This document shows, piece after piece, positions 1 through 64,000 of a stretch of 64,000 bases of DNA. The notes beneath the pieces are model-generated. The model saw nothing but the letters and a program-made list of their open reading frames with translations, made no database searches and was not told where the DNA came from. Position 1 is the stretch's first letter. The number at the start of each line of letters is the position of its first letter. The stretch lies in the NCBI GenBank assembly GCA_026770705.1, contig JANJGN010000025.1:18228001-18292000 (forward strand), written 5' to 3'. Made by a program: the position numbers and the translations under genes. Source of the DNA: Isurus oxyrinchus (Eukaryota).

Positions 1-80
1 ACTCAGTTCAAGGGCAATTAAGGATGGGCAACAAATGGTGGCCTTGCTTGTGATGCCCACATCCCATGAAATAATTAAAA
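1..80 (+). mobile_element. 3' tail of the same SINE/LINE family, cut by the window edge
   Basis: CAAGGGCAATTAAGGATGGGCAACAAATG...GATGCCCACATCCCATGAA. Confidence 0.7.
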
Positions 81-204
81 GACACAGCAAGCTCCCACAA
101 ACACTATTGAGAAGATGGCCGATAATCTGTTTCTCTCAGTGATGTTGAGCAGCAAGCGGCAGGGGCCAGACAGTAGGCATTGTACGGTGGTTTCTCTTTT
201 CTCT

Positions 205-510
205 TTATAGAGAGAAAGTTTTCTGCCTGTGAGGGAATCCAGAACTAAAGACATAGCCCAAAAATCAGAGCGAGGTTCAGCAATGAAGTTAGAAAACACT
301 TCCACGTGCAAAGGTACAAGTTGGCGCTCTCTTCTGCAAATAGTGATTGATGTAACTTCATTTGTTAATTTTAAATCTAGAATTGCTAGATTGTTAACCC
401 AAAGTATTAAAGGATATGGAGCAAAGGCGAGTATGCAGAGTTAGGTTGTCAGCAGCCATGATCTCACTGAATGCCAGAACAGGCTTGAGGGGCCAAATGG
501 CCTCTTATGC
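205..510 (+). mobile_element. CR1 3' fragment
   Basis: GGGAATCCAGAACTAAAG (ESRT) ... GCCATGATCTCACTGAATG...GGCTTGAGGGGCCAAATGGCCT tail. Confidence 0.6.
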
Positions 511-991
511 TGGTTGCGAATTTGCTCGTAGCCTTTTAGATTTAACTAAGTTTTGTCAAGTTCCGCAACAGCATTCACAAGCAGCTTATACTGGAATATC
601 TGCAGGTTTTAACTCCAGGGATCAGTATTCAAAGGGTAATCCTCGTACTTTCTCCAGAGGCTATTTCTGAGACAGAAAAAGTTGATAGAAATGTTTAAGA
701 TGAATTATGTTCAAATCTGAAAGGTCAGTGAGTGCAGGAAAATGCAGGGGGTAACAGTAGGAGATTCTGCGATTGGGAGGCAAACAGGGTATTCCTGTGA
801 TCATGACTTGGAGGAGTTTTAACCCCCCAGAGATGAGCAGGGGAGGGGTAAAGGATTTGCCCACCATCTGGGGAAGGTACGAGTTGAAGTAGCAGGGAAT
901 CCCCGTCCTCCCCCTACCACCTCCCTGCCCACACCCCCATCTTGGCTACTCAGGACTCAACTTGCAATTACAGATCAGGTTCTGATGTCAT

Positions 992-1264
992 CGTTGTAGT
1001 CTAAGGGTCTGACATAGAAAGAGTTAACATGGGACTGGATACAGTACCGCATACACTATGATGTAAAGGAACATGTGACCCAAGCCTGGAGGGCTGTCTT
1101 GTATTGGACAGAGATGTGTGTAGAGGCAAGCATGGAGACAGTTCCTAGCTTAGGCCTTATACTGAATATAGTTACTAATAGATAATAAACACTTACTGTT
1201 AAACTATATAAGACTCGGAACCCCTTCTAGAGACCTACCAAATTACACATGCCATCTTACAACA
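992..1264 (+). mobile_element. Solo LTR (Gypsy/BEL-like)
   Basis: Ends (C)GTTGTAG...TTACAACA, flanked by GTCAT/ATCAT (5-bp TSD, one mismatch); internal AATAAA at 1184-1189. Confidence 0.55.
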
Positions 1265-1544
1265 ATCATCAGACACAATCTGCATATTTAAAGCAGCCCC
1301 ACCTTCTTCCTATGGAAATCCTGCTCAAAAAAAAAGGTTAATATAGGTTAACAGTGGGAAGAAAGCACATTATTTCAACTGATACCCACTCCACCCCCTG
1401 CAATTCCACCAGGTAAGTGAAGTTAAAATTCAATCCATGGTATAAGATGAAGGGTTTCAAAAGCATGGCCACTGGGACTGGTTTTACTACAGAAAAGTGG
1501 CTGTGCATGAATGCATGAAGCTGCATTAAATAAAATGGCATCAT

Positions 1545-2120
1545 TTACTGCACAGAAATAGGCTTAACAGCCCAACCGGTTTATTTTCCACTTGAGCCTC
1601 CTCCCACCTCACTTCCATGCTAGCTGTATATCCTCCTATTCCCCTCTTCCTCATTTACTTACCTAGCTTCCTCTTAAAGGCAACTTTGATATTTGCCACA
1701 GCATCAGGACCTGAACTGCATGGTAGTAAGTCCTGGATTCTAACCACTTTCTTTTACACAGTCTCAGAGTCAATAGAGAAACAGACCATTTCACCCATCT
1801 GGTCTGTGCCACCATTTATACTCCACACGAGCCTCCTCTTCTCACCCTTTTAATATATCCTTCTATTCCTTTCCCTCTCATGTGCTTGTATTGGCTCCCC
1901 TTAAATGTATCAGAACAAAGAGGTTTCTCCTGAATTTGTTTTCATTGGGTTTACTAGTGACTATCTTTTATTTTTAGCCCCTAGTTTTGGTTTCCCCTCA
2001 ACATGTGGAAACTTTCCCATGTCTCCCCTATCAAGCCCTGTCATAATTTTAAAGACCTTTATTAGGTCATCTCTCCTACCCTTTTCTAGAGATCAGAGCT
2101 CCAGCCTGTTCAGGCTGAGA
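1545..2120 (-). mobile_element. Degraded CR1 3' fragments (at least two nested pieces)
   Basis: Similar to the other minus-strand CR1 tails in the window. Confidence 0.5.
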
Positions 2121-3009
2121 ACATGAAGGGGGTGTGCAATCATTAGTTTTACTGTCACAATAGATAAAGAAAAAACAGTGTGCAAACCAAAGTGCTACTG
2201 GACTGGAAAAGAGCAACTTCTAGAGTGGGGGAGGGGAACTTGCCCAAATTAATGGAAAAGTTGACAGATGAAGCATGAGATGGTAATGGCACAGACTAAA
2301 ATATTCTAACTAGACAAAGACCAGAGTTCCAGCAGTGAATAAAGAGATTTGTTCCAAAAATAAAGTCTAAGAAGGAAATATACTAAAAATTTAGGCTAGC
2401 CAAAGAATATCAGCAAAAGAACCACAACCAAAGAAAAGAAGCAAAATAGGGAGATTAGAATGGCTGAGAGAGAGTATCAAGGAAAGGATTTTCAGCCAAC
2501 ACAGCGACTAATAGAAAAGGCTTTTCTAAGCACATCAAAGAAAGGGTGGGACCACTAAAGGGTGAAGGAGGAGAATGAAAGAACATCAGAGATGCTTAAC
2601 AAATATTTCACCTCAGTTTTTGGCAGAAGAGGCTGAAGGAATGACTAAAGGAGTATCAAAGAAGGGCACGAAGGAACAATTAATAGAATGAACTTTTGAA
2701 AGGAGCTGTTACTGATATTAACTTTATGTCCCATTAAGCTTAAGCTACTAGACCTAGCCGGTCTACAACTCCAGAATATGAAGGGAGGTTAATGATGAAA
2801 TATCAGAGCCTTCATAATCTTACAGGATTCTTTCAAGACAGGTACTGGTAAAGCCATTACTTAAGACAGACCTGGCCAACAATGAGCTGAGGCAAAACTA
2901 GTCCATTTTCTGCCCACCAAGTTGTTTTAAATCCCTCTTCCTGACTAATTAAGAGACCTATGTCACTCCTTCATTTTCCTCATGCTGATCCCCAAACAGC
3001 AGTTCCATC

Positions 3010-3360
3010 ACCGTAGAAAGTAAAGTGAAAAGAAAAAACTGATGAAGGAGAACGAGGCAAAAAGGGGAGAAATGGGAAAGTGGGAGAAGAGATGATGAGT
3101 GAAGGAGAGATAAGAAAAAGGACAGAAATAAACGTGGAGGGAGGTGAGAAAAGTGGAGCAGAAACAAAAGTGAAGATAATGAGACAAGTGAAAGAAGACA
3201 GCAGGAAAAACAAGTGGAAAGCCAAAAAAGTGAATGAAGAGCTGGAGAAACAGAAGGGAAGGAGAATGAAGTGAACTTGGAGAAGGAGAGAGGAAATAGA
3301 AGAGAACAGAATGAAATCACAAGGCAAGAACAGTGAAAATCTGAAGTGGAAAAGGAGAGA
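3010..3360. repeat. GA-rich low-complexity tract
   Basis: Purine-biased plus strand; source of several spurious ORFs. Confidence 0.7.
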
Positions 3361-3371
3361 CAGGCTTGACA

Positions 3372-3427
3372 GGCCCAATTTTAACTTTGCATAAATGAAT
3401 GGGTTTTGACTGAGTTAAAATTGGGCC
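3372..3427. mobile_element. Tiny MITE or collapsed TIR pair
   Basis: Perfect 15-bp inverted repeat GGCCCAATTTTAACT / AGTTAAAATTGGGCC. Confidence 0.55.
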
Positions 3428-4392
3428 CATCCTGGCCAATGGAGGATGTGTGAGGCTGTGGTTGGTTTTGTTCTATTTTCTATTGCCAAGGATGCCAATT
3501 GGCTTTAAGAAACTTGAGTGATCCGGTGGAGATGGGTGTGTTGTGGGGACAGGCCTTCAGAATCACAACCATCATTGTGAGTGGTTGCACCCATGGAAAC
3601 AAGAAATTGTGGCAAAGAATCAGTGATTGATGAATATCACACCTCTGTGAAAATGGAAAAGAACAAACCAAATAACCTTGTCAGGGAAGCAGCAAAACTG
3701 CTGGGGATCATAATGAAGAATAATAGCGAACATTTAAAATGTATCAGCTAATCAGTCACAGCCAACAGGTAGTTACTGAGGACAACTTTGTCAAATTTTC
3801 CATAGGGAGTGGATGTCATTTATTTAAGTCTTTAAAAATCATTGGTGAAGTGCCACACAAGAAGCTTATGTTCTATGGTATTAAAAGTGAAGTTGTGGTG
3901 ATGATCAATAGAAGGTAGAGATTAGAAATAAATGGATGCTTCTTGAGTTGATCAGGTACATCTACTGACATATTACAAAGACTCTTGTTTAGCTTGAACA
4001 TGACTGACTGGGATTTAGCATAGAGGAAATTACTCTAAAATTTGCTGTTGGTACCACATTATGGGTAATAAGCTGTGAGGAGATTGTATAGCCAGATTGG
4101 GGGAGTGGACAGAGCTGTGATAGACAAGCGTAATCGATTTTGGGAAAATTAGTTAAATGTGATTCTATTTCTCCCTGCCAAATTCCATTCCTCAATTATG
4201 CCCCTGTTCTGTGTCCCATGTTTCTTTTGCTTCCTTGATTTCTCAGTACTGTATGTCTCTATTGACTCATGCTCATATCGCTTCTCCCACTTAAATTTCT
4301 GTTTCCACTCCAGCACTTTACCTGTGTGTGCACAGTTGCTTCTGCTTTGTTTTGTTCCTTTTTAAAATGCCGTCCAATACTAACATCTTCCA

Positions 4393-4490
4393 CTTCTGAC
4401 AACAGAATTCCCAAAATATCAATTCATCTGTTTTCTTCACAGATGCTGATTGACTTGCTGAGAGTTCCCAGCATCTGCAATATTTTTGCT
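4393..4490 (+). mobile_element. Degraded family A copy
   Basis: CACAGATGCTGATTGACTTGCTGAG...CCAGCATCTGCAATATTTTTGCT resembles the family A body and tail. Confidence 0.5.
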
Positions 4491-4628
4491 TGTTGTAAAG
4501 AAGAGAAATATACTTGAAACTGATTATATTAATAGTGGAGGTAATGTAGTAATCATGTAGATTCAAGAAAACGCAACTTGCACACTTACGTGGCTTCCGT
4601 ACAGCACACCCGACCCCTGCGTGACTTT

Positions 4629-5956
4629 GCCCAGGACTTTTGTTTTCTCATACACAGTTGGGTTCACAGTGCGGTTTGCGGCCATGACTGAGTACTAGAG
4701 GAGTGTGGGTGCAGAGGCGAATGGTTAAAAATCCCGATTCCATTCTCCATCACAACAGCCCAGCTCTGTGTTAAAGGCCCTTAAACCACATCCCTGCCCT
4801 TCCACCCACCCCCATGACCCCTCAGATCACCCATGCTACCTTCATGGCCCCTCAGATCCCTATGCCACCTCCATACCCCCAGATCCCCACGCCACCTTCA
4901 TGCCTCCTCAGTTCATCCATGTCACCTCCATGCCTCTCATGTATCCTCCATGACTACTCACCCAGCATATACTGCATACAGTCCTCAGGAACCATGAAAT
5001 AACAATAGGAATTATTTTATAAGTGTAGGAAAATTAAGCCTATGACAACATAATGAAACTGTCATTAATACTACAAAAACAACTCTTCTGTTGAAACTTC
5101 TAATCCTTTGAGTGGCCATTAAATTGTGTAAACAAATAACCATGTACTCAAACTGCATCAAAGACTGAGTATGTTATTACAACCTCGTAAAATTGTCATT
5201 ATTTCCCTGAACGGCCATGTACTCCATCCGATTTTGGAACTCAGCCAAGTGTTCATAATGGCCACAGCCATTGAAACAATATTGCAACTGCAGATGGTGT
5301 CCTCTTCATTCCTATTAATCAAAGGAGGGGAAGCAGGTGCTCAGACTTTTTTTTACCTTTCAAAAGCAGGGGATATTTTTCCCACAGTTGCAGCTGTCTG
5401 TATATTTAAATCTCAGTGCCAAACATTACAAGCAGAGTTTACCAACAAATTTTTGAAAGCATTATCACACTTTCTCCAGTGGAAAACATACTGTAATATA
5501 TGTAAATGCTTATACAATAGTGGCCAATGTAATCATTAACTTACCTTTGCAGGACTGTTCCTCTGATGAATCACTACATTAAAAACACATCTAAATTACA
5601 ATCCAGTATCTAATAATGACATTTAAAGGCATCAAAACACTATACACTTACCTTTCAGAATGTTCCAGGCTCCCCCCAAGCAGTTAAGAACTTTTTAGGA
5701 CTTCCAAAACCCACACCAGGACATGAAAATAGCATGCAGGAGGAAATGCAATTGTATGTGGCCCTCACAATGGGGACCCCAACCTTGTAAGAGATTACGT
5801 ATGCATTTTGGCTTCAAAAGCCTTCCAGATTTGTGAAAACCCCACACAAAAATGGCATGGGGTTGGGAAGTCAGAGGAAAATTGTTTTTCCAGGGAAAAA
5901 AGTTCAGCATTTCATGACCTGATTTGAACTTCCATTGGGAGGCAAAAGTCAGGTCC
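4629..5956. mobile_element. Putative non-autonomous DNA transposon with an internal C-rich minisatellite (~4800-4960)
   Basis: Weak inverted ends GACTTTTG (4635) / CAAAAGTC (5943); ~29-nt degenerate units of the CCCCAGATCCCCATGCCACCTTCATG type. Confidence 0.35.
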
Positions 5957-7574
5957 AAGGCATAGAGAAGTGTAGTGACAACTTTATATAGCATCTTTAA
6001 TGGAGTAAAACATCCCAAGGTTGGGGCAGTTCCATGATGATCATATTGAATGATGGATCTGGGCTCATTGATCTGCATGGACTACTCCTGCTCCTATTTC
6101 TGATATATCTTATGTCATACTAGTCACTACATGGGCAAATGTGCACTGTAACCTCTTTTACTGTATCAAGCCTTTTCCTATTGTGTTGGTCTAAAATTGT
6201 GCACAGTATTCCTACTATTGTCTTATGATTGGTATAGAATTTGAGGGGATAAGATTAGCAGTTCACTGACCAGGGAAAATAAAAGTCAGACATAAATGTG
6301 GAATTTGCACTAAAGGGTTACAGGGGAATGTCAGAGGCTTATTTAACCTTGCAGTGGATCACAGCTAAGCCAAGTCTGGTCCTTACACAAACCAATTACT
6401 TTGGAGTTGTTCCCGATAATACTGCTAATAAAGTAAATAAGTAGCAGCTCTCTCTCCACTGGGTGATAATTTAATTGGCTATGATTCCCATTTCAAAGAA
6501 TAAACAACCAGTGTTGGGTGTTGTAGCATCTTAAAAGTCCTGATAAATGAAGGGCAAAGAGATTGTGATCACTAAAACAGCTGAGGAGTGTAGGAATTGG
6601 GAGCAATTGGCATCTTTTTGTCAAAGGAAAGTATGGGCCACTGATTTTTGGATTGGCCTGCCACTTCATGCAGGGAATAGTGGTAATGACGCAGCAGGCT
6701 CATAGTGAATCAAGATGTGCTGAATAAATTTGTTGACATTAAGAGTCACCAAAATCAATAATTCCAAATGGGAACCGTATAGGAGATTGGTTTTGATGTG
6801 TCCTGTGGCTATCTCTACAGGTGATAAATATGGTATACCCTAAAGGAGATGATTGGAAACGGAATGAAGCTATAATCCAAAGAAATTGGTTCAGCATTTG
6901 TGAATGAGAAAACATATAAGCAATAGAAACCTGCAACATGCAGGGGTGTTTTCACGTGTATATGGGATTACAACGTAATTATAAAAATTCGAGAGGGCCA
7001 CCTCATTTTCATTTTTTAATGACTTGTGCAAATGTCCAGGAGGCAAAATGAAACTGAACAGCTACAGGATAGTTAGTTCTAAAGCTTTAGCTATTGTTCA
7101 TTTCAAGTGTTGGTACAGGTCACATTGTGGGGATCTAGTCCTTGAATGAATACTGAAGTGTACAATGTTAACCATACCCTTTTTCTGAGTGACACACTGA
7201 TATGTTGAAGCAAAGTAAGAGGTTGCTTCGGTTAAGTGAATTCAGGGATGGAAGCATATCTCGCTCTAGGAAGTTGTTCAGCCTCTTGTGAAATATATAT
7301 TATGTTAGCTGCAGTCAGGTACTCTTAAGACTTCCCTTCTTTGGAATGGTATCTGCTATAAACATTCTAGACTTTGGCACCAGAAGCAACAGATTTCTTA
7401 ATCTGCAATACAGAGGCCATGATGAATATGTCCACATTGCCTTGCTTCTCAAGAAGCTTCACTACACTGGTACCTTGCTGAGCAACTTGACAATGAAATA
7501 CTTGAAGGGACATGACATTGGAGTACTTGTATAATAAACACACTAAGCACAGCAGAAAATCTTAGGGCTTGTCT

Positions 7575-9058
7575 TTTTTAAAAAAAATTAATTCATGGGA
7601 TGTGGGCTTCGCTGGCTGGGCCAACATTTTTCGCCCTTCCCTAATTACCCTCGAGAAAGTGGTGGTGAGCTGCCTTCTTGAACTGCTGCAGTCCATGTGG
7701 TATAGGTACATGCATAGTGCTGTTAGGAAGTTCCATGATTTTGACCCAACAACAATGAGGGAATGGCGATATATTTCCAAGTCAGGATGGTGAGTGACTT
7801 AGAGGGGAATTTCCAGGTGGTGGTGTTCCCATCTATCTGCTGCCCTTGTCCTTCTAGATGGTAATGGTTATGGATTTGGAAGGTGCTGTTGAAGGAGCCT
7901 TGGTGAATTCCTGCAGTGCATCTTGTAGATGGTACACACTGCTACCATTGTGCGTCAGTGGTGGAGGGAGTGAATGTTTGTGGATATGGTGCCAATCAAG
8001 TGGGCTGCTATGTCCTGCACAGTGTCAAGCTTCTTGAGTGTTGTTGGAGTTGCACTCATCAAGGCAAGTGGGCAGTATTCCATCACACTCCTGACTGTGC
8101 CTTGTAGATGATGGACAGGCTTTGGGGAGTCAGGAGGTGAGTTACTTGTTGCAGGATTCCTAGCTCTGACTTGCTATTGTAGCCACAGTATTTATATGGC
8201 TAGTCCAGTTCAGTTTTTGGTCAATGGTAATCCCCAGGAAATTGGGGGATTCAGTGATGGCAGTGCCATTGAACATCGAGGCGATGGCTGGATTCTCTCT
8301 CATTGGAGATGGTCATTGCCTGACACTTATGTGATGCAAATGTTACTTGCCACTTGTCAGCCCAAATCTGGATATTGTCCAGATCTTGCAGCATTTGGAC
8401 ATGGACTGCTTCAGTATCTGAGGAGTCACAAATGGTGAACATTGTGCAATCATCAGCGAATATCATCAGCGAATATCTCCACTTCTGACCTTATGATGGA
8501 AGGTCATTGATGAAGCAGCTGAATATGGTTGGGCCGAGGACATTACCCTGAGGAACTCCTGCAGTGATGTCCTGAAGATGAGATGACTGACCCCCAACAA
8601 CGACAACCATCTTTCCTTTGTGGTAGGTATGACTCCAACCAGCATAAAGTTTTCCCCCCCCAATTCCCATTGACTCCAGTTTTGCTAGGGCTCCTTGATG
8701 CCACACTCGGTTAAATACTGCCTTGACGTCAAAGGCAGTCAATCTCATCTTACCTTGGGATTTCAGCTCTTTTGTCCATTTGTTTGAACCAAGGCCGTAA
8801 TGAGGTCAGGAGCTGAATGGCCCTGGTGGAACCCAAACTGGGTGTCAGTGATCAGCTAATTGCTAAGCAGGTGCTGCCTGCTAGCACTGTTGATGACACC
8901 TTCCATTACTTTACTGATGACTGAGAGTACATTGATGGGGCAGTAATTGTGGTTGGATTGGATTTATCCTGCTTTTTGTGTACACGACATACCTGGGCAA
9001 TTTTCCACACAGCTGGGTAAATGTAGCTGAACTGAAACAGCTTGGCTAGGGGCGCGGC
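7575..9058 (-). mobile_element. 5'-truncated CR1-group LINE (RT C-terminal half and 3' tail), frameshifted
   Basis: ORF fragments AFNRVWHQG, GVPQGNVLGPTIFSCFINDL and FADDCT (RT motifs); same family as 31926-33297. Confidence 0.9.
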
Positions 9059-10588
9059 TGTTCAAGTGTAAGTGAATTTTGAATGCAATGGTATGTTTTA
9101 TATTACCAAACAACCACTGACATTCAGGTGTTACTTTTACAATTGGGTAGTCTCACTCTTTTTATATTTTAGCTATTGTTGGGAGATTGAAAAAAATTAA
9201 AAGCCATATGAATGTAAGCCTGTGTTTTATGACTACCAGACATCGTAAAGCACTTTACAGCCAATTAAGTACTTTTGAAGATTTTACTGTTGTAATGTAG
9301 GAAACGTGGCAGCCAATTTGCACACGGCAAAAGAAACTTTTTTTTTTCTATTATCTTTCCTTCTCCCTATTTTGCTTTCTGTACCTTATTGGGCAATGAA
9401 TTGAAAATTCTAACTTTTACTGTTCAGGTGGTGAATGTCTCAGTAAAGATCCTTTAATCTGATTGGTTAAGGAGTCACACATTGGTCCGGATCGTCTGTA
9501 GACAACACCATGCTTTTGGAATTTGATTTGCCACAGGTTCCAGTGCAAAAGCCCACAGAAAGAAATGGCTAGCATCCTTCATTCACAAATTGCAATTTAT
9601 TTGTGTCAATATTAAGAGTAGATAAATGTGTTGTATGTTTTATATGGAGTAAGATGGTGATATGTTGTAACCTGATAATTTTTTTTATAGATGAGGCTAC
9701 ATTACAATGGGGAAGAAACCACCTAAGGACAGGAGAAATTGTTGAAATATTTAAATTAATGATCTTAAGCAATTCTTCCAACAGCTCATCAATTTAGGAA
9801 ATCAACGCCATTTCAATCAGAGTCCCAAGAATAGGCATGATACTCACTTGAGACCAGCTCAACCATTCAGTCGTAGCCAAACTGTCCTTGTCACTAAGTT
9901 TTATCTGTATAGTTTCCTAAAAAAAATCTGGTTTGGACAGCAAACATTGGTTTGGCTAGCTCCAATCAAAATGATGTTGGATCAAATCAAATCAAACCTG
10001 CTACAATTTAGTCTGTTTGAAAACTGGTTTCAATAAGCTTCTCCCAAGAGCTCGAGTAGATAAAGAAGTGAATTAGTTGTCATACAGACCAGGAAAGGTT
10101 GAATCTTGATCTGTGCTTAGTTACCTGATCTGAGTAGGAGTGATACAGTAATTGGTTTCAGTGCTCCTTGGTTAACAATGAGATTATTGAAGATGATTTC
10201 TCTCCCGATTGCTATCCAGCCACTTTTGTTAGACATGTCAAGTGGATATAAGGTATGAACAAGGGTTGCTGCCAGTGGTGACTTTAGTATGATATGGTCT
10301 GAGCTCACACATGAGCAACAAGCACTCAACTGAGTATCAGAGGACACCTGTGGAACAGCATCTCTACATGGATTTAATGCCCTTCAGATAAGAGAAGGCT
10401 GGGGGAAAATTTGATGGAAAAAAATTTTTATTTTAAACTGAGTTGTTATGAAACTAGAAATTCTTCAGGGGATTTAGGTCTGAATGAAGTTAATCAGGCG
10501 AGAATCACTGATGAGTTCAAATACCTTGAATTGTTTTGAAGATTATTTTTTCCATTAAATGGACGTCAGTATATTTTTATGGAAAAAC

Positions 10589-10594
10589 TTTATT
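10589..10594 (-). promoter_or_regulatory. Candidate distal polyadenylation signal (AATAAA)
   Basis: TTTATT on the plus strand just beyond the last miRNA site; alternatives at 10427-10432, 12773-12778, 12828-12833 and 14287-14292. Confidence 0.4.
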
Positions 10595-12696
10595 TAAACT
10601 GTGCAATTGTTCAAAATTCGGACTATTTTACAACAGTTTTAAAACATTTTGGCTTTTAGACTAGTTATATTTTTGGCATGATTTAGCAAAATTACAGATC
10701 AGGCACCTGAATTCTAGGCGGCATTCACCGTAATGCTATTATAAAATAGGAAAACACAGTTTCTCAGTAAAAGTAGTTAAAGACATAAATGAGGTACATT
10801 CACAAATCAAGGCAAACGTTCATTCTCCTGCAGCAATGGACAAGTAGTGAAGCTGATCCCCTGAGACAAATAAAATTTGATATAATGCAGGTCCACCATC
10901 CAGTGGCAGGATCACAAACACTGCCTTTACAAGACAATTGGCAATTGAAGATAGAAGGTTCAGAACACCTGAGATACATCATTAGACTGGACCTTCCACT
11001 TCTTCCCTTTAGTTCACATCTTAACAGTATGCTCTAAATCAAAAAAAAACTAACATTATTATTGTTCTCATCACAAAAGAAAAAAAATACAATAGTAAAA
11101 CAAAAGCAGAAAACAGTTTTTTCTTCCGTCCTGCCAGACTGATGTAATGTGTGCTTACATGACTCACTTTGGCACTGCTACATCAGTTACCTCAAGTGGA
11201 TTTAGTAAATGTCATCCAAGCAGCCATCACAGCAGTCTCACAAATTTAACACGTCAAAATGAAAATACAATTTCAGACAGTTTAACACACAATTCCAGAT
11301 TAATGTGCATCAACAAACACTTAAATTCAAAATGAGGCCATAGTTTCTATTTAGTCAACATCTCTAACCTCAAAAGTATCAGCTAAATCTCATTAGCGTG
11401 CCAGCACATTTTCCACACTCTGCCTTACTGGACTAACGGACATGATTATTTCCTAACACCGTGCTAATGTTTTCTAATGAGTTGATGTCGTCAGTAACCG
11501 GAGACTTATCAGACATGAATTGCAGGCCCCCTAATAAACCTAAAAAGGTGGTTGCACAAATGAATATAATTTGTCCAAAGCACTTTGTAAAATTCGATGT
11601 AACTGTGGACGCAGCTTGATGCATCACAAGCTTCCCCAGCAATCACTTTTTCTGGGCAAGATGTATTTTACAAGGATTTTGTCTGCGGAAGCTTCTATAC
11701 CTTTTAATTACATACAGTAAATATCAGTGTCTATCTACATTACATCTGAAACACATTTGAAAAGAGAGGAAAATATGCTGGCGGCTTTTAATAGCAGTTA
11801 TCAATCTTGAAGTACTGTGCATTACGTCTCAGAATGTATTACTTTTGTAATACATTTCTGCTAACTGGGTATTTCTTGGCCAATATTAAAAAGACCGTGA
11901 GTAGTACAGAAGCTACAATGAAAAAAAAACATAGGCTTCCAACTTGGAATCACAATAGCAAATCCCAACAGTGACCAAGATTTGCATAGTATTTTCTGGA
12001 AGATTCACTCTGCTAGCCAGGGTCATGCCATGGATGAGAGAGAACATGGCATTACCCTGACTGGTGCCTTCCTGAAATAGGACAATCTAACCAAGTCCAA
12101 AGCTGAACAAAAATAGGGCGAGGGTGCATGAGGAATGGGGTAATGGTCTAATCGCTTAGGTTTGCAAAGAGGAAAATTAATTGGAAATTCTAAATGATTA
12201 ATGATGTTTCCACATCATGAGGTACAAAAGGATGTAGGCCAAATGGGCTTTTTAAGAATGGTTCTGTGAACTTACAAGTTCAAAGTTTCTAACAGCACAA
12301 TCAAAAACTAAAATAACATGAAGAAGTCTAGATATTGAGCCTGCAGCGTTGAGCACAGTGACACCAATACCATCCATGGGTTAAACCATACATAGCAACT
12401 CATACCTGAACGAGGGGACAGGGAAACAAGTCAGGTTTTAAAAAAATCTTAACCATTGGCCATAATTATTATTTTGTGCACTGCAATGATTTTAATATAC
12501 ACAATACTTCAAAATGACTGCTGCATATAATGAAATGATACTGGTTTTGACTCAGGATGTTTAACATGGACTTTTGTTGTTGCATTAAAATAAAAAGCAA
12601 ACACTTAAACAACAGCGTTTAAGAGAAGACAACAATCTACTCTCCTCGGAGTGAAGAGGTAAATTCCTACTTTTGATACACAAAGGTGAACAAAAA

Positions 12697-12704
12697 TCTT
12701 TGGT
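12697..12704 (-). promoter_or_regulatory. miR-9 8mer site
   Basis: Plus TCTTTGGT = mRNA ACCAAAGA. Confidence 0.6.
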
Positions 12705-13991
12705 TTTTATGGGCGGCTGATCTAGCTGTATTTGAAAATAATAACACTGAATATATTGATTAAGGAAGCAGCTTTATTTACTCTCCTTCACCCTGTGAAA
12801 CTTGACTAGCCAAGAGACAGGACTCTCTTTATTGCTCAACATTGGTTAGTTTTTTTTTTAAAGCTATTACAAGACCCTATTCTTTCACATACTCCAGAAC
12901 TGCCATTATATTGTATGTAACTGTTAGTAACTGCTGCAGACAATGTGACTCTAAGCCACAGGAATATGCAGTCATCTTTGGAGAAGTCCTCAGTAAATTA
13001 CATTCGCAATTCAACTGAATTGTTAAAGAAATTCGAGTGAGTGTTACAGACAGCTGGAGTATTTCACTTTGGTTTGCGCAAAGGAATTTGGTATTTCTTT
13101 AAAAAAAAGTTTTAAATTAGAATCTAGGCTCATCAGGGAAAAAGTCTGCCTCTTTTAAAAATGCCAAATAATCAATGATGCCTAAAGCATCCATTAAAGC
13201 TTCATAATTAATCAGAAAAAGAGAATCCTCTTGCGCTCAGTGATATTAAACAACTAATTGTTGCAATATTAAGGAGTAATGCGCATTTACATTACATTTG
13301 GAACTACAAGAAAATTCCCTTTTTCATTCATCAACTCTATTGTAGGTTATATGAAAAGTGACACAGTTCTTAGGTTTGGAATTCAGATACTGCATAGACA
13401 CAGTGCCCTGTCAATATATAAAAAAATCCAACAAGGAAAGTAAATCTTTGGATATAGACAAACGTCATTTACCTTTGTATACCGCCGACTCCTAATACTA
13501 TAGGATGACACTAATCTGAAAGACAAGTGCTAAACTGACTATTACTGTAATTCTGATCTACACTATAAAGAGCAGAGTGCAGCTAACCAGAAGTAGTACT
13601 CAGTAGATAGTACTAAAGATCTTTAAATGAGCCGATAGAAGGACTTAACTCAAACATTAAAACATTAATGATTTGGATAGGGCAAAGATTTGGATTGCAA
13701 CTAATTTTGGACAGAAACACATTGGATATCTATTTAATGTAATTCTATTTTTTCTAGTAAAGAATGAACCATAGTAGACCTTGGATGTTTACACATCAAT
13801 ATAGTTTGCTTCCCAAAGCAGTTTTCCAATTACACGACTGTAATATTGTATTAGAAAATCAATTTTTCTATTCAAATACATACAAGTCACTACTTCTGAT
13901 TGATTAGTAACTATCATAAAATTAAGAGACTTAATTGTAATTAAATGGCCCAAAAAGAAATTTCACAGAAAAAGAAAGTTTATGTACATTT

Positions 13992-13999
13992 TCTTTGGT
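13992..13999 (-). promoter_or_regulatory. miR-9 8mer site next to a Pumilio element (mRNA UGUACAUA at 13981-13988)
   Basis: Plus TATGTACA ttt TCTTTGGT. Confidence 0.6.
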
Positions 14000-14189
14000 A
14001 AGCTTGTTTTAAAATAGTTTTGATATATCGGCGTCACATAGGCGTGAACATTTACTGGCACATATTTCTAGTGATCTGTTCTAACTCTTAAAAGCTACAC
14101 AGTAACTATTTTAAAAATCAAAAATTCAACAAGATACCCTGTCAGTACACCACACATTTCAATGTGGCAGTTCAAATGTAATTATTTGA

Positions 14190-14197
14190 TCCCTGAG
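14190..14197 (-). promoter_or_regulatory. miR-125 8mer site
   Basis: Plus TCCCTGAG = mRNA CUCAGGGA. Confidence 0.55.
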
Positions 14198-14809
14198 GTT
14201 AGATAAAGAATAACACTAAAATAGGTTTTTAAAAGAGGTAGTATCAAACAGGAGGTGCAAGGTTAGAGCACATGAGAGTAGCAGCTTTTATTCCCTGTGA
14301 ACATTTTTGGTATCATAAAGCTCTGTTTTATGCAAGCATTCTAAAAACAGAAATAGTGAGGCACCAAATGATAGTCTTTGGACTGCAACTCTCCAATGAG
14401 TTATTTAATATAATACCCATAAGCTGAAGTTGTTTTTAATCAGAAAATGAAAAATTTATGTCCAAATTGTCGTAGAGTCACCCACCAACACAGTAATAAT
14501 CCACAGCAAATTCAACTATAAACGTACCATGTTATTTTGACATGTTTATAGAACTAACTTGGTATTCCATCCAATTGGATAATAATTAAAATTAATATTG
14601 GATTCGTGTGATTCAGAAGCAGTCATTTTAAAACAGTTTAATCAAATTTTTAAAAAATAGAATTCTGCTTATTCTTATGTAAGGAATCTTAATTATTAAA
14701 TCAATTATTTTCTTGCACGTGGCGACAAATGGCATCATACCACTGCCTCCTTGTATTTGGCAGGTTGTTGAAATAAGTGAATCCATGCACAACGGGGAAC
14801 AGAAGTTAG

Positions 14810-14842
14810 GGCTGGAATTTTCCAACCCCCCCCCCCACCCCC

Positions 14843-14880
<38 letters not shown>

Positions 14881-15000
14881 CACAGCAGGACCCCCCCCCC
14901 CCCCCCCCCCCAACAACGGACGCAGCAGCCATTCAAATGCCCATCAACTTCAGCGGAACCCGGAGATCCCGCCGATGGGAGTGACCTGAAAATTCCAGCC
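14810..15000. mobile_element. Harbinger-type MITE containing poly-C and (CA)n, inside the 3'UTR
   Basis: Perfect 13-bp TIRs GGCTGGAATTTTC / GAAAATTCCAGCC, with TAG/TAA flanks resembling the Harbinger TWA target. Confidence 0.7.
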
Positions 15001-16394
15001 TAAGTATTCTGTCCAAAACTGCAAAAAGATATTTGGCTGTCATTTGGGAACAGAAACAAGGTGCTCAGAGTTAAACGACTTTAAAAACAAAGTATTCAGT
15101 CAATAAGTAGAATTAGTGGAAATGTGATATCTATTGAAAGGAATTTATGCTTCACTCTCTTAAGTCTACCAAGGGTGGATGTGTATTTTTAGCTTATGTT
15201 TTTTCCAGTTTTGAAGCTGGTCACGATTATGCACAGATTTTAGGACATCAGTTTGAGGAAAAAGCACTTGTCAATGCTGCAAATAAGAAACAAAATTGAA
15301 ATCTACGTATAAGTGAACAGGATAAACTCCCTTGGAGTAATAAATTTTAGATACAAATCACTAACTTCAACTAAACGTTTTACGCAGTTTAGTATCTTTC
15401 ACAAGAAATGAACCATCATAAATGGAAGGGGATTCTACATTTACATTAAAAAGATGCCATTGCAAATTATAAAGGTTGGCCAATAAATAGTGAATAGAAA
15501 GTAGATGTGAATGAGTATGTATATGAACCAACCAAATAGATGTCACGTGTGCACTGAAACGGATCTAACATGCAGTTGCAGGAGTATCTATTAGAATGCA
15601 TGAAATCAGGACCCAACTGGGACAGTGCAAGGTTATGGATAGGAGTCACTACAAGAACCATGTTTTTCCATAATTTCTGCATCTACAGTATTCATCAGTT
15701 TCTAGAACAAGAAGCATGTAGGTAATCATTCTAGTTAATCCTGGTCTGCTTCAATTTGTCTGCGGTGCCTCCTAACAGATATTTAATGAAACTGAAATGT
15801 ACCCAAAACATTTTAGGTTCAGACTGGATAAGAGTTCATTCATTTTGCTTGTACAGCAACACTGTTATAGTTCAGATGACTTTCAAATTAGCAGCTTAGG
15901 CACACTTACTTAGTTCACAGTGTTACACTGCACAAACATGTATCTCTTTCAAAACCATCCAAAATGAAAGCATTTCCTCTTCCCTCTGATCAAACATGCT
16001 TTACATTTTTCACAGCTCTATGTAAAGCTGTATTATACACAAACATAACAGCTGTGAAAAGTGATCATATTAAGTTTCATGGGTTGGGACTGTGGCTTTA
16101 ATACTCTTATTCAAACATATGACTGGATTCTTTGCCTTACATTAAAAAAAAGCACAGTGAATGAAAACAACTTCAGCTCAATGGTGCTGCATTTGTTGCT
16201 ATTTTAGAATGATGCTTGTGTAAACAGAGCTTTAGTTAAACACTCTCATGGCAATGTCCTTACAACCCCTACATCACAGCAGAACATCAACAAACATTTC
16301 TTTTAGCAAAACAATGTATTTCTGTAAGGAAGTATCAGCTATTAGGCAATGGAGTCAAATATGTTAAATACTGGAGTTTACCGTTAGGTAACAT

Positions 16395-16402
16395 TGAGGT
16401 AG
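16395..16402 (-). promoter_or_regulatory. let-7 8mer site in the proximal 3'UTR
   Basis: Plus TGAGGTAG = mRNA CUACCUCA; PRTG is an established let-7 target in other vertebrates. Confidence 0.7.
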
Positions 16403-16674
16403 ATTTTTCAGCAGAAAGCCTGAAATATTATTTCTGCTCCAGTGATATACCTTTCAAAATAAAATCAAAAGAAATGTAACGGTCCTTTTCACATTTTTGA
16501 CATACAGACATTCATGGTGGGTAAAATTCAAAATGTAACATTCATAAAACAAAAGCGTGTAAGAACCTGGAGTGATTAAAAAAAAAGACCCAGATTTTTG
16601 TTCCAGAATGTTCTTTGGCTTACTGCACATTGTCCATTGTACAGATAAATTATGGTCAAACTGGATCAGGTAAC

Positions 16675-17109
16675 TTAAATTGGAAATTCATTGTTAGCGT
16701 GTTCGTGAGCAGTTTTTGGAGAAGGCATTTGACATACTTGAGGTGGTGCCAGCAGGTCTGAGGTAGTAGAAGAAGAACCAATCAACAGGAGTTGAGCTTC
16801 CTCTGAGGTAGACTTGATAAGAACGCTGACTGTTTCTGCTTGGACAAATGGCCCCAAGAAGGTAGGTGTAGTACATGTGACAGAAGAAAGGTGAGCCATT
16901 TCCATTTCCTCCCTAGAATCGTGCGAGTATCTGCCTGAATCGCCAGTTTCATGGCTTCCGTCACTGTTATGAGAATATTCTGTGTCTCCTGCAGTGTTGA
17001 ACACAGCCTGCAGAGATGTAGGTGGAATGTGTATTGAGCCACCCGATTCCTCACAGGTCAGCCCAGTCAGCTGGTAAGAGCTCAGGCTTCGTACATTTCT
17101 TCTCACTGG
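16675..17109 (-). CDS. PRTG: Protogenin terminal coding exon, to the TAA stop
   Basis: PVRRNVRS...DTEYSHNSDGSHETGDSGRYSHDS...NNEFPI*; contains the conserved GSHETGDSGR motif; TAGCAG tandem acceptor (start 17109 or 17112). Confidence 0.92.
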   Translation of the reverse strand, partial: PVRRNVRSLSSYQLTGLTCEESGGSIHIPPTSLQAVFNTAGDTEYSHNSDGSHETGDSGRYSHDSREEMEMAHLSSVTCTTPTFLGPFVQAETVSVLIKSTSEEAQLLLIGSSSTTSDLLAPPQVCQMPSPKTAHEHANNEFPI

Positions 17110-17684
17110 CTGCTAGCAAAAGAATTACACCAGTTACATTTAGCAAGTACTTCAAATTCCAGCCAACTTCTTTCACATAGTAGACAATGTAAACTGTTAA
17201 GAGGATCTTTGATATAAACATTATTATGTGTAGGTAATCTGTACAATTGGCTGTATTATGAATCTAAGTAATTGCAATAGAAAACATAATTCTTTAGAGG
17301 GAAAGATCATAGCAATGCAGGTGGTGCAAGCTTGATAAGAGGGATACCATGAAGCATTTTTCAAACAAGTAGATGATAATTGTTGTGTATGGCACAGAGA
17401 AGACTAACATGCTCAAATGCAGGCAGCTAGTATTGAACTAAATTTTATATACATCTCCCCAGCAGAGAAGGAAATGTAACAAAATGCTCAGATTTATTGT
17501 ACTATATAATTATATTAATTATAATTAAAGGAATAAATGCTTCAACCAGTGTTTGCACTCCACATGAGCCTCCATCCACTCTATCAGCCTCACCTTGTAT
17601 TCCTTTCTCTGTCATGTGTCTATCTAGCTACCCCTTAAAAGCATCAATTTACATTTGCTTCAAGAGTTTGGTTCCAAATCTTAC

Positions 17685-17795
17685 CTGCTTCTCTTTGTGC
17701 AACTTCACTGATTTCTTCGATGACCCAAATAATGACCATTTTTTTGCCTTTTCGTTCACACGAGTCGTGCTGCTAATAATCAGATCAGACCCACC
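17685..17795 (-). CDS. PRTG: Protogenin cytoplasmic exon; missed by the ORF track
   Basis: Manual translation GGSDLIISSTTRVNEKAKKWSLFGSSKKSVKLHKEKQ; acceptor aacAG, donor GTaaga; 111 nt, phase 0-0. Confidence 0.9.
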
Positions 17796-18790
17796 CTGTT
17801 GGGATACAATAGAACACATTCAGATGGTTTACTTCTTGCTCAAACACCACCTATTATTACAGTGAATCGGGCATTTGAGTTACACTTTTTGTTCTAGGTT
17901 CAAGTCCCGGAAAAGGTAGTCCTTCCAAATTGCCTGCTATTAAAGTGACTAGTTTCACGCAGTTTCAGCCACGATGTCAGAGGAGCATGTAATGCGAGCT
18001 GATTGAACTTTTGCTAGCTTTTAACAATATTCCCATATTCTGATCAAAACTCTGGATATCATTTCTGCCCCAACATTTTCATCAGTTTTATCTTGTCTAA
18101 ACACAAGTACCGATACACCAAACGAATAAATAATGCAAAATACTTCCATGTTATCCTGTGTTTTTCTCATGCCATTTTCTTCTAAGGTTGGAATTTTAAG
18201 AGTTGCATTTAATAAATTTACTCTCAAGTTACTTCCCACTCCCAATTTTTAATGTAACTTTTTTCTTCTCCTTTGTCATATCGTGTTTGTCACCTCCCCT
18301 GCTTATGTGTAATATGCCTCCCTGTCAGCCGATCTGCCCTGCTAAATGTCCACCTGCTTCTGTTCTCACAGCAAAGATTAGGGAACACAACAGAAAAGTG
18401 GGTCTGTTAATGATATGTTAATTATATTGTCAAGGTACCAGGTGAAGAGCATTGTTTAATTAAGTACTTGGAGCACACATAAATAGTGGATAAAGTTTCT
18501 TTTAAAGTTTTTTCATTTTGTTACAGTGCCCTATAAAGGGCTGTTAATTTGTTCATTAGTTTATTTGTTATTTATTTTTAATTGGTACTCAAAAAAAGTA
18601 TAAGTAGGGGATAGCTGGGACACTGGGTTGTGTGGGAGGAAAGCTGTAAGACTGAACAAAGTCAATAATTTCTCTCTATAAAGGAAAGCTCTATATCTTG
18701 GTTTTGGCTTCACAAAGCAGCTTGGACAGGGTCCTTCTAGCCTCCTCTGATTTGAAACTGGCATAAACTACAAACTAGGAAAGTTCCACA

Positions 18791-19083
18791 GGAGGCGGTG
18801 GCATAGTGGTATTGTCAGTGGACTAGTATTCCAGAGACCCAGGGTAATGCTTTGGGGCCCTGGGTTCAAATCCCACCACTGGAGAAGGTGAAATTTGAAT
18901 TTAATAAAACATCTGGTCTGATGATGTCATAAAAACCCATTCTGGTTCACTAATGCCCTTTAGGGAAGGAAATCTGCCATCCTTACCTGGTCTGGCCTAC
19001 ATGTGACTTTTCTGGTTGACTCTTAACTGCCCTCTGAACAAGGGCAATGAGGAATGGGCAATAAATGCCCAGCAATGCCCATG
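18791..19083 (+). mobile_element. tRNA-derived SINE with a LINE-like 3' tail
   Basis: A box TGGCATAGTGG (18799) and B box GGTTCAAATCC (18863); tail GGGCAAT..GGGCAATAAATG shared with the 7575 LINE. Confidence 0.8.
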
Positions 19084-19089
19084 TAGAGG

Positions 19090-19490
19090 ACTACACCAAC
19101 CTAAATCCCAGAGCTGGAGGATAAGGTAAGTATAAGGAGTCCCAGGGCAGCGAAGGCCTGAGGGATTGCGAGGGAATTAATCGGGTGGGGGGCTCCAGAG
19201 GTCACTAGGAGAGGGCACCTCCCCTTTCCCTGCTCAAGATCTAACTCTGAATCACAATGGGGAAAGGCTGGAAAGAAACAATATTCCTGCCAGCCTAAAA
19301 ACTGAGGCAGGGCAGGAAACAGCCCTTAACCGGCCAGTTAAATGCTGGCTTCCCATCCGAGGCCTTAACCGCCCCAACATAAAATCTGTGGCCGGGGCTG
19401 ATGGGGACCCAGAGGGAATCCCGTCCCTGCAATTTAGCGCTCCATCCTCCGACTAAAAATCTGTTGGTTGGGGAGTGTAAAATTCAGGCC
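19090..19490. mobile_element. GC-rich MITE fragment ending in AAAATTCAGGCC (similar fragment at ~59550-59998)
   Basis: Terminal motif related to the 14810 TIR; GC-rich interior. Confidence 0.45.
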
Positions 19491-19953
19491 AATATCTCCA
19501 ATTTTCAGCCCAATATTGTCAAGGAATTAGCATACTGAAGTGGATGGGAAGGGAGAAATTTGGCAAGAGGAGTTTTTAAAAGGAACCAACAAACACATTG
19601 CACCAGGGAGGGACCCTGCAATTTTTAAAATGAATGGCTGCGGAAATAGTTACAGTTCGATGTCGAAGTTAGCAATCCATTCAACAGCTTTGGCTGATGC
19701 AATGTAAATGGCTGTGATGCCACCAGAAATGGATCTCTCAGGGCAAAGTTCAATATACGCGCAATGGTCTGACTTGGATGGCCGTGATCAGAGTTTAGGA
19801 GAAAAATGGGAATTCTCAAAATTTCAATACTATGGAACGTGCATTGGTGTTGAAAGTTTTGAAGGACTTCCTCAGTTAGATCAAAATAGCGTATTACTAT
19901 AAAAGACAAGAGGTAGGCAAAGTAGAAATAAAAGTAAATATAAAATGTATTAC

Positions 19954-20116
19954 CTTGGTATCCAAAAAAACATTTTCAGGCATCATTGGCATTAAGGTTT
20001 CCACAGTTTCCTGTTCATTCTGACCCTTAGCAAGATGGTTGCCATTGACCAGTGGTCTTGTCACATGTGCTAACTGTACATTTCCCTGTTGCTCAGTCTT
20101 GATAGCAGATGATTTC
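19954..20116 (-). CDS. PRTG: Protogenin cytoplasmic exon
   Basis: KSSAIKTEQQGNVQ...ETLMPMMPENVFLDTK; acceptor tccAG, donor GTaata; 163 nt, phase 2-0. Confidence 0.9.
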
Positions 20117-20467
20117 CTGGACAAACAAAAGGTCACCATGAAAAATTAACTTGGCAATCATGTGATATCTAATAATATCTGTTGATATGTATTCAATGCT
20201 GAATATAGTGACTTTAATCCCCGATTTAATTGAAAATGGGTGAACTGAGGTGAGTACAGCTTATTACAGAAGAGGACAATTCCTAAAATAAAATACTGGT
20301 TGAAGACTGAAGGGGGTCGAGTATTTTCAGCAGGAGGCTAACATTTTGATTAACAGAATATTTTCCTTCACAATTACATTAAATACATTTACAATAAATT
20401 CTAATATAATTATTGCTCTTTTAACAATGCTATTTTGCCCTAAATAGTTGTACTTTCAAAACGATAC

Positions 20468-20591
20468 CTTGCTTTGCTTCGGTAGAGGAGGATAAGGATG
20501 CAGATGATAATACAAGTTAGGGCTATGCAAACTCCGACAATAATTCCAGTCATTGACTTTTGGTCCAGGTGGTAAAATACATCTGAGTTAG
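20468..20591 (-). CDS. PRTG: Protogenin transmembrane exon
   Basis: [41 protein letters not shown](R): hydrophobic helix followed by a basic stop-transfer segment; donor GTatcg. Acceptor ambiguous (exon start 20591 or 20582, both in frame). Confidence 0.9.
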
Positions 20592-21443
20592 CTTCAGTAA
20601 AAACAGATTGATAACAGACATTGGAACAATTAAATAAGAAGTGCCTCAAAAGGTTTTCAGTCACAGTTGTCATTGGATCATACAATTCTACTACTGATTT
20701 CAATGAAAAATTTAAAATGGGATCAGACAGATGTGACAATCTATTTCATATTATTGAAAATGTGAACATCAGTATTGTTATTGATAAATACAAAGCAATT
20801 AAACAAACTGTTAAATCTTTATAAAAATTGCCTTTTACATATGTAAATAGTAATAGATAATTTTCATAAAAGGCTTCTGTCAGCAGCAACAATCCATGTA
20901 GCACATCTGGACAGAAATGTATTATTTTGTTTAAATTCATGGATAAAGACAATATGCAGTAGGATGTTTGTAGAAGCAAAGAACACAGGATTTATACGTT
21001 TTAGAGTATTGTCACCAGGTTTTTCTCTAGCTTTTACCAACACTATGTCCCAGTCAGTTTCCATTCAGATAATTCCAATATGTTGCTTTATTTCCCATCC
21101 CTATTAATGTGCAATCACATGATATGATAGAGCTATCAAAATCAGTTGCTCCGATAAAGACTTCTGCACAGGCAGCAAAAAATATTACAATTGAAACTAT
21201 TGCACATCTAAAAGCTCTATCATAGTCACAATAATTAAACATAATTGTTAATTTCCAGTGGGATAATGTTAAAAGCATCTTCTGTTTTTAAATTGTCCAG
21301 TTTAGATTCTTTGTATCTCATACTAACAGCATTTCACTGACAAGTATGCCCATTGAGTCTACTTTTAAAGAGATCTTGTCAGAAAGGCCTAAGAGATTAC
21401 ATTAGTTACACAATTGCCTAATGGCAGCTGACTGTTTACTGAC

Positions 21444-21635
21444 CTTTGGCATCTCCACTGCTGTGAGAGTCAGCCCACTTAGGCCCCTGGCTAAAGTATA
21501 CAGTTTCCTTAGCAGGGATTGCTAGTTCCACAGCATTTGAAAAGGGCCCTTCTCCAACTTCATTCGAGGCAGATATCTGAACGAGGTAGACATTTCCTGG
21601 GAGGAGGTTCTCCAGCAAGGCCATAGTAATTGTTC
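21444..21635 (-). CDS. PRTG: Protogenin coding exon (last FN3 C-terminal part and stalk)
   Basis: [38 protein letters not shown]...GDAK; acceptor tttAG, donor GTcagt; 192 nt. Confidence 0.93.
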
Positions 21636-22094
21636 CTAAAATCAAAGATGGCATTAATGGATCAAGAATACAAACACAGTGATGGCAGCATCAGTGTATT
21701 GCACAACAAGTGATCTATTAGTTCCACATCTCCATATATCACTCTTATTTTAATTCCCGTTTGGAAAAGTATCAATTTGCACAGTTCTGCGTTGGACCAT
21801 CCAGACAAAAGAAACATATATAAGCAAAAGTCCTGGAGAATATAATTTGTCTCCTACTAGCTAACTGAAGAGCACTGTTGGTAGAAACCAAAGGTTAGGT
21901 TATCTGACTTGGACAGATATGGGTACACTACTATAGGATATGAGTTTCTTCACCCAAGTCCACAACATTGATTCAGAACAGTATGGAGACCGGCATCAAG
22001 TCCTGTTGCACTCCACTCAGCACACACCCCATCCTGCCTGAGGTCACTGCCCTAACAAGTTCCCACTTATTTCTCCTTTCAGCCAGTTTGATAT

Positions 22095-22310
22095 CCATAC
22101 CCAAGTTTTAACTTACAATAGGATAGGGGACACAAATTCAAATTAGTAAAATGAAAATTTAGGACCAATATCAGAAAGATTTTCTTCACATAAAGAATGA
22201 CAAAAGATCCATTTAGAAAGGTACTATAACGCCAACAATGGGGGAAATGTAGGGCCTTACTGAATAGATGAACCAGATTGGGTCTAAGTGCCTTCGTCAT
22301 CCATAATTAT
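22095..22310 (+). mobile_element. Degraded CR1 3' end
   Basis: GGGACACAAATTCAAATTAG...TTTCTTCACA...GGTCTAAGTGCCTTCGTCATCC. Confidence 0.45.
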
Positions 22311-22554
22311 CGTGTGATATCTTCACTGTCCGCTTGGGATGGTAATTCTCAACAAAGTGTAGGTGGTTAAGTAGGCAAGATCATCACCTCTTAAAACCAT
22401 ATTAGCTGTTTCTAATCACACAATTCTCATACAGGCATAATAATTTCCTGATAATAAATTCCATTAATTTAAATGTTTATTTGATGATTCGATAGCTTCC
22501 AGAGTTAGATTTATATAAGGTCAAAGGAATTGCTGTGGTCTGAGTAAAGCTCAC

Positions 22555-22725
22555 CTTCCCTGTGAAGCACTTGCCATTCTCCTGCAATCCAGGCCTTTCT
22601 GGACGCATAAAGAATGGTGTAACGAGTGATGACTGTGTTGGTACCTTCTGGGGGTTTCCAAGAAATTAGAGCAGTTCCTTCTTCTATTAAAGTGACTTTC
22701 ACACTTGAAGGTGGATTGGCTGGAG
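22555..22725 (-). CDS. PRTG: Protogenin coding exon (last FN3, N-terminal part)
   Basis: [26 protein letters not shown]...[13 protein letters not shown]; acceptor tatAG, donor GTgagc; 171 nt. Confidence 0.95.
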
Positions 22726-23472
22726 CTATAGTAGGAAAACAAGTTAATGAAGGGATATTCAAAAACATCCATAATACATAATACTTCAAGAGAACTTTCT
22801 TTAACTTTTGAGAAACTCAATAGAATCCTCCAAAAAAAAAATCACATTAGTATTTTATGCAAGAATTAGGGTTTTTGGCTCTAGGGCTGGCTGTTCTTTT
22901 AAAGGTGTATAAAATACAAACAGTATAATAAAATTACAGCTTTTATAAAATCACGCTAACCGTTCATTGCTGCAATGCACTAATAATGTCACAGGACTAA
23001 CAGACTTTCCATTCTGTCATCAAATGCAACAAGAAACATTAAACAGTTGCTTCTACAGAACATTGATGACATTTGACATAACAATGAATTAAGTTGGAAT
23101 GTTAAGGATGGAACATGGAGTACAGATTGATGAGCAGATACCAGATTGATGAACAGTTTGATGCAACTTAAAAGATCTCCCATAGATTTCATGACTTGTG
23201 AAGATAGGCTGGCTAAATATTTTCTTTGGATGGGGTTATATTTTGTTGGTAAATTAGCTGATAACTTGACACAATGCTATTTTTCAGTAAATTTCCAGAT
23301 AATTTGTCATTGATATAGGAGATCTAATGCTTTATTCATTTCTCAAAACACAACCCATTGCACTGTGTATAACCAAGAAGTACTTAAAGCAAGGTAGCAA
23401 TTTGTTTTTATGTAATGTGCCATAGAGTTAGTAAAGTTTCTGGAGGACGAGGGCGTTTGACATTGTTCTTAC

Positions 23473-23600
23473 CTTCTGGCAATGTAAGCTGATAAACCAC
23501 AGGGCTCCAGGGGCTGGAGAGCTGGTCTGCATGAAGACGCACAGCGAACTCATACTTGGTGAAAGGTTGTAAGCCATGAACAAGCATGTGTGTTTCTGAC
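23473..23600 (-). CDS. PRTG: Protogenin coding exon (FN3); missed by the ORF track
   Basis: Manual translation [42 protein letters not shown]; acceptor aaatAG, donor GTaaga; 128 nt. Confidence 0.95.
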
Positions 23601-25480
23601 CTATTTAAGTGAAAATAAAATGGAGCTATTAATATGCTAGAGTCCTGAAATACCTATTATAAGAAGTGCTTTTCTGAGCAAACTTATAAATACCAAGCAA
23701 TTTGCAACATAATTAAACTTCTTAAAATCAGCCTATTAAGTGACTTTGAATTCAGTGCAAAAGTGAAGTTTTATGGAAATACTTAACATAATCTGCAGAT
23801 AAATAGCTTCATCATTCATTCACCAATTCAATATGAACCAAAAGTGGGTATAATTCATTCAAGTGACTTACAAAATCTGTTGGTATGTGAAGATGAAATT
23901 TGATAGCTCAGTGTTTCGCATATTAAAGACAGGATTTAAGTGTTAATCTTGGAAGTTAAATTCTATCAAAAAGAAGTAAATATAAAGCAGTCTGCAGAAC
24001 TCCAATTCTATACTTGGATCAGGAAAATTTTTGTCTTACGTCACTGGCATACAGAGCAGGCAACAAAGGATTAAGATAACCTATTACATAAACTATTGTA
24101 CTCTACTCTCGAAGAAGCTTGGCAGGGTGATACCCTGTAAAAGCAAAATGGCCCAATCATGACTGTCTCACAGGAATACGGATTGTAGTCATATTTAATA
24201 TTAAACTCACAACCGAAAATTTCATACTAAAATGCCAGGTATTATCAGTCTAACTGTGACTGCTGTTGTATCTGCCAAATCTCACCATGCCAACCCAAAT
24301 GCTCAATGACACAGTCTGAAATTTATTGTGGCTTGTGTTAAAAGTATATTTTTTTAACAATAGTCTCCTTCAAAGCACCTAGAACTTGACAATATGATAT
24401 CTATTTTTCCATGCATGTCAGATTAAAATATAGCACTTCAAAAGAAAAAAACAAAGTTTTTCGACCTTTTAAGCACCTTTCATAAATGGCTGGAGATAAA
24501 ATTCGATGAGTTGAAACAGCCAAATACTAACTTTTGCTTTCATGTATCCTTTTGTCGGTTTTAACAATGTTTGACAATTACTAAATAAATTTTCAAGATT
24601 GGAACTATTCATAAGGCAAAATTCTCAAGCATTTTGCACTTGTGGCATTGGCAATGCTGTAACAATACCATAGCAACATGAAAAGTCACCTAACTCCAGC
24701 ACTTTAGTATGAATAGTAAATGCATGAGGGACAGAGAAAAGGAAAAGCTGATCTGATCCGCCAGAGAAAAGGATCACACAGCAATCACAAACTTGCTTAT
24801 AACGTGGCTTGTTAGGTTGTAATAAAAATAAGCTTTGAATTGTTAAACAAAAGCTAGTTTAGCACCATATCTTAAAGAAAATCAGAAGTGAAAGTTTATG
24901 GTGCTTGTCTATAAAAGTTCTATTTAGTTAAAAGCTTCATTCACCCTGGCTGAAGCTTTCATACTTTCATAGTGTAAACAACTATCTGGTGTCATGCCAG
25001 AGGGACCCAATAACCTCTTTTAAATTGCTAGACAACAAAGAATAGCAGTATGGGGACTAGAATTTTCCTATCTGGCATTCTTGTTTACTGTGTGATTAGA
25101 TTGAAGATTGATACTGAACAGCACTATCTAGAATCACCTTGGGCAGACATAGACAAATGCAAGGCATAGCAAATGAATATGCTTGGCAAGGCCTAAAGGT
25201 GTTCACTGAAAAGAAATAACGTATCTTGTTGCAGCACAATATACAACGGTGTAAATCTTAAACGGCTTTCTCAAAGTTTCATCTAGAGTCCAAGCATGTT
25301 GTTTATATTCAGCAGACTTCCAAGCCTCTCAATTTGGGAGAAGGCTGAAAGAGAGATCTAAATTAAATACAAAACTTTGATTTTAAAAATTGAGACAATC
25401 TCCAAAAGCAATAGAATTTAAGTCAGTCACGTCATCAGAGCTCAAACGTAGCTGTGCAAGACACAGTAACACCCTGCTAC

Positions 25481-25713
25481 AAAAGTAAAATACTGTAGGT
25501 ACTGGAAACCTGAAATGAAACAGAAAATGACAGAAATACTCAGCAGGTCAGGCAGCAACTGTGGAGAAAGAGAAAGGGAGTTAACGTTTTGGATCAGATA
25601 GAACTGAGTTCTGAAGAAAATTCATCGGATCATTGATCTGAAACATGAACTGTTTCTCTGCTCCCCAAAAGCTGCCATTTCTGCTGAGAATTTGCAGCAG
25701 AATTTTGTTTTTG
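25481..25713 (-). mobile_element. Family A palindromic insertion (older, diverged)
   Basis: Same CAGCAGGTCAGGCAGCA..GTGGAGA arm in both orientations; CTGAAGA at 25611 and GAAAC at 25640. Confidence 0.7.
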
Positions 25714-25837
25714 GTGATGCACACCACTATACTTGGGAAGTTTATGCAATTCTACTGTACAATTAATAACCCCAAACCACAAACTGTTACAAAAACAACT
25801 GAATCACCTTGCAATATAGATTTGCAAATTAACTTAC

Positions 25838-26024
25838 GTCTGAAGGTACATGACAAGGGAAGCATTCTGCAGCCCCACAGGATTACAGCGAACAGTATAG
25901 TTGATCATTGCTGCAGCAGTAAAGGCTGGCTTCCCCCATTGTAAGGAAATGGAAGATGAGCTGTTGGCTTTTGCGTACAAGTGATGAGGTGGAGGTGGAG
26001 GAGGCACCATGCGATCCCGAACAG
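25838..26024 (-). CDS. PRTG: Protogenin coding exon (proline-rich linker and FN3)
   Basis: [32 protein letters not shown]...LVMYLQT; acceptor tgatAG, donor GTaagt; 187 nt. Confidence 0.95.
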
Positions 26025-27079
26025 CTATCAAATAAGAAAATAGCTTAATTTATCTACTTGGGGCTTTACAAACATATTTAATGCTTGCAGTTTTTCATTA
26101 AATCAGAAGTGTGGTTCAAATTTTCATTTGAAGCCCCACACCATGAGAAATGTGTGGGTTTTCCACAAGTATTTATCAACTTGAAAAAAGGAATAACTGT
26201 TTCTATGGAGAACAGCTGCAAGCAAATTCTGTACTCAGGGGACAAGATGCTATCAGCCCCCTCAGAAATGGCCAACAAATTCATCAAGAAAGGTCCTTAA
26301 AGTATGTGTGTTGGTTAGCTGAATTGGAACCACATATGCACCTTGGTCAAAATATCCATCAGTTTTCCAAACATATTGAACAATAAGAGCATATTATCAA
26401 GCTCTGTAGCAAAACCAATGTATTTAAAAGGAAACTTTAGGGTGATTAAAAAGATGAAACATATTTAGTAAAATACTGAAGATTTTGCCAAACCTACTAA
26501 ACAGTAAAAGAATGCTTTAAATTGAAAGTTGTGCAAAACGCAGAGACAGAAATGGTTTAAACTCAGACAAAAATAGTCTCCAATTTACTGAATCACTGGG
26601 TATTGGTGTACTACTCAGTTGCTGACAATTTAGATTTGGAGTTTTGCAACAAGTTACACTTCTCAGCAGCTCAAGAATTGGAATTCAAACCAATTTTCTT
26701 CCACAAAATGTTATTTTCTGCAGTTTTTGTTTTCTGCTTAGCCAAAATTAAAATATTATTTATAAAACACAAAACAGGTTCATATAAATCAGAAATGATT
26801 CACTAGAAGTGCTGGTGATTCTGAAATAACTAACAGCCAGTTAGTCATGACTGTTAGGGTGTCTTTGTTTACAAATAGCACTAGTGACAAGAAATCTCAT
26901 TTAATGTTTAGCTATCTGAATTAATGATTTGGGGAAGAGGATTGTAGCATTCTGGCAATGCTGCCTTAAATTATAGAGCTTTCCAAGTTTAAAGGTTACT
27001 GGATTTTTCTGGAGATAATTTGTTCAATGTTTGATACTCTGCACAACTCTAAATGTAGAATTAAAAACAAATCACTTAC

Positions 27080-27175
27080 AGACACATCCTGGGGTGCTTA
27101 CAGTTTGGTCTGCCTGGTAGCCTTCACCCATATAATTATACGCCAGCAAACGCATATGATACTTCCTTCGAGGAT
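27080..27175 (-). CDS. PRTG: Protogenin coding exon (FN3 C-terminal part); missed by the ORF track
   Basis: Manual translation [32 protein letters not shown](S); acceptor tttAG, donor GTaagt; 96 nt, phase 1-1. Confidence 0.95.
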
Positions 27176-27689
27176 CTAAAGTTTGAAAGCACAGTTGGTT
27201 TATTAAAGACTTCTGTACACTCCCATTTTGGGTCATCAAGTATTTGTATTGTCAAGCATCTGCTTGCTTAGACGCTCTGTCCTGTTGTCATAGATTAGAA
27301 GAATATCTGCTGCTCAGCATCATTTAGCCTGCAGAATAATTTTTAGTAATTCATATACAAATCTGGAAAGTATAAAAGCCATAAGCTAAAAAAGTATAAC
27401 TTCTGTGGGAAAAAAAAAGCGATTTCAGATGTCATGCCCTTTCATGGATGATCTAAACATGGTCTATAACAGGGGAAAAAACATCAATAACATAAGGAAA
27501 GTTACAAAAACTCAATGGTCCTGAAGTTCAGTGTCCTTCCATATTTAACATGTGCTATTTTCTGCTTTTTGAGAGTCAAACTTTCCTCTGCTCTCAACTA
27601 TATCTCAAACTGAAAATATCATAGAATGTAAGCATAATAGAAAACGGGCCTTTCACTAAACACCCGGAAAACTAAGGTCCTTAAAATCT

Positions 27690-28010
27690 GATGACAAAAA
27701 AGGCGGCCCAATAGCAGCATCCTCTCCCAAGCCAACTTGTCCAGCACCAAGGCGTTAATTATTCAAAACCCGCTCCACTAGGCAGGACATGTTATTCGTA
27801 CACCAAACACCCAAGCAACTGCTCTACTCAGAACACTGTTGCAGCAAAAGAATCTCAGGAGAACAGCGGAAACGCTTTAGGGTTGTCCTTAAAGCATCCC
27901 TGAAGAGGTCAAACATCCCTGCCAACTCATGGGAGACCCTGGCTTGTAATAACCAAAATGAAGTAGGTTCATTTGGCATGGCACTGAACATCGAGGGGCC
28001 TTGTTGGGAT
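27690..28010 (+). mobile_element. RTE-clade LINE C-terminal fragment
   Basis: PKQLLYSE...GEQRKRFRVVLKASLKRSNIPANSWETLA, typical RTE/BovB-like ORF end. Confidence 0.7.
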
Positions 28011-28147
28011 CAGTTCAACTGCCTATTTTTCTCAAATTCATTCATATTCACTGCACTATTTATTAGGCACATCAGTTGCAATTCGCTTTCAACAAACATA
28101 ATATTGAGACCCAGTGATGCATCCTGAATAAGCATTTGAATCCATAT

Positions 28148-29610
28148 GTGCCCCACCGAGTGTGCCTGACTTGAGAAGAAAATGGGGTAAAATTGGTGGG
28201 CAGAAAAGAGAGATAATCTTAATTTATTGTCAAGCTAATTGGGAGTTATAAACTAATTTAAGCTTTAAGTTTCATAGGACAGCTGTATTTAAAAAATCCA
28301 TAACACTTGCTAATTAAATAAATTTGAATTCTGGTGAAAAATTCATCTAAATACTTCAACTTAAAAAAAAATTCATGCAAAAGCAGAGTGTGCATACAAC
28401 ATAGCTATTTGCACATAAGAAGTATTCTAATTACAAGTCATGTTGCCATTTTAAGCTGGCAGGTATGAATGAGCATTCAAATCAGCACTAGTGTCTCTTC
28501 TATCACTGCTGGTTTAGCATGAGAGAATCTATAGCAGTAAAGGTGTAATTTTGGGTTCCAGTCTGTTAATTCCAAGGAAAACGTTATTGGGCATTGCTGC
28601 AAATAACTTTTTTCAAACATAATATACTTTCAAGGAGTCTCCTGAATTATGAAGAAAACTAGCTTGAACATTCATGCAAAAAAAGTCAAACTTTGCCGTT
28701 AGCAACAAACAATCACATTAAATAAACTAGGAAATTATCTTTAGCATCTGCGTACTTGAGCATTTTTCTCACTATTAAACTAAAACATTGTTCTTAAAAG
28801 TATGAAGTAAATAAAAAATAAAAGTATGGGTAACTAGCTCATGGATCTGCCTACAAAACAACTTATCTACAAGGGACCCCTGCTACTTGTTGAATGCCAG
28901 AAGATGGCCCCACTAACCATTTATCATACTGTCAAATGGCTTAAAAATGTCTGCTGGCCTCCCGAGTGGTCATCCAGAACCGGTCACTGTTCCATTAAAT
29001 GGAGACAAGTGAAGGTCTAATGTCAACACAGAATTGCCCTTCCTCAGAGAGAGATACTGCTCACAGCAATAGTTTACACAATGCATCTTAACACATGAGG
29101 CCTCTCTTTGTAAATGCAACCAATCCATCATTCCACAGCTCCATAAAGTTTAAGATTTTCTTATCCACAATTGCGAAGCACTGGTATTTATCATTCTGAT
29201 GACCTTTACACACTATAGTGGGGGTATTTATAGAAACTGAAGCCTACACAACATCCACTTTGAATACAAATTTCTTTAGAAAATACAAAATGGGTAAGGA
29301 ATCAGTTTATTAACAAGCTGTAACTGAAATACAGCGAGCAACCATCAAGCAGAGCTATCTGAAACAAAAAAGAAACACATGGTCCCCTCAAAGAAACTTC
29401 AAGGCTGCTTAATGAATTCAAATTTATTTAATTAGCAAGTGTAATGGATTTTTTAAATACAGCTGTCCTATGAAACTTAAAGCTTAAAATAGTTTATAAA
29501 TCCCAATTGGCTCGACAACAAATTAAGATTTTCTCTCTTTTCTGCCCACCCCACCCCCAAACCAATTTTATCTCATTTTCTTCTCAAGTCAGGCACACTC
29601 GGTGGGGCAC
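28148..29610. repeat. Inverted duplication: arms 28148-28331 and 29414-29610
   Basis: Directly alignable reverse complements over ~185 bp with few differences. Confidence 0.9.
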
Positions 29611-29885
29611 AGGCCCATCAGTGTCAGCAGCCTTCTGGCACCTCAGCAAAGTGAGACTCGAGGATAAATGTCAATAGGGTACTTGATCATGAGAATATCC
29701 ATGCCGGAGCACTTTCCAGCAGAGGTCACTAGATAGCAATCAGGAGCACGAACCTAGCTGATATTTCTCCTCCTTAGCCAGAGGCACTGAGGATAATTGT
29801 AGCACCACCCCAGTACCACGCTTACTAAGATAAGCTAACCAGAGCACAGTCCATATGGGTCAGTAACACCACAAACCACTGGGTG
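29580..29885 (-). mobile_element. Old SINE-like repeat; related copies at ~10065-10410 (+), ~49490-49850 (-) and ~60530-60720 (-)
   Basis: Shared GGTCACTAGATAGCAATCAGGAGC...GGCACTGAGG..AATTGTAGCA...TAAGCTAAC..AGCACAG block; family not identified. Confidence 0.5.
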
Positions 29886-31100
29886 AGAAAGCTGCGTTTT
29901 AAATTTCTTTACGTATCTATTAATTATACTTAACAACTTATCACCGTCATAATGAATGGCAGGATTAATTGGTTAACAGTACAAAGTTAATGCTGAAACT
30001 TTTCAGATTATCGTAACTTCTTTTCTCTGCAAAGGTCTTCAATTATAATTTTTAAAAAGTTAACAGGTTGGTGATTATTCAGACAATTCCACAGGGTGAG
30101 AGGGTGCAGATTCATTCCTGGCATTCAGTCCTAATCTAGCCAATCTAGTCAAGGGAAAGAAAACTGGAGGAGGAATCATTGGGCTGCTGATTCACAATGT
30201 CTGGAAGCAGACAACCCTTTCGATATATCGGCTTAAAACGACTTAATGGGGAAAATGTTGGGAAAACTGGAGGGTGCATGTCTGTGTAAATTCTCTTCAC
30301 TGAAAAGATTAAATAATTATATTGACAAATTACACATTCTACAATGCAAAGCACGTCTACTTAGCTTTTAGGTAAAATAATGTTTTAATTAAAGATAATT
30401 ATTGGCCTGTGAAGTGGATGAGAAGTACATTGTAACATTTTTAAATTTTCATTGAAACAAATGAACAACAAATATAAAATTGCCAAACCAGCAATATATT
30501 GCTGTGCGAAGGTGCAACAATCAGTACAGTAGCTCACAAAGAATAGCAGAAGTGTTCTCACACCAGTTTTGATACAAGTCATCAAAAATGTAAGTTTTTT
30601 TTAAGGTTTTCTGAGCACAATAAAAAATGGCAATAGTGAAACACCCAATAAAAATCAGCTGAAGTAAATAAGCGTGTGAAAATGGTTGACTTTTTCCTCT
30701 AACTTGGATATGCAGAGCTCCCATTACACAGCAATACGTCTGTGGCTGTTAATGGATCATCTAAAACAAAAGTGCAGCTTTTGCTGTTTTAATGGTTTCT
30801 GGTAACCAGATAACCTACAGGAGGGCTTAGATGCAGAACACTTGTAGTGCGTTCAAATAATCCCCATAAAACCTGAGAGCCATCACTTATCAGGCGATCT
30901 ACTAGAGACCATTATTTATTATACACCATCTATGTTAAAAGTTCAAACAGTGGTAACAGTGGAAATCTTTACTTAAGACGGTGTGTTATCTTAAAGGTAA
31001 ATGACTATGGAGTTAATGCTGCACTATTATTGTCTTCACCATTACAGAGATGACCTTTCTGTTAAATCCTGCTGGAGATGATCCTCTGTCCTCATATAGA

Positions 31101-31240
31101 AAATAAAAACAGAAGAGTCATACAGACTCGAAACATTAACTCTAATTCTCTCTCCGCAGAAGCTGTCAGACCTGCTGAGTTTTTCCAGCATTTTCTATTT
31201 TTATTTCAGATTTCCAGTATCCGCAGTATGTTACTTTTAT
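31101..31240 (+). mobile_element. Family A insertion (single arm)
   Basis: GAAGAGTCATACAGACTCGAAACATTAACTC...CCTGCTGAGTTTTTCCAGCATTTTC, matching the 40094 copy. Confidence 0.75.
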
Positions 31241-31925
31241 CTTTGTCCCCTTGTTGCTTTTACTTCAAATCCACACACTATAACTTTAAAGGAACAAAAG
31301 TGTCTCAGAACAGTTCCGAACGATCCAACATACGGTTACACACGCGAAACATTGTAAGTAGCCAGTGGAACCTGCACTACATTTCTAAACTAAAGGCACA
31401 TTAAAAATAAACCAAGTGACAGGAATATACAGACAAGGTATGATTTATTTTGCAGGAGAACATAAAGTCACAGATGACTTTTAACGATCATTTAATTAGC
31501 CATTAATAATTTTCAGTTCAAACTGGAGTCATCTATTGAAATGACTTGTGCGACGGTAACACAGATATTGATGTTTTTTGGACTCGATGCTTGGTGCAAT
31601 ACTGAATTTGTTTCTCTGGGTCAAAGATTCTTCTGTAAAGAAAACTGAACTATGGGGAAAGGAAAAGGCAGTTGGCTGTGAAAAGCACAGTTCAAATATG
31701 AATGGAACAGGAGGTCAGGGAAAAAAATAAAGACACACCAAGACAAGACAGTAGTGAAAATGAGATACAGGAGTTTTGAGGATCATAGGATGGAAACAGT
31801 AAGAAGTAGAACTCAATGCAATCACTGCAGTTATAAAAGGAAAAAGGAGAAATAGTGGGAGGGCAGCTGCAATGCCTTCAAGTGAAAGATGCAGTGCAGA
31901 GGCTTATAACTTATGTTAAACTAGT

Positions 31926-33297
31926 TTTCTTTTATTCATTCCTGGGATGTGGGCTTCGCTGGTTGGGCCAGCATTTATTGCCCATCCCTAGTTGCCCTTG
32001 AGAAGGTGGCGAACGTTGAACCGCTGCATTCAATGCGGTGTAGGTACACCCACAGTGCTGTTAGGGAGGGAATTCCAGGATTTTGACCCAGCGACAGTGA
32101 AGGAACAGCAATATAGTTCCAAGTCAGGATGGTGTGTGGCTTGGAGGGGAACTTCCAGGCAGTGGTGTTCCCATCTATCTGCTGCCCTTGTCCTTCTATA
32201 TGGTAGTGGTCGTGGGTTTGAAAGATGCTGCCGAAGGAGACTTGGTGAATTCCTGCAATGCATCTTGAAGATGGTATGCACTGCTGCTACTGTGCATTGG
32301 ACGTGGAGGGAGTGAATGTTTGTGGACATGGTGCCAATCAAGTGGGCTGCTTTGTCCTGCACGGTGTCAAGCTTCTTGAGTGTTGTGGGAGCTGCACTCG
32401 TCCAGGCAAGTGGGGAGTATTCCATCACACTCCTAACTTGTGCCTTGTAGATGGTGGACATGCTTTGGGGAACCAGGAGCAGGTGAGTTACTCAACGCAG
32501 GATTCCTAGCCTCTGATGTGCTCTTGTAGCCGCAGTATTAATATGGCTAGTCCAGTTTAGTTTCTGGTCAACGGTAACCCCCAAGATCTTGATAGTGGGG
32601 GATTCAGTGATGATAATGTCACTGAAGGAGGCATGGTTAGATTCCCTCTTGGTGGAGATGGTCATTGCAATGCATATGTGTGGTGAAAATGTTACTTGCC
32701 ACTCGTCAGTCCAAGTCTGAATATTGTCCAGGTCTTGCTGCATTTGGACATGGACTGATCACTATCTGAGGAGTTGCGAATGTCACTGAACAAAATCATC
32801 AGCGAACATCCCCACTTCTGATCTTATGATGGAAGGAAGATGGTTGGGCTGCAGCCACTACCCTAAGGAACTCCTGCAGTGATGTCCTGGAGCTGAGATG
32901 ACTGACCTCCAACAACTACAGTCTTTGTGCTAGGTATGACTCTAACCAGTGGAGAGTTCTCCCCGATTCCCATTGACTCCAGTTTTGCTGGGGCTCCTTG
33001 ATGCCACATTTGGTCAAATGCTACCTTGATGTCAAGGGCAATCACTCTCAGCTCACCTCAGGAGTTCAGCTCTTTTGTCCAGGTTTGAACCAAGGCTGTA
33101 ATGAGGTCAGGAGCTGAGGGGCCCTGGTGGAACCCAAACTGGGTGTCAGGTGAGGTTATTGCTAAGCAAGTGCCACTTGATAGCACTGTTGATGACCCCT
33201 TCCATTACTTTACTGATAATCGAGTGTAGACTGTTGGGGCAGTAATTGGCTGGGTTGGATTTGTCCTGCTTTTTGTGTGAAGGTCATACCCAGGCAA
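31926..33297 (-). mobile_element. 5'-truncated CR1-group LINE, same family as 7575-9058
   Basis: ALDIKVAFDQMWHQG, QQDLDNIQTW, YKAQVRSVMEYSPLAW; colinear with the 7575 copy. Confidence 0.9.
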
Positions 33298-33676
33298 CAA
33301 CACAGAGCGCAGGAACATGTATTTTCCCCTCAGTTTTGTCCTGCAAACAGCAACCATTGCACTTCCTTGCAGTAACTGATGAAATCAGTCACCTCGGCAC
33401 AGAGCAGCATCAACCTCAACATCATCTTGATCTATTTTGCACCATCCCTCCTGCACCAATAGGAAAGTAAATCCATATTCTAGCAAGAAGCCAAGAAAAT
33501 TAAAGAAGAAACAAAGTAACTTTATCATTTCAGCCAACCAGCTGATACAATTTGCTATCAGGTCCACAAAGAGTTATTTTGTCAGATAAAAAAGAGAGAC
33601 TGGCTAAAAAGAGTGAAGGTCCACAAACTGTCTTTTGCTTCAATGAGGGAGTACCATACACAGTTTACACCTAAGC

Positions 33677-34072
33677 CAGAGCTTCCCACACCGTGGGCCG
33701 TGATCTCCAGTCAGTTTGAGACACGAAATTTTGGCTGCCCCGGAGCTCCGGCCGAGTGTTAACAGCTATGAGGCCCCTTTAAATCCGTGTGTTTTTTTAA
33801 TGGTGGGACTGGCCTAACCGATCCTCGAGGCCTGATTTCTGCTCTAAAAAAAAGTCAGTGAAAAGGTAGGTGCTATCTATTTAAAAGCCCTGCAGTTTAA
33901 ACAGCTCTTCGGCACCACCCCCCCCCCTCCCCCACCGCCCCCCTTACCCTCCCCACCCCCCATTGCTCTCACAGTTGTGCCCCACCCGCCCCATCTGGCT
34001 CACACTCTGGGATCACGGCAATTTTCAAGCCTCAAAATAGGGTCACAGTGGGAAAAAGTTTGGGAAGCACAA
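33677..34072. mobile_element. hAT (Charlie-like) MITE
   Basis: Perfect 8-bp TSD ACCTAAGC (33669-33676, 34073-34080); imperfect TIRs CAGAGCTTCCCACAC / GTTTGGGAAGCACAA. Confidence 0.8.
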
Positions 34073-35084
34073 ACCTAAGCTATTGATTAAAAGAAACAAG
34101 TCAATTCCTGAGCCAGCTGGTGTGCTGCAACAAATCTCTGCACAGCTCAGCATCTCGCTATTAGTGCGTAAAAAACCCAGAATAAAGCCATCACTGAAGA
34201 CCCCATTGATCTTTCCAACAGCTGAAGTTGCAGAACTTCCCTGCCATCAAGTACAAACAGTATCATCCCAGATTAGAGCAAGACTCTCACAAACACAGAA
34301 CCGCACAGTGTGTTGCACACAACCATCTTACAGTAGATCTCACTAATTGAGAATTTTATGTATATATTGAAAACAAAAAATATTTTTATTAAATCCAGCA
34401 GCAAACTTAGGATCTTGCTTTACAATTAAACTTCTATTACCATAATACTGCTTACCAAATTCCAAATTAAAAAGTTTCTTCCCATTTGTTCAGATTTTAG
34501 ACTCAAAGGGACAGACAACTCATTTGGAAAGAAGTATTGAAGTTTAAATAAACCAACTAATATGTGGATTCTGAGAACCGAGAACGAACATCAAGACTAC
34601 AGAGAGTGATCTGATATTGGAGATAATGCGTTCTAGAGTTGCAGAATGAAGTTGCTTGCTTCCTCACTCCTGAGACTTCAAGTCTGTTGAATCTCTCAAA
34701 CTAATGAGACACAGTCTCAAAGGATTTTTAAGAGTCTTTAATATTTTAAAGCATGTCGCAGTTCATTAAGCACAATCTTCTGCATGAATTCAGTCACTCG
34801 GATGCAATCTAGAGCATCAGTACAGCAGAGGCAAAATTTAATTGCTTGTCCATTCTGTAAGGGAAGCCCCAAGGACCGCTAACATTTCAAGGCAACTTAA
34901 ACAGATCACACAAGATCAGATTACTAACTATTGTACTTTAGTTCTTTATAAAAGAAATCTAGACCCAAAATCACGAATGTTGCTTTGAATGCGAACCAGG
35001 ATGGAAATATTAAATATTCATATGAACATCACTGTGCCTAGGCCCTGCCAGCTTCACTCCAGAGATAACAACTGCAATTTTCCT

Positions 35085-35640
35085 TTTTCCTGTGCCTTTG
35101 ATATTTTTTCTTCCAAATGTTTATCTAAATTCCTCTCTAAACATGTAAATCATGTTGGTTTCAATAGCCACTTGTGATAATGCATTCAAAGCTTTAATAG
35201 TGCATTATATGATTTTTTTTTTAAGTGTTCCTCTCCATGCTTCAAGCGCTAGTCCTAAACATGTGCCCTCTTGCTATTAATTATTGGCCAGCGGTAATAA
35301 TCATGCACCATCTTACCTTCTCAAACTCATTCACATTCCATCTTTCCCATGGCATCAACATCCTCTCTCTAATGGGACACCCCAAACTGCACACCAGTAT
35401 TCAGCTGAGTTTAAATAATGGTCCTCAAAAAATTCATCACCCTCTCCTAGCTTTTGTACTTACTGCCCCTATGCGTAAAGCCGGGAATCGCACTTGGCCT
35501 ATTTATGGCTTTTTCTACTTGAAATCCTGCTTTTGAAGATTGGTGCATCTGTGCCCCTACAACTCTCAATTCTTCTGCTTTATAAGATTTATTTCACTAT
35601 CTTTCCCATTGTCCTTTTTTCACAAAATACACCACTTCAA
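35085..35640 (-). mobile_element. Highly degraded CR1 fragment
   Basis: CCCAAACTGCACACCAGTATTCAGCTGAG and flanks similar to the 45935-47170 copy. Confidence 0.5.
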
Positions 35641-36939
35641 TATTAATGAGAGGGGCACGATTTTATATGAGAAAAATATCTATCCCATTGCTTTAAAAGA
35701 AACAAAACCTTGTGTAAAAATTAAAACATTATCCATTTGTTGTCAAGTAGAAAAAGTTGGAATTTATTGAAAATAATCAAGTCAATAGATGGCAAGAATC
35801 AACTTTGCAAGTTTCAATGTGGTTCTTTTATAATTCTCAATTGGATACAGGGAAATAATCAACAAGCCCGAACTGTGACCCAGTAGCTTCTAGCATTATC
35901 CTTCAGCACCTTGGTGCATACCCAACAATCAGGACAAGATCTGCCCAGGCCTATTTTTGGGATTGCCAGTTGTTACACTGTACCCAAATGGGAATTAAAG
36001 AAACACACAAAGACATGCAAAGCTCAGTGCTTCATGTCCACTTTTGGGTTACTTCTCCCCCATTTTCACATCTAAACTAGCCCCACACCCTCGGCAACCA
36101 CTCCAATACTCCCTCTTATTTAGAGAAGTGTCTTGGTCACTGCTCTTAGCACCATCCCAGGTTTAGATGAGAAGTTTATATTGGTCCCCACTAAGTCAAT
36201 GGATAAAGCTGCTGTGTAAATGGGGCATGCAGGAATCTTCGCCTGTGTAGAATAAGTTGATCTCAGCTCGATAAGATGGAAATGCTACACTGCACTTCAG
36301 TTTCCAAAGGGCAAAAAAAAATCTTGCATTTCTAAAGCACCGTTAGGAATAATCCAAGGCTGAATCACAGGATTTGTTGCATGATTGCAATTTATAGTTT
36401 AAAAAAAAAATCTTCCTTAGTATGTTAGGTTTTTGAAAAAGATTAAAATTTTCACATGGTATACTTTTTTTTTCAACTGCACTATCAGCAAGGTTTCTAT
36501 GAAATGTCTACTGGTGTGAAAACATGGTATATATTGCTGGTGTGGTCATTTAAGACCTTTCAATGGCCTATGGCAACATTTTGCTGCACTGTCTTCAATA
36601 CTCCACAGTGACACAGCGCATGGTTTGTGGCACCAGTCTGCCAGATTAGAAGGCTACAGCCACACTTTAAAAAAAAAATTAGGAAAAATTCAGTTTTAAG
36701 CTCTCCCACAGGTCCAGTAGGTAAAGATATCACCAAATCTTATCCCAAGCAACAGAGACCCAAAAGCCTCATGTTTGATTTCAGCCACAGTGCAAGTTGC
36801 AATGCTACAATTGTGCCAACGCCCCTCAGTTAGGTGAGCGCAGTTGGGAGGGTATGGGGGAGGTGAGCATAAATTAGTCAGAGCTCCCATTATTGATCAC
36901 CATCCAACGACTTGTGTCTAACAGTTTAGGTTTTTTAGT

Positions 36940-37084
36940 TCTAGTTCTGTCGAAGGGTCATGAGGACTCGAAACGTCAACTCTTTTCTTCTCCGCCGATG
37001 CTGCCAGACCTGCTGAGTTTTTCCAGGTAATTCTGTTTTTGTTTTGGATTTCCAGCATCCGCAGTTTTGTTTTGTCTTTATATA
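36940..37084 (+). mobile_element. Family A insertion with a 15-bp TSD and a near-complete hammerhead motif
   Basis: TTTAGGTTTTTTAGT at 36925-36939 and 37085-37099; AGTT-CTGTCGA-A-GGGTC ATGAG GACTC-GAAAC-GTC-AACT at 36943-36981. Confidence 0.8.
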
Positions 37085-40000
37085 TTTAGGTTTTTTAGTG
37101 TTGGATAGGAACAGGATTGACCTCCACAGCCTGTCATACCTCACTATTCATGCTACCAAATGGAAGGATGGTTAATATTGGATGGCAAAGCCTTGCTGGC
37201 ACCCATAGAGCTGGATCTCAGCAAGGCTCTGGCTTGGAGAGTCAGGGCAGAAACTGGGAGAGAGAAATGGTGCAATAGCAGTGAGCATAGATGTTCTTCA
37301 CACGCAGTGACCCATGCAGATTAAATATATTTCTACCTATACCAAGATGTGCCCAAGCCATCAGTTGTGATTTTTCCGTCTTCCCTTTTAACCCATTGGT
37401 TTCCCCAGAAGTAGTTGTACTGCAATCACACAAGAAACAATTAGCAGGAGCAGTATTCCAGTACCTCGTCCAAGGGCTTATCATGCAGCATATACCTCAA
37501 CAGAGTATACTGTTGGGATCCATCACAGTAAAGCCCCATCGTCCGATGTCCACATACATTTTTCAGCAGTGGTCAATCAGAAGCAGGAACTCTGATTGAC
37601 TTTCCCTAACTCTCAGACACTGAAGCCAGCTAGTCTGTTCATCATGAAAGAACTGGAATGGTGTGAACAGGAGTCTCAAGTTGTTATACAAATAAAAACA
37701 GCGTACTTCAACTTTTCACTTTTGGCATTAGCAAAGCATCACACTGCAGAGTCTTGTGGATTGGTAACCTTAATTATTCATTTAAAAAGTTACACCAACA
37801 TGTCAGCCAAGCATTTTGGGCTACTTGCCAAATGCATCATTGCCAGCAAATGTTTGCTGACCATTCATTACCAATGACAAGCTGTAAATAGCTTTGCTTC
37901 AAAAAGGCAATTCCCTCATCGGTTCGAAATATTTGCGAATCTTAAAAGTCTTTCAAAAAAAAGGCTAGCAGGTCACCAGTAAGGGGGAAAAAACTAAGAT
38001 AAATCTGGGGTTAGAACCGTGGAGAAGTGGTTTTCTGAAGGGTCATTCCACCCACAGAAACCTTAATTTTGTGGTGATAAAGACAAAGACAAACCCCTGA
38101 AAAACCAGACCTCAGTTCTAAAAAGGTCCCCTCTGGGAGCAAGCAACAGATAAGGGCTGGCTAGACAAGACAAAAACAGTGTGCCTGTGCAGAAAATTTA
38201 CAGCTCTGTTTTTTTAAAAAGCTCTGATTACTTAATACAAGATGGGGTTTATCAGAGCAAGGCATGCAAAATGTTTGTCTGCTATCCAGGCTAAAGTTTT
38301 GACCTCAAGCAAAAAGTGGCTGCCTTTGCTGCTGTCCAGTACCTGGTGAGCTCACAGTATAATGTCCTGTAATAGTCCAGTGGGCTAGCCTGCTGGGGTG
38401 AATACAGTGCCCCAAGCCCATTCTTAGAACACAATAAAGCTGCAGCAATTATGCAGGAAAGAATCCAACCATGTTAGATGGTGACATCTGGGCCATGCCC
38501 TTTGACACGCTCAGAATCTGCCTTGACTAAAGTCTGCTTTTGAAGCAATGAGAGACTGAAGTCTGGGGGACTGCAAAGGGAGAAGTGACACAACAAAGCC
38601 AAAAGTAAGCTGTATGATATTACAGAAACCTCCTGAAAGGCTAGTTTTTCTACCCATAGCAGCTAGACAAAAGATATTGCTGCATTTAATATATGCAATC
38701 AGTGCAAGTATATCTAGGTTCTATCAGTGCAAGTAACAACCTAACCACTAATAAAAAGCTATTAAAACAATTCCCATATTTTGCAGCACAGTAAACATTC
38801 ACAGCACACTGGGATATATTTACACCATAGCAGGCCACATTCCATTCACATTTAGGTGATTCAAACTAAGTACAGCTATTTATCTGACTTTTACTGCTGT
38901 CTTCAATTCGTTATAAAATGATCAGGTTGACATGTACTGTATTTACATTGGGCATTCAAACGAGATAGGGGTGTTGCATAGTGAGCTGAATACAATTCTC
39001 TGATGGCAGTAAGTGGCAGCAGAAGTCAAAGTTGGGAGCTTATACCTCAAATCAAATTTGGAACAAATAATTCCTCTCCCTCTACATCAAATCATTTACT
39101 GTGGATCAAGAAAGTCAAATTTGCAATTGTAGAGCAAACCAGGTTTGAGAGATTTAATTGCTGCTCCCGTTGTAAATCCTTCCACTTCTTCATGGTCACC
39201 TGATGTTTATGATTTATTTGTGTAATCCTGCCGATCTCAAGCCTTTGTTCTGCCCCCTTTGAAGACCTTCGGGTCAAACACTCCCTCACTCCTCCACCCC
39301 ACCCCCATCTCCAATATAAATGGTTCTTTTTCTACTGGGCAGTGTTATTTGGAGGTGAAAAATCTTAATCAAGATAGTACCAAAAAAGGGTAAAAGAACA
39401 ATTAAGGGTGGTCTAGAAATTCCAGAATAATTTGCAACATTATAAGCAACTCATCCAGTACAGAGTTATTGAGATCCAGCTGATATTTCAATAACTAACA
39501 TAAACCATTGTAAATAGCAGTGTTAAGATACTGGGAAAGGGAGATGATATCTGTTTTGCCCAAAATATGCCCTCAGGCCTAGAAATACATTCTCTTCTAG
39601 AATCAGCACGGCTCTATTAGTTTCCATGGGTTAACTACCATTGTGACCTTGTAATAGAATGAAAACTTATATTTATCAAACTGGTTAAATTAAGACAACA
39701 ACCTTGTGCTTGATACAAAGAACAGAACTATTTCAACATAACTACACAACTTCGTTGGCTGCAGTAACCTTCTTGTCAACAATACTTTTGCCTCCCCACA
39801 GCTGTGACCTGCTCTGTAGTTCAGTGCTGCAATGATTTAACAGTACAAAGGGGTTTGTAGTTTTACTTTTAACAAACTGTTGAATGGAAATGTGTTTTTC
39901 ACTTAATGTAGTTTATGCACAATCACCTAACTGAGAAGGGATGAAAGTTATATCAAATGAACAAATCTCAAACATTCAACCTGAAGAAGTTCGTCTTTTT

Positions 40001-40093
40001 AATGTTGACTTTTAATATTTCCTTTTAATTAAAGTTAATTTAGACTTAACTAGTTCTCAGTGTCCTCTCAAGTAACTACATGAGTAAAACAGT

Positions 40094-40303
40094 AATAAAA
40101 ACAGAAAATGCTGGAAAAACCTCAGCAGGTCTGGCAGCACCTGTGGAGAGAGAAAGAGAGTTAATGTTGAGTCCGTATGAAGAGTCATATGGACTCGAAA
40201 CATTAACTGTTTTTCTCTCCACAGATGCTGCCAGACTTGCTGAGTTTTTCCAGCATTTTCTGTTTTTGTTTCAGATTTCCAGCATCCGCAGTATTTTGCT
40301 TTT
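40094..40303 (+). mobile_element. Short palindromic retro-insertion (family A, Penelope-like end) with a 14-bp TSD
   Basis: ATGAGTAAAACAGT at 40080-40093 and 40304-40317; ~85-bp inverted arms; partial hammerhead GAGTC-ATATG-GACTC-GAAAC. Confidence 0.8.
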
Positions 40304-41938
40304 ATGAGTAAAACAGTCTTTTATCCTTTGGTGATACAGTAGGGAGTTGGGCCTAATCCAAATACAGTTCAAATGAGCCAAGAGCCATTACCAACATTGG
40401 TGAAAGCAAACCATTTCTCTTGACATGCTGCAGGTATCTTCAATCTCTAATGTTCAGAGGTGACTTGTCTTCATCTGTTTTACCAGCAGCAGAAGGGATG
40501 GAAAGCATTGTTCATATTTTCTGAGGCCTATGCATGCACACTTGCCAATCTGTGTTTGGATTTGGCTTTGCAGGTAAACTGAATTAAGGGGGTGTTATTG
40601 GCGGGGCACATTTCTCCCCCATCCCAATTCATTGCTTTATATTTTCCAAACTAAAGATTGTGTATTTTTTATATATTCGTGAATTTTGGATAACTGGTAA
40701 TTCTACATTGTTCAGCTTACGGATTTCAAAATGAACAAGGTGTAAAAACTCTTGCAAAGAGTTTCAAAGCTGCTCATCAAGGCTACTTGAATGTTACACA
40801 ATTGAGGGATTTATGTAACTTGGAAACTACAGATGGTGTTTTTTTTTAAATGTTTTAAAAAAACAATTTGATAACATTCTTCTACTATTTAAACACACGT
40901 GTATAGAATTTGCACAAATCATGATGGACGAAAGATTACCCTTTGAAGACTATGGCGCTGTGGAACAGCAATTGGTCTATGGCTCAAACATTTCCCCATC
41001 TTGACACTTTTGAGAAGGCAACAGAGGGCACTTTTCTGTCTTTTTAATACAATGGAAGGAAAATGATACAGGAGATTTATCAAAATATTCTGACCATAAT
41101 TCTCCCTGGCATATCCTGGCTGTTCAATTTACTGGACCGAAAAATATTTAATGTATATAAAGCAGCAGCAGACATTCATACAATCGGCCCGGAAAGATTA
41201 TTTCAGATCTCTATTAGAGTAAGTCAAACTAACATAGCAAAGCTGCTTTACTGCAAGGTCAATTTCATTTAGCACATAAGAGTGATATTTTTGAAAGGGG
41301 TCAGTCAGATAAAAGAAAACACATGACCAGTGTTTCCAAACTCTCCCATACGAGTTAGATGCTTCCTTAAATTTAAAAATAGATATTAGAATTATCAATA
41401 GGAAATTTTATGTCAACATCTTCCTCTGAGGTTTTTTGAACTTGGGGCGAGAGGTCTCAACAAGCATGTGTAAGATTTCTATAGCAAGCTCCAATAATTA
41501 CAGAATGTGAAGTCTTCAAATAGCAAACAAGGAATTTCATATCTCACCACTAAAAATAAACAAAGTCATTCCAAAAACTAATATCTGTGTTCATACCATA
41601 GTCCAAAGCAGACACTTCTAATGATCTCGGGTCAATGTGAGGATGGAAATTGCAATTGAGGAAATTGCCCTTGATTTGGAATCCTGGATATGATCTGTGC
41701 TGAATGCTACCTACGCCCAAATAGACCACTGAATCTGAAAAGCTAAACTTTGCCATTAACATCACATTCCAATTTTTTACATTAGTGGCTAATGCAGCTT
41801 TAGTGTCCTTTATGTCATCATAACAATCCGAAGCACTTCACAGCCAATAAGATCCTTTTGGGGTGTAGTCACTCGTGTTACGGGGGCCAACACAGCAGCC
41901 AACTTATGAACAGCAAGATCCCACAAACAACAAATGAG

Positions 41939-42060
41939 CTCTGATGAAGTCATACGGATTTGAAACGGTCTTTCTCTCCACTGATGCTGTTATACCTGCT
42001 GAATTTTTCTAGCATTTTGTTTTTGTTTTAGATTTCCAACATCAGCAGTATTTTGCTTTT
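41939..42060 (+). mobile_element. Family A insertion nested inside a Deu-domain SINE
   Basis: CTGATGA AGTCATACGGATTT GAAAC at 41941-41966, then the family A body; the flanks continue a SacSINE1-like sequence. Confidence 0.65.
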
Positions 42061-42436
42061 AAATAAGGTTAATGACTAATTTACAGAAAATGCAGGTCAG
42101 GCAGGATATGAGGAGAACTGTATGCTTTTTGAATAGTGCCATGGAGTTTTTTTTTACATCCACCTGAGCAGTGAGGTAGGCCTTTGTTCAACATTTCATC
42201 ACAGGAAAGCTACATAAACTTCATGCACTGTAATTACACCCTCTTGCCAGTGGTGGCAGTTTAGTGCCTCAATTTTGCATATTCCAGCCGTTTCCAAAAA
42301 AACGCTACACTACAAGTAACTTCCTGACCCGTTTTTTTCTAATCCTTTAAAATATCTCTTTTTTTGGCGGTGGTGGTAGTGGTGGGGAGTGAGGGGAACC
42401 AGTTATCAAAGCTCAACTCAATCCAAGATATTTGAA

Positions 42437-42643
42437 TAAAAGCAAAATGCTGCAGATGCTGGAAATCTGAAACAAATACAGAAAATGCTGGAAAAACTCA
42501 GCAGGTCTAGCAGCATCTGTGGAGAGAGAAACAGAGTTAACGTTTCAAGCCCATATGACCCTCCTGCAGACCCTCTGAAGAAGGGTCATAATGGGCTCGA
42601 AACATTAACTCCGTTTCTCTCTCCACAGATGCTGCTAGACCTG
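42437..42643 (-). mobile_element. Family A palindromic insertion with a degenerate 14-bp TSD
   Basis: CCAAGATATTTGAA (42423-42436) vs CCAAGACATTTAAA (42644-42657); inverted arms; CTGAAGA...GAAAC on the plus strand from 42575. Confidence 0.75.
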
Positions 42644-42990
42644 CCAAGACATTTAAAGTTGAAGGTTTACTATAATAACTTTGGTAAATTCGAATTGCAG
42701 CCCCTTCACATGACCCTCTTTCCATCACCTGGCAGTAATGTGAAGTCACTTGCAGAGAAAGTTATGAACCTAATTTTTTTTTTTAGGTCCATACAAAATG
42801 TTGCTTTGATAATGGGGTGTGTGGATAATGGAGATTCTCCATTTTTATTGATAAGGGTTGGAGACTGATAAATCATTGGTTAAAATTTGAGGTGACTGTT
42901 GAGATCTGTAGACTGTGAACACAATTGCATAAATATCCCTCCTTCAAAGGAGGAAGCTATTTCAATATTGGGTAGAGGGCTAGGGCAATG

Positions 42991-43022
42991 TCTCTCCCTC
43001 TCTCTCTCTCTCTCTCTCTCCC
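42991..43022. repeat. (CT)n microsatellite
   Basis: Visible run. Confidence 0.9.
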
Positions 43023-44942
43023 CTTGGTGCATAAAAGCCTAGAAAATACATGGTAAAATTAGCTCTTATTTGCAGAGAGTAAATGCTTATCAAATGGTAT
43101 ATGCTTTGATTTATAATGGACAGAATCAGCAGCACTGGTTGACAGCTTCAGTGTCAACTGGACAAAATTAGGCTCCATGGTGGAGAAACCTGTTTGCGTA
43201 ATGTTGCTGCACAGATTTGCGTCGATTTCCTGCAGACAGGCTGCCTGTGCGATCTTCTTCATTGAAGAACACTGCATGGGCCATCCAGGTAGTGGCCCAC
43301 AGTGCAGCTTGCCCTGATTTCTCCACGAGTATGTTTAATAAACCAATTCATGCAATTCTTAAAACATTTTAACAGGCACTATTATATATGCACATTTTTT
43401 GAAAGGTTTGTAATTTTGCAACACTGTTGTTAACTGCATACGGTGCAAATGAAAGGACTTTAAAGAATCACTGCAATGCAATGCATCAAGGATGAAAATA
43501 AATTAATGGCAGTTTAATTTTTCAATCCATAATGTTAACAAACATTCTGATCCAATTTCGTGAAAGCATTCAAATTTAGCTTTTCAACCGAGCAGTTTCT
43601 ATTTCTGAACAGCTTTCAGAACCTTTGTTGTGATAAGTTGAAGCATCTTTTCAAAGTGACTTAGTTATACATTGAAGGACTTCACACATCTGAGGGCTTC
43701 TCATTCTTCTGAGAATAATCAATAGAAGATACATCTTGCCTTACAATTTGATTAAGTGAAGAGAAATTATTCAATTCAAACTGCACATTTAAATGACCAC
43801 TTTTTTTTAATAATTGTTAAAAATAAATGATTTGTTTTCAAAGTTGCTCTCAAATTCGTTAAAACTGTTCACTGCAATTTTCTTGTAACCTGAAGTTTTT
43901 GGAGTGATTCTACACTACATAGCTTTCCACTTCGAATGTAGAAAATCAACAGATTCCAGAAAAGGATCTACAAACACTCAATGTCTAATAAAAAAACGTC
44001 TAATAAAAAAAACGTCCAAAGCAAAAATTCGATGTTCTTAGAATGTGCTGTTTATGGAAAAGCAGAATGGGAGCCTTCATTACCGACACTTACTGCACTG
44101 TCTTGGCAGTAAATACTTTTTCTTCTGATTATCCAGCAGGAATATTATATAAACCAGGCTCAAGTAAATCAAAGAGGGATTTGCTTGGATGTGCTTAACA
44201 GCTGATAAGAGGATTGGTTTCCTATGCAGAACTACTACTGCAGTTTTCTGGTTATGCATACATCTATTCACTGTATAGATTTGCATTAATAAAGCAATGT
44301 GTAAAATTAATATGGCAGCAGGTCATTACTAAAGGTTTAACCACAGCCAGAGAACTTACTGATAGGCATTACCATACATTAGGCATTTGGGTCACTCCAA
44401 AGAAAAGTGTATTACATTAATGATTCACCAAAGATAAATACAGCAAGCTATTAACACTGTTTACAAGTCATTCTAATATTTACTTATATCATTACTTGCT
44501 CATCCACTGGTCTTATCTTTTATTTATTCAAACAGGATCTTACAGTCTTGCTGATAATTAATCAGATAAAATTAGGCCTTTTTTGATCTCACTGTGCTGT
44601 GAAAGCCTACTGTCATAAATTAAGTGTAATGTTTTGAAGATGTCCCTTCATCAACTAATTGTGACCTTTGGATTTCTGACAAACATATGGCCTCATTTCT
44701 GAGGCAAGGAACAGCAGCTGCTTCAATGCTGCACTCATTTTCTGCTACAAACTGCCCTACAGTCTACAATGATAGCAGATCTTACAAAACCCGTACAGGG
44801 ACAATTTACTACAATTTGGCCACATTTCCTCTTAGAACATCTACTACAGTTTATACTCGCAGCTATCCTTTTAGGGGGGAAAAAAGAATAAAAAAAACTT
44901 AAGATTGGTACAGCAACTTTCACGGCCTCAGTGTATATCCCA

Positions 44943-45342
44943 CAGCATTTTTCAACCAATGTGGTACAGTTTTTTTGAAGTGTAATATAGGAAATGTGGC
45001 AGTCAGTTTGCACACAGCAAGGTCCCATAAAGAGCAACGAGATTGTGAGCAAATATTCAGATTATTTTTAAAAAGTAAGGTTGGTTGCAGGATGAATATT
45101 GGCTAAGGCACTAGGGAGAACTTCCCCCGCTTTTGAAAAAAAATAGCACCGTGGAATCTTTCACACCCACCCAAGGAGGTTCAGTTCAACACTCTTCTGA
45201 AAGATGGCGTCTCCAACAGTGCAGCACTTCCTCAATACTGTACTGGGGCATCAACCTAGATTATATAAGCAAATCTCTGGAGTGGGACCAAATCCACAAT
45301 CTCGACTCAGGAGGAGACTAGCCACTGTGCAAGGCTGATACC
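44943..45342 (-). mobile_element. Deu-domain SINE (SacSINE1-like); fragments also at ~9210-9330, ~41790-42230 and ~80-150
   Basis: CAGTGCAGCACTTCCTCAATACTG and GGCAGTCAGTTTGCACACAGCAAGGTCCCA match my recollection of the SacSINE1 consensus (reverse complement). Confidence 0.65.
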
Positions 45343-45934
45343 TTGGCCCCGCGAGGTCTTTCAAAATACAACATAGTTTCAGTATTTTATATGCAAGATA
45401 AAACCAACAGAATAATCTGCTATTAATAATTTAGAGGCCCAATAATTCAAAATAAAACCTATTTATTATTGACACAAGAATGGGCACTTTAAAAAAAATT
45501 GTCAAACCAGCATGAATTCCTTCAATTTCGTTTAACTGTTTAGGGATTTCTAACATGTTGTTATGTAGGTATAAAGAATTTGAATAGCATATCACAATTC
45601 AGTAAATAAAGAGTTTTTTTGATTGATAGTTTCAAGCGGGTAAAAGCCCAAGGGGCCTAAATAATTTGAATTAAATGTTAATGCTCATATCAAAAGTTGG
45701 CTTACATTTTACTTGTTATTCAACTGCGTAGTTGGTAGTCCTTACAGTTATATATGATTCTGGGTATTAAAGTTTAAATTTAATTGTGTTTAAAAAAAAC
45801 TGAATTATAATTAAACAAAGGAAATAAAGCTACGATGAGTATTACTTTATTCATGATAATCAAGACTAATAAAGCACATGATGAATAATGGCAAATTGCC
45901 AAATTAACAATAATGCTCTCTTATTCAATCACCA

Positions 45935-47170
45935 TAGATTTCTGGAATGGTTACAGCACCAAATGTGGCCATTTGGCCCACTGTGTCTGTGCTGGCTCTT
46001 TAAAAACAACTCTAAGTCCCACCCATTTTTTCACAATAGCCCAACAAATATTTTCTCCTCAGATAACGATCCAAATCCATTTTGAAAGCCAAGATTAAAT
46101 CTGCCTTCACCAACCTCAAGCAGTGCGTTCCAGGTCCAAGCCACTCACTGCATAAAAAGTTTTTCGTAATGTCGCCTTAGGCTCTTTTACCATTCACTTT
46201 AAATTGGTGTCCTCTGGTTCCTCTGCCAATGGGAACAGTTTCTATCTATCTATCTGTCCAGAGCCCTCATGATGTTGAAGACCACCAAATTTCTTCTCAA
46301 CTCTCTCTCTTTAAAAAGCAAGCAACCCCAGTTTGTCCAAAATTTCCATGTAACTGAAGTCTCCCATCCCTGGAACCATGTTTGTTAATCTTTTCTCTAT
46401 CCTCTCTAAAACCTTCACATCTTTCCTAAAATGTGGTGCCCAGAATTGGACACAATACTCCAGTTGAGTTCAGATCAATATTTTATTAAAGTTCATCATA
46501 ACTTTCTTGCTTTTGTGCTCTATGTCTTTCTTTATGAAGCCCAGGATCCAGTATGTCTTATTAACTGCTTTCTTAACCTGTCTTGCCATCTCCAGTGCAT
46601 CCATTCCATAAGCCTGTCCATGTCCTCTTGAAGGCTATCACTATTCACTGACACAATACTTCAAAATTTCATGTCTGCATATTTTGAAATTGTGCCCTGC
46701 ATACCCACGTCTAGGTCATTAATATAGATCATGAAAAATAATGGTCCAAGCACTGACCCCTGGAGAACCTCATTGTATAGCTTCTTCCAGCCCAAGAAAC
46801 AACCATTCACCACTACTGTGTTTCCTGTCACTCAGCCAACTTCGTACCCATGCTGTCACTGTCCCTTTTATTCCATGGGCTGCAACTTGGCTGACAAGCC
46901 TATTACTGACCCTTTATGAAATGCTTTTTGGAAGTCCATATCCACCACATCAACAACATTACCTTCATCAACCTTCTCTGCTACCTCATCAAAAACTCAA
47001 TCAAGTTAAACACAATTTGCCTTTAACTAATCAATGCTGGCTTTCCTTAACTAATCTACATTTAGCCAAGTGACTCTTAATTTTGTTCTGGATCATCATT
47101 TCTAAAAGTATCTCCACCAAAGGTAAAACAGACCGGCCTGTAGTTGCTGGGTTTATTCATAGATCTTTTT
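45935..47170 (-). mobile_element. Degraded CR1 LINE fragment
   Basis: Reverse-complement matches to CR1 RT and 3' motifs (CACTGACCCCTGG, TGGTGCCCAGAATTGGACACAATACTCCAG, ATGCTTTTTGGAAGTCCA). Confidence 0.75.
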
Positions 47171-50153
47171 TATTTAAAGCCTTCTCAAACCCATAAAAGA
47201 GCCTTTTGCCTGGTTTTCAGAAGGCCATCCCCTACTCAATGTTCAAGCTGAAAAATCATTAGCAGCTGAAACTAGAAGAAACTAAGCAGTGTCATCTAGT
47301 GTCAACAAGTTTACAGGCAGTGCCCAACTCTCTTGAAGATAAGTACATAAGGCAAATCTCAACACAATGGCTTCAGTGATTCAGCTATTCATACTTGACC
47401 TCTGTAACCAATTGCTTAGTAAAATTAACTAAAGCTTTGGATGGACATCTTGAATAACATTAAACTGCAATAAATTTTTTTAGAGAGTCATCATAGGTAA
47501 AATGACAGGAGAATTATATCCAAATTTAAAAAGCTACAAACATTCCAACCCTGATACCATTGAGCTCACAACAGAGAATACATCATGTTTATCATTATCT
47601 GTTCCTCCTTAGCCTTAACCTTCTAGCTCATGGTCCAATGATAACTCACTGCGTTTAAGACTCATCATTCCATTATAAATTTAGTGCTCCCCCGAGATAA
47701 GATTCCTCAATGGCTTTCTCTTCAGTTGTAACATAGCACTCTTTGTCTATAAACAGAATAGTATATGTCCATTCAGCAATTATGTAAAACAAAAGCTCTT
47801 CACTTGGTTAACAGGGCCATTAGGATTTTGCAGCCAATTACTAGAATGGTCCTATCTGTTTTAATACCAGATTTTTAAAAATTTGACAATTGACATTCCT
47901 GTGCATTGGCATTGTCACACAAAAAGTATTTACATATACACCATACATCTATTTCTAACCTTTTGTTACTTCAGACTTCTCATTTCTCATGTCCTTCAGT
48001 TAGAAGGGTAAGCAGTGTAGGCCCACCAGTATCCATCCGTGGTCTGGGCATTTTTTCTAATATTAAGGTGAGTATTTAACTTGCACAAAATGCTCTGGCG
48101 AAATGGAAGTGCCAGAAACAATGACCACTTGCATGGAAATCCAACAAAGGCTACTAAGTTACCAACAGAGTCCAGAGGCTTTGTTGTGAAGATGAATTAG
48201 TTCAAAAGTGGCTTGTTTTTGTATTAAATATTTATGTCAAAGCATTTTCTCACCTTTAGACCATGTGATTTTAGGTATTTTCTAACATTGCGGTTTTATA
48301 TATGGGAATGCTATTTACCAGTCCTAAGTGTGTTACTTTCTCAATCTTGTGCAAAATATAATATGCAATCATGTGCTTGGAAAGTTTCCAGGACTTCACC
48401 TGAGAAATATGCAGTCATGGTTACAACACAAATGTCAAAAAGAGAAAAGGCAACAGGAACTACAATATAACAAATTATTGGATTTTATTTGAGATGGGAA
48501 AACATTTAAGACTACTGAATTCAAAATGTTATGTTTAAGTAAAACGCATGCAGTTAATCATTACGTTTTTACAAATAGATAACCACAACTTCCTCTAGTC
48601 ATCCGTGCATTAACACTTAAAATATCTAACATTTTGACCTGCATTTAAAGTAGGATTTCCCTAAGAATATTATCAATATATAATCAAGATATTTGCACAC
48701 AAGTTCAATGATGGGACACTTAACAGTATTAATGTCTTACATTCTATTTATGCAAAGAAACAGTTCTTCTTAATAAAAGCAGTAAATAAAAATTTAAGCT
48801 GGCTCATTTGTTCAGTCACTTCTATGGCATTACTAGACATTGTCCAATAAAAAGTACTGATCATCAGCTACATTTAAAACAAAACAAATATACAGTTTTT
48901 GCTTGATTAAATTTTTATGTTGAAACTATTCAAAAATCTAATACACATTTTGAAGCTAACACACTCTTCAAAATGGAGCTACTTTTCAAATTGAGCTTTC
49001 AGATGGTCACCATAAAGGGTTGTGTCTCATTATAAAATGGCACACTTCCATACAGGTGTTCTTAACTTTATTACATTTTCACACCTTGTTAACTCGCAGC
49101 AACTATTTAAACACAAACAGCTAGTAAAAGACTCCATTTCCTACCAATTTGCCTCCCCTTTTCATAGTACTTAGCCCAATTTGTGTTGTCTTTCAGGCCC
49201 ACCCTGGCCTGTATAATTTTATTGCACCCTGGGAGACCACCATTAAAGCAGGCCTCCAGTGCATAGGCTGAAATTACCAAAAGAACACAAGCTCCACCCC
49301 AGCGTGTACCCAGCTCCTGTTATCATATCCCACCTGAAAACATGTCAAACACTAAAATATCACTCTACAGTAACAAACAAAACTGAGCCCAAATCTAGTG
49401 TCCTGTAACAAATAGCTAATTCCTGAAGTATAATTCTCAATACTGTGTTATGCTTTTCTAAATATGTCTGCCTGTACATTTCCTCTCCTCCTACAATAGG
49501 CAGTGGTTCATATTGGGGTCCTCTTAGGTATTTATATTGACCATTTTTCAGGTAGAAGTCGAGAAACTGCTTTTTGTTTTGCTATTCAGCCATGCAGCAT
49601 CAAAATAGAACCCAATCCCAACTTCACCTGTTATCCACACGCACATGTGCTTTCCAGCTGGAGTTATTCGATAGCAATCTTGTAGCAACCCTGGACAATT
49701 TCTTTCCTCCTCCTAATGTTGAGGCCTCAGCCAATTCCAGCAAATAACCCTCAGAACTAAACAACTATTGACAGACCAACTGAGATCAGCCAAGCAAAAA
49801 CCAAGGATCAAAACCTGGGACTTTCTGATCTGCACAGCTCACCACAAGACCAGTCAGTGCATCTACATATTTACACTACAGTGCACTTTCCACATGGTTA
49901 CTTTGAAACAGGGGGATTTAACGTGTTATCTATAGGACAACATAGGGTTCTCAAAATTCGGGAAATCCAATGGTTGAAACCCAGATGCCTCAATCCTGTT
50001 TGTACCATATATATTACATTATTCAAATGGCTTGGCCAGTGATGACTTGATAATGTTATTCTTAGCAATGTTACCCAATTGGTAGATTAATGCCATACCA
50101 GGACATAACAAAAATATGCAAATTATCAAAAAGATTGGCTCTGGGTCTAAATG

Positions 50154-50203
50154 TTAGATTTAAAAGAACATAATAGAATTAGATTTAAGAGAACATAATA
50201 GAA
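50154..50203. repeat. 25-bp tandem duplication
   Basis: TTAGATTTAAAAGAACATAATAGAA followed by TTAGATTTAAGAGAACATAATAGAA. Confidence 0.85.
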
Positions 50204-50439
50204 TTTTGCTGTGTAAACAGGCAGCAGGTTAACATACAAGATAAAGTGATGCTTCTCCAAGAATGAAATCATAAAATCAGCATTAACACAATGGGGACCT
50301 CTGTCTGAAGATTGCACGTGGTATTTTCAAACAGAGTGAATCACATTTAAGTATAAAATTAAAACCACTGCAAAATCCACCTTAATATTTCCAACAGGAA
50401 AAATCTATAATTAAGTTTGAACACAATGTATTCACACTG

Positions 50440-51000
50440 CCACAGATCTCAATCCAAGTTTGCTACTTTCCTTTTACCAAATCCATTAGCCATATCACCT
50501 GTTTCCCTCTCTAAAAGATCATATGCATCTACTTGGACCTCATTATTCACCAGTAAAACCCTCATGTCTCCACTGCTAGTTTGATCCAATGCTTTTCCAA
50601 GCTGCATCCTACAGAAACTTACAACGCACCCAGAGCTTTAATATCCATAGATTATTCGATCTGAAGACCTATACATATCCACCAACCCATTCTCATTAAT
50701 AATGCATTGGTTTCCCAATTTGCCATGTGTTGATTTCAATATGTTCATTCTCATTTGTAAATCACTCTGATACCTCTGCTACCTTCTCCAGCCCAAGATC
50801 CCAATTCAATTTCTGTTCCTCTGATTCTAATCTATTATGGGCCCCTTCCATCTGTTTACTCCATTAGGCTCTTGAGCTATCAAAATCCTGTGCTCTATAC
50901 TTATCTTCCTCACCTATATTTATCTTCCTTAACTCCTCCAATCTAGGTACATCTGCTTCTACCTTTAACAACCTATACAAAACCTAACTTTCTAATCTCA
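50440..51000 (+). mobile_element. Degraded L2-like 3' fragment
   Basis: Remnants resembling ETL.H...S....SN and LHWFPI..RIDF-type L2 C-terminal sequence. Confidence 0.4.
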
Positions 51001-51013
51001 CTTTGTCTTGGAA

Positions 51014-51520
51014 CCATAGAAAAGTTACAGCACAGAAGGAGGCCATTCGGCCCATCTTGTCCATGCCAGCCCGAGGACACCCAGGTGCCCTTTCTAATCC
51101 CACCTTCCTGTACCCAGCCCATAGCCCTGCAGCTTACAGCACTTAAGGTACAGATCCAGGTACTTTTTAAAAGAGTTTAAAGTTTCTGCCTCTACTACTA
51201 ACTTGGGCAGTGAATTCCAGACATCCACTACCCTCTGTGTAAAAAAGCTCTTCCTCATGTCCCCTCTTCACCTTCTGCCACTTATCTTGAATCTATGTCC
51301 CCTGGTTCTAGAATTCTCCATCAAGGGAAACAATTTTATCCTGTCTGCTCTATCTATTCCCCTCATAATTTTGTACACCTCAGTCAAGTCACCTCTCAGC
51401 CTTCTTTGTTCTAAGGAAAATAACGCCAACCTATCCAATCTCTCCTCGTAGCTACACTTCTCTAACCCTGACAACATTCTTGTAAACCTCCTCTGCCCTC
51501 TCTCCAGAGCTATTACATAA
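51014..51520 (-). mobile_element. CR1 LINE 3' fragment
   Basis: LERGQRRFTRML...SYEERLDRLALFSLEQRRLRGDLTEVYKIMRG...RTRGH, typical CR1 ORF2 C-terminus. Confidence 0.9.
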
Positions 51521-51602
51521 CGTTTCTTCCAGCTGCTTCTCAAAGTCTGATTCCTTCTCCCACCAACGAGGTGTGAAGTACAATGGGCCATTTAGTTCAG
51601 TT

Positions 51603-51770
51603 GCTTCAACAAAAAGTCTTTTTTTTCAGCAATACTCAAGTTCTGTACTCCCAAACAGCAATTCATAAATCAGTACTCATTCGTCATTGTCTAAGTGTCA
51701 TGCTGAGGGGTGCAGGTAACCACGGTCTTCTAAGCCCTCCAACCATTCCAGTTCAGGGTAGCATTAATAT
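51603..51770 (+). repeat. Direct duplicate of 53463-53654
   Basis: GCTTCAACAAAAAGTC...CAGCAATACTCAAGTT...GTCTAAGTGTCATGCTGAG...CCAACCATTCCA present at both sites. Confidence 0.85.
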
Positions 51771-51821
51771 ACTGCTAGCAGTGTTCCATGGGCGCCTTCT
51801 ACCGCTTCATCCTGGTATCGT

Positions 51822-52224
51822 TACTGTAGATGGCGGCCTATAAAATAGCCCCATTTTTCAGGCCCAAAAATCATGTTTTTGCATATGCTCAAGTGTACAT
51901 GTCAACCCCCTTTTTCAGCTGTTACATGCTGCTTTGACATTAGTAATCAGCCTCAATTCTTCACACCACAAATGCACATTTTACTTACCAGTACCTCAGT
52001 AACTAGGCACAAGGGATCAAGCAGGCTATGCAGATTATGTTGCGAAGATGTGTGGAGTTTAAGACAAGCTCACTCTTTGCGTTGGCTGCCGATGACATTT
52101 CAAAATGATGACCACCCAAACCTATGTTGGCGGTTCACTTTTATACTCGGTGTGTAAGTCAAATGCCATTTTTGGAGGGGTTTTGAGGCTTCAAAGGTCG
52201 ACTTGTACGTCAATGTCTACTGTA
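51822..52224. mobile_element. Tc1/mariner-superfamily (MER6-like) non-autonomous element
   Basis: Ends TACTGTAGAT... and ...GTCTACTGTA with TA termini; internal TATACTCG..GTAAGTC and GGTCGACTTGTACG subrepeats. Confidence 0.5.
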
Positions 52225-52823
52225 TTCCCGTGAGCCCCAACAATGAATGTCAACACGATATCCAACTTCAAGGGCTATCACATCTGAGCCTACCCTCTCA
52301 CTGGAACATGAGCTAGAGATTACGGTATAGCACTAAGGGTCCGGAATCTTCTTCCCTAGCTTGGGTTCAACTGAGGCCAAGTGCATGGTAGGAAGAGCTA
52401 GTTCAGCACAAACCAACCTTTTTCCCGAATGATCTAAGGCTCCTCTTTTGATAAGCTTGCAAAGCTTATAGGAGAGCTGAATCGCTTGTTTTCATATTTT
52501 GCAGGCATGTCAATTTGGGACCCAAACCAATGCAACACAGTAAGAATTTTAACAGAAGCAAAAAAACAGAAGAAAAAAAATCTTAGCTACAAAAGGAAAA
52601 AAATTTTTAAAAATCACTTCACAATAACTGAGCATTTTTGTAAAGCTTCTTAATGATTGTATTGACCACAGCCTGTATGTGAACATGTTTACAAACCTTA
52701 ATACATCCTTTGAATTAGAGTTTGTTTTGGAATTCAATTTATCATCACAAAGCAATTTTGCCAATCTTGAGGCATGAGTATGCAAATGAATATATGTGCT
52801 TAAACACTGATTATGCATAAATT

Positions 52824-53523
52824 AGTATTGCTGAAAAATACTTTTTTGTTGAAGCTTCGTCTTGCACTCATTAGGACAATTCGCAAGGAAATACCAATGT
52901 CAGGGGAATCAACATACTGTATGGGAAGAGAATGCTGATTGTTTGGCAAGCAGACTTGGATTGGTAGAGGCATTGCCATAGACAATGCACCTGTGGATGG
53001 TGACTGACCATTAACTGCCAAGCATCATTTGAAATTTAAACCAGGCTTCTGGACTCTGATTAGTCAAGGCATTGCCCTGAGGAATGAATCAGTGAATGAC
53101 TGTCCCTTACTTTGTTTAGCTGAAACAGGTGCAATATGTGTACGTGATCTTTCTGCCTGCAAAGAACAGGGCCCATATACATAATATACATACACTGCGC
53201 CTGTTTCAACTAAACAAAATAAATGATAGCCATTTGCTGGTTCATTCCTCAGGGCAATGCCTTGGCCAGAGTCAAACTGACTGGTTTAAATTTCGTACAA
53301 TGCTTAGCAGTTAACTGTCAGTCACCATCCACTGGTGCATTCTCCATGACAACACCTCTACCAGAATCTACTTGCCAACCAATCAGCACTCTCTTCTCAT
53401 ACAGTATAAATGTTGACATTGATATTTTCTTGTGAACTGTCCTGATGAATGCAAGATGAAAAGCTTCGACAAAAAAGTCTCTTTTTTTCAGCAATTCTCA
53501 AGTTTTGTATCCCCAAATGACTA
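52824..53523. mobile_element. Large palindromic element with a hammerhead motif in each arm (probably inverted Penelope-like pLTRs)
   Basis: Arms about 52824-53140 and 53190-53498 are reverse complements; hammerhead motifs at 52846-52879 (minus, degraded) and 53438-53471 (plus). Confidence 0.7.
53438..53471 (+). ncRNA. Minimal type I hammerhead ribozyme motif (predicted cleavage after C53467)
   Basis: TGTC-CTGATGA-AT GCAAG AT-GAAA-AGCT-TC-GACA: complete catalytic core, stem I TGTC/GACA, 2-bp stem II, palindromic AGCT stem III. Confidence 0.7.
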
Positions 53524-56500
53524 TTCATAAATCAGTATCCATTCGTTGTTGTCTAAGTGCCATGCTGAGTGGCGTAGGCAACTACGGTCTTCTGAATTTT
53601 CCAACCATTCCAATACTCATGACTGAGCTGAATTAATCCTCTCCAGTTCAGGGTGGGCAATTTAACAATCCACAAATCAAAGTGTCTAAACATCTAGGAC
53701 ATCATGAAGAAGTGTCCCACTTTCCTAGTGTAACACAGTTAAAGAAAATACTGTAAGACAATACTGAAAAAACAAATAAAATGCCAAAATAAAGATCTCA
53801 CTGCAGTTTTCAGTCTGCAGTACCATTTCTCGTCAGCAGGTGTTGCCTTTTTGAAACAATTAAATTATTTTAAAACGGTAAAGCTAGTTTTATAGCTCAA
53901 AAAACCAACCAATTTTTCTTTTGCTTTTGTCTTCGCTTTACAGCTATTTGCAGGTCCAATTTCATTAGCAAATTTAAATAGCTCCACTTTTTTCTGAGAT
54001 CCCAATGAATAAGTATACAAGAACTTAATGCATTCTCATTCATTTGTAATCCCACTGTGGTGAATACCGAATATTAGTGATATGCCCTTTTGCTAGTCAA
54101 GCCCGCAATTAAACCTAAAAGTATAACATCCAATTTTCTTAGTACTAATTGGCTGATTAAACTTTATTTACAAAGTGGGCCAGGGCTGCAAAAAAAAAGT
54201 TTATAAATCGTCACTGCCTGTCAGAGCAGAGACAAAACTTTATCTCAGTTCACAGGGAAGAGTTAAAATCCTGGGGTCCTAGAGGTCAAAAGGCAGTGAA
54301 TGGGACAAGTGCCTTAAGCAAACCATTCCCATCTAACCTCCAGTTGGAATTTTGTGACCAGACTGAGGAAGTAAACTTTTTTGGCATATAATAAACTGGC
54401 TTGCATGTTGAAAAGAGGCTTGTACTCAATAAACCCTCGACATCATTTACCCTCAGTAAGCCTAACAACGCAATGAATTGGTTTTTCAGAAATAAAATGC
54501 CAAAATAAAGATCAAAAACAACTTTTAATAAAGAAACAGTAAACACAGGTGCCTGGGTTCAACAACATGCTTTCAAATTCCAGAGACTAGTTTGAGTGAA
54601 AAATGAATATAACATAAGATGATATTTCCTGAGCTGTATCTTTACAAGATAGAGGGGTGTGGAGCAAAATGATGGATTTTTTTAATACTCATTATTTGCT
54701 TTACTTTTCCATCTAATTTTTGTTTTTTATTGTTTTATTCTGAAAACTTTACACAATTAATCATATACTCTACTACAGAAGTTGAGTTATTACAGTTTAT
54801 AACTTTATTCTCCAAACAGGTTTACAAATCATGGGCAGAGCAGCTGGTCCAGCTGAACTGTAACTCTTGATTTTCCATATTTTTTTTAAGATTAGGCAAT
54901 TTTTAATCTTATGGTATAAAGGAATACTGTTTGAGCTTCGACAGATATCTACAAGTGTTTTTTTAAATCCACATAATACTGAATCAGAAAAGCCTAACCA
55001 TTAACTAGGGGAAGAATTGGACCCAGAAGGCAGAGCTTGTACAAAATGAGTGTCTGTCTCTGTAAAATTACATTTACTTTGGTTTGTAATGATCGATCTA
55101 ATTTGTCTCTTTAACATAGCCAAAATAGCTACTTCAGGAAAGATAAATAACATACAAAACACTGGAATAGGAACAGAATCCAATCAATGATCAGGTTTTG
55201 TTCTACTCTCCTGGGTCATTGTTCTGGACAGTTTTTTGCCTGGTTAAATGGTCAGCTGCCAGCCACCTGCTATGGCTGGAATGGCCACAGATGGTCAGTT
55301 GTCCAGTTAGTAGTTAAGAATGTGCTGTTGTTCCCACATCACACGGGGATTGAGGCCCTTGACAGGGATCAGTGAATCTAAGCTCATCACCTGGCAACAG
55401 TCAAGGGCCACAGCCAAACAGTGACTGAGGTCAGACTTAATAATTCTGCAATAACTTACATTTATAGATCATTCAAACCAAGAATTTAAAATGTAATAAC
55501 ATTCAGATATTATTGTTTCTTTTCTTTGCTGAAGGATCACATTTTAAATGCTGATTATATTATTTAAGTAATAAGAATAGCAGCTCCAATAATATGCTAA
55601 AAATATTCAAAACTCTTACATTTGAAAGCACTGAACAAAACTACAAAATCTTTCTCAAGCTTATAAATAGACAAAGATTGGTATTGAACATATTCTTAAT
55701 TGTAGCCGAACATCCATTAGTAAGTGTGTACTCATGTAAACTAGAAGTGGTCTAGTGCTTACCTCCATCACATCAAGTCTGGAACTTTACAGTGGCCTGT
55801 GAAACATTTTACTGCAAGTGCACAGAAACCAACTTAAACCTTTACTGCAATCCAGTTCTGCACAAGCTGGAACAAACCTTGGCTCTGATTTAGCACAATT
55901 TGATAAAAGCTCGTAATGGTTCTGCAGAAACCAGATTTCAGATCATTTCAGGTGGTCTGGAAGCAAAAATGCAGAACAACTGTGCTGACGGATTGTGTTG
56001 ACAGAGAAGGTTGTGTAAATAATTCACAACACACAAAAAAAATCTCTTGAGGAAGGGCTGATGGTAAATGATACAATGTGATACAAAAGCCTTTTTTCTA
56101 AGTCACGCTATTTTCGTACCACTAAATTAAGAAAAATAATTTTAAATTATTTCTGCAGCAACACTAAAACAGAGATGTAATGGAGCATTAACAGGAAGGT
56201 ATAAGTGTTCAACAGTGGTATTTGCAGATGAAGGGAGAACACTTCTGCAGTTTGTACAGTGACAAGTTATTGTCCCAGACAGAAGAACAAACAGATAATA
56301 TCCTGATTCAAATCCTCCCACTTTTAATGGAACCAAGGGAGGAAAGGAATTAAATATACTGTTCAAATTCATTAGCAAATCCAATTACACTTATGCTGAA
56401 AAGCAGGTACAGCATTCAAAAGTTTGAACAATGATACAGTAGCAGCAGTCACTTCACCATGTGAGTAAATGCTTTTAAGTTTGTTTACACCTTCACAACA

Positions 56501-57097
56501 CAGATGTGACTTGCATGTTGAGCTTCATTTCCTTAGATGTCTAAGAAAAACGTAGCCATTTCAGTGGAGATTTTTAAAAATTATTTCTGGCCACCGGCTG
56601 AATATAATTTTAAGTTTTCAATTTAGAAACACTGGATAGATTTCTCTGAACAAAGCATTGAGTTATTTTTTTCTCAAGACCCTTTTCGTACCCTGTGTCA
56701 AGCAACTTATTGTTATTAATAAACTTTACAGTGGAGCTGATCCGGAGGGAAAATTAAATTTCACTCTTCCCCCATCCTTGGGGATTTCCAGCACAACTGA
56801 AGCCAAGTAACTGTACAATGAAGCAAAATGTACAATTAACAGGGTAATAATGGGGTGTGGAATGAAAAAGGTTGAAAAACCTCCAAAAGTAAACATGAAA
56901 CATAACCGCAGCAAATGTTCCAAACAGATTTAGTTATCGCTAAAAAATGTTTTAACATCCACGCTTTCACCCGGGCAAAGAATTAAAAAAAATAAATCGG
57001 AGAAATCTAAACGTAGGAAGTTAGAAGCATCAGCACTAAAACTCTGCAAGTAGCGGCTGCAAGTTAAGACTACATTAAATATTTGAACATCACGTAC

Positions 57098-57286
57098 CTA
57101 GTCCACTGATGGTGTAATGGGAATCTTGCATGCCAAGTCCAATCGGCCCAGTTTCTTGCTGACTTTCTTCCCTGTAAAACAGTCTATATCCCTGGATGTG
57201 CACACTATTCTCCTCCGCTTGCTTCCAGCTTAATGTAATCGTTGTGCAGTTCAATGGCTCCAAACGCAGCTCTGGGGCCAAGGGGA
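57098..57286 (-). CDS. PRTG: Protogenin coding exon (FN3)
   Basis: PLAPELRLEPLNCTTITLSWKQ...HYTISGL; acceptor ccatAG, donor GTacgt; 189 nt, phase 1-1. Confidence 0.95.
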
Positions 57287-57574
57287 CTATGGAAATAGGA
57301 CATGGAAAAAAACTTCATTTACATCCTTTCAAATATTCCTATTAGAAAACAAGTTTCATTGAGTTGCATAAAGTTGTTCAAACGAGACTCTCTTTTATAC
57401 ATGAAGCGTAGTCAATTATTTCTGTACACCTGGAGTGAGCCAACAGACAATACAAACATTTTTGTAAAAAAAAACTGATTAATTTCACCCTCAGAGTGTC
57501 ATGGCATTTGCATTTGTTCTCAGAACATTACATGTAGGTCTAAAAGTTATTATATACGAATATACATACATACA

Positions 57575-57965
57575 TATGAATTAGGAGGAGTAGGCCACTT
57601 GGTCCTTCGAGCCTGCTCTGCCATTCAATGAGATCATGGCTGATCTGATTGTAACCTCAACCCCATGCTCCCACCTACCCCCGATAACCTTTCACTCCCT
57701 TGCTTATCAAGAATCTATCTACCTCTGCCTTAAAAATATTCAAAGACTCTTGTTTCCACCACCTTTTAAGGAAGAGAGTTCCGAAGACACTTAACCCTCA
57801 GTGAAAAAAATTCTCACCTCTGTCCCTAAATGGGCTTCCCCTTATTTTTAAACAGTGGCCCCTAGTACTAGATTCGCCCATAAGAGGAAACATCTTCTCC
57901 AAATCCACCCTGTCAAGACCCCTCAGGATCTTATATGTTTCAATCAAGTGACCTCTTACTCTTCA
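57575..57965 (-). mobile_element. CR1 LINE 3' end
   Basis: AGGAGTAGGCCACTTGGTCCTTCGAGCCTGCTCTGCCATTCAATGAGATCATGGCTGATCTG and onward; same architecture as the other CR1 tails. Confidence 0.75.
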
Positions 57966-60799
57966 ATTAATTGATAATGCCTTATTTTGTCACTATAGAA
58001 TGCTTTACTGCCATACACAAAAAACACATTTCACAGGATTCAAAACTAAAAGGAAAGCTCGAAAATAAATTGCTGTCAAATTCAGGAAGCGCTTTAATTT
58101 TCTAAAGTAGAAGCAATGGAAGTTCAGCTGCTACTTAAATTGGGCCTTAATATCTCTGTCAATAAAGCCACTCCTGCAAAGATTTCAAGCGGTATCCTAT
58201 AGCTCCCAGTTGAGGATTCCCAACAGCCAAACTTGGTCCATTACAGAAAAATTTGAATTAGCAACTCAACTTTCAGGATTTTTTTTAATGCATCTTTAGG
58301 GGTTTTTTTTTCCCCCAAATAAAACAGTTCTTTAAGGTCATAGTTTCTGAGGAGGTCATGATTTGCGCTGAGAAAAATCTCAAAACACAGCACAGCTACA
58401 GAAAAAGAAATCCAGGGGATGACAGACAGGAGATTACACGAAACGAAGACAAAAAACACAAGTGTAGCAGAGCTCAGGATGGGCCTTTTCAAGTCTTGCT
58501 TTTCTTCTTTTAAGGGAAGGAATGCTGTCTACCCTGCTGCTTACTCCCCTAATCTGATGAAAACAACAGGCCTGGAGCCCCACAGGGATATGTCCTGCTC
58601 TAAGCCTGACAGCTCCAAGATTGATGGTTTAAGATAGCAGGCACCAGAATGAAATACTGGCGCTTTGACTGTTTATTTGGATGTATCAGCAAACATAAAC
58701 ACACCATCTCTTTGTCTGTGCCCAAACTGAATTATTCTTGGATGGATACCATTTAATAAAATCAAAGGTAAACACAAGATATTTTCTCCTCCCACAGTTG
58801 CAGAATCAGCTCCTATTAGACACAGGCTCATCTTTACTATTGGGGCTAGCGGACCATTGCAAACCTTATGATCCATTGATTTGGGGCCCATTCTGATGTT
58901 ACTGGCACAAGGGCAAAGGTTACTCGGGTAACACCAGCAACATCTTAACAAGATTATTGCAACAATCTACGAACAACAGGCAGATCACCATATGCTCTCT
59001 GCCTCAGGACGGAGGTTTCAATTTTCCTCCTCAAAATTGCAAGCACTTCATTTTGTGCCTCAATTATTTAAAAAAAGCATTGCACAAAACTAATCCTAGG
59101 TTAACAGCCTCAAATACTTGCTCGTTTATCAATTTACTTCCAATCTCTCACATTTGACAATCCTGTGAGAAAAGAGTACACTGCAGATCTATCCTTTGCT
59201 AAAGTAACAAAACCCACAGTGCACATTGTGTCATTTTTAAATGAAAAATTGTATTAGTGCATCTATTGACTGCATTGCTGTGATAGAATTGCCCTTCAGG
59301 AGACATGGTTCAGTCATCACATGGCCCAACTTGCAATATTTTTATGCAGCACCCTGTGCAAACTGCCAAGAGAATTAAGACAATTTATTATATATTTTAA
59401 AATGTTCAGTGAGTCGCAACACGCGATAATTCCGATGCCAACTCTGTCTATGGGAAAGACTAAAATAGAACTATAATGTGTACCTGCAGTGCCCATTATG
59501 CCTTTAGGTTGAATTGTCAACAATTTCAACTTTAAAGCTCTGATTCTAACTCAAGGATTTTATGTTTGGGCAGGGAGCCCACGACACTGCTGGTGTGAGG
59601 CTCAAGCTATTTAAACTCCCAGGCCTCATTAGCATGTAGGAGGTAACACTCCTGCCTGGACCTGGCGAGAACGACAAGATGGCCAGCAGACTTCACTAGG
59701 TAGGAGGCCACTGTCAGGGCCCCGAGGGAAAAGTCCCCGGCAGTAAGGTAATTGGTGAGAGGAGATCTGGAGAAGATCAGTGAAGGGGGGAGGGAAGCCA
59801 GAGTAACAAAATATAACTTTTTAAAATTACATATGGAGCTTTAGTTTACTTATGAGTGTTTAAGGATAAGCTCCTTTGGGCCTGATTCTCCTTTACCGTA
59901 ATGGATCCAAGACTGGTATTTTTAGATGCATGTGCTAATAATTATTTACATACAGCCCAACAAATTAAGTTAGTCATAGAAAAATGAAATTCAGGCCTCC
60001 CACAAATCAAATTGTTCAGTATCTGATTGCTAATCCCAGTTTGAATGATCGAGAACAAGTCATCCGACCTTGCTTCATCTGGTTGGAAGTGCCCTTAGTT
60101 CTCAGCAAGGCCATGCTGGTGTACTTCAATGTTGCATAGCACTCATTTGCATTAAGATGAGTCAGGCCAACAGAACTGAAGTTGCTTTTGACCAATAATT
60201 GCAATGGCACTGATGGATCGTGATGGGAAACATGGTCCTAATAGACATCTCCTGGCTGATACAAGCGGAATGAAATGAGCCGTTCCCACAAAAGCAAGGC
60301 ACGGGTGAGGTTAATGTTTAAATATACACATTTAAAGAGGCAATTGTTAGCATTTTATTGCAGCTTGCAATCAAAGTTTACCTGAACACAAATGACATGT
60401 AATACTTCGCTATGAAGAGAGGCAAGAGCTGGACTGTGATACTTAGCAGCTTGCCGCAGATTAGTATTTGTAAAGCTGTATGTCTTGGTCTCCAGCTTGA
60501 TCATCGTCTTGCAAGCACAAAATCCAGCCAGTGACAATGGCTAGAAATCAGGAGCAGGAAGCCTGACCTTTACTCATCTTAGCCATGTACAAATGACAAT
60601 TTTACCCTCCCTTGTTGGAATCTTGGTTGAGATTAGTTAACACACCATGAATGATATCTGCAGCCTTCTATTTTATATCATTTAATTACATGTTACCATC
60701 ACTAACTGAGCCATCAGACAAAGTCTTCATGTACTGATCAAAACTAAATGGATTGCAAATTACACTGTTCATCACATCACTAATAAAAAGCCTATACTT

Positions 60800-62045
60800 G
60801 GCTGGACCACATAGCACCATTGGGTCCTGCTCTCGCCTGCCAAAGTTGCTCATCATTCCAGGGCAATCCTAAAATGAAAAGATAACCCCATGGCTTATCT
60901 TCTCCTCTGCAAATTATTTTAAACATCTGTAGTCATCTCCTACATCCTGACTTCTAACATGTGAAAAGAACACATGGACTTCCATCAGCCTCTGTTGCTT
61001 CCCTCTCTTTAGCCCACCGAGTCAAGCGTTCTCTCAGGCTTCACCCCATCACTCTCTCTACCTTATCCCCCACCAGCCCTGTCTTCAACTCACAAGTTTC
61101 TCTAGTTTTTCTAGATCTTCCCTTATGCCTTCTCCGAGCTCATCAAGTCCACAAGACTCAACTCCCGCTCCCTCAACCTTTTTCCCACTGAATTGCTAAC
61201 CATCCAACTTCCCTTCTTGACTCCTATATTAGTTAATACTGTTAATGGTTCTGTGTCCTCAGGTAATTGTCCCTCCTCTTCTTCAAAGCTGCCATCACCT
61301 ATCTTCTCAAAAGAACCGTTGAAGCCTCCACCCTTGCAAACTATCACCCCATTTCCAACCTCTTTCCTCTCAGTCTTTGAATGTGCTGTTGCCTTTCAAA
61401 TCTGTGTCATTTTCCCTTCAAATCTGTGTCATCTTTCCCTGAGCACCATGTTTAAATTGCTCAGCTAGATTTTCGCTCCCACCACAGTACTGAAACGACT
61501 CATATCAAAATCACAAATAACATCTTAATTAACTGTGACAAAGGTAGACTTTCTTAACCCATCTGAGTCATAACATGGTTGGCCATATCATTTTCATTTC
61601 AAATCTCTCCACTGCACTTTTCTGGTTCCATTCTTGTTTATCCAGTCGCCGCCAAAGGATTATTTGCAATAGCTTCTCTTCCCATCCCCACAGCATTGCC
61701 TATGGTGTCTCCCAGTACCTATCCTTGCCCTTTCTTATTTCTCACCTACATAGTGTCTCTCAGTGTCAACGTCCAAAAAGTGGCAGTTTCCATAAGCAAG
61801 CTGACGAAACACAGCTCTACCTTACGACCGCACGTCTCAATCCTTCTACTGTCTTTAAATTGTCAGACTGCTGGTCTGACATCCAGTACTGGAGTGGCAG
61901 AAATTCCCTCCAACTAAATACTGAATAGACCAAACCCATTGTCTTCAGTCCCTGCTGCAAATTCCGTTTCCTAGCCACCGACTTCACCCGCCTCCCTGGC
62001 AAGTGGCAACAGCTCAGCCAGGTTGTTTGCAAACTTCTAACCAAA
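60800..62045 (+). mobile_element. L2-clade LINE RT fragment, frameshifted
   Basis: Remnants of ANYxPISNL, HHSTET..IKITNNIL, GVSQ and ADETQLY motifs. Confidence 0.75.
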
Positions 62046-62514
62046 TATCTGCACACACACAATGAATACTGGTGTTTACTACTGCAATGAATGTAAAATG
62101 CATGTGTTCTGTGAATTCTAAGATCGCAAAGGGATACACAATTTTGCAGCACTAAATCTAAACTTCCCAAATGCAAAACAAAAAGATCCAAAGGTCAGAA
62201 GTATTGCTTATCATTGGTCTACAAAGTCTAATACACTCATTGACCTGACACTCAACTTTCCTCAATCATATTTTAACCAGGTATCTAGTTTGGCTATCAA
62301 ATCTGAATATATGATTACTACATTGGACGTAGGCATACCAGTTCTAAACTTGCATGTTTGATGAACAGCTGATAGGCTATATGGTCAATCACAACAGGTC
62401 ATAAATGGTGCAGAGAGCCCTGGCAATGACCAATTTTTTTAAGATCTGATTCTGTAATTCCACTGTATAAAGATCACTGTATAAAAATCAATTTTTAATA
62501 AGACAATATATTAC

Positions 62515-62820
62515 CTTTTACACTTGTAGCCTTTGGGGTTCTGTGGGAAGTCCAGATGGAAGATTCTCCCCAACCCACTCTGGTCGCCGCAGAGATTCGT
62601 ACAAGGTAAGTGCTGTCAGGCTCGACATCTTCAAGCAGGTGTTCGGATATGGCCCCTGGAAGCTCCACAAGATGGACAGCACTTTCTGTACTTTTACGGT
62701 AGTAAATGCGATACGCAATAATACGCCCTCTCCTGAACTTAGCTGGAATGGGGAGCCATGAGATCAGGATGTTGGTTGGGCTACGACTGGTCAAGCTGAT
62801 TTCTGGCACTCTCAAAGGGA
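62515..62820 (-). CDS. PRTG: Protogenin coding exon (FN3 domain; probably equivalent to human exon 10), first PRTG exon in the window
   Basis: Translates (V)[31 protein letters not shown]...[13 protein letters not shown], which I recognise as protogenin. Acceptor cacacAG at 62821-62822, donor GTaata at 62513-62514; 306 nt, phase 1-1. Confidence 0.95.
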
Positions 62821-62975
62821 CTGTGTGAAGAGGGTATTAAGAAAAACATTATTTAAAATTAATCCATGTTAAATTGATCTTATTTTTCAGCAGCACCAAA
62901 TTTAGTAACAAGAGGGCAAAATCGTTTCTCATAGGAAACACTATTTAATACCACAGAAATTAAACATAAGTTTAT

Positions 62976-63392
62976 GGGGAGGTGGTGCTGCAGTGGTAAT
63001 ATCACTGGACTGGTAATGCAGCGGCCTAGGCTAATGCTTTGGGTGCTCAGATTCAAATTTAAATTTAATTAATAAATCTGGAATTAAAAGCTACTCTCAG
63101 TAATGGTGGCCATGAAACCATTGCCGATTGTTGCAAAGACCCATCTGTTTCCCCTTTAGGGAAGGAAATCTGTCATCCTTACCTGGCCTGGCCTACGTGC
63201 AACCGCATAGCAACGTGGTTGACTCTTAAATGCTCCCTGAAATGGCTTAGCAAGCCACTCAGTTGTATCAAACCACTATGAATGATGGGCTGCAGTGGCT
63301 CACCACCACCGCCTCAAGAGCAAGTAGGGGTGGGCAATAAATGCTGATTTAGACAGGAGCATTCATATCCCATGAAAAGAAATTTAAAAAAT
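62976..63392 (+). mobile_element. tRNA-derived SINE, same family as 18791
   Basis: Shared CCTTTAGGGAAGGAAATCTG..ATCCTTACCTGG core and 3' tail. Confidence 0.8.
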
Positions 63393-64000
63393 AAACACTG
63401 CCAAGTACGGAGGTTAACAGCTTATTTTAACAAGCTAACGCTGTGGATGGCACACAGTTCAATGCATGCCTTCTAAAATTATTTCCCCATTTTGTATACG
63501 TACTTGTCTTTTACAATCAAGTCAATTCAAGTCATCCTGTACAATGCAACCGATGGGGAGAGTTTTAACGGTTTAGATTGTCCACTATAATTGAAGTGTA
63601 AGCGATTCATTAAGCTAACTAGAAACAACAATATTCACACATTGTGTAATTACTGGACAGCTGGTGGATGTATTTAACAGCTGGTTTCAGAAAAGCTGAC
63701 TGGGAACTAAGAAAGAAACTTTTTTTCCAGCAATAGCTGGAAATAAATAATGAATATTATGCAGCAGATTTATCAACTGGAGTGGGAGGGTGAGGTAAAT
63801 GGTAGATGCATGCGAAAAGCTGATGACTTCCCTGAAGTATAAAAACAAATACCTATGCACAACTCTCCTGCAGTACAGGTATGAGGTGATTTAGGTTGCA
63901 TAGATGGAGCTGTAATTATGTTAAAAAGTACAAAATGGTTGAACTTTCATTAAAAAGATACTTAGGTTCATTCCAATATGGTAAAAATAAAATAATCCTG

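Follow-up and report, generated by a model that had tools for sequence, protein, structure and literature searches.

Short hammerhead-bearing insertions in a shark genome are probably 5'-truncated terminal repeats of a Penelope-like element

Seven loci in a 64-kb window of shark DNA (the window being the whole stretch analyzed here, 64,000 nucleotides long) carry short copies of one repeat family. [quoted passage not shown] The case that the family works like a PLE end is strong. Whether the template was a full-length PLE RNA or a short nonautonomous pLTR transcript is about even.

A sequence-only reading of the window had grouped the seven loci by a shared body, and the grouping holds. BLAST with the insert at 36940-37084 returned nine further arms in the window, with loci at E values of 1e-29 to 1e-3. 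A profile derived from the arms recovered all 10 at E 1e-18 or better, matches that arise by construction as the profile was built from the same arms, and it added one weak arm at 42092-42116 (E 0.18). Four of the seven loci (40094, 42437, 25481, and 31101) are two-arm, head-to-head copies, and three are single armed. The insertions are as follows.

36925..36939 (+): left TSD of the 36940 copy, 15 bp, perfect; present as a single copy in the empty site of a relative
36940..37084 (+): single-arm insertion, 145 bp, TSD bounded; member of a young subfamily, with reads 99+% alike
37045..37084 (+): putative PLE tail, an optional 3' extension past a short 3' end at about 37041-45, seen as a depth step and in arm ends
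37085..37099 (+): right TSD, 15 bp, perfect, repeating 36925-39
40080..40317 (no strand): two-arm insertion, with an untailed inverted arm at 40094-40181 (-) and a tailed arm at 40178-40303 (+)
40080-93 and 40304-17: TSD pair of the 40094 copy, 14 bp, perfect
42423..42657 (no strand): two-arm insertion, with a tailed arm at 42437-42570 (-), a 3-nt spacer, and a short arm at 42574-42643 (+)
42423-36 and 42644-57: TSD pair of the 42437 copy, degenerate, 12/14
31101..31240 (+): tailed arm at 31112-31240 (+) that begins inside the hammerhead core, preceded by an inverted mini-arm at 31101-31115
25481..25713 (no strand): older two-arm copy, with a tailed arm at 25481-25598 (-) and an untailed arm at 25605-25713 (+); no TSD
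41936..42063 (+): single tailed arm that begins at stem I, with a CUGAUGA core; no TSD above chance
4407..4496 (+): decayed arm with no recognizable hammerhead and a deletion between two internal CCAGCAT repeats

A single minus-strand gene also has exons in the window, for FN3, transmembrane, and cytoplasmic parts, and six of the loci sit between such exons.

The two-arm copies differ in how their arms meet. The arms of the 40094 copy overlap by 4 nt at a junction in the core/stem II region and are 94% identical over 84 nt. In the 42437 copy, both arms carry two private letter changes absent from all other arms, and thus they likely had one donor, although later conversion could yield the same pattern; its short arm stops even earlier than the untailed 3' end. 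The 31101 copy had been read as single armed, and instead it opens with a short inverted arm, as the mini-arm at 31101-31115 is the untailed 3' end in inverted orientation. The arms of the older 25481 copy are 75% identical, and its untailed arm extends beyond its tailed arm on the 5' side. Across the window copies, inversion centers fall in or just before the hammerhead, with overlaps of 3 to 4 nt or a 3-nt spacer, and opposite-strand joints are numerous in the reads.

Target duplication is evident at three of the seven loci, always at 14 to 15 bp and with unrelated duplicated sequences. The two perfect TSDs and the one degenerate TSD first proposed by eye could all be placed, and they exceed what random loci provide: a perfect repeat longer than 10 bp occurred at 0 of 2000 random loci (the longest there was 10 bp), and the degenerate score of 12/14 was reached by 1.8% of 3000 random pairs. 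At the other four loci, comparison with random loci gave nothing above chance. A degenerate TSD that looked plausible at 31101 was rejected, as its score lies at the 49% level of random loci. Further evidence comes from a relative of the source species, here called organism B. In a 1961-nt contig of organism B (X10 record 1), the matches to 36780-36927 and to 37088-37240 directly abut, and the 160 nt skipped correspond to the 145-nt insert plus one 15-bp TSD copy. The relative thus holds an empty site with a single copy of the TSD, which indicates that the duplication arose at insertion, as had been proposed. The 36940 insertion either followed the split between the source and organism B or is a polymorphism, the comparison being with one contig from one run.

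The 3' ends come in two forms 33 to 41 nt apart in the window arms. The same two ends appear in the reads: depth falls from 55,292 at 37040 to 37,157 at 37046, a one-third step at 37041-45. Behind 37045, 5,331 loose ends show an agreement of 0.37, like random flank, and the remaining reads continue to the second end. The extension was carried by exactly one arm in all four two-arm copies, and the single arms at 36940 and 41936 are tailed as well. If two-thirds of arms are tailed, simple arithmetic puts the chance of four one-arm tails in four copies at about 0.04. We take the 33- to 41-nt extension to be the PLE tail on the strength of its likeness to published PLE insertions. The tail is the most diagnostic feature of the family, and it was absent from the first description.

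The family is abundant, and part of it is young. Some part of 36700-37300 was contained in 20 of 24 listed runs, and four runs were aligned to 36780-37240 at 80% likeness. A single contig came from X19, an RNA contig run, and X15 is probably a DNA run. In organism B (run X21), 87,211 of 12,736,993 raw reads mapped to the insert, and the unique flanks received none. Dividing peak depth by 1887 million letters gives ~39 arms per Mb at this likeness, a density consistent with the 10 arms of the 64-kb window if older copies are taken into account. Among the placed reads, 16,657 of 87,211 were 99+% alike to the 36940 copy, and thus that copy belongs to a young subfamily.

The insert at 36940 contains a hammerhead layout with the following parts.

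36943..36981 (+): minimal type I hammerhead motif, from its layout and read variation; cleavage predicted
36943-46 and 36978-81 (+): stem I, 4 bp
36947-53 (+): hammerhead core with U at position 6 (36950), followed by an extra A at 36954
36955-59 and 36965-69 (+): stem II, 5 bp, G-C closed
36973-76 (+): palindromic ACGU without a loop (15.1-16.1)

The triplet is GUC, and the predicted cut falls after 36977. The layout was as first described, with a 4-bp stem I, an extra A after A9, a 5-bp stem II, GAAA, and a loopless palindrome, and its interpretation as a minimal, dimer-type hammerhead stands, since these traits match those of minimal hammerheads in PMC4209133. Such motifs in PLEs are predicted there to need dimers and to cleave weakly. 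The proposed consensus core of CUGANGA fared less well. The 36940 core reads CUGUCGA, with U at position 6 (U6), and CUGANGA is found in 3 of 10 arms (25605, 41936, and 42574), in each of which stem I, stem II, or the cleavage triplet is broken; in the 41936 arm, a deletion takes out the cut site and the 3' half of stem I. Of the other arms, four terminate within the core or stem II, one has two core changes, and one lacks the motif, this being the copy near 4393 to which a hammerhead had been attributed. Thus, none of the 10 arms is a fully canonical hammerhead with the invariant CUGANGA...GAAA core and NUH triplet by which active hammerheads are recognized, and Rfam at gathering score returned no matches in the window.

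Support for the fold is mixed. In an alignment of the 10 arms, some rows of which include junction sequence, pairing amounts to 82% in stem II and 53% in stem I, and it peaks at slide 0. Two-sided covariation counts did not exceed those of shuffles (45/500 and 26/500). The hammerhead fold is not the minimum-energy fold of the monomer, and its stems have probabilities of about 0.01 to 0.03 in the 145-nt RNA. In the reads, differences listed at 8% or more within 36943-36981 fall at N7 (C/U, at 45%), at two letters of loop II, at N17 (C/U), in stem II as G-U to A-U, and at the stem III CpG, and thus at letters that are free to vary, preserve pairing, or belong to a CpG. Among the same listed rows, no other letter reaches at least 8% at 36947-50 or 36952-55 (27,672 reads at 36951). 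U6 is therefore a subfamily letter, present in roughly 14 arms per Mb, a figure that is not the U6 share of the whole family because reads of the older subfamily are partly clipped at the core.

Where the mobilized RNA began bears on the nature of the template. One account within the PLE interpretation is that a dedicated, short, nonautonomous solo pLTR transcript of about 150 to 200 nt was mobilized in trans and started slightly upstream of stem I, and we consider this only a little less probable than its opposite. Every one of the 10 arms is shorter than 150 nt and does not extend into coding sequence, 64% of the depth at 36974 persists at 36951 (27,672 of 43,263), and in the young subfamily the frame opened by the ATG at 36998 ends after 10 codons. 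Moreover, the Penelope promoter lies in the pLTR (PMC2377424) and pLTRs act in trans (PMC3846280). Against a dedicated start, 13,195 reads continue before 36943 with an agreement of 0.68, compared to 0.37 for random flank. The same level of agreement (0.67 to 0.69) is seen for loose ends that are known family sequence common to the copies. Thus, many copies share family sequence upstream of stem I. Within the window, the upstream letters recovered from loose ends have no counterpart (1 match versus 1.7 expected). Opposite-strand joints at 36943 (153 and 84 reads) are no proof of a 5' boundary, as the reference copy itself ends there. Moreover, strong 5' truncation is normal for PLEs (PMC8557442).

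A second account is that the mobilized RNA, as a retrozyme-like monomer or circle, gets its 5' end from self-cleavage by the hammerhead, and the ribozyme had indeed been suggested to help define the mobilized unit. The hammerhead layout is conserved, type I hammerheads process tandem retrozymes and have been proposed to process PLE RNA as well (PMC4209133; bioRxiv 10.64898/2026.07.22.740005), and an intact core could still be present in a circular template. Nonetheless, the ribozyme does not appear to cut out the unit. None of the 10 arms starts at the cut site (36978), and most keep the core, which would be lost on cleavage. Across the site, read depth rises smoothly (43,263 at 36974, 44,295 at 36977, and 45,409 at 36982), no pile-up of read beginnings or ends is listed there, and the family shares letters upstream. 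Tandem arrays, sought at all seven loci, were found at none, and direct tandem hammerhead units, the mark of a retrozyme, are thus absent from these copies. Finally, the young subfamily carries U6, and a change at the same position, A6C rather than A6U, strongly lowers activity in other hammerheads (PMC3088659 and PMC7151607), in one of them cutting Mg2+-dependent activity by about five orders at 0.3 mM (PMC7151607). We regard cleavage-defined mobilization as quite improbable. A weaker form of the idea fits the window copies, in that 5' ends and inversion centers cluster within the hammerhead fold or just upstream of it.

Origins outside the PLEs fare worse. Long TSDs and 5' truncation occur in non-LTR elements generally, and on that ground the copies might be a SINE or the 3' fragment of a LINE. 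The window contains no tRNA genes, the copies contain no match to the A-box motif, and no copy ends in poly-A or another A-rich or simple-repeat tract, consistent with the initial description. Thus, the tRNA, 7SL, or 5S head, Pol III boxes, and tail of a SINE were not found, with 7SL and 5S covered via Rfam only. The copies also do not match the LINE remnants of the window, and LINEs are not known to have two fixed 3' ends or inverted arms that overlap fully. A SINE or LINE origin is therefore very improbable. Least tenable is a MITE or fold-back DNA transposon with a chance likeness to a hammerhead: four of the seven loci are palindromic, but three are single armed, one of these with a perfect 15-bp TSD and an empty site, which contradicts a MITE, and the arms are unequal, centers vary from copy to copy, and the ends and the long, unrelated TSDs are not the matching TIRs and fixed short TSD of such an element, such that the earlier preference for a retro-origin is upheld.

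The identity of the engine is suggested by pattern. A Penelope partner had been anticipated, and a PLE is the likely engine by the published insertion pattern, whereas no partner open reading frame could be linked to the copies in frames or protein searches. No PLE reverse transcriptase (RT) or GIY-YIG domain occurs among the 149 window frames of at least 70 amino acids, no open reading frame was found at any of the seven loci, and the window contains no partial tandem with direct pLTR-ORF-pLTR order that could be a source copy. For two frames of the element, a long protein was found among 0 of 21 candidates for one, and the second gave three hits of 71 to 152 amino acids, which we read as translations of the same repeat; the third frame carries a stop. 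A motif scan for longer copies returned no viral contigs, one metagenome contig, and one prokaryote genome, the latter two being chance matches of 22 to 23 nt. RT matches at 8254-8805 were set aside because they belong to a different, LINE-like repeat pair. Also discarded was a splicing idea, with a branch point over the cut site and two CAG acceptors, as neither CAG occurs in the 36940 subfamily.

How a PLE might produce such copies can be outlined. A PLE protein made elsewhere would bind RNA with the terminal module and nick both strands of AT-rich DNA 14 to 15 bp apart. cDNA would then start at the distal or the proximal of two RT start sites inside the RNA, as extrapolated from Anolis Poseidon. 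The copies show that synthesis generally enters or passes the hammerhead and disregards the cut site, and joins may close by microhomology. In two-arm copies, the second, head-to-head arm would come from the same event, with either the second nick serving as primer or the first cDNA folding back. A fold-back origin fits 40094, 42437, and 31101 and fails for 25481, where the untailed arm is the one that extends further 5'. All four two-arm copies are explained if both nicks prime synthesis on two RNAs.

Why a hammerhead is retained in RNA that is likely copied uncut invites speculation. The U6 change is expected to cripple cleavage, judging by other hammerheads. Perhaps, a young nonautonomous PLE subfamily that has spread to ~14 arms per Mb has lost effective cleavage through U6 while both stems and the palindromic stem III were kept, and the fold is retained as a structural part rather than as a nuclease. 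We offer this tentatively and think it rather unlikely. If true, the fold might be a stop or fold-back site for RT, or a site of RNA-RNA pairing that joins two templates in a dimeric PLE complex, and template pairing in such a complex would yield two-armed insertions inside one TSD. The family bears on the role of hammerheads in PLEs and on the origin of inverted arms and tail, and it lends genomic support to an in vitro result, namely, an uncleaved RNA template copied from two internal starts. The very large set of short, TSD-bounded junctions, together with empty sites in a close relative, should make twin priming and fold-back separable computationally. The A6U subfamily provides a natural control, already at hand, for the importance of cleavage, and the insertions are usable as presence/absence markers in phylogeny.

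Comparison with known systems sets the family close to the EN+ PLEs. The copies combine a terminal-repeat minimal type I hammerhead (U6 in the subfamily of 36940), an inverted 5'-truncated arm, a tail at one end, and a TSD. PLE insertions likewise have head-to-head, 5'-truncated arms with a 30- to 40-bp tail at one end, TSDs, and solo pLTRs (PMC3846280, PMC8557442, and PMC2377424), including a 34- to 37-bp repeat (PMC2377424), and a palindrome or short overlap lies at the inversion center in both. In contrast to what those accounts describe, no open reading frame was found at the seven loci here, density is about 39 arms per Mb, and TSDs are 14 to 15 bp rather than the 8 to 10 bp of rotifer PLE copies. 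In Anolis, both target strands are cut and extended by the PLE, uncleaved RNA is the main substrate, and the tail corresponds to the stretch separating two internal RT starts (PMC11167929). Its Poseidon_Ac resembles the shark family in AT-rich targets, an uncleaved RNA template, and two 3' ends about 100 to 140 nt downstream of the hammerhead. Unlike here, where no long frame is linked and the young subfamily carries U6, the Poseidon_Ac open reading frame begins at stem II.

The motif itself resembles the minimal hammerheads of PMC4209133, which are mostly single dispersed motifs or lie on opposite strands 100 to 700 bp apart. Both are type I, with a 4- to 5-bp stem I, an extra nucleotide between 9 and 10.1, G10.1-C11.1, and a palindromic 15.2-16.2 without loop III, and both occur by the thousands as single motifs scattered across the genome. 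Stem II has 5 bp here and 7 to 8 bp there, and the core variant here is A6U, whereas the variant given there is U3-A8. Two supplementary files of that paper contain no shark terms. Non-LTR retrozymes, reported in one chondrichthyan too (bioRxiv 10.64898/2026.07.22.740005), are similarly short, noncoding, and pLTR derived with a type I hammerhead, but they form direct tandem units, whereas the shark copies are dispersed, single or head to head, and tailed. A search of the openly accessible literature found no publication on this family in sharks. The class and the insertion pattern are already described, as the inverted pLTR, tail, and minimal hammerhead have been published for PLEs, and the family is thus a useful example rather than a new system or kind of element. 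What the present analysis adds is the empty site, the copy density and tail step obtained from reads, and a widely amplified U6 core.

In reads from two sequencing runs (X21 and X15), the letters 5' of 36943 that are common to copies carry a second version of stem II's 3' strand, and these letters also form a short hairpin with the 5' strand of stem I. The hammerhead could be masked if the RNA adopts this hairpin as an alternative fold. Runs X17 and X18, metatranscriptomes labelled coral metagenome and metagenome, share a small portion of words with the region, and no habitat is indicated.

When the family profile was run against the window, a candidate arm was found at 42084-42130 on the minus strand (E value, 0.18), possibly an eleventh, deleted arm of the hammerhead-bearing family. 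The candidate and the 41936 copy, a single tailed arm, are arranged tail to tail.

The window also contains a hammerhead-like motif distinct from that of the flagged family:
About 53439-53480, plus strand, the motif, adjoining a large fold-back (52824-53381)
52824-53640, the region of motif and fold-back
51603-51750, a decayed relative
The element at 52824-53640 is likely a further Penelope-like element end and is probably the first family of the sequence-only reading.

Other repeats are as follows:
7587-9000, minus strand, LINE-like remnant, reverse transcriptase Pfam matches at 8254-8805
31934-33297, minus strand, second LINE-like remnant
28147-29611, element of about 1.46 kb, long terminal inverted arms (95% complementary)
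18791-19068, SINE-like repeat, A-box match at 18799
62978-63344, second SINE-like copy
The LINE-like remnants, 83 to 96% identical to each other, are unrelated to the hammerhead-bearing family. The 3' end of the SINE-like repeat matches LINE-like ends at 8-79, 7586-7654, and 31930-32001. The 28147-29611 element is likely a nonautonomous DNA transposon.

The window also contains exons of a host receptor gene:
16678-62836, minus strand, exons with six FN3-like frames, a transmembrane exon, and a cytoplasmic exon
20443-20745, minus strand, transmembrane exon
16678-17112, minus strand, cytoplasmic exon
Five of the seven tailed or main arms in the window are antisense to this gene, which may resemble protogenin, of the DCC/neogenin family.

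Follow-up and report, generated by a model that had tools for sequence, protein, structure and literature searches.

Insertions of endonuclease-bearing (EN+) Penelope-like retroelements (PLEs) are described, in the available parts of Craig et al. (2021, PMC8557442), as mostly 5'-truncated, often with an inverted and likewise 5'-truncated copy at the 5' end, and with a tail of 30–40 bp on one side only. The accessible text of Arkhipova et al. (2013, PMC3846280) gives head-to-head inverted pLTRs as the usual arrangement, attributes it to self-priming, and reports that the pLTR has a TATA box and that target-site duplications (TSDs) measure 8–10 bp. Minimal hammerhead ribozymes are a second hallmark: the portions of Cervera and De la Pena (2014, PMC4209133) at hand describe pairs of them on opposite strands, 100–700 bp apart, including in Schistosoma mansoni, and Penelope-13_HM in Repbase carries a hammerhead on each strand. 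According to the excerpted literature, minimal hammerheads built in this way have weak activity, and that only in dimeric form; one of nine Xenopus hammerhead dimers cut. In PAc, the Poseidon element of Anolis carolinensis, the start of the ORF lies within the hammerhead, ribozyme cleavage requires protein, and insertion in vitro proceeds without need of cutting; two RT start sites bound the tail, which is explained by the internal one (Frangieh et al. 2024, PMC11167929, as far as its accessible sections go).

The locus described here lies in a window of 64,000 nucleotides, the whole stretch of DNA that was analysed. With EN+ PLE insertions, as the available parts of PMC3846280 and PMC8557442 present them, it shares a head-to-head inverted 5'-truncated copy, a tail at one end, a TATA-like box together with a hammerhead, and a candidate target duplication. 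It differs in that no internal gene remains, that the tail measures 27 nt rather than the 30–40 given in the excerpts of PMC8557442, and that the candidate duplication measures 13–21 bp rather than the 8–10 bp of PMC3846280, again as excerpted. We read the palindrome at this locus as a decayed head-to-head pair from a high-copy family, likely a dead-on-arrival insertion of an EN-bearing PLE whose hammerhead would cut only as a dimer in the parent's tandem transcripts, and we put the probability of this reading at roughly 0.87. The likeness is at the level of EN+ PLEs and not of one clade (Poseidon, Neptune, Nematis or Hydra), and the locus itself is most likely dead. A Penelope-derived family in this genome had been proposed in an earlier note on this DNA, and the architecture, the high copy number and the published layout all support it.

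The inverted repeat spans 52824–53498 (BLASTN of the region against the window: 76% identity, 697 columns, E 1e-137). When the arms are aligned globally, 259 of 311 bases are identical, the mismatches comprising 36 transitions and 16 transversions, with 14 of the 52 of CpG type, and the fold of the palindrome has a z of −37 against 20 shuffles. The palindrome of about 700 bp with reverse-complement arms that the earlier note described is borne out by these three measures, but the extent given there was too small, because the unit also takes in the tail, to about 53525, and the flanking direct repeat. From the centre outward, each arm opens with the final part of a reading frame, followed by a 99-nt internal repeat that holds CCAAT-type boxes; next come a TATA box, the hammerhead and a short 3' stretch. 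This order makes the palindrome two copies joined head-to-head (Table 1). The inverted copy is 5'-truncated, as in EN+ PLEs, and the two 5' ends are unequal with filler between them: the right arm starts some 30 nt closer to the 3' end of the element than does the family match of the left arm, which begins at about 53173, with three family contigs ceasing to match at 53171–53173.

Table 1. Features of the palindrome and its surroundings, in window coordinates.
Feature	Coordinates	Strand	Basis or detail
Third, partial copy: 3' part of hammerhead, tail, and about 110–130 nt of the DNA following the right arm	51603..51765	+	BLASTN, alignments
Candidate target-site duplication, left copy	52808..52828	+	Last 5 nt overlap the left arm end
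Left arm: inverted, 5'-truncated, tailless copy of the element 3' end	52824..53173	-	BLASTN, arm alignment, family contigs
Broken hammerhead relic	52847..52878	-	G5 to A (52872), two As of core/stem III missing, G1.1 to A (52850)
Reading-frame end, 37 codons to stop	53060..53173	-	Frame also open in right arm and P0002
Centre junction: short filler including part of a 9-nt tandem duplication (53175-53192)	53174..53186	.	Sequence
Right arm: 5'-truncated copy of the element 3' end	53187..53498 (approximate)	+	Alignment
CCAAT (53379) and TATAAA (53405), 33 nt before hammerhead stem I	53379..53410	+	Candidate promoter, from sequence
Minimal type I hammerhead motif, 34 nt, palindromic stem III	53438..53471	+	Descriptor match
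Tail, 27 nt, right end only	53499..53525	+	Left copy ends at the 53498 equivalent
Candidate target-site duplication, right copy	53518..53538	+	First 8 nt overlap the family 3' end

Besides the boxes listed in Table 1, two more CCAAT-type boxes lie in the 99-nt internal repeat; the left arm has both, and in the right arm each is short of 4 nt. These right-arm losses fall at 53267-53270 and 53363-53367; the left arm has both stretches, and family contigs have the second. CCAAT boxes thus occur in both arms, whereas the TATA box is intact in the right arm and broken in the left.

The right-arm hammerhead consists of a 4-bp stem I, CTGATGA at 53442, a 2-bp stem II with a 5-nt loop, and GAAA, followed by the palindrome AAGCTT of stem III at 53461-53466 and by C17 at 53467, after which the cut is predicted. 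An ATG at 53445 lies inside this core. The core features of a type I minimal hammerhead (CUGANGA, GAAA, UH, with stems I and II) are found in the right arm, and the complete type I core that the earlier note placed there stands as written, at the coordinates in Table 1; the set is incomplete in the left arm. With both strands searched, the minimal type I descriptor has a single match in the window, against a chance expectation of 0.083 per 64 kb from 60 first-order Markov simulations, and a palindromic stem III accompanied a chance match in none of the 60. A motif so rare by chance argues against a DNA-transposon MITE or a chance fold-back that happens to hold a hammerhead look-alike, a reading we find scarcely credible: it would account for the long inverted arms, and other inverted-repeat elements do occur in the window, but the ends are asymmetric, the tail is one-sided, and family contigs match single arms. 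Returning to the PLE insertion, the left motif fails the descriptor because of the two substitutions and the two lost As listed in Table 1, so that the hammerhead claimed for each arm is present in one arm and broken in the other. The two letters missing at 52855 of the left ribozyme are present in 28 contigs of sequencing run X2 and in 20 of run X5. The Rfam hammerhead models, named earlier as a check, gave no match over the window (E ≤ 1) or over 53400-53530 (E ≤ 10) to a motif that is only 34 nt long.

The pair closing stem II, G10.1-C11.1, is the conserved one in the published material available. It is A-U in the right arm; the left relic has G-C, as does one contig from run X22. Because this contig has G...C like the left arm, the A-U pair of the right arm is likely decay, and its C-to-T change falls at a CpG. 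The family as a whole likely has the G10.1-C11.1 pair, which the right copy lacks. The earlier reading of stem II, AT/AT in one arm and GT/AC in the other, both pairing but possibly through decay, is better taken as decay than as covariation, given the X22 contig, the conserved pair and the CpG site. None of the places that vary among family contigs falls in the hammerhead core, among the 40 of 308 that were listed.

Compared with metazoan PLE hammerheads as described in the available parts of PMC4209133, the right-arm motif shares type I topology, a short helix I, a palindromic helix III and loop 3, and a dimer-type design, and the two opposite-strand motifs lie about 560 bp apart, as in the dual motifs of the same excerpts. 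An extra base, which these sections place between positions 9 and 10.1 of the metazoan hammerheads, is absent here. Helix II has two pairs at this locus, compared with at least three in all 78 published PLE hammerhead rows compared (44 + 34, drawn from parts of the sources and including no cartilaginous fish). Opposite-strand pairs of minimal hammerheads are already known; what is unusual here is the two-pair helix II.

The palindromic helix III at 53461-53466 would permit a dimer, and computed energies agree with a dimer-type design: the monomer hammerhead is placed at +6.7, the double hammerhead at −2.1 and the duplex at −5.7 kcal/mol, with another two-molecule fold lower than the double hammerhead, at −7.8 kcal/mol. 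A dimer between the motifs of the two arms is ruled out because they lie on opposite strands, facing away from each other. In the computed fold of a read-through RNA, 31 of the 34 hammerhead bases are paired with the left arm in a long hairpin. The ribozyme at this locus is predicted to be inactive, because it has no same-strand partner, has lost G10.1-C11.1, and would have those 31 bases sequestered in read-through RNA.

The two ends of the palindrome differ. At the equivalent of the tail end (51655/51657), three sets of family contigs, numbering 159, 124 and 184, diverge, sharing about 8 further letters before continuing into unlike AT-rich DNA, and the 3' end of the family coincides with the end of the tail. 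The two copies of the candidate target-site duplication are identical at 18 of 21 positions; this direct repeat, first spotted by eye, has a score of 13.5 that was reached by 0 of 300 shuffles (best shuffle, 13) and by 0 of 300 random flank pairs.

A third, partial copy upstream (Table 1) is 82.7% identical to 53463-53612 over 150 nt and starts inside hammerhead stem III. A start at the ribozyme cut site was considered and rejected, since the third copy already matches from 5 nt before that site, at the equivalent of 53463. This copy also has a weak 29-nt internal repeat, both units of which show the same two-letter change relative to the right arm. Local duplication explains the third copy provided that the direct repeat is a genuine target duplication; the copy probably arose long ago as a local duplicate of the junction on the right. 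It sits beside a high-copy repeat at 51010-51570 (depth up to 670,000), which may be a CR1-type LINE tail, and a mid-copy repeat at 51850-52210 (depth about 1,400-3,800).

Past the supposed duplication, depth in the bin 53575-53665 is 2.7-5x that of single-copy DNA, which is unexpected for a unique flank, and the frame from the core ATG is nearly open through the DNA following the right arm. For these two reasons the DNA past the tail may be element sequence, and the locus is a PLE relic on either reading. In its fullest form this would make 53526-53660 the element's own 5' coding region and the right arm the upstream pLTR of a once longer element, with the third copy a separate insertion and the direct repeat a product of chance. 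Besides the raised depth, it would account for a frame that runs 63 codons from ATG 53445 with a single stop, at a CpG, and that is open in the third copy too. We nevertheless hold it to be unlikely, as the loose ends of the family sit at the tail end, neither null reaches the score of the direct repeat, the third copy breaks off where the right arm does, the window contains neither a downstream pLTR nor a remnant of RT, and a frame open over that length is reasonably likely by chance alone.

With PAc, as far as the accessible text of PMC11167929 describes it, the locus shares a start codon inside the hammerhead, an element end shortly past the ribozyme, and an AT-rich target. The PAc RT start is given in the same sections as 111-118 nt into the ORF and without target homology, whereas the ends here lie at about +54 and about +81 from the ATG and, unlike PAc as so described, both junctions at this one locus show short matches to the flank.

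Family data come from contigs of 4 of 24 sequencing runs, placed on 51300-54000 at 80% likeness, with about half of each DNA run read; at this extent of reading, bins 53666-53847 were without cover, to which no meaning is attached. Over 52938-53483, summed contig depth, which is not a copy number, reaches 138,000-924,000 in run X2 (organism A), possibly derived from the same sample as the window, against 34.9 on the single-copy flank, and 110,000-676,000 in run X5 (organism B) against about 43. In both runs the depth exceeds that of the flank by a factor of thousands, which shows a dispersed multi-copy family, as is a feature of EN+ PLEs, and suggests that it has thousands of copies. Two further runs, guessed to be RNA, hold related family contigs only (406 and 70), with no bearing on this locus. 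A search of the literature returned no description of this repeat family, which may well be catalogued already.

This very high depth is confined to about 350 nt, as would be expected of a non-autonomous PLE-derived family, retrozyme-like or SINE-like, that moves as a fixed unit (those 350 nt or the whole palindrome) by using PLE enzymes in trans; no long parent was found by our searches, and non-LTR retrozymes are reported from one cartilaginous fish with a mean unit of 363 bp (bioRxiv 10.64898/2026.07.22.740005, in its available parts). Those retrozymes, in the same parts, share with this locus the type I hammerhead, an origin from a pLTR, a similar unit size and occurrence in a cartilaginous fish, the probable host here. 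They are, however, described there as head-to-tail tandems with a same-strand ribozyme in each unit, whereas this locus is head-to-head with one intact motif. BLASTN finds no head-to-tail tandem of hammerhead units within the window, and since this is the defining trait, the earlier label of retrozyme-like is left unsupported. A fixed unit also fits poorly with arms that differ in their 5' start and have filler between them, with arms that begin with the end of a reading frame, and with a depth that drops toward the centre instead of staying level, no contig piece among those listed crossing it. We regard this explanation as quite improbable and retain a truncated PLE insertion.

The arms decayed separately, because at 12 of 14 arm positions with a variant (among the 40 of 308 variable places listed) the other arm carries the family letter. 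Decay amounts to about 8-9% per arm, and the CpG observed/expected ratio of the host, 0.25, is vertebrate-like. The putative LINE tail at about 51010-51560 would point to a cartilaginous fish as host. The left junction is spanned by a contig of 1256 nt from organism B that shows 16 differences (1.3%), which makes the insertion older than the split between organisms A and B. If the arms began identical and rates were equal, the divergence of 17% between the arms, against 1.3% between the two organisms at this junction, would make the insertion roughly ten times older than that split.

Survival of a complete right motif with both stem II pairs intact, and of the right-arm TATA box, in the face of this decay could point to a structured RNA or enhancer recruited by the host and held under selection, such as a long hairpin, a small-RNA source or a regulatory ribozyme. 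The mismatches, however, are rich in transitions and CpG changes and private to each arm, the left ribozyme and left TATA box are broken, and G10.1-C11.1 is lost on the right; an Rfam miRNA-type match at the centre scores 31.9 where the gathering score is 76. Host recruitment is in our judgement very improbable, and simple decay of a PLE insertion remains the preferred account.

What is left of a gene is short. The left-arm frame has 37 open codons from GPVLCRQK to the stop at 53060, and this frame is also read in the right arm. Among 1.84 billion representatives scanned, two matched the remnant, P0002 and P0001. P0002, a 63-aa JGI fragment, shares the frame with 67% identity over 33 residues (E 7.9e-6); P0001, a tandem-repeat protein, was dropped as a chance match. 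Since the codons at the start of each arm are the last of a frame found also in the independent fragment P0002, the earlier suggestion that the family is non-coding is not supported. In several of the protein searches, including those of Pfam and of the 1.84 billion representatives, the query began with 5 residues from the junction filler.

In the available alignment of GIY-YIG endonucleases in PMC8557442 (Fig. S2), several clades end in Pro, two residues, Leu, Asn. The remnant fits this Pro-x-x-Leu-Asn spacing, but a Cys replaces the conserved terminal Asn, so that the match is only positional. We consider the remnant likely to stem from the parent's gene, where it would have closed the GIY-YIG endonuclease portion. 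Such an endonuclease ending occurs in flatworm PLEs.

Searches for the parent gene returned little else. The remnant has no Pfam match and 0 matches in the PDB, and its Atlas matches are all under 0.9; protein searches gave no long relative (no match in one, 0 of 100 candidates in a second, P0002 alone of 2 in a third), and in two protein-based locus scans, with 148 and 16 candidates, none was confirmed. Across the protein searches, Pfam, PDB and Atlas, no gene for an RT or a GIY-YIG endonuclease was linked to the element, and we infer the link of the element to RT and GIY-YIG. At the DNA level, the hammerhead core pattern had 0 matches in metagenomes, and pattern scans gave 0 in viral contigs, 0 in prokaryote genomes and 0 in phages. 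An upstream 20-mer had 3 metagenome matches, all taken as chance and none extending beyond 20-21 nt. A motif search of the PMC8557442 supplement, covering the first 400 characters of its long sequences, returned nothing relevant.

The following sequence of events, modelled on published PLE work, would produce the observed arrangement. The parent's GIY-YIG endonuclease would have nicked AT-rich DNA, and RT would have begun at an internal site of the RNA, about 58 nt beyond the point of ribozyme cleavage, at what is now the tail end, and stopped early, after about 340 nt. The same event may also have yielded the second, inverted, tailless copy, through self-priming or a template switch, after which repair would have left the target duplication. 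In an intact parent, transcription of the next tandem unit would start immediately ahead of the ribozyme, driven by the CCAAT and TATA boxes, and a pair of same-strand ribozymes could join through the AAGCTT palindrome.

The window holds other repeats. A second, unrelated family has six copies (40086-40278, 42436-42644, 25481-25713, 31110-31244, 36946-37093 and 41941-42061), two of which fold back as short palindromes and hold hammerhead-like cores, at 42575 and 41941; it is likely another PLE family. Inverted repeats at 28147-28331 and 29414-29611, about 190 nt long, 89% identical and about 1.1 kb apart, resemble DNA-transposon terminal repeats. A LINE-like 1.4-kb repeat is present in two copies (7587-9000 and 31934-33297, 81% identical), and an open frame of 153 codons within it (32030-32491, minus strand) has no Pfam match.

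The locus itself carries small weight, being one old copy among thousands with a layout already published for PLEs. A bolder and more doubtful proposal, which we put forward tentatively, is that the family represents an undescribed PLE lineage with one of the smallest natural hammerheads (34 nt, two-pair helix II), kept in thousands of copies at 33 nt past a TATA box and overlapping a start codon. Such a ribozyme might cut as a dimer or with the aid of its own protein, and the junction matches might reflect target-annealed priming, unlike PAc. The family is in any event a natural test of the minimum size of hammerhead helix II. How PLEs make inverted halves and tails is still without experimental explanation, and the two end points 27 nt apart, together with the variable centres, offer a large fossil record of that process.
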